Shown: positions 1 to 52,940, counted from the first letter of the stretch. The stretch: 52,940 bases of DNA from Welwitschia mirabilis (GCA_051453625.1 JBOZIK010000001.1:10546550-10599489), one strand, 5' to 3'. Made by a program: numbers and translations. Notes: generated by a model from the sequence alone, not told the origin.

Positions 1-2
1 TG

Positions 3-227
3 AATAACAAGTTGGCCTCTAAATGGTTAGATTCTTAACTTGTAGAGAAAGTGCACTCGAATGGATTAATTAAGATTTTAGACTTAGAGACTAGAGAAAT
101 TCATAAGTTTAATGGAGAATAATTGAAATTATATAAAGAATCTTTAGATGTAACCATGGACATAGTTAAAGCACTTGTTTTGGAAGTTTCCCTCAATGAG
201 GAGGACTTTATCTCTATCATTTTCTGA
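3..227 (+). pseudogene. Ty3/gypsy (Athila-like) integrase C-terminus (GPY/F region), degenerate, runs off the window start
   Basis: Frame 3 reads NNKLASKWLDS*LVEKVHSNGLIKILDLETREIHKFNGE*LKLY. This matches the KLxSxWxGP...G.V.......F.VNGQRLK.Y end of non-chromovirus integrases, with internal stops. Confidence 0.7.
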
Positions 228-2126
228 GTTCTTTCATAACCTACTTCTTTGATTAATATTATGATGTTACTTGATCATCTTTTAAACTTGACTTGTGTAT
301 TACTTTATGAGGTTTTATGATTAGTATTTATACTTAGGCATTTACAGTGGTAAGATTAGATTTATCCAATCTTAAAATATGCTTATGTCTATGGACTTCA
401 CTTAAAGGACAATGCCTTCATTCTTATGCTTTTCTTTCAATGGTGTTAAGATTTTTAGTTGTTTGGGAGTGTTCTTTTTTATCTTTTATCTGGTATTTAC
501 CTTTTTCTTTTTGAGTGTATAATCATGTGGTAATTTCCAAAAAAAAAAAAAAAGAAACAAAAGAAAGAGATAAAGAAATAATGACCATGATCTATTATAT
601 TTTATGCTTTAAGAAAAATATGTAGTTACTATGATGTTTTACCATAAGTGTATAATTTTTTTCAAGAGGAACCTTTGGAAATAGTTATGGAACTCCACTA
701 GGAGGTTAGTTGGCCATGCTTCATGGATCCTTACTCCTCTGACTGTGGTTGTACTTCCCTCATCATGGAAAAAGCTGTAATAAAACTTTGAGGCTATGGA
801 ATCAATGGTATTCTTAGTGTTATCAGAAGAATTTCTTATTTTCTAGACTCGTAGTATTCCCACTTGATCATTCCACTTTTGAAGATTCTAGTGTATTTGT
901 GGGATGAGAGCATGTGAGTTCATTTCTAAGTAGCTTTTAATATTGACATTCATTGTTTTAAGCACTTGAATTTTTTGGTATCACTATAACCACTGCCTTT
1001 TTGAGTAAAACTTTATGACGTTTATACATTTTGTCAATCATATTTACTCAAGTGACTTTGTCATGTCATCCTTGGGAGTTTGCTAGATTAGAACTTAGGA
1101 CAGGTAAGTAATCTTCTCTTTGTTCCTTGTGTTCATTTTCATTCTATATTTCTTTGGTTTTTGAGTTTGGGATTTTAAATTCATTTATGCATTNNNNNNN
1201 NNNNNNNNNNNNNNNNNNNNNNNNNNNNNNNNNNNNNNNNNNNNNNNNNNNNNNNNNNNNNNNNNNNNNNNNNNNNNNNNNNNNNNNNNNNNNATTTTAA
1301 ATTCATTTATGCATTTTTTCATTCTTCAATGGGATCTTAATCATTTAGTAGGTTTCTTGCTGTTCTTTTATGTTATATCATTTTTGGTAAGCATTTGAAA
1401 ATCAAAAGAATATCTTTTTTTCATTTCATAACTTTTATGAATTTTCTTATAGCTTATGGAGTTTTGAGTTTATCTTGATTTTTGTTTCTATTCAATCATA
1501 TTGATTTAACTTTTAATGTTAGGTTCTCATCCTGGATAGTCTATTTTCTTTAGCCATAGTTCTCTTTTCTTGTGAGTTTGTCCTTTTTCTCTTGATTTTC
1601 ATGGTTTTCTTTCTTATTTTCTGTTTTTTTAACTTTTTCTATTAAATTTTGATACTTAAATAATCATATTTGAGCCTCATTTTATTGGTTGACATCTTTC
1701 TTTCTAAAAAATTTTTGAATTCCCTATTGCTCACTTGCTCGTCTAAACGACATTAACACGACTAGACGACAATGCGATATAACCATGATTTAAACCCTTT
1801 TTCCTTCTTTTTTGTTTTCCTCATTTCTTTATCATTTTTGGTTGTTCCTTTAAGAGACGATAACCACTCTAGCTTGTACCACCTTCTGGAACTTGTTTTA
1901 CTTGATTTCGTGTCCAGATTTGGGAGATTTCACTAAATCTTCAAAAATAAGGTATGTTTCTCTCTCCTCTAGTTTTTTAATTTTTTCTCCTGTTTTTTAG
2001 CTTTTTGATGCATAGTTTTCATGTATATCACTTAGTTTTTCACACTCTTTCATTTGGGACTTACATATTTGAATTTCACCATGTATTTTCGAGTTATGGG
2101 TATTGTGCGTTTTATGAGGTATTCTA

Positions 2127-2412
2127 AAATTTCTATCTTTCACACTCATTTTCTTGCAAACCATAAGTTAAAATGTAACAATCCTATAGGCATAATTAAT
2201 CAGTTAGATGCATTCTAAAATTCTACTAGATTAGATTTTTTATTTGAGCACTTTGAATTTTCNNNNNNNNNNAATTTCCATTTTTTACACTCATTTTCTC
2301 ATAAATCATAGGTTAAAACATAGTGGTCCTCTAGGAGGCATTGATTATTTCAACATGTTCTATGCTTCTACTATATTAGATTTTTTTTATTTGAGCACTT
2401 TGAATTTTCACT
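2127..2412. repeat. Degenerate ~140-bp direct repeat, 2 copies, in a retroelement 3' non-coding region
   Basis: acactcattttct...cata(a/g)gttaaaa...ttctacta(g/t)attagattttttatttgagcactttgaattttc occurs on either side of the 10-N gap at 2263-2272. Confidence 0.55.
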
Positions 2413-2744
2413 ACATGTGGGCCCACTTAAAACATAGCTTTTCGATTTTTCATGTATTTATCACTTTTTTTCTTATGTTTAGGAAATTTGGGATGCATTA
2501 CAACTTTTAGGAGGGAATAAGACATATTTTTTTTGTATTTTTTATAGTTTTTATCGATTCCAGAGCTCGTTATTGCACATCCATGCGATGTTTCCAACAT
2601 GTTTTCCTATTTTTGCATGATGTTTTTTGTGTTTTTGAATAAGTNNNNNNNNNNNNNNNNNNNNNNNNNNNNNNNNNNNNNNNNNNNNNNNNNNNNNNNN
2701 NNNNNNNNNNNNNNNNNNNNNNNNNNNNNNNNNNNNNNNNNNNN

Positions 2745-3600
2745 TAGCTACTGGATGGACCTCCTCCCTTCAAGCTTTTATCACAATCATATCAAGTATA
2801 AAATATGATTGTAATTAAAGGAGGGAAGGGGTATTTATAGTTGTACAATGAACTGTAATCCTAGACATCCATTAAGAAAACCCTAGCTGCTCACATGGGT
2901 CACTTGACCCCATTTATAATAGTATTTATTATGGATATATAAAATTAGCTGTTGTCCTATTCATCATCCACACGACAGTGGGGAGGATGCCCACACCATC
3001 TTCTTGTCTTGGGTTGTGTACCCGTATGATATTATTAGCCTTGTGAGTTGTGATCGCATCTTATCCATATGGTCATCCTGTCTATCCTCCAGACAACATG
3101 GTGGATGATGCTCTGTCATCATGTGCTACTGTCGATGCCTCAGCCTTTGTCCACATAATAAGCTATCATCCCCTCTATCATGGGGATGATAATGGGGATG
3201 ACACTCTTCCCAAGCTCCTCAAGCAGTGTAAATTGGTATTCTTCATCTTTAGTTCTTCTTCAATATGCTAAGTATTAAATTATGCCTAAAATACCTCTAA
3301 TTATCTAAGAATTATATGTTTTCATAATCATCTTGTTATCTCTTCGTAATCAGTAGAATTTCATCTAAACCTGTATAAATGTCCTGCAAAAGTACTCCAA
3401 ATACACCACTAAATTCCTACAAATTGGCATTGCAACACTACATGTTAAACCTGAAGACTTACCAGTGATGCCAAAGTTGCTAGGACTTGAGAGAAAATAC
3501 ATGGAAATGGGACATAAAAAACACACTACATTCAGAATTGTAAGTTTTCTACACATGTGTAGCCACAAGAACAAGGCACAAATTTAATTTTAAAGTTCAA
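2745..3600 (-). mobile_element. LTR fragment of a gypsy-type element (boundaries approximate)
   Basis: There is a reverse-strand TATA-like ctataaatacccc at ~2828-2840 and TCATCC..GGATGA hairpin motifs at 2960-3205. The reverse complement of 3380-3460 aligns by eye with 5935-6015. Confidence 0.45.
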
Positions 3601-4624
3601 ACTTGAATGATGCGAAAGATGGAAACTATAAGATAGGAAGTGGTCAGACATGCCTAAGTTGGTATGACCAAATCTAGGCACCTATTTGTATCTGTAATAA
3701 ATAAATAAGAAAGTCTTCTTTCATAAATAACTATTTCTAAGCTAAGATGCATTTATAGCTAATGCTATAACTAGGAGATATAGGATAACAAGAGGAGCAT
3801 CACTCACAACAAGTTTTACTAAGATTGAATTGGAAATTCTTTTACAACATTAAGCATGATTTTTTTAAAAGGAAAACTCAATAATATGTGATATGACAGC
3901 TTTAAAAAATAATAGATAATTATGCTATAAAAAACAAATACTAAATGAATCTTTTAAACCTAACAAGATTTTTAAGTCATTCTAATTTCTTCCAAAATTA
4001 CAATTTTTGCTACTGTAGAAAAGAGTAGGATTGAATATTTCTATTTGAAAAGAGACTAAGAGTACTCATACTTTTATCTGAGACATATAAAGGAGAAGTT
4101 ACAAAGGAAACATAATGCATGAAGTAATTACATCAATGATTTTGTTTTAATTCTAAAATTATATATAGTTATATTGTTTTTTTAATTATATTTTCCATTT
4201 GTGTGTCTTAATAATATTTTCTATATTATATACTCTATTTGAAATGAAATATGTAGAGTATTTCCTTATTTTAAGAAAATTTTGATAATATATTATGCAT
4301 CAGTAATGTTGTTATAGCAACATGGATTGTGCACATGTGCAAAGAAAACAAAGCTTGAAAGTTTTTTCAAAAATGTTATTTCTTAAGAGAAGGTAATGGG
4401 AAAGAATCAGGGTTTAGATTTTATAATATGATTAAATATGTTCAATTGCATAGAACCTTAAGAACAAAATTAGTGTAGTTGCAATATTCTAGTATAACTA
4501 AAATGGAACTGATATTGTGTATATGGAGCAAAACTAATTCCCTTTTCATGCCAAAGATCCCTAAATCATGAAATCCATTGATCATAATGGATTTATTATT
4601 ATTATCATTATTATTTAGCTAGTG

Positions 4625-4868
4625 ACATCTTTTGAGGAGTTTATTTGATAAAACATCTTAAAATACCTTTTGAGGCATTTCTTTGAAAAAATGCCTCATA
4701 AGTCCATTTAAGGCATTTCCTTAAAAAGTGCCACAAAAGGACTTTTAAGGCGTTTTTATTAAAATGCCTTAGAAATGACATTTTTGAAGTGTTTTGTAAA
4801 GAAATGCCTTAAAATCTTTTAAGGCATTTTTTAAGACTTTTTAAAAGCCTATATTTCTTTTAGTAGTA
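4625..4868. mobile_element. CACTA (En/Spm) DNA transposon terminus with subterminal repeats
   Basis: Multiple head-to-head AAATGCCTT / AAGGCATTT motifs end in tttcttttagtagta at 4868. That is the TAGTAGTG (reverse CACTACTA) terminal repeat with a final G>A change. Confidence 0.55.
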
Positions 4869-5789
4869 AAGGCACAACAGCTTTAAACACTTAGTTATCC
4901 ATGCCTTCTTTGAGCACTCTTTAAACAATTTGGGATACTAAAGCCCATAGGCTAGTAGCACCTATCTCATATACAAACTTTAGCTTACTATTTATAGGAC
5001 ATGGAGATATAGGTTTGAAAAGAAGCAAAGAGAATACAGACCTGTGATTAGAGCATTACTTGAGTAGATTCAGGCTCTATTACTTGAGACCATCGAGACT
5101 ATTAGATGTTTTATTAGCATAGGTATCTAATCACTTAAGCAAATGATTCAGGATCATGATCATAGATAGTAAAAATTTCAAAATAGGATCTTATCTATTA
5201 AGAGGAGAGTCTAGCACTCTAGGATTACATTGTTAACATGTGTCAGCATGTCATTTCCATTCAGCAGAGTATGATAGCAGATATTCCTAAGGCAGTATGT
5301 GTTTAGGGTGATAAGACGGTCAGATTTATCTTTATATTTTTATACCTCCATTTTCCCATAGACCCAGAGCATTCTCCCTCTTCTCCCCCTGCTCCTAAGC
5401 CATCTACTAAACTAGAGTTTATCATGCATCAACAAGGGGAGTAATTCTATAATAATATTTTGTATCTTCTTTTCTATGCACTTTGTACTAAAAAATCTCT
5501 TTGATTTTATAGATACATTATTTTTCTAGCATGGTTTACTAATTTGTACCTAATTTTTTATGACTATCTTTAATTTTTTACATGTTATGATGAGGGTTAA
5601 TTTTACTTGAGCATTATTTCTATTCCATTAATATTTGATTCAGTGGAGGGTTATCTTATTACATTTATTGATTATCTATAAAAATAAAAATTCTATCATA
5701 GATTCCTAATTTTAAAAACTATTTTTGAGACTATCATCCATTCAACTTCTAGACGATGACCTAGACAACTGATTGGCTAGTCTTCAGAG

Positions 5790-7042
5790 TAGGTGAAGTG
5801 TTTAGTTTTAAATTTGTCTTGTATTTCTAAAATTTTTGAAAATATTTCTAAGATGATTTCCATATGTGCCTCAGTTGTTTTTCTTGTTAAATAAGTTATC
5901 TTGTAAATGCAGTTTACTACTTGGTTTTACTAGGAACTGATAAGGCTAAATGGAGGACTATATTGCGTTGCTAACTTATGCATATTTAATAGCGTATTTT
6001 GAGTGGTTTTACAAGTTAATAGATAGGTAAATGCTTAATTTCCATAATAATGATATCTTAGATAAAAGAGATGAAAACATGCAATCTCCATAATGATTTA
6101 TAACATTTAGATCAATTCTTAATACTTTACATTTCTAATATAACTTCCTACAAAACATTGAGGCTAATGCACTAATGAAAGATTTATAAAAGACCATCGT
6201 CCACCTCATTGTCTTAATGACTGGATGGATGATCGAGTAATTCATGCCAATAAGAATGCTAACTATAATCAATCTGGCAGCTAATATGGATTATTTATGA
6301 GATGGTATCATCTCCTCTAGATAACACTATTGTAACATCTGCACTGAATACTCACCTAATTTCTGCCAACTATCTATATGTTTCTCTTAGCGTGGCTGTT
6401 ATAGTTTTACCTACACCTCTCTATCTATCTTTTTGTATGTTTGTGTATTAATAAATATTGATCTTGCCTTCGAATTTTGCTTATCTTTGTTTACACTAGG
6501 AATTCTCGTGACACAAGATTAAAGGGCCATAGATCCATCCTTGTAGTTGCAGAGAGACATCTTTCTTGGTGTTGGGTGGTGCTTCCTCCAGTGAGGTGTG
6601 GCTACTTTATAACACAGATGTTATTCAAGACTTAACATAAAATGCTTTTTTTCCTTGTTTAATGCATGTTTATTCCTCTCTCTCATAGCTTATGTTGCTT
6701 TTGATCCAATGACAGTTGCTTTAGTGATATAGGTTACGAGGGTAACCTTTGTCAAGGTTGTGTATGATTACTTTAGGTTAGATGCATTGTTGTTTCGTTT
6801 TCCTAGATTATTTTTGCATAAGTATATTACATTATACTTTTCATGCTTTGCAAAGTTATTTCTGTAGTTAGAGTACAAAGTGTTCCCTTGTGAAATCAAC
6901 TCTCTTATTCCTATTTTGGCTTTTGACAAATTACGACCTTCAAGTCACCTTGTCTATATTAGTGTGTTTTGTTTATTTATTATATTTGTGATTGATAGGA
7001 TTCAACTAAAATAGGAATGTAATGTTCCATAAATATGCATCA
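5790..7042 (+). mobile_element. LTR (left boundary uncertain) whose right end interrupts the RT of the neighbouring Athila-like element
   Basis: It ends in ...gcatca at 7042, exactly where the minus-strand RT reading frame stops. It is similar to the 2745-3600 LTR fragment and contains catc(g/a)tcc...ggatga motifs. Confidence 0.45.
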
Positions 7043-7375
7043 CAACAATCCTTGCATCTTTAAGTTTAATGATTTATTCCTTTACTAGTTGGTTTATAAC
7101 AAGGTTAATTCTCCTTTATGGTTATCTAATGGGTTTAGTATTATCTTCTAAATAAATTTTATATTGAACAATGAAATAAGAAATGGCTAAAAAAGTTTTA
7201 TAAGTTCAAATAAAAGCATGTATTTAGAATTAATAAGTTGAAGTAGTGATTCTTCTTGAGAAGGATGCAGACACGCATTAATGATTAAGGGTTTGTAAAG
7301 GTTATTATTTAAAAAGATGTACTTCAACCCATTTGGTAGTTCTTGAAGTTCCAAATTAGAATTATCCCTTATTAT
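7043..7375 (-). pseudogene. PR-RT linker and N-terminal start of reverse transcriptase, truncated
   Basis: Manual translation gives LELQELPNGLKYIFL...PLIINACL...QEESLL and KIYLEDNTKPIR*P*RRIN...VKE*IIKLKDARI. These are typical of Athila/Tat pol. Confidence 0.7.
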
Positions 7376-7703
7376 TAATGTAATCCTATATTAATGTAGA
7401 AGGTTTTATATGGATTTAATATGTTGAATATTATAATTAATGAGGGATTCAAAGTTGTTATTATTTTTTCATTTAACTCATTGCTTATAAGGTTGCTATT
7501 GAAATTACATGGATTAGAGGAATGAAGGCTTCTTAGTATTATTTTTTTTTTTTTTAACATTCTTCAAGATTATCAAATAAAGTTAAGTTGTATAAAGTAA
7601 GGAGCCTTTATTCTAAGGGATGATGTTAAATAAGCATGAAGGATCTGATTTACTACTCCTGATTAGAATCTTTTCCCATATATTTTTTAATGACATTAAA
7701 GAC

Positions 7704-8075
7704 TCAAATAATGAATTTCTTATTCCCTACATGGCATGCCATCCTTCCAGTACGTGTGTCAATAATGCAATGGGCTATTACATAGAAGGCTTTTCTTAAG
7801 AGTAAAGGGTATTCTCCATTGTATTCTACCTTAATGATGACCACATCTATAGGGTAAAAGACTTTTTCAATTTGTATGACCATATCCTTAATAACTCCAA
7901 TTGGTTTTCTAATGATTGTTGATTTAGTGATATTTTCCAATCCAATTTTTTTACAAATGTAAAATAACATAATGTTAACACTAGCTCTTATATCTATTAA
8001 TGCTTTCTTGATCTTTTTTCTCCCTTCTAAGATAACAGCAACTATGGTAGCCCTTGGATCTTTTAATTTTGAACA
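7704..8075 (-). pseudogene. Retrotransposon aspartic protease (retropepsin), degenerate
   Basis: KCSKLKDPRATIVAVILEGRKKIKKALIDIRASVNIM runs into ORF 7704..7970 (PIGVIKDMVIQIEKVFYPIDVVII...PLLLRKAF...IIDTRTG). Confidence 0.8.
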
Positions 8076-8957
8076 TTTTTATGTCACTCAGTTAGAAGAG
8101 GATTGAGCTATGTACACTCTACTTGATATGGTTCTTTTTTTTTTAAATTAATTCCTTCTACATTTTGTTGTATTTATGACTATCTTGTAATATTTTTCAA
8201 AAAGGAAGGTTAATAATTACATCTTGCATAATTGCCTTAAGATAGTCATCGTAGATAGGATTAGTCTTTAATATTTCTATCCAAGGCATTATAGATTTAT
8301 TTCATGCATTTTTATTGGTTGTGTTATGATTGGATTTTTCTCTAAGAGATGAAGGAAAACTAGATTGATCAAGAATTTCTATGACATCATCATAGGTTTG
8401 ATTTTCTTAGTTATAAGAAGTGGGGACTTTCCCATTAGAAGTTGTATCATGTCCACTTTTTGTCACTATCTTTTAATCCTAAAAAACATTATTTGCATTA
8501 AAAGTTATTTAGGTTGCAAGGAAGCATTTAGGTCTTTAATTTTTTAAGATGGTTTGCTGAAAAATACCTATAAGTTTTTCCATATTCTTGTTAGTAGCCT
8601 CTTGCATTTTTTTCCTACTCCTTAATTAAATCTCTAAGGAAATCATTTTTAGTATAGTTGAGAGAATTGCAAAGCTAAAAGTTATTAGACTAAAAGTTGT
8701 TGGTTAAATGTTGTGATGCTAAAAGTTATTGAACTGAATGTTGTTGCTCCTATATCTAATAGTAAAAGAGGATTTAAAGGCCTGTTGTGATTCATTATTT
8801 TATGGCTGAACTTGTTTATTATTTCTAGGTTTATTTATGGGTCATTTCTCTATATATTGGTAAGGCAGGATAATCTTTGATGTAATGGAAGTTGTCTTCA
8901 CATATTTCATAATAAGACTAAGGTGTTAAAGGTTTAGATTATTGATTTAACATTTTT

Positions 8958-9825
8958 NNNNNNNNNNNNNNNNNNNNNNNNNNNNNNNNNNNNNNNNNNN
9001 NNNNNNNNNNNNNNNNNNNNNNNNNNNNNNNNNNNNNNNNNNNNNNNNNNNNNNNNNNNNNNNNNNNNNNNNNNNNNNNNNNNNNNNNNNNNNNNNNNNN
9101 NNNNNNNNNNNNNNNNNNNNNNNNNNNNNNNNNNNNNNNNNNNNNNNNNNNNNNNNNNNNNNNNNNNNNNNNNNNNNNNNNNNNNNNNNNNNNNNNNNNN
9201 NNNNNNNNNNNNNNNNNNNNNNNNNNNNNNNNNNNNNNNNNNNNNNNNNNNNNNNNNNNNNNNNNNNNNNNNNNNNNNNNNNNNNNNNNNNNNNNNNNNN
9301 NNNNNNNNNNNNNNNNNNNNNNNNNNNNNNNNNNNNNNNNNNNNNNNNNNNNNNNNNNNNNNNNNNNNNNNNNNNNNNNNNNNNNNNNNNNNNNNNNNNN
9401 NNNNNNNNNNNNNNNNNNNNNNNNNNNNNNNNNNNNNNNNNNNNNNNNNNNNNNNNNNNNNNNNNNNNNNNNNNNNNNNNNNNNNNNNNNNNNNNNNNNN
9501 NNNNNNNNNNNNNNNNNNNNNNNNNNNNNNNNNNNNNNNNNNNNNNNNNNNNNNNNNNNNNNNNNNNNNNNNNNNNNNNNNNNNNNNNNNNNNNNNNNNN
9601 NNNNNNNNNNNNNNNNNNNNNNNNNNNNNNNNNNNNNNNNNNNNNNNNNNNNNNNNNNNNNNNNNNNNNNNNNNNNNNNNNNNNNNNNNNNNNNNNNNNN
9701 NNNNNNNNNNNNNNNNNNNNNNNNNNNNNNNNNNNNNNNNNNNNNNNNNNNNNNNNNNNNNNNNNNNNNNNNNNNNNNNNNNNNNNNNNNNNNNNNNNNN
9801 NNNNNNNNNNNNNNNNNNNNNNNNA
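8958..9825. other. Assembly gap (others at 1194-1293, 2263-2272, 2645-2744, 26258-26848, 35008-35107, 35351-35360, 50276-50375, 52351-52371)
   Basis: Runs of N. Confidence 1.
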
Positions 9826-10260
9826 ATCTACTAGTTTCTTGGTTTGGCTATTTAATTTGCTATAGAAGTTATTAACAAGTTCTTCTCTTGAAATTTCATC
9901 TAAAGGATGATATGAGGCAGTAATTAGAAATCTTTCATAAGTTGTAGCATAATTCTTATAAGGATGTTATGCAGATTAATAACTTCTATTCTTCTTTTTC
10001 TCATGGTTGTTTCACTTATGAATCTTTTTATGAGGGTATCTTAAACTTGGTTCTAAGTCTTAAGGATTTATGTGGTATAGTTTTCAACCAATCTTTAGCC
10101 TTTCTATAAGGGTGAAATGGAAAATGATCATGTAATCCCATCAATTATCTTCTTTTCTAATTTCCTAAGGAAAGAATGAATTATTATATTTCATATAACT
10201 ATTGAAAAGGGCCTTCTTCATCATCTCCTAAGAAGGTAGAATAGGCTTGTAAGTTTTGAA
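9826..10260 (-). pseudogene. Retrotransposon gag, degenerate
   Basis: TFLGDDEEGP and FTLIEKAKDWLKTIPHKSL...NQV*DTLIKRF are homologous to the gag at 50990-51560. Confidence 0.7.
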
Positions 10261-10930
10261 GTTCAACATCATCTCTAGTAGATAGGTCAAAATAGTTTTG
10301 AATCTCTATTTTTCTTTGAGCTATTCTATTCTTAAGAGTTAATGAGATAGAAGTTAAAGCAAAAGCTAATATGTTTAAAGGTTTATAAGGAAAAAATAAT
10401 TGAGAGGTAGGTTCTTTAAGGGGGTTTAGAGAGGAAGAAGGATTATAAAAAAATTACTTTCAAAAATAGGTAAATTACTTTTAGAAATATAAAAATCTAA
10501 ATAATCATCTTACTCTATTTTAGATTGAAATGGAACTTTCTCACCTCTAGTTCTTGAATTAAAATCCACTAACCCTTCTTGAATTTCTTTGCTAACAATT
10601 TGCTTTTCTTATGGTGTTTTTTTATGTTACTATTCCCTTACTTTTTATAAAATGTTAAAACAAATTTCTTTACATCCAAGTAGGAAACACTATTCTAGAT
10701 TACACAAAGTGCAAGAAGGATGATATACCAACAATGGATGTGGCGCTTACTTAGATTATATGAAGTAAAACTAATAGAAATTAAAAATCAAGCTAAACTA
10801 AGATAGTAAAAGTACATGCTAATCTAAGAAAAGAAAAAATTGTATGTGCACACTACGCAAGTAAACATTATTAAAATCAATTTAATTACATAAGTAGGAA
10901 AAATCAACATTCCAAACTTCCTTGAATTCC

Positions 10931-10948
10931 TTCCCAGCAATGGTGTCA
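10931..10948 (-). promoter_or_regulatory. Primer-binding site (tRNA-Asp type, Athila-like), deaminated
   Basis: The minus strand reads tgacaccattgctgggaa versus the Athila consensus tggcgccgttgccgggga. All differences are G>A or C>T transitions. Confidence 0.7.
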
Positions 10949-10954
10949 ATTTAT

Positions 10955-12467
10955 TGGGGTATGTATAATTTGCTTCTTTTCTTCAATTAATCATCGTCAT
11001 GGTCATCTACAATCTTAATTACCCAATCCACACAAACACACACTAGTATAGGGGATTAATCCAATGTTGTGCCTAAAGAGGAATTTGAAAGTACATTTGT
11101 AAAACTACTTTATTCAAAAAGAAATTAAAATGATTTTCTATTCTAATTGAATGACAATGCCATGATGGATAAAATGTTAATACAAGAATGATATGTAAGC
11201 CTAAATGCAATCACTAATCAGGTTTACCAACTTGTTGTCACCTAAGTTGACCCTCATACATTATATTAAAATCAAAATTAACACTTATCTAATTAACTTG
11301 ATTTTGACATAACATATAAAGAATATAAAAGACAAATTAAAAAAACAAAATGGTCTTTTATTAATCACAATGTTCTTACATCCACTTAGAAGTAGTTACT
11401 CGTCAGGGGAGAAAACACAACTCAACACCAAGGAAAGCTTCTCTCTTAAGCTAGATGGATTCCTTGCTTAATTAAACTTCAAATAATTACTAGAATAATT
11501 GATGCATGAAATATTTCAAATGAGGGACCCAAAGGGGGATATTTATAGTTTTGGATTAACAGTTAGAATCATCAAAGAGTAGTAGTAGATCAAGAGTAAT
11601 CATATTACTGATTTTGTAAGGGATGGAATATGTTTTATATTCATTGGAACTATTTTCTACCTAGTATCATCCAGATGATAAGGTGGATGATATGTGTTCT
11701 TCGTTTTTAATGGCTACCTATTCTCCATATGCCTTATTATGTAATAGATGAGTATCATCCATCTGATGTCATCCAGATGGTAAGGTGGATGATTCTTAGT
11801 TGTAAAATTAACATTTTTGTTTCTTTTATTTCTACTAATCATCTTGAATGTCATTCAGATGACCATGTGAATGACAGTAATTTTGAATCTCTATTTTGTT
11901 GATCATACTAAATTTTCTCTTAGTTTCTCAATCTTTATTATACGATTATTGATCTTTATTCATCCTTCATAGGTACATTAATTAATATCGGGTGTTCTTG
12001 TGAATTTAATCATGGCTTCTAAGTTTATTGACATATCCCAATATCTTTTGTAGGATTGAATTTGATGGTATATTTTATCATTCTTCAAAGCCATCTTTAA
12101 AATGTGATTTTACTTTATAAATGGTTGTCATCCTCTAAATGCCATTTGAACAACTAAGTGAATGACTATTAGCAGAACAATGATCTTTCTATTTATGTAT
12201 TTTATTCGTTGTCTTCTGAGTGTCATACAGACAACAGGATGAATGACACTTCTTTTTCATCTTGTGGCCCTCTTAATCATTGCTTCTCAATCTAAACTGG
12301 ACCCATAATGATCTAGATAGGTTAAAGAGTTCAAAAGTTTTTAGGAAAAGATTCATAATATTAGAAATTAATGCTCATGTGATCATATTAATAGATCTTC
12401 AAATTCTTTCTAATTTACTTAGAAACTTGTCAAATATACCTACAATCACACTTTAATAACACCATCA
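10955..12467 (-). repeat. 5' LTR (~1.5 kb) of the Athila-like element
   Basis: It begins TGATGG on the minus strand at 12467 and abuts the PBS. There is a minus-strand TATA-like ctataaatatcccc at ~11535-11548 and U3 hairpin repeats at 11660-12250. Confidence 0.6.
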
Positions 12468-12629
12468 AATAGGTCTAATTGATCTTACAACAATAAGAGT
12501 ATCTTAATATATTTACAATAGGGTTACTAAGAATGCAAACTTTTTAATAAGTTGGGACTTTAATTGATTTGATTCTAGGAATTCAACCAATTTCTAAGTA
12601 TCATATATAATGTTTGCTATATAAATGAG

Positions 12630-14330
12630 ATAATTAAAAATTTACCTTAAAGAACTTTTACAAAAAGGTTTTATTCATTCTATAATATCACCATGAGAAG
12701 TACCTATTTTATTTGGAAAAATAAAGAAGGAACCCCTAGGTTATGAATTAATTATAAATAGCTACCATGGAGAAAAACTATGTACTATTTATTAAGAATA
12801 GATGATCCTTTTCACTAACTCAAGGAAGTTAAGGTATTTTTCAATGTTGATTTAAAATCTAAAGATCACAAGTTTGAAGTAGAAAAGAAGATACTAATAA
12901 CATAGTCTTTATAACTTACTATAGATATTATAAGTCCATTATGTTGTGTTTTGATTTAATTAATTCTCTTATAGCATTCATGAGTACTATAAATCACACT
13001 TTTAAGATACATCTTAATTCCTTTACAATAGTTTATATTAATGACATTCTCACATATTCCAAATCCTATGAGAAACATGAGAAATTCCTAAGAATGTTAT
13101 TACAAACTTTAATAAATTATCAATTATATGTTATATGAAAAAATGTTCCCTTTGAAAGGAATTCATCAAATTTATAAGTAATGTAATATCTGAGGAGGTT
13201 ATTCCATTTGATTCAGAAAAATCTAAAGAAATTGTAAAATAGCTATTACTTATAAATATTACTAATATTAGAGGTTCTCTTATCCTTACTAGGCACTATT
13301 ATCAATTCATCTTCAAGTTCTCCAAGATAGAATCTCCCTTAATAAGTTTTATAAAGGAAAAATAAAGATTTTTAATGGATATAAAAGTATCAATAATGAT
13401 TTGATGGTCTTAAATAATGATTAACAAGTGATTTAGGTTTATTAATGTGAAATAAAACACCTTTTCCATTAATACTAATAGATAGGAGAAGGTCTTGGAG
13501 CTATCCTTAGATAAGATAAAAGAGTAATATCTTATGGGTCAAGAAACTTTAAGATATATAAAATAAATTATCATATCCCTATTCATGAATTAAGTATAAT
13601 AATATTTTCTTTAAAATTATAAAAGCATTATCTTTATAATGTAAAATATCAAGTGTGAAGTGATCATACAATTCTAAAATACATTTACAGTTAAGCAAGC
13701 TTGAACATGGAGAAAAGAAGATGAATGAAATTTCTTTATGTTTTTCATTTTGTAATTTTATGCTAGGATGGCAAAGTGAACAAGGTCATAGATGTTCTTT
13801 CTCAAAGTAATTATAAAAATTTAAGATTGAGTCCTAACATGATTTTAGACGATTAAAAATATGAATATTATTAAAAATTAAAAGACCACATTGAAAAATC
13901 ATTGAATTTAGAAAAAATTTACTATTAATTCAAAAGATATTATTAGATTGAAGGCAAGGTTTTTGGTTCTTATCATAAATGAAACTAAACATAAGGTAAT
14001 GTTTAAATTCCATGATCCACTAATATTAGATTATCCTAGAAGAATTAAAATAGATCAATGCATGAAACAAAAATTTTAATGACATCGATTAAAAGAGATA
14101 TAGCAGAACTTCTATTAAAGTGTTTAAATTCTCAACAAGTTAAGGCAAAACATAGGAATCCAATAGGACTATGCTATTCTTATGATGTTTCAAAATATAA
14201 ATGGGATGTAATTTATATGAATTTTATCTTAGGACTTTTAAATACTTAAGAGGTAATAACTAATTTGGCACTCTTTATCCTATTGAAATCTACTAATGAT
14301 GGTAAGGATATAGCTAAAGTATATATGCAT
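12630..14330 (+). pseudogene. Chromovirus-type Ty3/gypsy pol, 5' segment: RT, RNase H and integrase zinc finger; heavily degenerate
   Basis: RT: ELLQKGFI..SP, and ORF 12941..13138 with VYINDILTYSKSYEKHEKFLR (YxDD motif region). RNase H remnants lie at ~13480-13800. Integrase: ORF 14058..14249 KRDIAELLLKCLNSQQVKAKHRNPIG...KWDVIYMNFI (HHCC and core start). Confidence 0.85.
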
Positions 14331-14848
14331 TATTTTAATCCCAAAAACTGTTTAAGTGAAATGCCATCAAAATTATGTTCTTATCATGAATTTGGTTAAA
14401 TTGTCACATGAATAGTTTACAACTAGTTAAAAATGTAATAATCATCTAAGAGGTATAACTGTTATAGAAGAGTCACATTAATTGTTCATGATGTTACCAA
14501 TGTTAAATTAGGTTCTTGGAAGGGCATAGGTGATGAATAGAAGTTTCATAGATACACTGAGACCTTACGAAGCTATCTTGGTCTCCCATTAGTCCCATAA
14601 GCTAGACCTTAAAGGCACCATGATTTGGCTCATCTATCTTATCAAGACCTACATTTGGCTAAGGTGGAAGTCATGAAGAGCCAAATTGGAGTAAAAGATA
14701 ATTTTAGTTTTGTTATTTTATTGTCCATCCTGATTTTCACTAATAAAAAGGTAATTAATTTTTTTTGTTATCTGCTAAAGATGTTTTCATTTCATAATCT
14801 TTATTTCTTTTGGCCTTATTATTTAAAACGATTAGTGGAAACATCATA
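14331..14848 (+). repeat. 5' LTR of the nested element
   Basis: It aligns over its length with 17815-18307 (aatcccaaaaact, aaaattatgtt, ctacattt, aaagatgttttcatttcataatc). Its termini are mutated from TG..CA to TA..TA. Confidence 0.85.
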
Positions 14849-14850
14849 AT

Positions 14851-14862
14851 TGGTATCAAAAC
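14851..14862 (+). promoter_or_regulatory. Primer-binding site, tRNA-iMet type
   Basis: tggtatcaaaac versus the consensus TGGTATCAGAGC, 2 nt after the LTR end. Confidence 0.75.
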
Positions 14863-15615
14863 AAATGATCCACAACAATAGATAAAAAATTTTTATAATA
14901 ACAAAATTTTGGAAATAACGGACCCACCTAAGAGGCCAAAAGATATTTTATAGTTTTCAGATTAATGTAGATAGCATCCAGATGAAAATGGTAGAAATAA
15001 TAGGTTTGAAAATCAAAAGAAGCATAGGTTAAATCTAGAATCATGAAAATCTTGAAAGAATAAAAATTAAAGCGTGAAGAGAATAGAAGATCTAAGATGT
15101 TAAAATATAATATCCCTTAAAACTCTAATTGATTTAATAAGTTATAACCATCATCATCAGCAACTTAAGGTTAAAATTAAACTAACTAATTTCAAAAATA
15201 TATTACATGACATACATCATAAGAAGGAAGTTAACTCTAGCAAAATAAGGTCAAAGGTATAAAAATAAATTTACAAAATTCTAAAAAAGATAAATAGACA
15301 TAATAAATATATTATGTTAGCCTAAAAATGTAGCAACAAGAAAAGGTAAAGTAAGGTTACAAAAAATAAAAAGTAAAATAAGGGAGAATTTAACTTAAAA
15401 AATGGAGGATGAAGTAATAAAAATAATGAATAAATGGACCCTTATCCTCTTATTTATAGGAAAATAATGGAATCTTAAGTATTAGTTAATGTTATAATGG
15501 TGTTATAGTGATGTGTTAGTGATATTGTTATGATGTGAAAGTGATACCGATGTTAATATGAGAGTGACATTGATGTTACTATGAATTAAATTGCAAATGC
15601 ACTAACAATTAATAC

Positions 15616-16163
15616 CACACTATTGACATCATTACTTCAGAAGGGTATAGGGCACTTCATTATTAAGATAAAGCCTCAATGAATCCTATAAAAAGCTATA
15701 GGACATTCCACTATTGACATCATCACTCTAGCAGTGTATAAGGCACTACATTACTGATATGAAACCTAGATGGACTTAATAAGGGGCTATATGGTATTAC
15801 ACTGTTAACATCATCACTTCATACGATTATTAAACATAACAATACTAACATGTAGCCTCAATGGCCCTAATAGAAGGTCATATAATGTTATAATACTAAC
15901 ATCATTACTCCAAAAGTTTATAGGATGTCACACTATAGACATGAAGCCTTGATGAACCTCATAAAAGGCTATCAAACATCACATTATTGAGATCATCACT
16001 TCAAAAGGATATAGGATGCCACACTACTAACATGGAGTCTCAATGAACCTTGTAGAAGATTATGGGACATCACACTACTGACATCGTCACTACCAAAGGT
16101 TATAAGATTCTACACTACTAACATCAAACCTTTATGGACTTCATAAAAGATTATAGGATGTCA
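15616..16163 (+). repeat. Tandem array, 6 x 91 bp (each = ~40-bp + ~51-bp related subunits)
   Basis: The cta(c/t)tgacatcatcact-like motif recurs at 15620, 15711, 15802, 15893, 15984 and 16075, an exact 91-bp spacing. Both subunits share tataggat/cgtcacactacta/gacat. Confidence 0.9.
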
Positions 16164-16679
16164 AATTGAATAAATTAGAATAATTAAATAATTCATTATT
16201 AATACTAAACCTTTTTCCCCTATAATTAAGCATCTAATCTCATAAATTAGTTAATAATAAAAAAATTTTAGTAGTTTTAACTTTTAACCATCATACAATC
16301 AAAGTTTTAGATTTAAAAGATGGATCAAATTAGACATTATAAAGAGATGGCCCCTTGACAATTAATGCATTGGTGCATCAGGAAAGACCATATGGAACCA
16401 CTGCATTAGTACTTTTAAATAATAAATTCATAAAGTTTACTAGTGATCTCAATCCAATTATGCAAATGTTAAGTCCTTGTATTAATTAGCAAATAATAAA
16501 CACAACTCCATACTATAAGAACTTGAAGGACAATAATGAGAACAACTCATAAGAGACCTTCAATCTTAAGTATTACTCTCTCTCTTTAAGCTTAAAACGA
16601 GAGAATTCAAATCCTAGAGAGATAGCCCTCATAATCTTTAGGATCATAAACTCTTAAAGATATTAACAAGTGGGTACAA

Positions 16680-17650
16680 GAGTGTTAAGATCTAATATTG
16701 CCTTATAAAATTAGAAATCATAGCATGGAAGAAAGGGACATGAAGGAATATGTGAAAATCATGTAAACTAGTATGTACATAGGCACTCTAGGATCCTTTT
16801 AGAAAGCACTAGCATGAATATAGCTTATTTAGAATCATTTGTAATTCAATAATGTTGATAATGGATTACACAACTAATATGCAGTGATGTTGGGATCTAG
16901 CAACATGATGGAGTCATCTTAATGTAATAATAAATTATTGAATTAATTAGTTTAATTTTCATAGAAGAATCTTAAAAGGAATTTATTCTTGATTATTTCT
17001 TCAAGAAGAAAAGAATGTAGTTCAAATGCCTACGATTTGGAAGGAAGAGCCTTAATGAACATTAGGAAGGATTTTAAAAATTAGTAAGGTTTTAATTAAA
17101 AGGAGATCCTAATAAATTTTTTAATAATTTCATTAACACTCTCTCATCAAGGTTACAAAACCTAGTGTATCCACTAGAGCCAAACTCTTTACAAGAATAT
17201 TATTAAAAGATCAAGTATTACATAAATGCAGAATAGTGAGCTCCTATGACCACTCTCATGATAATCATAATCACATAGCAATCAAGGTTACAAGTTTATC
17301 ATGGAATCCAACATAACTAAATCCATTTTTCAAATAATTAGTGCTTTAGCATATAAAGTTAATATTCTAGAAGAGTGATTACATATCCATCTAATTTTTC
17401 ATGTTAGCATTCTTAAGCCCTATTACCTAGGAAATTATGGTAATTACATTATTTATCAGGAAAAGCTTTCTAGTAAGATCTAACCTTACTTTTATGATAA
17501 AACCAATTAAAGTTAAGAAACACAAAAAAAAAAAAAAAAACATTAAGAGATAAAACCATAAAAGAAGTAGTGGATAAATGGTCTTATTCTAATTAACATA
17601 GTTGGGAGAGCGAATAATTTATGAAATGAATTTTTCCTAAAATTTTTTAA
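16680..17650 (+). pseudogene. Degenerate gag followed directly by integrase C-terminal/chromodomain remnant
   Basis: KEYVKIM*TSMYIGTLGS...LA*I and ...KEFI (gag) are followed by ALAYKVNILEE*LHIHLIFHVSILKPY and TLRDKTIKEVVDKW...SWESE (integrase tail/chromodomain). Confidence 0.65.
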
Positions 17651-17814
17651 AAATATGATAAAAATAAAATATAATATTTTTAATTGATTGTTTAATTACT
17701 TATGTAGTAGAACATGATGGGATTAAGGATTTTGAGGTAGAATAAGATCAAGCACAAGAAGTTCCATGAAACACCAATTGTCAGAGGATGAACAACTATC
17801 TTAAGGGTAAAGTT

Positions 17815-18307
17815 TATTAAAATCCCAAAAACTATTAAAATAGAACACCATTAAAATTATGTTGTTATTACGAATTTGATTAAATTATCAAATGGACTGC
17901 TTACAGTTAGTTAAAAATGTGATAATTAGAATCATTTTAACCATTCACATTATTTCACCAATGCTAACTAGAGTTCTTGGAAAATCATAGGAATAGATGA
18001 AGGTTTAACACGTATGTTAAAAGCTTGATAAGTTAGCATGTCCCCTCAACAATTCTACAAATGAGACCTTGAATTCAACATGATCTGACCAAACCTTCAT
18101 ACTAAGGCCCTACATTTGACTAAAGTGGAGATCATGAAGAATTAAATTGGATTTAATAAAGATAAGCTTTATTTTATTTTGTTTACTATTCATCATTATT
18201 TCACTAATAAAAAGACAATCACTTTTTCTTGTTGTCTTTCAAAGATGTTTTCATTTCATAATCTTTTTTTTGTCTTATTATTTAAAAATATAAATGAAAA
18301 TGTCACA
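17815..18307 (+). repeat. 3' LTR of the nested element
   Basis: It is a direct repeat of 14331-14848, ends in tgtcaca and is preceded by a purine-rich tract. Confidence 0.85.
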
Positions 18308-19150
18308 CTCATAATGTTATTTTTAACATATTATACCCTTAGTAATTATCTTTAATAGATATTCAAAATTTACTTCTAAATATTGGAAAGATTCATAATT
18401 GAATTTAAGCACCAAGTTAAATATGAACATTATATTTCATCTCCAAACAAAAGATACATAGAAAGGATTAGTTAAATTTTAGAAGATCTTCTTAAAGAAC
18501 GTGTTCTACATAAGTCAAAGATTTAGTAAGAATACCTATAATTAGTTGAATTTTTATGTAATAATAGTTATTAAAGTTTAATTCAAATGACTTCATTTAA
18601 AGCTCTATATCATAGAAAACTTATAATTCCTACTACATGGATAAAACCTAAGGAAAGATTACTTATAGAACCAGAAACGTTACACAAAATGAACAATGAA
18701 ATAAAAACCATTAAGAATGAACTTAAAGAAGCAATAGATAGAGATAACACATATTTTAGTCATTTATGTGATCATGTATTTCTTAAAGTATGATCAACTA
18801 CAACAATGATGTGAGAAGTTAAGAGATCATAATTAGGACATAGAGTTAGACCATTAGAGATACCAAAATGTGTTGGACTTGTGGAATACAAGCTTGTTCT
18901 ATCTTATTAATTATTAAACATGCATAATTTCTTTCATGGAATTATACTAAGAAATTGTATTATAGATCCATCGCATGTATTAAATTAGTCTTATATTCAA
19001 ATAAAGCCTAAATGTTTGACTATAAAGGAGCCAAAGGCAATGATGAACTAGTAAATTATTATCTTATAAACTATGGATATCCATCAAGTAAAGATAAAGT
19101 AACCACATTCTTGATGAATTTACTTGGGATCTTAAACAAATATTAAAAAA
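18308..19150 (+). pseudogene. Chromovirus pol, 3' segment: integrase core, GPY/F and chromodomain remnants
   Basis: It reads IIFNRYSKFTSKYWK (SDRDxxFTSxFW), FHLQT...ERI...LEDLL, ORF 18587..18793 (MTSFKALY...DHVFLKV), HNFFH, and VK.K...EFTWD. Confidence 0.8.
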
Positions 19151-19238
19151 TTAATTTCCAAACCTTTTTAAATCGCACAATACAAGTGATAAATTTTAAA
19201 ACTCTTTGTATATCTTAATTCTTAGAGTGCATCATTCT

Positions 19239-19262
19239 AAGTGGGGAAGTATGTTATATTCC
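19239..19262 (+). promoter_or_regulatory. Polypurine tract and start of the host element's 3' LTR (TG at 19252; LTR end not resolved)
   Basis: aagtggggaagta|tgttatattcc lies just downstream of the chromodomain remnant. This is the typical chromovirus PPT/LTR junction. Confidence 0.65.
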
Positions 19263-19540
19263 ACATTTAATTAACTTTTAATTACTCAAATATTAGACAT
19301 ATTAATCTCTTAGAGAATTATATGATAATTTTTATGTTTAATTATTAATATGAAATTATTCTTTTATCAGAGGACTTATGGTAACTATTCTTTATTTTTG
19401 TAAGAAAGAATATTTTTATAATTCTATCAAAAATAATGTCAAAGGTATACCTTATACTTATTTTTGAATTATAGATTCCTGAGTATTAACATTTATTTTC
19501 AATAATTTCTTATAATTTTGGTTTTTTATTAAATATAGTA

Positions 19541-19573
<33 letters not shown>
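19541..19573. repeat. (ATT)n microsatellite
   Basis: About 11 consecutive att units. Confidence 0.9.
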
Positions 19574-22500
19574 TTATAAAAATTTGTAGTTTCATTAGAA
19601 AACAAATTAATAAATAGAATCTATCCAAATGTTACAATAATCTAATCCATTTATGTATGAACATCCTATTTACATGATAAAATTACTAACTTGAAATTTT
19701 ACGAGAAGGTATGAAAAAGCAATGAAATATTTACATAACTAACATGCAATATTTTTGCTTTACTCATTTATTAATGTATCTCATCTAAGTCTAAAAAAGG
19801 AAAAATACTTAGTAAAAGAAAATGGTTCATGTAATTAGTAAAAGAAGTAAATGAAAATTGAGTATATTACATTCAACTTTGACATGTTCTTTCTTATGTT
19901 TTATGTTGATGGATTTGATGAATTTTAAGATTAATAAGCATATGAATAAGAACATTCATCTCATCTATAAATGAATAATTATGAAAGAGCATATTTTACT
20001 CTACCATGAATTTTATCCTTCTTGATATTTGTAAAAGTTCTTAATTTATAAAACATTTATTTTCTTACTCATTGGATTTAAAAAAACTTATCTCATTGTG
20101 ACACATAATAGTTTTGAATTTTGTCTATATAAAAAGATATATTCTTCTTATGCATATTACACATTATTCAATGCATGTTTTGAACTAAGTAAATATGGTT
20201 ATAAACCTATGAAGAATGAAGAAGAAACTCGCATGGAAAATTAGGTATGTAATAAATTTAGTTAATTAAAGCAAGGAAATTGCTCATCTTAGGTGAGTAC
20301 ATATGTCATAAATATCATGTGTCATTGTCATTCAATACATCAATCTCATTTATTACTCAAGCTCATCTTGCTTTTTAGTAATTAATCTTATTCATTCAAA
20401 TGTGTCATTATTATCTAATTACCTTACGAATAAAATAATATACATGGTCATTAAACAATTAAATGAAGAACCTTTATTTTATCATTAACTTAAAAATAAA
20501 CTTGTTTCCTCTCCTCTAAAATAATTTATTTTCATTTAATTATATACTATCAAAATTTCTTCTTATTCTTCCATCTTCTTCTCTTTTGATTCTCTTACTT
20601 GTGAGTGTGGAGGTTGTACCTTTGAACTTAAAGCTTGGATAAAAGTATTTTAGAACATGTATCTTTATCAAATTATTCTCAAATCTTCATTAATGAGTAA
20701 TCACTAGTAATTTATCTTTTCAACTAGATTTATTCTACTTATTTTATTCCTATGTTGTGTCTTTTTCCTAATAAAATTAGTTGCATAATGGAGTATTGCC
20801 TTAGATCATAGCATATTCTTATTATGGTGTTTCTTGTATTGAATTACCTATCTTATTAGCCTTAAACCAAAATAAAGGATACCTTAAAGGGATATTTTTA
20901 CATGCTTTATCGATAAGGTTTAGGAATGAAAATAATTGGCCAAGTGACGAGGGATTCACGTTAGTATTTAAATACCCAGGTTCATATTTCACCATGCATA
21001 TTAAATTAATTTTATAGTTTTCTTTCAACAAAACATGTATTATGTTCCTCATATTAGGGAAACTATCTATTTCTTAAATTTTATTTATGTTAAGTAATCC
21101 TTCATGTTAAATCCAAAGGTTTATTAAATTTGCTTCCTTTGAACGAATCTTGTGCATTACTTTTTTTTGATTGAAGTTGCTTTTTATTAGTTAATATTTA
21201 TTTTTATATTATTTAAATTATTTATATTAAATATGAATATTAATTCTATAAAAGTCTTTTAAATTTTTATTTTCTTTATATAGCTAAAGTTTAAATTTTG
21301 GAAAATGAAAGCATAACTTAAAAATATTATAACTTATTAAATATTAAAAATATTATAACTTATTAAATATTAAATAAAAGTTACTTTGATTTTTTAAATA
21401 AGTCTATGATTCTATTAGAAAAATAAAAATTCAAAAAATTTGGTATTTAATTAAATTTTTAAAAATCATTTTATGAAAATAACTTAGAAAATAGAACTAG
21501 AAGACAAGAATACTTTAATTTCATGTTATAAAATTAATTCTTAATATCATAAGATAATTGAATAGTCTATATTGTATGTATTTTTATAATATTTTCAAAT
21601 ACTTCGTGATCACTTAAAAATTTGAAGTAATCTAAGAGTTTCAACCTCTTTAGTATAGTGTGATATTATGACTACTTTAGAAATTTTGATCATCTTTACA
21701 CTTAAAATATGATCCTAAAATATGTACTTATAGAAATATAAATTTAATGAAGTTAATTTTTATATATAGTAAAATGAGTATAATTTAACAAAAATTATCA
21801 TATTTATTTTATATTTATAAACAGACAATTATTAAATAATTAGAATATCTTTTAAAAGTAAAAAAAATCTACAATTATTGTTATTAATTTTAGAAATTAG
21901 TCTAACAAAATTATACTAATAGTTTGATAGGATTAGATATATAATAGTTAAATTATCTTTTTGTATTATTTTTATTTAATTTTTCTTAGTGCATTACAAG
22001 TTATGCATTTCTTATTAAGGTTTTCATTCTTAAATAATCATAAAAATTCTTACGTACGATGTATTAAGTGTTACTATCTAATTGATCAAGGAATGTGGAC
22101 TTTAATTTAATTTTAATTTTGTGATATTTTTAATGCATTTTGTATAAATACAAAATCTCCCTATTCTTTGATATTCATTTTTATTTTCAACGTACATACT
22201 TAGAAATTCGTGCAGCTTTTACTGTAGTACTTTAGTTAACTCAATTATTTCTTTTGGTTATGAACCCTTTTACTTATTTTATAGTTACATAAATTTTAAG
22301 TAAGCATTATGCCTTGTTAATCATATTTAACTTTGCATTTGCTCTTATTTCTTCTTGTGAATCATTTGTGATAAAATTATAAATTAAACATGGCAAAAGA
22401 AGGATTTAAGTTGACATAGTTTTATCCATATAATATTCTTTTTTTAGAAATTTTAAATACTGTTTTGGTTTATTTTGAAGATGATTTTATTATAAATATG

Positions 22501-25500
22501 AAATAATTATAAATATGAAAGACAAATAAGTTATCTCTACTAACTTAAATTTTATTATTACATTTTCAAATGCAAATATCTTCCAATATACTAAACGAAG
22601 ATATATATGTTTTACTTTTTATGTATGATTATTTTAATAAAATAAATTCAATGAAGTTAGAATTATATTCTTATGTAAATAGAAAACTAAATACCATATT
22701 AGCCAGGATTGTATGCCTACATTTGCATGGTATATACATCGAATGATAACTAAATTAAAATAATTATCATTCTTATACTTGGATTTCATCACTAAGATGG
22801 GTTGTGTTACATTTCTATATAAACCTTTCTAGATGTGGATTTAATCATCACTCTTCTATCCTACTCATGTATGAACTTACTCCAATTTCATATCCTAATT
22901 CCTTAATATCAAAGGATACGTTGCATCATCTTCTAAGATGATTTAAGAAAGTAAGTCTTTCTTGCAAGAAAGAATCCACCTCATCCATTATTTATCGTCC
23001 TTTTAGTGGTATATCAAGATGATTTCTAATCCTATGAAGTTAAGCTAAGACATGTTTGTTATAGTTTAATTAAGTAAAATCAACCAATGTCTAGATGATG
23101 GTTAGATATTAAGTTGGAATTCCATTAATAGGAGTTGCAACCTTACATTATATTAGTTGAGAATTATCTTAGACATACATCCTTATTTATATTATAACAA
23201 GTTTACATCTGACTAATCATACAAAAGATATCTCTATGTAGTGAAAAACTAGGAAGAAATATAGAATAGAAAATTATGACGTTGCTATGATTTGTAAGTC
23301 AAAATTATCTATAATTTAAGAAATAATTATATTATCTAATTTTTTTAAAAATATATAAATATACTAATAAATTATAACTAGAAGTTAATCCTAAATTTTG
23401 CTAAGCATTTCAAACAATTAAATCTAAGGTGAAAAAAAAATTAGTGCTTAACAAGGATAATTTTAAATTGGATTTTTACCTAAGCCCATGATAGGATCAA
23501 CATACTACATCAAGTACATAATATTATCATAAATAAGCAATAAATTATTTATATTATATTTTAAATATCATGGATACAAATGGTTTAGAGATTACTCATC
23601 TTATAATAAAATGTACAAAGATATTAGAATAGTATAAAATATGTTATAAATGCTAACACATTAATAATCTAATTCCTAATAATACATTGAAAGAAATAAC
23701 TTTAAATGATGAATATAAAAAAAACTCAAAATGAATTATTGGATGACCAATAACCTTAATTGTGTTAATGATGGAATAAAACACAAATTTGATCATAAAT
23801 CATAGTGCGTTCACTAATGATGCAAACATTACAGTAAATAGTAATTTGATTCCTAGTAAAGATTTATGTTTAGTAAGGAATATGCCTTATGAATCAATCA
23901 TTTTCTCATGCCTGGCAAGGGAGAAAATAGATCTAAAATCTTATGATGAAATAACCCCCTGTCATAGTCATACAAAATCTATATCTAAAAAGAAAAAAAA
24001 AATTTCAAACATAGAATTCATCAATGATTTTAATATTAAAAATATGAATACTCAAGCCCAAAGTTATTTCTTATATATCCTTGAATTAAAGTGTAAATTA
24101 TATGGGTATGTGCTTGGTAAATTTAGATTAGTAATAAATAATCATTGACAAATTCCTTTAGGCATTAGGATTTAGCTTATAATCCTTAGTTTTCTTAAGA
24201 TATGGTTTATTACTATAGCTACTAAACTAATTTCTTCCTCATGATATAAGGCTAATTTAATAATATTCCATCGATTCATGAACCCATCTTTTTGATAAAT
24301 TTTTCTCCTAAGAACATCAATGGCACTAGTGGTCTAGATAATGATAGTAATCCTTTTAGGAAACTTAGCTTTTGTAAAAGCTGAGTGAATCAAGATGACT
24401 TATAAATAAGTTTCCAAGTATCAATGTTTTTTAATAACATTTTATTAAAGTATTAAACTTGAAAAATGATAATTCAATGATAAAAATAGTATTTATAGCC
24501 TTAGATATATTATTTACTAAAGTTTAAAGAACTAAATATGTAAACATTCAAGTATGAACACCATCTAGTAAGACTTTTATTAAATCAATAATTTAAATCC
24601 TAAGTTAACTAAGAATCCTAAAATTAGTGCTATAATAGTTTCATAAAAACCATTATTTAAATAACTAATTGCTTACTTACCCTTGTATGCATCTGGGTAT
24701 TTTACCCATGCATTAAAAAATACCTAAAACAAATTTTCTAAGATTTTTTATAACAATAAGATCTCTCATATAATGATTCTCAAATGTTGAAATAAAATTC
24801 ATTCACATTAACATTTCATTTAAAATGAGTGTATAAATTGATTCATGTTTTAAAATATATCATTCCATAACCATTAAAATGTACAAAGAGATCATCCTAG
24901 ATTCTTTAACTATTCAAGTTTTCAAATGTTATATTATTCCATAAAAACTAGAATCTACTTAAACAAACTTATAAATATTACATAAAGATGAGAAATTAAT
25001 TTTTGTTACTTGAATGTCATGTTATTGGTTAAAGAAATTAATCAATTTAGATGATTTAATTTTAGGATTTAAATGTGTGCTAATTCTCCAAAGATAGATA
25101 GAAGGTCAAGAATAAGAGACATCATCTAATTTATAGTATCTATTTTAAGATAAAGAGTTGATAGCACTTCCCTATTTTTACACCTCACTATTCTTTTTCT
25201 TCTTTCTCTTTATAAGTTTTCTAAGATGAGGAATTATATTTGCTTTAAAGAAGCATTCTTAAAATGGACATATTCTATGTTTACAATTTAATATATTAGC
25301 CTTAAAGTAGACTTTTATAATTTTATATATTAGCTTTAAAGTAGGCTCTTTTTTAAATTTAAATAGCTAAGACTTAAGGCTTTAATAAAAATGGACAAAT
25401 ATTTAGTCTTTTTTATAATAAATTCATTAATCTAAAAAACTAAAAGGATATATTGAACTAGAGTTAAATTTAGATTAATTTAGCCAACATAAATCTTGTT

Positions 25501-28500
25501 TCTCCTTTTTTTGGTTTTCTATTTTATCTTTACTTTAGTATTTATAGCTTTACGTTTTTAATCAAAGGATCAAAGATCAACCTAGATAATTTATGCTTTC
25601 AGAGATTTGTTTTTTAAATATTTTATTATTATGATTGATATATAGAGTTTTAAAAATTAGTTAAAAAACTTTTTGGGATAAATAATTTTTAATACCTTAA
25701 TTCTCCCCCTATAACTTTAGAGTATTCATCATTATTAGAACCAACATTATCTATCTATTTTAATCATGAACTTCCAAGATCAAATGGAGGATTGAAGTCC
25801 TACGACTTTTAGCTTTCGTTAATACATTATAATTATACTAATTAATGTAAAATCTTAACTTATTATAAAAGTGATACTAATAATTAATAAGGGTAAATCA
25901 TAATTAAAAAACTCTAGCCTTATATGTATAATATGGGTTATACCCTAATGTGGTAGAAGTTACGAAGTTATCACTCCTCATATTAATAGATTATTCCCAA
26001 GGAATATCTCACTAGCTATGAGGGTTTAAGAAGACATGAATTCTTCTAACTAAAAATATAAAAAATGATTCTATTAAAATTAAGATGTCTTATGGGAATT
26101 AAATTATATAGTATTTAGGAATAGGCATACCACCATTGAATGGTAGACATTACAGACATTTTCACTAAATAGAAATAATACACATGGTTGGTATCATATT
26201 ACAAAGATTTGTTTTGATAAAGTATATTATGGAGTTATTTAATGTATAATTGTAGTTNNNNNNNNNNNNNNNNNNNNNNNNNNNNNNNNNNNNNNNNNNN
26301 NNNNNNNNNNNNNNNNNNNNNNNNNNNNNNNNNNNNNNNNNNNNNNNNNNNNNNNNNNNNNNNNNNNNNNNNNNNNNNNNNNNNNNNNNNNNNNNNNNNN
26401 NNNNNNNNNNNNNNNNNNNNNNNNNNNNNNNNNNNNNNNNNNNNNNNNNNNNNNNNNNNNNNNNNNNNNNNNNNNNNNNNNNNNNNNNNNNNNNNNNNNN
26501 NNNNNNNNNNNNNNNNNNNNNNNNNNNNNNNNNNNNNNNNNNNNNNNNNNNNNNNNNNNNNNNNNNNNNNNNNNNNNNNNNNNNNNNNNNNNNNNNNNNN
26601 NNNNNNNNNNNNNNNNNNNNNNNNNNNNNNNNNNNNNNNNNNNNNNNNNNNNNNNNNNNNNNNNNNNNNNNNNNNNNNNNNNNNNNNNNNNNNNNNNNNN
26701 NNNNNNNNNNNNNNNNNNNNNNNNNNNNNNNNNNNNNNNNNNNNNNNNNNNNNNNNNNNNNNNNNNNNNNNNNNNNNNNNNNNNNNNNNNNNNNNNNNNN
26801 NNNNNNNNNNNNNNNNNNNNNNNNNNNNNNNNNNNNNNNNNNNNNNNNTAATTGTAGTTCATAAGTCAATATAAATTATTTTCCCACAGCTTGGGCCCTC
26901 TCTATAATGCTTCATAGATCCTGCTTTGAGGCATTTATTAATGCATTGTAGTTAACCTAAAAAATAGTGTAGAAATATATTTTAGTAATTTAAACCCTTA
27001 ATATGATTTTATAAGTAATCTACTAGAAGTATCAACATTAAAATATAATTTAAAACACATAAAATCTATGTTTTAATACTTATCAAGTATGAAATACATC
27101 AATAAGAAAAGAAGTAAAACATAGAACCATGCAGACGAACATTAAAAATAAGACAAATAATTAATGATAGAAGTCACCATCATATATTAATCTCCTATTA
27201 AAAATAAATATACCCAGTTGCTAGAACAATACCTTGAAATTACAATATTATTACATCCTTAGATTGATAAATTAAATAACTATCCTCTTAGCTATATAGG
27301 CTTAAGCAATAGTGGAGGCTTTTAAGAATGAATAGAAAATGGAATGATTCAATCACAAGACACAATGTTAATGTAATTAAGATATCTTCTGCATAGTGAG
27401 GGCATTGGCTTATATGTTATAAGATAATATTCTTATTTAAGAGGCATAACATATGTTATTAGAACCATGTTATAAATATAACATACATTTTTGGGCTATT
27501 TAACCTGTAGATCTAGCTCATAAGTTGACCAAAAGTATATATCCAAATCTCACATCTTATTCTAAGATAGCATTATGCTAATACACTAGAACATTGTAAC
27601 ATGGTTCTAATGCTTTCTACTACAATCCACTATAGGATCCTTAGCTTTAGATTTTGAGTAATTACTAATTTATCCAAATTAACCTACAAAATAATATAAA
27701 AACTATGTTTTATCAATTAGGCCCTTAACATAATTTCATAGTAAAATATAATAAATATTCACATTAAATTCATGTCTTAATAAGAAACAAAGGCAGCAGT
27801 CTCTAAACCCTAAACCTCTACAAGAGGAAAAGAAGGTAATAGAAATGGTTTCTAAAAAGCATAAGAATCTAGTGAATAAGCTTTTATAAAAGATGAGAAA
27901 GGATAAAATAAAATCATCAAAAATTTGAATGGAGTTCAAAGGAGAATAAGTCACCTAAAAAGCCTCTATAATGAAGATTCTTTCTCAAACTCCCACATTA
28001 TTTAATTTTTTTTCATGCCTTTATGTACTTATATCTTCTCCTAGTTTCATGTATGGAACTTTCCCTCATTTACCTATGGTTCTCTTGATGTCTATGATTG
28101 TTTTTCATGATTTTTAATATTTTATTTAAAAAATAGTCTTTAATAAATTTTTCATTCTTAATCATGTGTCTTAAAGTCATTTCTTTCTTAACTTCTAACT
28201 CTCACTCCACATAAGAACAATGTTGAACCCTAGCTAGGGTTGTAAAAGCATAAATTCTAACCAAATTTGAACACATTTTTCATCTTAAATTTCTTAATGA
28301 TATGTACAACCAGTTTTAAAAAAATCATTATTTGACTCTAGTTTTAAAGGAAAAACATTACACTTTGAAATTTATTCAATGGAAACCTAAGAATTTGCAA
28401 TAGAAATTGACTTTAAATAGTTTTAAAGAATAACTATTCTAGCAAATTTCTAAATCATTTAATATTAATTATCAAAGTAAAATTGATTTTCATTTGACTT

Positions 28501-30293
28501 TTTAGATTTTAGATTTATTGTCATGCTTATTTATAAACTTGGGTATGGTACTTTCAAAGATATTTGGGATTTAAACTAGGTATTTAAACTTTATGTTTTT
28601 ATTATTTCATAAAGAATTAACAAAGTGTTGGTTAATGGTGTAATAAAGTTAAAATTTTTATTATTTTGATCTTTTACAAATTTAAAAATTTTTAAGAACT
28701 AGTATGATGTAGACGTTTGATGTGCTAAGAAAACTATATTGTCTTGAATTTAGTAAAATATTTGATCTCTTATTTAACTAATGATATTACTCAAAGGATT
28801 AGCTTTGGTATCATTTTGTATTTTGATGGACTACACTTTTAATATTTTATAATTTAGGTTCTAAGTCAGCATTTTGAATTGATGAACTAGACAAAAAGCC
28901 AAAACGTAAAGAATTAATGACATGGATTAGCTTGATTATCTTCTTTGCTAAGGAATCTTAAATTATGACTAGGTACATTGTACTAGAAGTAAAACATGAA
29001 TTAAAACCCAAATAATTATAATACTCTAAAAATAAAAGCCCTATAAGGACTAACAGACATTATCTTAAATCTTTTATGCTTCATGTGTAATCCATTATCA
29101 TAAGTTATCTAAGACCTTTTTCCTATTATTAAGTCTAAACCCTCATTAAACATTAATTTGTTAATGGCTTTCATGGCTCTGATGAGGACTTATTTTCTAA
29201 ACCCATTTTCTTTGTGCCTAATTATGATAGATGATTATTTCATAAGGTGACTTCCTTATAAAGCCTAAGGATAATTAATACTTTCATGACATTTGTTACA
29301 TGCTTAAACTATTTGTTAATGAAATTAGATTAGTAATTTATTGTCTTTCGTTTACTTCCATCTTTGATGCATTTATGATTACTTTCATTATAGTATATTT
29401 GAATGTTTTTTTAATACTTTAACTAGGTAACCATTACTTTAATCCTTTACTAAAATTTAGAGGTCAATATAATTGATGTGTTAAGATCTGTTACATCTAG
29501 CATTTTTATCATTTTCTACATCACATTATAAGATGATACATCTTTCAAAGTTGGTAATGCTATGATGTATGTCTATGTGTATGTTTATGAACATGCACAC
29601 TCTAATATATAATTTTTTATTTGGTAATAATAAATTAAAAATTAAAAACTAATAAATAAATATGTATTTCTATTTGTAACATTTGAATAGATATTTATAA
29701 GTGTGGGAACAAAGGTAATTATAATATCATGATATGTGTAAAGATTGAAAATTTTTACTATATAACAGAATACTTTAATAGAGTTATTCTAGAGGTAATA
29801 AGTAGAGTCTCTTATATATAATGAGGGAAAAATGCAAGAGTTAAGTTTAGAAGAGTTAGAAATTAATTTAAATAAGGGCAAGGGATGAGATAAAATTTAT
29901 TCTTTAGGAGTTGAAGTTGAGAGAAAAATAATGAAATATCTTATAGTTGGGATTTTGAGACAAGCTCTTTATTAAGAAAATTAAGGAAAAGGTTTCATTT
30001 GTAAGACCTTGGCTTACTTTATTTTATCATAAATGATGCTAAGCATCATTTAATTTTGTATTAGTTGAAAATCTAAAATAAGATTTTTTAAAAATAATTT
30101 TTATAATTTATCTTTCTAAATTTTCACTTTACTTCTCTTCCCTCTTATGTAAAATACTAAGTGCTCTAGATTCTAATAACTCTACATTATATTATTTTAA
30201 TATTACAAGTTCATTTAATGTAGTTTAATGATATTTAAGATTTATAAGAACTAACCCATTTTTAGCATATAATATACTCATCCATTAATGGTT

Positions 30294-30309
30294 AATTATA
30301 TTATGTTGA
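30294..30309 (+). repeat. LINE target-site duplication, left copy
   Basis: aattatattatgttga is identical to 36522-36537. Confidence 0.9.
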
Positions 30310-30323
30310 TTTCCAATCGACGG

Positions 30324-31610
30324 ATGGCATATCTGAAGCACAAGACGAAACTAGGGCTTGGAAAACTTCGGATTAACAAGGGTGGTTTCAGTTCCAAGAA
30401 GCTATGGCATGCAAGGGAGGATTTCGGACAGACTCTCTTTAGGTAAGTTATAGAATCTCATTGATACCTCTACATTGATTTGATTTAAGGTTTAAAAAGG
30501 GGGTTGTCCCCCAAAACAAAGAAGACTCAGTTCTTCAGGGAAGGAAAAACCCTAGTTTTAAATATTAACGAAGGTGCTTACTTGGAGATAGAGAAGAAAC
30601 TCTAATACAGTTTAATTGATAAGTTTGTTTCATCCACTCCAAGACCCAGGCTTGATCTTATTAGAGAATGGGTAGCAACAAAATGGATGGGAATTAGTAA
30701 ATTTTAAGTTATTACTATATTAGAAAGATTAGTGCTTTTTTAGTTGGATAATGAATGAGATTAAGATAAGATCGTTACGAGAGGACCTGGGTTCTTTGGA
30801 GTGAGGGGACTTACTCTAGCCAAATGGACTGGGGGTTGCAATTGGATCCAAACCTATTTAGGAAATTGCCAATATGGATCCGAATCCATAAGTTCCCCCT
30901 AGAGTTTTGGGATGAATACCTCCTGAGGAAAATCACATCCCAGTTTGGTGAACTGATTAATCTTGATAGAATTATTATTAAATAGACGAGACTAGTCCTT
31001 ACTAGATTTTGCATTTGGATGAGATTAGAAGACACAAAGAAGATATAATTTGTAAAGTTCAGATCCAAATAGAGCATATGTAACCTTAAAGTTACCTATG
31101 AGAACCTCCCAGCTCCATTTAATATTTGTGAAAAATTAGAATACATCTTAAGAGGATGCATTTCTACAGAAAAGAGATGATCTCATTATGGGAGAATATG
31201 TCATGTAGGGGAAGAATTTCGAAAATGGTTGTTAACATTAAAGAAAAATAAAAGGAAACTTGTTCTTGTTGTGGAAAAACCAAATACAATCAGAGCATCT
31301 ATCGGCATAAACATAGAAAGAAAAAAATGATGAAAGTACTATGGTTTTCCCTAAGGAAAACAAGGAGAAGAAGGAATAAGAGAGGAAGTACAACCCCTTC
31401 TTAGCTCTTATTTAAGAAAAAGATGCTTAACAACCTCAAATCCATTAAATATATATGAGTCGAATGATGTGGAAGTTCAAATGAGAGGAAGACCAACAAT
31501 AGAACCCTTCGAGACAGAAAAGCTACAGAGAATGTGGCCAATATCTCCCAAGCTACCATTGAAGATACTTTGAAAACAAGGTCAAGCACCTAGAAAGGGG
31601 TGAAAACATA
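30324..31610 (+). pseudogene. LINE ORF1 (DUF4283-like region + zinc-knuckle remnant), degenerate
   Basis: LIDKFV...IREWVATKWMGI...RGPGFFG...LAKWT...LPIWIRIHKFPLEFWDEYLLRKITSQFGELI...RFCI...VTYENLP..F.IC matches the plant L1 ORF1 pattern, with many stops. Confidence 0.8.
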
Positions 31611-31614
31611 TTGA

Positions 31615-34600
31615 ATGAATTTTCTATCATGAATTGCAGGGGATTAGGATCCTCTTACAAGAAAAAGGCCCTAAGAAATCTTATTAATCAATTTAATATC
31701 AAACTAGTTTATTTACAGAAAATAAAAATAAGGGATGAAATGAAAATAAAGAATCTAGAGCAGCAGTGGAACTTTTTTATCTCTGCAGCCCAAGGAAACT
31801 TAAGAGGTCTCATGATTTTCATGGAAAAGGAGGCAGATTTAATTAATAGAAGCAAGAACCACCTAACTATCTTTCTTAAGGAAGAAGGCTGGACTATAAA
31901 AAACATCTATAGTCCTTAAGATAATCAAGATAAATCTTCTACATTAGGGGAATTACAGTGGACTGTGAGAGATAAATCCAAGTAGCTCATAGTAGGGGAC
32001 TTTAATTAAATGTCTTCATCATTGGGAGAAATTAGGGGATGAATACTAAAATCATAGAGGAACTTCAATTCTTAAAGATTTCATGGCACAGAATGCCCTT
32101 GCAGATGTTCCTCTTGCTGGGTATAAATACACTTGGTCTAATAGAAGGATAAGCAACAATCTGATAATGTCTAGAATTCATAGGATTCTCATTAGAAAGG
32201 ACTTAGTAAAGCTTCAAATTGAATCCTATGGTCTAAATAGAATATCTTTAGATCACCATCATATCAGATTCAGAATTGGGGCCATAGCATCCCAGAGGAT
32301 TCTATTTCAAATGAAACATTACTAGATTGTTAGGATAGAAACTAGAACTCTAATGGAAAAAATTTAGAACCAATATGATGGTACTCATCCATTAACCTTC
32401 CTCTATAAAGGCCTCAACAGCTTAAAAGCCCATATAATGGACTAAAGAAGGAAAAACAAAGAAATATTTAAATTTAAAAAGGACCTTAAGAAGAAATCTA
32501 GAGTATTCAAGCTGAGCAAGAAGAGGTAAGAGATTAAGATAGCCTTTATAATAGGGAATATCAGTGCCTCATAGAACTCTAAGAGATAAATGCTGATGAG
32601 GAAAACCACTGGAGAGAACAATCAAGGATTAAGTGGTTTAAGAAGGGAAACAAACACACTAGGTTTTTCTTCTAGCAAACCAATCAACACAAAGTAGATA
32701 ACAGGATCAGGAGGCTTATCATCAAAGACCAAATAATTAAAAGTGAACAAGAAATAGCTAATGAAATGTAGGCTTACCTCAACAGAATTTGGGAATGGGA
32801 CGATATCGTCTTGGTCTTATTCCAAAAAATAAGAGAATTTCCAAAGAGGACAATACCCAACTTACTAAGCCCCTGAGTAGAGATAAAGTCCTATTAGTTG
32901 TGAGGTCAATGAAGAATAATAGAGCTCCAGTTTCAAATGGGTGACTAGTTGAAATATTCAAATCTCACTTCTCTACCTTGGGGAATAACCTTCAAGATGT
33001 TATGTAGGATATTCTTTATAACAAATGCATTTCTGAGGAAATTAATAGAGCTAGGTTCATTATTATCCTTAAAAAACGGGATGCCAATAGACTAAAAGAC
33101 TTTAAACCTTTAGGTATTTGCAACATTCTTTATAGAATCTTTGTAAAAATCATGGTTGGTTGTATCACCCCCTTTCTATCCAAGGTAATCTCTAAGAATC
33201 AAGCCAGTTTCATCTGACCGAGGTATATCTAGGACCAAATCCTCTTTATTTATGAAATTATACATTTTGTTAAAAACCATAAATTTCCTCTTCTTATTGC
33301 TAAATTAAACATAGCAAAATCTTATGACTCTATTAGCTGGCAAGCTTTAGGTTGTATTCTCAAAAACATTAGTTTTCACTAAGACATCATCAATCTCTGG
33401 CTACATATGTAGGCTTTAGCTGAATTTAGTGTGGAGGATAACAACTACAAATCTAAATTTTTTCCAGTCGATTGAGGATTAAGACAGTGGAATCACCTAT
33501 TCCCATATCTTTTTCTATTTGTCGTGAATGTCGTACAGGGTTTTTAAAAAGTAATGGAGTTTTAGGTATCAAGATAAAAGGTCAAAGTTTCATTAATAAC
33601 CATTATTTAGATGATACTATCATCATAACCAAGGCCTCATGTCAGCAAGCAAGAGCTATTAAGAATTTCATGAACATTTTTGTCGAAGCAACAGGTCTCC
33701 ACACTAACTAGAGAAAATCTAGAATTCATACCTTGGGTAGAACTAGTATTAAAGAGGATGAAATCGCTAGAATTTTGAATACCAAATTGGGAGACCTTTA
33801 AGACATCTACTTGGGAACCTCCCTACAGAATTGGCATAAGACCCTTATTTGAAACTACATTCTTGAATTTATTTAGAAATTATGCAAATCCTGGTAGAAT
33901 AACTTTCTTTCCTCCAAATCAAAGATTATCCTTGTAAACTCATACCTAATCTCTTCTTCTAGATATATAGCTTCGTTATCACCCTCTCAAATAACATCAT
34001 TCAAAAAATCAACATAATTCTGAAGAAATTTATTTGGTTAGGAGGCAAAGATCAAAACCACATTTACCTTTGCAAATGGGAGATAATAGCTCGACCAAAG
34101 AAGTCTGTAGGCTAGGGTATCTAGAGACCAAAGGCCTGTCTTCTTACAAGAGTCCACTAAATCTTAAAAAGACTATCCAAGGAAGGACAATCATGGAGTA
34201 ACTTTATCAATTACATATACCCAAATTGGAGCACTAATCAGGAAGAATTCTACCTGAGAAGAAATCTTAGTAAAGCTAGAAGACATCTGATAAACCTGAA
34301 CATTTGCCATGAAGATACAGCCAAATAGATTCTCTAAAAAGATATGGAAAAAATGATGCTCATAAGAAATTTTGGAAGGTCCAAATTCCAGGTAAAATCA
34401 AAGTGTTTTGCTGGTTCAAGTATCATAATAAAATCCTCACAAGAGACCAACTATGTAAGAGGGGCTTCTAAGTTGAAAGTGCTTGTCCAATCTATGAATC
34501 TTGTCCTAAAAACACTAATCATGTTTTTCATTAATGCAATTGGAGTAATGAGTTAATAACAATTATGAAGAAGTATTATAAGCTCTATGACGCATCAAAC

Positions 34601-34700
34601 ACATGCATAGATGATGGGATATACTTGACTTATTGGTACATTTGGCGTATAAGAAATGATTTTATTTTCAATAGTACCTCTCTACCACTTTCAATAAATA
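31615..34700 (+). pseudogene. LINE ORF2: apurinic endonuclease + reverse transcriptase + zf-RVT-like region, with stops and frameshifts
   Basis: Endonuclease: MNCRGLG, VYLQKIK, IVGDFN, YTWSN, SRIHRILI, SLDHH. RT: W.EQSRIKW.KKGNKHT.FF, FKPLGICN, KLNIAKSYDSISW, YLDDTII, YLG. This is followed by W.SKIP.KIK.F.W and a C..C/H..F.C-type remnant. Confidence 0.88.
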
Positions 34701-35870
34701 CCACTAAGAGAATCAAGTGATATCATTCAAAAATCAAAATAGCTATGGAAGCAACTCTAATTGTTAAACCATCTAATCCTGACCTGTTTGAAGGATGCCC
34801 AGAGTTATGGGATAAGTGTAAGCTGTGGGATATGTAACCCTCTTGCACAAACTCAAGGAAGAATTAGGGGCTGATATCGTCCCATTCTATAGATGATAAA
34901 AAGGGCAACGTACCTCATTTAGGATAATATCCATCAGAATCACTAAATACTCTCTTTTCAAACTTCTAGAAATTCTAGTAGCTAATGAAAGGATTCCTTT
35001 TGAAAGANNNNNNNNNNNNNNNNNNNNNNNNNNNNNNNNNNNNNNNNNNNNNNNNNNNNNNNNNNNNNNNNNNNNNNNNNNNNNNNNNNNNNNNNNNNNN
35101 NNNNNNNGTAGCTAATGAAAGGATTCCTTTTGAAAGAAGAGGGCAACGTGAGGTACTCCATTTCTTTCCTAGTGGTGTTCCTAAGCTTTCTAGTGAATAC
35201 ATTAATCAGAAGGCGCTTCTGCCCTTATGGGGCTCGGGTGCTGAATTAATCAACCGATACTTCATTCAATCCAGCTGCTGCTTAAAACTTTTAGGCTTAC
35301 ACTTCGCATTTCTTAAAGCCCTGGATCTAGGGCACCAGGTTAACCTACCCNNNNNNNNNNCCTTCATCAAAAAGACACTGCAAGACACTCAGGAATAATC
35401 ATGGTACTTTAGAAGGTAGCTAATGAGATTAGGATGAGGGAGGCCCCTCTCCTCCCTGTCCCTGGAGACGTCCCTAGGATACTCCTGCTAAGAGAAAATC
35501 TAAGAGAAAAGCAACCATAAATGAAGCCTCTCACTCTGAGGGGAATATTGAATAAGAAACCCCTAGCTCTTAGAAAAGGACAACTCCACCCCTAAAACCT
35601 TAGATAGAGAAGATGAATTTGCCCCCAATTCAGGAAGAGACAGCTCCATAGTAGTTTTCAACTAAACCCCAAGAGTAGAGGGAGCAACCCCATGGTCAGG
35701 CACAAGAGGACATCAAGCCTAAAAGGAGCCCTAGTCCCATCCAAGAGTTAACTACAGATTCTACTTCAGAAGAGAGATAACATAATTCATAGAAAGATAT
35801 AGACATGGACACTACGAAAAGGGAGGTTATGGTTGCAATAATTCATGGGTTGAAGAGATGTCAATTTGTA

Positions 35871-36080
35871 ACCCTGGGAATCTCTTATAAAACCTTACCA
35901 CAAGTAATCAAGTCAAGTTACATGAAGAAAGTGTTTAGACTACACCTAGACAAGAATCAAGTAGGATCTGAAGAATTCAAGGAGATTAATCAGGACTTTG
36001 AGGTGCTGTCTGACAAAACGGAATGTGTTTTACTAGAGCACAAGCATGACAATCTCTTCCCCTTCTGTAGGGAATACTAA
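35871..36080 (+). pseudogene. DnaJ/Hsp40 J-domain coding segment inside the LINE 3' region
   Basis: ORF 35805..36080 reads TLGISYKTLPQVIKSSYMKKVFRLHLDKNQVGSEEFKEINQDFEVLSD, matching the J-domain consensus LGV......EIKKAYRK.A...HPDKN....EE.FKEI..AYEVLSD. HLD (CTA at 35946-35948) is one C>T change from HPD (CCA). Confidence 0.8.
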
Positions 36081-36521
36081 TCCCTTATCCTTCAGTTTTT
36101 TTTTTCTTTTTTTTGGCTAGTTTAATTCTAATTTTTATCAGTTAATTATCTAAGGGCGTTTTCACCTCAAACTTTACCCAGTTTACAATTCATCTCTGCG
36201 TTTGCTGTAAAATGTTCTTCTTCTTATTAATCAGTTTCCTTCTCCACGTTAAATTAGGGTGATCTCATCCTCCTTGTATAAATTCTCCTTCCCTTTCATG
36301 CCTCGTGCCTTGTTTAGTCCTAGCTCATGCTTGTCCTTCTATCCAGGGGTACCATCGCCTTTAATTTTGTTCTATTTTCAGTCTGTCCTTGAGTATCCTG
36401 TAGAATATTCTCCTTTTTGTCAAACAGTTTAATTCCCCCTATCAAGCTACGGCGTTTTGTGTCCCCCCCGCCTCAAATGTAAATTTTCTAGTTTAATATA
36501 TTTCTGTTTCTATTTCAAAAA

Positions 36522-36537
36522 AATTATATTATGTTGA
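36522..36537 (+). repeat. LINE target-site duplication, right copy
   Basis: It is identical to 30294-30309 and directly follows the A tail. Confidence 0.9.
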
Positions 36538-38289
36538 GAAAATGATTAGTTATTCTTGTAATTTTCTTAATTTACACTTGTTTAGAATTATCCTATAGTA
36601 ATGATTACTAATCCATTGTTTTTCTTCTTTTTAAAAGCATTGTACTCTATATGAAATCATTATTTTATTTAGTTTATATGAATAAGAGATTAACATTTTA
36701 AATCTTTTGCAATCTTCCTAGAACAACAACATTGTAATTATTTAATATTACAAGTGGCAATCCTAGTTTATATTTAAACTTCCATCTTTTAACTTGATAG
36801 CTAAGAAATATCTCCTCTTTTCTAATGAGTACATTATAAATCACATCAAGGTAAATCTTAATGTCTTTCTTGAATGTCATTTTTCAAGTTATTTCAAGTT
36901 GTTACAAAAAATTTTTGAGATTTTTCCCCTTAAGCTTAAAAATGTTTAAATAATAGTTTGCAATTCTATATTACTTGATTATCAAAAGCTAGTAAAATCT
37001 AAAGTACAAATGTTAATGAATATGAAATATATGAATAGATAAATTCAACTACATTAACATTAAGAGCTCTCTCTCTATATGTGTGTGTGTGTGTGGAAGA
37101 GAGAGAAAAAGAAGCATTTCCATTTAAAAATCTATATTGAATATAATGTTCATGATATAAATGTTTTTAGATATTGGTAAGTACTAGATTTCATTCTATT
37201 ATATATCTAATATACATATATTGAAGTTTTAATGTTTAAACATAGTTACAAGATTTTAATATATTGTAAATCATTATAAAACATATTGTAATTCTAATGC
37301 TTTATCAAAATCATAAGAACTCATTTGCTGAATTATTGTAAAGTTGATAACTTATTAAAATAATTACTCTATTCTGTAAAATAATAAAAACATATATACT
37401 TCTAAAAACATTTTGATAGAATTGAGTTCCTTCCTAAGTGTTACAAGTTATCGAGATACAAGTAGAAGTCGAGAGATCTTGAATTTGATCTATATCAGAC
37501 ATAAATTCTATAGCTTAAAGCTAGTAATACTAGAGTTTAATACTAGCTTGAGAGTAATTCTAGGAATAAACTATCTAATGACTATTAAAAAACATTGCTT
37601 GTTTCATGTAAAGGTTTTTAAATCTATCACCTACTTTTGGTATAATTTAAATTAATTAAGCTAAAATACTAAAATAGCTACGTTATAATTTTAAATGGTT
37701 AACACTTGATTCATTTTCCCTCCGGAGAAGTAATTCAACTTATTTGGAACCAATAATTTTAATATCTTTCTAAAAAGTTAACTGAAAAATCAATAGTCAA
37801 GAACCCGACCAATTAAACCTTATTTTGCTATAGCGTTAGTTGCTTAATTTTAAAGACCTTTAAGAAATCTTTTCAAAGAGTTCAATTTTAGAGATTAATG
37901 GACGTAGAGTGAAAGACACATACTTAAACAGCTTAGAGTTTATCGATTTATTGAATTGATAATTTCACTAAGATTTATAATTAGCCTCTTCTATATAAAC
38001 AGTTATACAATGTTCTTGGCATATCAATTTATTGAATGTGTGCACTTTTTCCATACACATTTTATTAAGTTCAATTATTTTCAATCACAACAAAGACCAG
38101 TATCTCTATCCAAAGTCACATTCAATTGGTGAAATTTAGACCACAAAGTCCCCTAAAAATTATAAAAGGATGGACCATTGTACATTCAAATACATTAAAA
38201 TTGAAGTCAAAATGCTAGAATACAATGTTATGCTGCAATTAATGAAACATAGATGGCTAAAAGAGAGCTTTTGAGGCAACCCAGGGAAT

Positions 38290-38770
38290 TGAAACACGTG
38301 GGCCTATATCATCCTTGGAGGAATCATTTCCACATAATTGTCTAATTGAATCTCTTAGTGGAGTCCTCTAACACAACACGAAACCGCTTTCTTCATTCAC
38401 TTTTGCCGACACTTTTGCACTTCACGACCAATTTCATTCCTTTATTGTCGCTTTTACACTTTCATCACAGCATTTGCCGTTCGAAGTTCACTTTTTCGGT
38501 TTATAGAAGAAATGTGGACTGACCAACAACTCAAATCTACCCATTCATGAAAGTCGTGGCGAGTTTTGCATGCATGCAAACGAAAGCCGAGGAATTAATT
38601 TTCGGATGAGCTACCACCTTCCTCAAATTAATTATTAAATGAATTAAATAATAAGATTATCGTTTGTGTCCACATGTTTATCCTTCCGCGCACACGCCAT
38701 CACTTCATTTATTTTCGTCAACGAAAACACTCCACTTGCGCGGAATTTGACGTCTTTTAAGCCCTCGTAA
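38290..38770. promoter_or_regulatory. Candidate distal cis-regulatory region of KCS (CpG-retaining; ABRE/G-box, RY and TGACG motifs)
   Basis: ACACGTGG at 38294-38301, the 16-bp palindrome tttgcatgcatgcaaa (RY CATGCATG) at 38565-38580 and TGACGTC at 38748-38754. CpGs are visibly more frequent than in the flanking TE DNA. Confidence 0.35.
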
Positions 38771-40560
38771 TTTAAAAAATAGCTAAATATTGAAAATAGT
38801 TATTTATTTTTTTTTTTTTGAAGAACTGAAAATTTCTCGTCTTATACAGTTAGGGCGTAGAAAACTAAACTTAGAATTTTATACATTTACATGTATAGGT
38901 TAGCTTGGCTTATAAGTTACTTTTATATTTAAACTAATATTAAATTTGAGCTTTTAAGTTTTTTTTAAAAGATTTTTTAAAAATTAAACTTACAATCACA
39001 AAGTTATAAAGGCGATACCTTTTCAAGACAAGTTTTAAGATCTTGGATATGCATTAGAGGTGAGATTGAATATTGGGTAGCCAATTTTTGGTATGGGTCA
39101 TTTATCAGTTTTCGTTTAGTCAAGCAAATTAATAAGTCTTAAAATTATGGTATAATGGTGTATGAATTATTATTATGGGAATAAAGGAAATTACCTTTTT
39201 TCTGTAATTTTTGTCTTTACAATGAATTTGTGGCATCTTTATAAACCATGAAACAAGTGAAATTGAATAAAGTATGCTTCTATAAAAATAGATAAGTATG
39301 TCAAAAGTCATGCAATTATATTGTAAAATAAGATTTTGTTTTTAGCAAGTCATAAGCTTCCCTTTACATCATTCTTTTAAAGTTTGAGTACTTTGGTTGT
39401 TAGTAGGTTTTGGTTCACCAACTTTACTAGGGATTATTGCATACTAGCATATGGATCCTCCTTGGAGCTAGCGTATTGCCTAATTGATTATGATGTGGGC
39501 ATGTAAATCGAGTATGAGCATATTACTTATGCTTTACTTAGGAGAGGACAATTGTTTTGTTGAGATTAATCTCATTTATTTGATATATCTATCACTTCGT
39601 GCAAAAGGGATTTGCAATGCTTCTATGTTTCTTTGGTGCATGAATGCTTAAAAATAGTAAAGTACTGGAAACATAATTATTTTGAGAAAAATGTTACAAT
39701 AACTTACTTTGGAGATACTTATGACATAATGGTGAAAAAAAAGACCTTACAATACCATATAGTATCATTTAAGTTGTAAAGTACTAAAAATTAGTAACTA
39801 TTTTTTTGAGGAAAAACTGATGGTAGCTCATTTTGCTATAAAAGGGGGATGTTGAATACAACACTTTTTAGTGATGTGCCTCTCCAAATACGACAGCTAT
39901 TACGATCACCCAAAGCAATGATTCTATTATTCCCATAGCTTTATACTATGCTTTATAAGGCATCAAACTTCTGAATCCATGTCCTCGTAAATAAAAATGA
40001 TAGGGATGAAGTCCTACCTTGTTGGTTAAGTCATTTGCCTTCCATAATGGAAGTTTATATTCAAAAACGTATATATGGCAAGGAAACCTCTATGCTCCTC
40101 CTAAAGCTAGCTGCCAAGGTTCTTCGTGACTAAACCACACATTCCCCCTTAATAAAAATGATTATTCAAGCACTACTCCATTGGTTAATTTTACTATAGT
40201 AAAAATTACAAAATATAGTTGGACTACCACCATTGACTTATTTTGCCTTATTTATTAATAAATAAAGCATATTTATTATTCCCTTGGCTAAATGGGTTGG
40301 CCGTCAAATCCCAAGTAATGGCGTGGGAAAGCAGAAGCGAGCAGACTAACAAGTAGTTAAGATGGCCAACAACCAGGAAAACAATATGCTCAGAGTAATC
40401 CACAGAAGCGTCTCTGCAGCCCATGCCGACTCCCCTTATAATTCCTCTCTCATCCCGCAACGCTCCCCATCTCTTTCTGCAACAATTTCTTGCTTTCTTT
40501 CTTTCTGTAACTCTCAGAAATTCTGTCTTTTTGCAACACTCATCTTTCTTTGCAACAATA

Positions 40561-42156
40561 ATGGAAGATAGCCGAAACGAGAAATTTGACATCACAATGA
40601 ACACTGTCGCAGCAGTCGGTGGAGGCAGCGGCCGAGAAGAAGATCCGCCGATTGTCATAAAAATAAAGCAAAAACTGCCGGATTTCCTGCAATCGGTGAA
40701 GCTCAAATACGTCAAACAAGGCTACCGCCAACTCCTCAAGCACGGAATGTTCGTCGCTCTGTTACCAGCCCTTCTTCTGCTCGCCGCGGAGCTCGGGCGC
40801 CTTGGAACAGACGACATCAAACGAATGTGGGAACAACTCCACTACAACCTCTTGAGCGTAACGGTCTGTTTCGCCGTTCTCGTTTTCGTCGCGACAGTCT
40901 ACTTCCTGAAACGCCCGCGCCCAGTTTACCTCATCGATTTCGCCTGCTACAAGCCGGACGAAGCTCGCCGCTGCTCGATGCAGCGCTTCTTCCAGTGCAC
41001 GGAAGATACAGGAGTCTTTACAGACGATTCCATTCAATTCCAGAAGCGGATTTCGGAGAAATCCGGTCTGGGAGACGATACTTATCTGCCGGAGGGAGTT
41101 CTCTCGCGTCCGCCGAGCCTGACGATGCAGAAGGCGCGGGAAGAAGCAGAAGCAGTGATGTTCGGTGCGTTGGACGAGCTTTTCGCGAAGACTGGAATCC
41201 GCCCGAAGGACGTCGAAATTCTCATCGTAAATTGCAGCCTCTTCTGCCCGACTCCGAGCCTTTCTGCAATGATCGTAAACCATTACAAAATGCGCAGCGA
41301 TATTCGCAGCTTTAATCTGGGCGGAATGGGTTGTTCCGCGGGAATGATCTCCGTATCCCTTGCCAAAGACCTTCTCCAGGCGATTCCCAACGCCTACGCA
41401 GTAATTGTGAGCTTCGAAAACATTACCCTGAACTGGTACTTCGGAAACGAGAAATCCATGCTGCTCTGCAACTGTATTTTCCGCATGGGCGGTGCCGCAG
41501 TTCTTCTCTCGAACCGCCCGCGGGACCGGCGTCGTGCCAAGTACGAACTGGTGCACACTGTGCGCACACACAAAGGGTCCGACGACAACTCCTTCGGGTG
41601 CGTTTGGCAGCGTGAGGATGAAACTGGTTCCCTTGGAGTTTCTCTCTCCCGCGACCTTATGGCCGTCGCCGGAGACGCTCTGAAAACCAATATCACAACT
41701 CTGGGTCCTTTGGTTCTTCCCCTGACCGAACAGATCCTGTTTCTTGGCACGCTGATAGCGCGGAAGCTTCTGCAGATGAAGAAAGTGAAACCTTATATTC
41801 CAAACTTCAAATTGGCGTTCGAACACTTCTGTATTCACGCGGGCGGGCGCGCAGTGCTGGATGCGCTGCAGAAGAACTTGGATCTAAGCGATTGGCATAT
41901 GGAACCGTCCCGGATGACTCTGCATCGCTGGGGAAATACTTCCTCGAGTTCGCTCTGGTACGAATTGGCTTATACTGAGGCGAAGGGGCGCGTCCGTCGC
42001 GGAGATCGTCTCTGGCAGATTGCGTTTGGGTCCGGATTTAAGTGCAATTCTGCGGTATGGCGCGCCCTTCGACATGTTCCTCCGAAGTCACAGATGAATC
42101 CCTGGTTTGACTGTATTGAACGTTACCCTGTGAAAGTGCCCGTCGGTGTAGACTGA
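40561..42156 (+). CDS. KCS: 3-ketoacyl-CoA synthase (FAE1/KCS-family very-long-chain fatty acid elongase condensing enzyme), intronless, 531 aa from ATG 40561
   Basis: It has [17 protein letters not shown], two N-terminal hydrophobic helices, [15 protein letters not shown], catalytic Cys in GGMGCSAG (41332), His in [10 protein letters not shown] (41836), Asn in GNTSSSS (41935) and [16 protein letters not shown]. The ORF is open from ATG 40423, but ATG 40561 has a strong aataATGG context after a CT-rich leader-like tract. Confidence 0.97.
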
Positions 42157-42961
42157 GGGTTTTGTGCCGAAGCAAGAAACTCCGGCTGGTTCCTTTGCGT
42201 TTGTAATTGGAGATGGAATTGGTAGAAGGGAAAAGGATTTCGACCTGGGCAAGCATTGGTTGTAAGTACAGAGCAGTCCGGCGACGGCAACACAGTACCG
42301 GAGCCGAGGAATCGTTTCAGAAAGTCTGGAAGGACTGCAATTGTTCATGTACTAGGATGATAATGATTTTATTCTGGTGTCTTTTTTATTTTTATGTTTT
42401 ATGTTGTTTGACCGTTGACTCATCGGTCAAGCGGTCTCATGAGTGTCACAATTATCATTTTTTTAAATTAAAAGAAAAGGGAATATCTTGTGTGTGTGTT
42501 TTGGAACATAACGAAACCATTCTTATTTGTTTGTTGATTTAATTTATCATTTACTTTTAAATGAAGTTTGCATATGTATACAAGATGTTTTTATCAATAA
42601 GGTGGCAGTTCATTTGTAAAATACTCTTTTAATGTTTAAGAGTTTGTGGATTGGAACCATGAATTTCTTTCCTGACATATTATAAAGTTTTGGGTGTAGA
42701 TAAATTAATTGTGTGGGTGTTTGTATGTATATTTAAGGTATTTTTGCCAATTGGCAATTGTGATGTTTGTGTTTGCAAGGGGAGGTATGGTCACCAAAAA
42801 GTTGTGAATTCAACATCTCACATGTATACAGTATTTTCTTCTTATGTTATTGTGCAATTTATTTTATTTATAATTATTTTTAAAACACTTTTTTGTTCAT
42901 CCTTGTTTTTTCAAGAAGTTACCACATTAAGAACGATTTTGTTGTTGCTTAGATCTTTGGA

Positions 42962-43230
42962 TTTTTTTGGTCAATGAAATCTAATGAGTGGTTTGTGTGT
43001 CACATGTTGCAATACCTGTTGTTGAGAGGTAGTTAAATAGTTATTCAATAAGTGGGACTTATTAAATAAATGAGACATTTATGAGTCAACACGTTTTTTT
43101 TTTGGTCAAATGAAATCTAATGAGTGGACTGTGTGTTACATGTTGCAATGCTTGTTGTTAAGAGGCAGGTAAATAGTTACTCAATAATTGGGACCTATTA
43201 AATAAATGAGACACTTGTTATGAGTTAAAT
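42962..43230. repeat. ~135-bp tandem duplication, 2 copies
   Basis: ttttttggtcaa(a)tgaaatctaatgagtgg...acatgttgcaat...taaatagtta...tattaaataaatgagaca occurs at ~42962 and ~43097. Confidence 0.85.
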
Positions 43231-43797
43231 AGGTTAACATGAATATTTATGTATTAACAATGACTTTTTAGTTGAGTTAGGATTTGTAATTGTTTGTTTA
43301 AGGGGTGTAATCCTTGCAAAAAAGGAATGATTGCAACTCACAATTCTTGATCAATATCAAAAGGATGATCTTGTTGGGCATAGGAGAGAACATATTGGTT
43401 ACAATCCTTGTCAAGCTTAAGTTGGCTACTTGGAGGTTTTAGAGAGAAGACCTTAAAGGCAGATCTTCTTAGCTAATCCATGAAGCCAAAACACCCTCTT
43501 TGACATTGGCAGAGTAACATTTTTTGAATCAATATAGATTTTTTTCCCTATAGTCTTCTATGTCTCTTAATTATTTTTGCACTTAAATTTTCTTTTTATG
43601 CATTTTCACTAAATAAGCACATGTATGTTCTGATCTTAAAATATTAAGAAGTCAGAACACCACAATTGGTAGCAAAGTAAATGACCTACAAGTCCATAAG
43701 GGAAAAATAACGAATAAAATAAACACAAATGTCGACAAACCTCAAATTTACAATAAAATAAGGAGTTCAAAATGGAACTGTTTGTACACTTAAAGCG

Positions 43798-43899
43798 ATA
43801 CTAATATAAGCCTTGATAAAGACTTTGGAGTGACACTTGAAATAGAGTCATACTAATATGAACCTTGATAAAGACTTTGAAGTGACACTTGAAATCGAG
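43798..43899 (+). repeat. 52-bp tandem duplication
   Basis: atactaatat..ccttgataaagacttt..agtgacacttgaaat.gagt starts at 43798 and 43850. Confidence 0.9.
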
Positions 43900-44570
43900 T
43901 TAGTAGAAGGTCTAAACATCAATATAAGACACTAGTATTCTATTTCAAAGTTAGCAGAAGGCTCAAAAACCAATATAGGAGGCTATTGTTCTATTCCAGA
44001 GTTAAGAAAAGGTTGAGAAATTAACGCTGACACTAGTGCTCTATTCTAGAGTCAACATAAGGCCTAGAAATCAATACAGGGTACTAGTGTTTTATTCTAG
44101 ATTTAGCATAAGATTTAAAAATTAATACAGGGAACTAGTATTCTATTCTAAAGGTAAAGGTCCAAAAATCAATATAGGACATTAGTGTTCTATCCTAGAG
44201 TCAACCAAGAATTTAAAAATTAATATAATATGTTAGTGTTTTATTCTAAAACCAATAAATATTTTAGAAATCAATGCAAGACACTTGTTTTTAATTTAGA
44301 GTTAAAAGAAGGTTTAGAAATCAATAGCTTATGCTAGTGTTTTATTATGCAAATGACAGAAGATTCAAACATCAATATAAGATGTCAGTGTTTTATTCAA
44401 GTGTTAGAAAAGCTTCCAAAAATCAATATAGAAGACCATTGTTCTATTTTAGAGTTAGCAAAAGGTCAAAAAATCAATATGGAACACCCGTATTCTTTTC
44501 CAAAATAAGCACGAAATCTCGAAATTAATAGTTAATGTTAGTGTTCTATTCTAGAATTAATAGAACGCCC
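43897..44570 (+). repeat. Tandem array A, ~13 x ~51 bp
   Basis: Approximate consensus gagttagcagaaggtctaaaaatcaatataggacactagtgttctattcta. The atcaata motif recurs about every 51 bp from 43918 to 44524, with one shortened unit. Confidence 0.9.
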
Positions 44571-44574
44571 AAAC

Positions 44575-45215
44575 CTTATAACAAGATGTCAATGTTCTAA
44601 CTAGGACTAATTTGTTACCTTTGGAATTACTATAAGGCGTCATTGTTCTATCTAAGATTGATCTATCTATAAAGTTACTATAGAAAGTCAATGTTATTTT
44701 TGGGGTTGATTAATTACTGATGGAGTTACTACAGAGTGTAAGTCTTCTACCTAGGATTAATCTATTACTTATAGAGTTTGGCATTAGCATACTATCTTAA
44801 CTAATCTATTTTCTATAGGGTTGCCATAGGGCATTAGCATTCTGTCTAAGACTAATTTGTTACTCATAAAGTTAATATAGGGCACTAGTATTTCGTTTAA
44901 GACTAATGTATTACCTATGGAGTTACTATATAATGATAGTATTCTATCTATGTCTAATCTATTACTTATAGAATTACCATAGATCATTAGTATTCTAATT
45001 ATAACTTATCTATTGCCTATAGAATTACTAGAGGATGTTAGTGTCCTGTCCAGGACTAATTAATTGCCTATATAGTTATTATGGACTGCCAATATTCCTA
45101 CTACAACTTACCTATTACCTATGAAGTCATTGTAAAATAGAAGCATTTTATCTATAAGTAATCTGTTACCCATGGAGTTACTATAAGATATTAGAATTCT
45201 GTTCATAATCTATTT
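44575..45215 (+). repeat. Tandem array B, ~12-13 x ~50-51 bp
   Basis: Approximate consensus ctaggactaatctattacctatagagttactataggacattagtattctat. Unit starts include 44601, 44652, 44948, 44999, 45050, 45101 and 45152. Confidence 0.88.
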
Positions 45216-46678
45216 TAACTATAAGAAGAGGTTCTATGTAATGCTTAAATGCATCCTAATCAAAAGTTAATATTTATTAGATAATTTTTGGGAAAGATAA
45301 AAATTATCAATGTTTAAGTTGTTAACTTTTTGGTTAATTTTTATTAATAAAGTATTTTTTTACACTCATAGTTTATGGTTTTGAGAAATTTAATAAGTTC
45401 TAACCACTAAATAGTTCTTAATTAATTTTCTCATTATAAATAGAAGGTAAGATACCTCCTAATGGAAATATCACCTCAACACCATAAGCATTGAAATATC
45501 ACGAAAAATTTTATGAATAACCACATCCGTGCTTTTGAATAAAGAATTGAGAAATTTAATCACCAAAAGTAAGCTACTTATGTGAATGTTGAGGCCTTTC
45601 AATAGCAAATAAATGATAAGCTAGACTTCATCATGCAAGTCTTAGAATAAAGTCCATGGAAGGAACTTGTCCAATACTTTTAAGTATAAATTTAGGAATC
45701 CTTATAAGTTTATAATGGAAGGATTTAAACCTTGAATTACAATTGTCGTAGGCCTCAACTAGACCTCATATCCTAGCAAAAATCCAAAGGTTAATTAGGA
45801 AATTTAAGGATCAAATTCACAACTCACATGAAGAAGAATGAATATTATCAAATGAAGAAGAATACTTTTAAAAATATATTAAAAAAGCTCAAATTAACAT
45901 GTATGTAATAGCTCTTGGATCTTGTGAAGAGGTACTAGGATGGATGTAATACATTAAAATTTTTTATTGAAAAATATTGAAAATATAAATTGCAGTTAAT
46001 ATGTAGCCATTTTTTTAATAGGAGCTGCATCAACTTGGTGGAGTTATTTATTCATAAGGATGAATGATTACGTCATGTGGGACAAGTTCATCGGATAATT
46101 TTAAAAGGCGTTTATCCTTGTGTACTTTATCAAGGATAAGCAAACATAATTTAAGCATCTCTTATTAGGAGAAAGAATCCTAGATGAGCATTGGGAAAAA
46201 TTCTTAAAATTGGCCAAATATCAACACTAAAAGAACTTAGACATATTGGCCAATAACTTCATAGGAATCCTGCTATTGAGGTTGAGAAATCTAATTTATC
46301 CACTTAAACTCAAATATTCATAATAAACCTACAAAAAAATAAATTACTATGTGGATGAAAAATAATAAATATTATTGAGTGCTTAATTTATAAAACTCTA
46401 CACCCATGAAGAAGTAACCATTTGAGGACGAAGAATATTCCTAAAAGGGAAATTTTGTTACATGCTATAAAACCTATTATTAAGAGCTGACAAAATAGTT
46501 AATTGATAACTCAAAAATAGATGTACCTTTTTACTCTATTCTTATCAAAATTAATGAAGGAAATAATAACTGTTAAGTCATATGTTATGCTATTATTGTA
46601 ATATATTATATGGTTATTATTACTAACTTTGTATTGCAAGATAGCTAGGTGGAGCCATGCTATATAGAGGGAAATAGT

Positions 46679-49600
46679 TGTAACAACTAGATAGGTTGCG
46701 CAAAAAGGGAGTAAGAAACTAACTATAAGTATATTACATATATAAATATGCACCAAGGAGGAGACAATGGGATATTTTTAGAGACTTGAAGAGGAGATGA
46801 AAAGCATGTCTAGGGTAAAGAGATCATGTTGGGAGAATTGTAAAGTAACTTTCTAGCTACTGTACCTATTGTGGAAACATAGCAAGTGGTTAATTACTGT
46901 ATTTTCTTGATTGTAATGCAAGCTGTGTTAGTCTGAAAAGGATCTTGTGTTGCTAAGTGTATAATTTGGAAACATTGCATGCTATTATTTTCTTGCTCTT
47001 AATATTGATCTTATTTAGAGTTAATATTAAGATAGCATATCAGTTAGTAATAACTAGTGCAAAATCTAGCTATATTTTATTTTTTCTATTTACTTTCATT
47101 TCCCCGCATCCTGTAAATTGTTGTTCATAATTAGAGTAATTATTAGAATGTCCTTTTATCAAGAATAATCATTTTTGACAAAGTATGTATTCTGATGAAA
47201 TAAAAAGAGTCTTTATTTGAGTCAAAAATATAAAAGTAAACTCCATATAAAAATTAGTAATGATTAAAATATCTATGCGTGTGGTAATTTAGTTTTCATG
47301 TTTTTCCAATATCTTGGTAATATATCATTTATTTTAGTATTTTATCAAAATGACTCAGCCATTTTATAGCATTTTTAGTTAAATTGTAGGCTTGTCCTTT
47401 ATGTACTAAAAGGAGAATACTTCTACTATTTTATTTGAAATAATGAAGTGCTTTTTAGGAAGAGATAACCAAGGACGATGGAGGGATGAAAAGGGATGAC
47501 ATGTCCAGAACCCTGAAAAATATAAATTGGATGAAACAACTAGTGATATAGTAAGAACTGTGATTGATCCCTATGACTTCATGGAGGATATGAAAACACT
47601 TAAAAGAAGTCAAGAAGAGTTACAACATAGAATAGACCTATTAATACAATTTCAAATGGGAAGAAAAAGCCACAAAAAGAAAGAGGGTTATATTGGGATG
47701 AAGAAGAGGCAGTTGACTCTACTCCTTTGTTTCTTGACTATTATACATCTCACACACCTACCCTATAGATCCTATAGTCTTAGAAGCTCCTAACAAGATA
47801 AGAAATATAAACATTACTAATATTCCCACTTTTAAATGTAGAAAAAATGTACCTATGCTTCATTTAAGTCTATTTGACTATTTTTGCAAGGCTGGCTCCT
47901 TAGAAACCAACTCATATTTTTTAAGATATTTTTCTTTTTCCTTAAAGGGAGATGCTCACTTGTGGTTTTATATGTGCCCAAATTATACTTTTAAAACCTA
48001 GAACTTGTAAGATCAGCATTTTTAAGCAAATGTCAACCTATAAGGGTCATTAAAGATTTAAGAGATCGAATTTTGAATATTAAACATAAAGAACATGATA
48101 AATTTATTGAATTCATGGATAGATACTAGGTTCTACTAGCAAGATGCCCTAACCATGGGATAACTCTTAGAGAAAGAATGAGAGCTTTATTAAGATGTCT
48201 ATGGAGTGATTCTTTAGAGAAGGTAGTAATACTCCACGGGGAAAGCATCAGGAATGGAAACTCGCAAGAGATAAAAACCAGTATAGATAAATTACACAGA
48301 ATGAGTTAGTGGTGGACTCAAAATGAAGAAAAAGGAAAGAGAAAGGTCAATGAAGTTCTGGTAAAGAAAGAAATATAAACCAAGCATGCAAGCATGCTAG
48401 AGAAAACTAATAAAAGAATATAAGCTCTAATAAATGAGATTAATAGATTAAAATAAAAAGAGGAATTAGAAACCTATGAATATTGTAATGAGGAGAATCA
48501 TTATCATATAAGATATCTATAGATGGCAGGTTTTATGGAATGGTACAATACTCCCTAAATTAAGAGGAAGGCTTATCTTAATCAAACTAGAAAATGAAAA
48601 AATAAGAAAGAAACTCCAATACAGGGATTTGTGTAGTTTAAGAGATATGATTATTTTAGGAACTAGACAAATCGAGAAGGAGGATCTAATCACAATAAAT
48701 AGCTAAATAAAGGGAAAAAAACTTAAAGAATTTTTTATACATACACAAGCCCAACCAAATCTAAGAGAGGCTAGTTGTAAAGCTATTAGAACTAGGTCAT
48801 GTGAAAGCCATCATTCACCTCCTAGAAAATAAAATGAAACTAGGAAAAATGAGAGAGTGGTTGAAAATAGCTCAACAAAAGGAGGAATGGATGACCCTTT
48901 ACCATTTTAAATGAGGACTATGGTAACAAGGAATTTTTCAAAGAAAGAAGAAAAGTATGTAGAATACCGTATCAGAGCTCTAGAAGACACTTCAATTACC
49001 TTATCCTTAGTGAAAATGTTGAAATACATCCCCTTGTACTAGAAGCAAATGAAGAAGTTTTGTAGTAAATAGGGGAGTAAGAAAAGAAAGAGAAATCTAA
49101 TCATGAACAATTAGTAAAGGAATCAAGTAAAAGAGTTTAGGTATCTTGCACCTCTACTCAAGCTCTTCAAGGAAATTAAATTGAGAAGTATAGTGATCCT
49201 GAAATATCGGTAGTAGATATAGTTGTTGAAGGTGCCTGTAAAATAGAAGCTTTGATGGATTTATAGGCCAGTAATAATCTCATTTCCTATGAGACATTTA
49301 GGCAACTTGAAAGTCCACATTAGCTTCATATAATGGACAAGTTTACATGGTAGATGGTTCTACAATAAAGCTAGAGGGGATAATGGAGAATACATCAATA
49401 AAACTACAAGGATTTGGATACTTGATGGATGTAGTTATCATCAAGATGAAAAGAAATACTCAACCTATTATCTTAGGGAGATCTTAGATAACAACAACCA
49501 ATGTAACTATTTATTCTAGGGATGAAAAAATGGAGATTAGTTTAAGAGATCTTCTGTAAAAATAAAAATTTCTAACAAGGAAAAAATTGAACACTCCTCT

Positions 49601-50275
49601 TCTAACGGGGGGGATATTGCTAACATGATTCTTATTAAAGAAGCTCAACAAATAGAAGAACAAGAAGTTGAAAGAAGATACTACCCCTTCACTATTGAAC
49701 CAGCAGGAAAGGAAGACAAACTTGAAAAACCTCATCTTGAGGAAAGTTTAGAATATATTGAAATTTAGAAAAATCAACCTATAATTAGTAACAGGAATTT
49801 GACTCATTCTCAGAAAAGAAAATTAAAAGGATGTTGGCTAAACAAACTAATGCTTTCACTTAGACTCATGAGAATATTACCAAAACAGACCTATAATATA
49901 TCAACATAACATTTATTTAGATACCACAATAAAACTTGTTAGGTAATAAAAAAGGAGATTTAATACTCATATGTAAGATGTAATTAAGAAGGAAATTTTA
50001 AGGCTATTAAAAGTAGAATTCATTTATCCTATTTGTGATTCATAAGGGGTAAGTCCTATGATAGGAGTTAGATTTTAGACTACTGAATGCTACTACTTAT
50101 AAAGATCATTTTTCTCTAAGTTTTGTGGATTAAGTTTTAGAAAGAATTTCTAGTCATAAATGCTACAGTTTCTTGGATGAATATAGTGGATATAACCAAA
50201 TTCCTGTAGTTCTTGAAGACCAAGAAAAAACAACTTTTACTTACAAATGGGGTACATATGCTTTTAAGGTTTTAC
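46679..50275 (+). mobile_element. Non-chromovirus (Athila/Tat-like) Ty3/gypsy: putative LTR, gag, protease and RT start; cut by an assembly gap
   Basis: Gag: IPTFK...H...F...LRYFSFSLKGDAHLWF (47820-48000) and CPNHG. Protease: IEALMD...DGS...PIILGRS (49240-49520). RT: DHFSL...FLDEYSGYNQIPVVLEDQEKTTFTYKWGTYAF (50100-50275). The putative LTR tgtaac...ttca at 46679-47127 is weakly supported. Confidence 0.75.
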
Positions 50276-50375
50276 NNNNNNNNNNNNNNNNNNNNNNNNN
50301 NNNNNNNNNNNNNNNNNNNNNNNNNNNNNNNNNNNNNNNNNNNNNNNNNNNNNNNNNNNNNNNNNNNNNNNNNNN

Positions 50376-50413
50376 GTGTGTGTGTGTGTGTGTGTGTGTG
50401 GGTGTGTGTGTGG

Positions 50414-50475
<62 letters not shown>
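50376..50475. repeat. (GT)n microsatellite next to a gap
   Basis: About 100 bp of gt repeats with a few interruptions. Confidence 0.95.
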
Positions 50476-50478
<3 letters not shown>

Positions 50479-51080
50479 CGCACACGCGTTTGTTGTCCAG
50501 GTGTATCATCTGGACTACCAAAGAGACGAGACATATAGAAATAGAAATGAGCATGCTAAAACATGGTAAATTTTGGTAAAAAGGTGAAATATCAAAGAGA
50601 GCAGTTGTTCATCAAAGAATATATTTGAGAAGGTTTGATTGAATACGAACTTAACCCATGTATGCACACCACAGATACGCAAAATACTTCAAAAATTTAA
50701 TAAGAAGTTTTTTCGTATTTATTATTTTAAAACATAATTTTTCAAAAGAAAGTTTTTGAAAATATAGTTTAGAAGAAAGTCATTTTATTACAATGTCAAA
50801 TTCATTACAAAAATACAAACATGTTGCTTCATCTAATCTCCTTATTGTTATTGGAACCTCTACTACTACCCTTGTCAATCCTAATGTTAATGTCATCCTT
50901 AAATAACTTATATCCAATAAGAAACATGAAATCCAAATCCCTTTTAACCTACCTACTCTTGATGATATTAAGTTAAAAAAATTAAACGCCTATCCTATTT
51001 TTAATGGAGAAAATAATAAAGATCCCTTACAACATATAGCCAACATAAACAATTAGTACTTACTTTCAGAAATGGTAAAA

Positions 51081-51194
51081 AAACAAATTAATAATCATAC
51101 TTATGGTTATTTTTTCATAAATCTAAAAAGAAAAGCTAAACAAATTAATAATCATACTTATGGTTATTTTTCCATAAATCTAAAAAGAAAAGCT
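51081..51194 (+). repeat. 57-bp tandem duplication within gag
   Basis: 51081-51137 and 51138-51194 differ by one base. Confidence 0.9.
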
Positions 51195-51905
51195 AAACTA
51201 TGGTTAAGAACTATTTCACATAAAAGTTTAAAAACATGAAATCAAGTTCAAGACGCATTTATAGAAAGATTTATAAGTGAAACAACCATAAGAAAAGAAA
51301 GAAAAGAAGTAACTAACTTCCAACAACAACCTAACAAATATTATGCCTTCACTTATGGGATTTTTTATTGTCATATATTCTAACCCTATAGATGCTTTTA
51401 CTCAACAAGATTAGTAGATTACTTTTATAGTGGACTTAATAGCCAAATAGAATAACTTGTAGATTTTGCATGTGAAGGAAAATTGATGAATCTCACATTA
51501 GAGAATACATAGAAAGTGTTGGAAGAATTAGTAGAAGAAAGTCAAACATGGCCTAAACCATCACCTAAAGAAAATCATACAGTAGGTCAAATTATAAAAA
51601 ACCTTAAAGAAGTTAAACAAGAGCAGGGGAAAGTAAACATAGAGAAAGAACCAATGAATGTTATTAAGCATTTTACTACAACATTAGAGAAATACACTCA
51701 ATGCTTTTAGATGTTAAGTTAACAACTAAAAAGAGTGTATTTGTGATTCCAATTTGTAATTTATATGAAGATAACTACCATGTAATAAAAGATTATCCTT
51801 TATTGTCAACCTATAAAGAAAAGATTTATGAAGAGGTGTGTGCATTTATTCAGAGGTCTTCAAACTTTAAAAATTAAAACCAAAACCAAAATAAAAATCA
51901 AAACC

Positions 51906-51961
51906 AATTTCAACCTAGGATGAATGGACGACTAATTTCAACCTAGGATGAATGGACGACT
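51906..51961 (+). repeat. Perfect 28-bp tandem duplication
   Basis: aatttcaacctaggatgaatggacgact occurs twice. Confidence 0.9.
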
Positions 51962-52940
51962 AAACTTTCAATCTTTTGAAAATAAATTTAAGAACTTTCA
52001 AGCAAATCATCTTAATTTTTAACCATTTAGAAATAGATTTAAGAATACTAACTTTTAAATAAATAACTCAAATTTCCAACCAAGCAATTCTAATTGTTAA
52101 GCAAGCACATCAAACTCACAAAACCAAAATGATCCATTAAGAAATTTCATTGATAAGTTAAGAGAAAACAAATTTAAACATTGAAAATCTTGTTAATGTC
52201 CTATAAAAAACTATGCTTGCTAATCAAAGATCATAAGAGTCACTTCCAACACAACCTTTACCAAACTCTAATAAAGTTAAAAAAGATTATAAAGTTGTGA
52301 CAAGAAGTGGAAATGATACAACACCTCCTATCCAAGAGGCTTTAACATTCNNNNNNNNNNNNNNNNNNNNNTAAGAATAGAATGTCAAAATCTTAGAAAA
52401 CTATACTTTCCCTTCCCCTTTAAATGATGATAAGAAAAATTCTTATTAAGGGAAAGGTAAAAAACCTATGACCCCTTGGCTTGATATATTGAACACCAAT
52501 CCTACATTTGATGAACATCTTAAAGCCTTAATTCAAAATGTAAGCATAAGTTTACCATTTTGAAAACTTTCGCAAGAAAATCCTAAATATTCTGAGTTAT
52601 GGAAAGATTTAATTAAGAGGAATTAAAAATAAACTGTACTAGTAAAGTCTTCCTAGCCCAATCTATAATCAACTTAGTCTTATAAAATGTTCAAAGTTTA
52701 AGGATCTAGGGGGAGAAACTATTAGTGTCACTTTAAAAGAGAACAAAAGAATTAAAAAAATCCTTAATGGATATAGGAATAAGTATTAATATTATGCCTT
52801 TACATATTTGTCAATGACTTGGTTTGGAAAGTAGAATTAAGCCTATAAGGATTGTCTTAGAATTAGTAGATACATTAGTAAAGAAACTTTTAAAAGTAAT
52901 TAAAGATTTAATGATTCAAATAGAAGAAGCATTATATTTT

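Follow-up and report, generated by a model that had tools for sequence, protein, structure and literature searches.

A decayed L1-type LINE in the genome of Welwitschia mirabilis carries, near its 3' end, an open reading frame (ORF) that encodes a J domain, and a poly-A retroelement family in the same genome carries this J segment in many copies, many of them with a shared 3' end. The element lies in a stretch of 52,940 nucleotides (the window, GCA_051453625.1 JBOZIK010000001.1:10546550-10599489), from whose first letter all positions are counted. The ORF of 91 codons has its own ATG and extends over 35805-36080 (+ strand, stop codon included). A LINE lineage with a J-domain ORF that has multiplied goes beyond a one-off capture, and is the more interesting for it.

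The region 30310-36521 is one dead, decayed full-length insertion of an L1-type LINE. It is enclosed by a target-site duplication (TSD) of 16 bp, AATTATATTATGTTGA, found at 30294-30309 and again, exactly, at 36522-36537. A word of at least 16 letters common to the two junction pieces of 201 bp was obtained in none of 2000 shuffles, and the longest word that the left junction piece had in common with 190 other pieces of the window was 14. The duplication is thus beyond chance, and the preliminary description had correctly placed the J segment within the TSD of a single LINE insertion. The CpG observed/expected ratio was 0-0.6 in every 200-bp step of 30400-36399; the duplication contains no C and only two G, which accounts for its perfection in a CpG-depleted element. 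A short tail of 7 A (36517-36523) ends the element, its last two letters overlapping the right copy of the TSD.

All parts of the element are read on the + strand. Its 5' UTR (30310-30520) is a low-copy part of the element. The remnant of ORF1 follows at 30648-31012, with DUF4283 (PF14111) split over two frames (E 1.8e-5 for profile positions 2-64; E 1.3e-7 for positions 63-123, with 31.8 bits against a cut-off of 27.2; E 1.4e-7 when the ORF at 30770-30985 was searched). The N-terminal parts of six plant L1 ORF2 proteins were aligned by tblastn to 31632-32286, the remnant of an APE-type endonuclease (best E 6.5e-7); the Pfam endonuclease profile PF14529 reached only E 0.012 and 16 bits, under its cut-off. 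The reverse transcriptase remnant at 32598-33954 (PF00078 RVT_1, E 2.1e-12; tblastn E down to 2e-31) is followed by zf-RVT at 34313-34708 (PF13966, E 2.7e-13), the last recognisable domain of ORF2, and the tblastn homology to the six proteins stops at 34708. Pfam and tblastn therefore place all three ORF2 domains upstream of the J ORF, in the order described earlier; the J ORF lies 1.1 kb beyond zf-RVT and 440 bp ahead of the A tail. Its 3' UTR (36081-36516) contains three diverged copies, at 36101, 36215 and 36408, of a pyrimidine-rich motif of 28 nt (repeat family D1). With a DUF4283 ORF1, an APE-type endonuclease, RVT_1 and zf-RVT, a TSD and a short A tail, the element resembles other plant L1-clade LINEs; DUF4283 is the dominant ORF1 domain in plants according to the text of a survey of L1 domains in 503 genomes (PMC5203782). 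Neither blastn nor tblastn found further copies within the window. The window has a G+C content of 29.4% and is plant DNA, with an intronless 3-ketoacyl-CoA synthase (KCS) gene at 40561-42156 (FAE1_CUT1_RppA, E 4e-139).

The J domain is genuine, as had been proposed from the sequence, and the earlier translation of the ORF from the ATG at 35805 was reproduced; the open frame measured from stop to stop (35793-36080) has 95 codons, of which those from the ATG onwards encode 91 residues. A search of the ORF 35805-36080 with the Pfam profile PF00226 (DnaJ) gave a match at E 1.9e-7 (31.5 bits, above the curated gathering cut-off of 27.8) that covers profile positions 5-57 of 63 and corresponds to 35871-36020 on the + strand. 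When all PDB chain sequences were searched using phmmer, 24 matches were obtained at E <= 0.01, every one of them (24/24) a J domain. The best of these were the class A/B Hsp40 proteins dnj-12 of C. elegans, human DNAJA1 and DNAJB1 and yeast Sis1, and the alignment with the best chains is ungapped across helix II, the HPD loop and helix III. Unlike these proteins, the window copy has H-L-D (codons CAC CTA GAC, 35943-35951) in place of His-Pro-Asp, and neither a G/F region nor substrate-binding domains after the J domain. Judged by its sequence, the J domain of the window copy is, as it stands, a remnant and not a competent J domain. An AF2 model based on a shallow alignment of 8 rows (mean pLDDT 64.1) contains helices at residues 32-46 and 54-69. 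Among the matches listed when this model was compared with the PDB using Foldseek, all except that at rank 37 were J domains or J-domain proteins, at E 0.016-0.56 and a TM of about 0.5, with none at E <= 0.001; the ESM Atlas returned only a generic DnaJ cluster for the ORF. When the 3' tail was shuffled 2000 times, 402 of the shuffled sequences also contained an open stretch of at least 95 codons, which means that the openness of the frame is not significant; frame length was therefore dropped as evidence, and it is the domain match that identifies the ORF.

The J ORF is separated from zf-RVT by a linker (34709-35804) that holds both assembly gaps, and within which no Pfam family was detected at E <= 10 and no tblastn match was seen. 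The 77 proteins nearest to ORF2 (1001-2855 residues) are plant L1 ORF2 products, and 45 of them have RNase H (PF13456) after zf-RVT; here, unlike in many plant L1s, none was detectable. RNase H (RVT_3) was not found here by Pfam, by tblastn or by an HMM of the last 260 residues of six relatives, which matched only the motif at the end of zf-RVT; a single BLASTP alignment lay at the expected place, at E 0.48. The ESM Atlas gave no usable match for an 81-residue ORF of the linker, and the one Rfam match in 34600-36700 was at chance level (E 0.85). The stretch 35110-35349 has no stops in 79 codons and may be the C-terminus of ORF2, followed by non-coding sequence. From 35349 to the ATG of the J ORF, all three frames have stops at the density of non-coding DNA. 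The J frame itself has 12 stops in 144 codons, which rules out a longer decayed ORF upstream in this frame; the J ORF is not contiguous with ORF2. No A tract was visible in 34709-35804, where 110 letters are N. A search upstream of the J segment likewise gave no internal A-rich remnant of an older 3' end, but such a remnant could be concealed by the 10-N gap. No convincing TSDs of a nested insertion were seen around the segment.

We then turned to the sequences of other copies. Three public DNA runs (X1, X5 and X7; Logan contigs, under two organism labels) and one RNA run were aligned to 30000-36800 at 80% likeness; figures in threes refer to X1/X5/X7. The contigs bear directly on the two runs of N (35008-35107 and 35351-35360) between zf-RVT and the J segment, which could suggest that a J-bearing contig was wrongly scaffolded onto the LINE. 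The 30-mers that flank the 100-N gap, 34978-35007 and 35108-35137, are identical, which marks this gap as an overlap of two contigs that were left unmerged. The joints 34946>35157 and 34995>35130 were each present in one contig per DNA run, in all three runs, and three further bridging forms were listed. The 10-N gap is bridged by an X1 contig of 620 nt, a diverged copy that is co-linear with the window over 35216-35786 (581 letters aligned, with 99 differences and 12 gaps). Independent contigs, from up to three runs, thus bridge both gaps, and the TSD pairs the 5' end of the LINE with the end of the J-bearing piece. We saw no sign of the misjoin that the preliminary description had considered at either gap, and regard such an assembly artefact as highly improbable. 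The 5' junction of the insertion was crossed with 0 differences by contigs of 2806 and 2539 nt (X1, X5); contigs from both organism labels share this exact insertion, so that the labels are not independent evidence of species.

The majority of X1 contigs (13345/22388) were less than 90% alike, indicating that they represent old paralogues and not this locus. Contigs carrying a majority letter that differs from the window copy were counted within the J ORF at 35832 (93/101/80), 35863 (58/63/42), 36019 (26/15/17), 36027 (25/16/14) and 36041 (60/71/53). In addition, 52 X1 contigs continued from 36523 into A-rich sequences that were unlike one another (agreement 0.46); contigs that end alike and then run into differing A-rich sequence point to a shared retroelement 3' end. 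A capture or 3' transduction private to the window copy, offered earlier as the alternative, could have been favoured by the position of the J segment, 3' of everything recognisable as LINE, and 3' transduction is common in L1. However, each of the three runs contains dozens of diverged contigs with this segment (42-101 per run at 35832 and 35863), and 52 contigs share the 3' end; a one-off event is effectively excluded, and we find it scarcely credible. In one X5 contig, 35826 is joined directly to 36474, so that little of the J ORF is left.

Copy numbers cannot be read from summed contig depth, and weight is placed here on how many contigs carry a site and on how the segment contrasts with its flanks. 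Depth in the J bins (35675-36128) was 810-1087/1221-1335/390-540. This is as deep as the two zf-RVT bins (779-817/901-943/391-451), 2-3 times the linker bins (332-674/393-748/122-259) and about 10 times the middle of the 3' UTR (36129-36355, 92/72/33). Depth was 754/671/215 in 36356-36582 and 16/13/3 in the right flank. The middle of the 3' UTR is variable within the family while its last 170 bp are conserved, and contigs contained the joints 36245>36476, 36396>36476 and 36382>36478. At the 5' end, depth was 97/149/27 in the bin 30227-30453 and 3423/3836/1527 in the next, and homology was lost just before 30520 in 72/63/35 contigs. The greater depth of the reverse transcriptase core, about 1900-3400 in X1, is attributed to cross-mapping of more distant L1 families.

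In the other copies, zf-RVT and the J segment are linked piecewise, through overlapping short contigs and by no single long molecule. The pieces are the bridges of the 100-N gap, the contig over 35216-35786, and X5 contigs over 35652-35998 and 35664-35993. Upstream of their match, the two J-bearing X5 contigs continue for 242 and 378 letters without a counterpart in the window, and linker sites in 35462-35647 were represented in only 0-11 contigs each, against 42-101 at 35832 and 35863. Either the linker evolves much faster than the J segment, or some J-bearing copies differ upstream. The latter could mean that the J segment and the 3' terminus (about 35650-36521) are a separate short non-autonomous poly-A retroposon, or belong to another LINE family, and were joined to this LINE by template switching in the window copy only; a chimera of this kind would also be enclosed by a single pair of TSDs. 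However, the diverged 620-nt contig extends from the open stretch in the ORF2 frame almost to the J ORF, stopping less than 20 nt short of it. In bin depth, the linker falls below the J segment by a factor of only 2-3, there is no internal A tract at which a junction might be placed, and several distinct contigs join 349xx to 351xx. We therefore consider a separate retroposon quite improbable.

Searches for the source of the J domain returned distant relatives. An exhaustive phmmer search of 1.84 billion representatives gave 12 matches to the J ORF at E <= 0.001, of which not one reached 1e-10. Two of the 12 are repeat artefacts (P0001, P0003); seven that were examined are metagenomic or without a name, apart from one that is bacterial CbpA, and the best real J proteins, 41-47% identical, are metagenomic. 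A word-based search for the J ORF among longer proteins produced 26 candidates, none at E <= 0.001, and a scan of metagenome contigs produced 148 pattern matches, none of which was confirmed. By exact look-up, neither the J ORF nor the KCS protein encoded in the window is present in the protein collection. The absence of the latter suggests that the host proteome is missing from the collections, which makes the lack of a match to a host parent uninformative. A J domain of class A/B type is normally N-terminal, and together with the ORF's own ATG this would fit the capture of a first exon from a host DnaJ-type gene. PF00226 was found in none of the 77 nearest plant L1 ORF2 proteins (0/77), unlike the window element, and other host-type domains (BTB, PPR, RVT_2) were present in three of the 77, which indicates that odd attachments do occur. 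In full-text searches of the literature, no J domain turned up in a LINE or in any other retrotransposon, and the word DnaJ is absent from the main text of PMC5203782.

The explanation that we favour, and to which we give about an even chance, is that the 5' exon of a host DnaJ gene was captured once by a LINE master copy and was then co-amplified as 3' cargo. The master would have acquired the 5' coding part of the gene most probably through read-through 3' transduction or a template switch. Ordinary target-primed reverse transcription within its subfamily would then have multiplied the segment, the J ORF travelling in the 3' UTR with no role for the element. The stops at non-coding level upstream of the ORF, a linker without recognisable homology, and an HPD motif broken both as HLD and as HPN (see below) are consistent with cargo. 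On the other hand, an island of depth like that over the J segment is to be expected where master copies are under selection for a coding module, and the ORF has its own ATG and a J domain that is complete through helix III.

These last features would also be expected if the J ORF were a working part of the LINE lineage that docks host Hsp70 through HPD, either as a third small protein or, in intact masters, as an extension of ORF2. Its role could lie in folding of ORF2p, in assembly of the RNP, or in interference with host J-protein/Hsp70 pathways. In each of the DNA runs, the J segment matches zf-RVT in depth and exceeds both of its own flanks. Helix II, the loop and helix III are complete, the basic residues of helix II are kept, and there are no gaps relative to DNAJA1 or dnj-12. 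J-like copies are, moreover, transcribed at a low level. From the RNA run, 95 reads were aligned, none of them at least 95% alike. Four reads from a relative less than 90% alike aligned from 35968 onward; their unaligned part was co-linear and in frame, and they translate as L-H-P-N-K-K-P-A-G at the homologous place. HLD and HPN are each one transition away from HPD, and of 2279 places that differ in X1, 1800 are transitions. The earlier suggestion that the leucine of HLD replaced a proline fits these four reads.

Several observations weigh against a working J protein, which we rate as rather unlikely. An intact HPD was not seen, the window copy having HLD and the only transcript reads HPN. 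Four of the five majority differences listed in the J ORF are non-synonymous (V14L, Q24P, T76M and V79F) and one is silent. Some 450-1100 nt with stops at non-coding density precede the ORF, so that a third cistron would need re-initiation or a transcript of its own. The lack of DnaJ in all 77 related ORF2 proteins, the weakness of the best matches among 1.84 billion representatives and the lack of a comparable LINE in the literature count in the same direction. On present sequence evidence, use of the J domain by the LINE would thus appear slightly disfavoured.

Known systems offer partial parallels for both readings. L1 3' transduction can found subfamilies, such as the SVA_F1 lineage with an exon of MAST2. 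As in such transduction, sequence of putative host origin is here found at the end of a retroelement, within the same TSD, in a lineage that was co-amplified. Unlike in the usual case, dozens of copies carry an entire protein domain together with a start codon, this cargo is kept as well as the C-terminal region of ORF2, and no internal older poly-A was found. Plant L1 lineages acquired RNase H. Kapitonov and Jurka reportedly described, in 2003, an esterase/PHD in CR1-like elements. A viral helicase is present in ORF2 of lepidopteran TRAS elements, according to the abstract of PMC5563155. The lineage described here is, like these, a non-LTR lineage with an extra domain of foreign origin. In those LINEs, however, the accessory domain is part of an intact ORF2 and is retained from family to family, whereas the J domain forms a separate short ORF far behind ORF2, of which no intact copy was seen.

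The large and small T antigens of polyomaviruses engage Hsc70 by means of a J domain, a precedent for a genetic parasite that does so. A second precedent is SILENZIO, a small J protein of Arabidopsis that cooperates with HSP70s in the silencing of methylated transposons, as described in a passage of PMC8616336. To extend either parallel to the element studied here is speculation. By analogy with them, a plant L1 lineage might have a third cistron for a small J protein, maintained in its master copies by selection, that recruits host Hsp70 to fold ORF2p or assemble the RNP, or acts as a decoy for a silencing complex; we think this unlikely. The comparison with SILENZIO suggests that the target of such a decoy might be host J-protein/HSP70 complexes that silence methylated transposons, and a decoy would be especially apt in a genome so heavily methylated and deaminated.

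Gains of domains such as RNase H, an esterase or a helicase are already known from LINEs, as is the transduction of host exons. Should the J ORF be in use, this would be the first retrotransposon known to have its own recruiter of Hsp70, and the replication of a LINE, or its escape from silencing, would be tied to chaperones in the manner of polyomaviruses. Should it be cargo only, the family would still show clearly how an entire host protein domain, start codon included, has been carried to dozens of genomic copies, and these copies would be raw material for new J-domain genes.

The G+C content of the window (29.4%) agrees with the published figure of 29.07% for Welwitschia. CpG is nearly absent from the repeats in the window, and the differences between copies are mostly transitions. 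An intact, intronless 3-ketoacyl-CoA synthase gene lies on the forward strand at 40561-42156 (FAE1_CUT1_RppA, E = 4e-139), and its G+C content is far above that of its surroundings; no exact copy of its protein was found in a collection of 15 billion proteins. The intervals 50134-50274 (forward strand) and about 50376-50480 hold a reverse-transcriptase fragment of another retroelement, with an RVT_1 match below the cut-off (E = 0.0036), which is interrupted by a 100-N gap, and the long GT microsatellite that comes after it.

The two ends of the LINE were compared with diverged family copies in contigs from three public DNA runs (X1, X5 and X7). At the 5' end, the initial 210 bases (30310-30520) are low-copy, and homology is lost just before 30520 in 72, 63 and 35 contigs, respectively. 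The 5' UTR of related copies therefore differs from the one seen here, as L1 lineages usually show. The 3' UTR contains three diverged copies of a pyrimidine-rich 28-nt motif (36101-36435) that ends in a AGTTTAAT-like sequence. Contigs from other family copies skip 79-230 bases between the motif copies, and the number of units in the 3' UTR of the family is therefore variable.

The same 30-mer is present on both sides of the 100-N run between zf-RVT and the J ORF (34978-35007 and 35108-35137). This scaffold gap is an unmerged overlap, which introduces 130 false bases and so puts the reading frames on its two sides out of register by one. The sequences AAAAGGGCAACGT at 34899 and AAGAGGGCAACGT at 35137 form a near-repeat around the gap; this points to a short tandem duplication, which may have caused the assembly to break here.

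Among the 77 nearest plant L1 ORF2 proteins, BTB, PPR and RVT_2 domains, which are of host type or foreign, occur in three gene models (P0044, P0072 and P0061); these may be either real fusions or annotation chimeras. In one X5 contig (depth 8.6), position 35826 is followed by 20 unrelated letters and then by 36474. This contig represents a member of the LINE family in which the middle of the 3' UTR and the greater part of the J ORF are missing. In the RNA run X17, four reads match the window from 35968 onward. The portion of these reads upstream of the match did not align, but it is co-linear with the J ORF and translates as L-H-P-N-K-K-P-A-G. These reads show transcription of a diverged copy that carries the J segment, with HPN as its motif.
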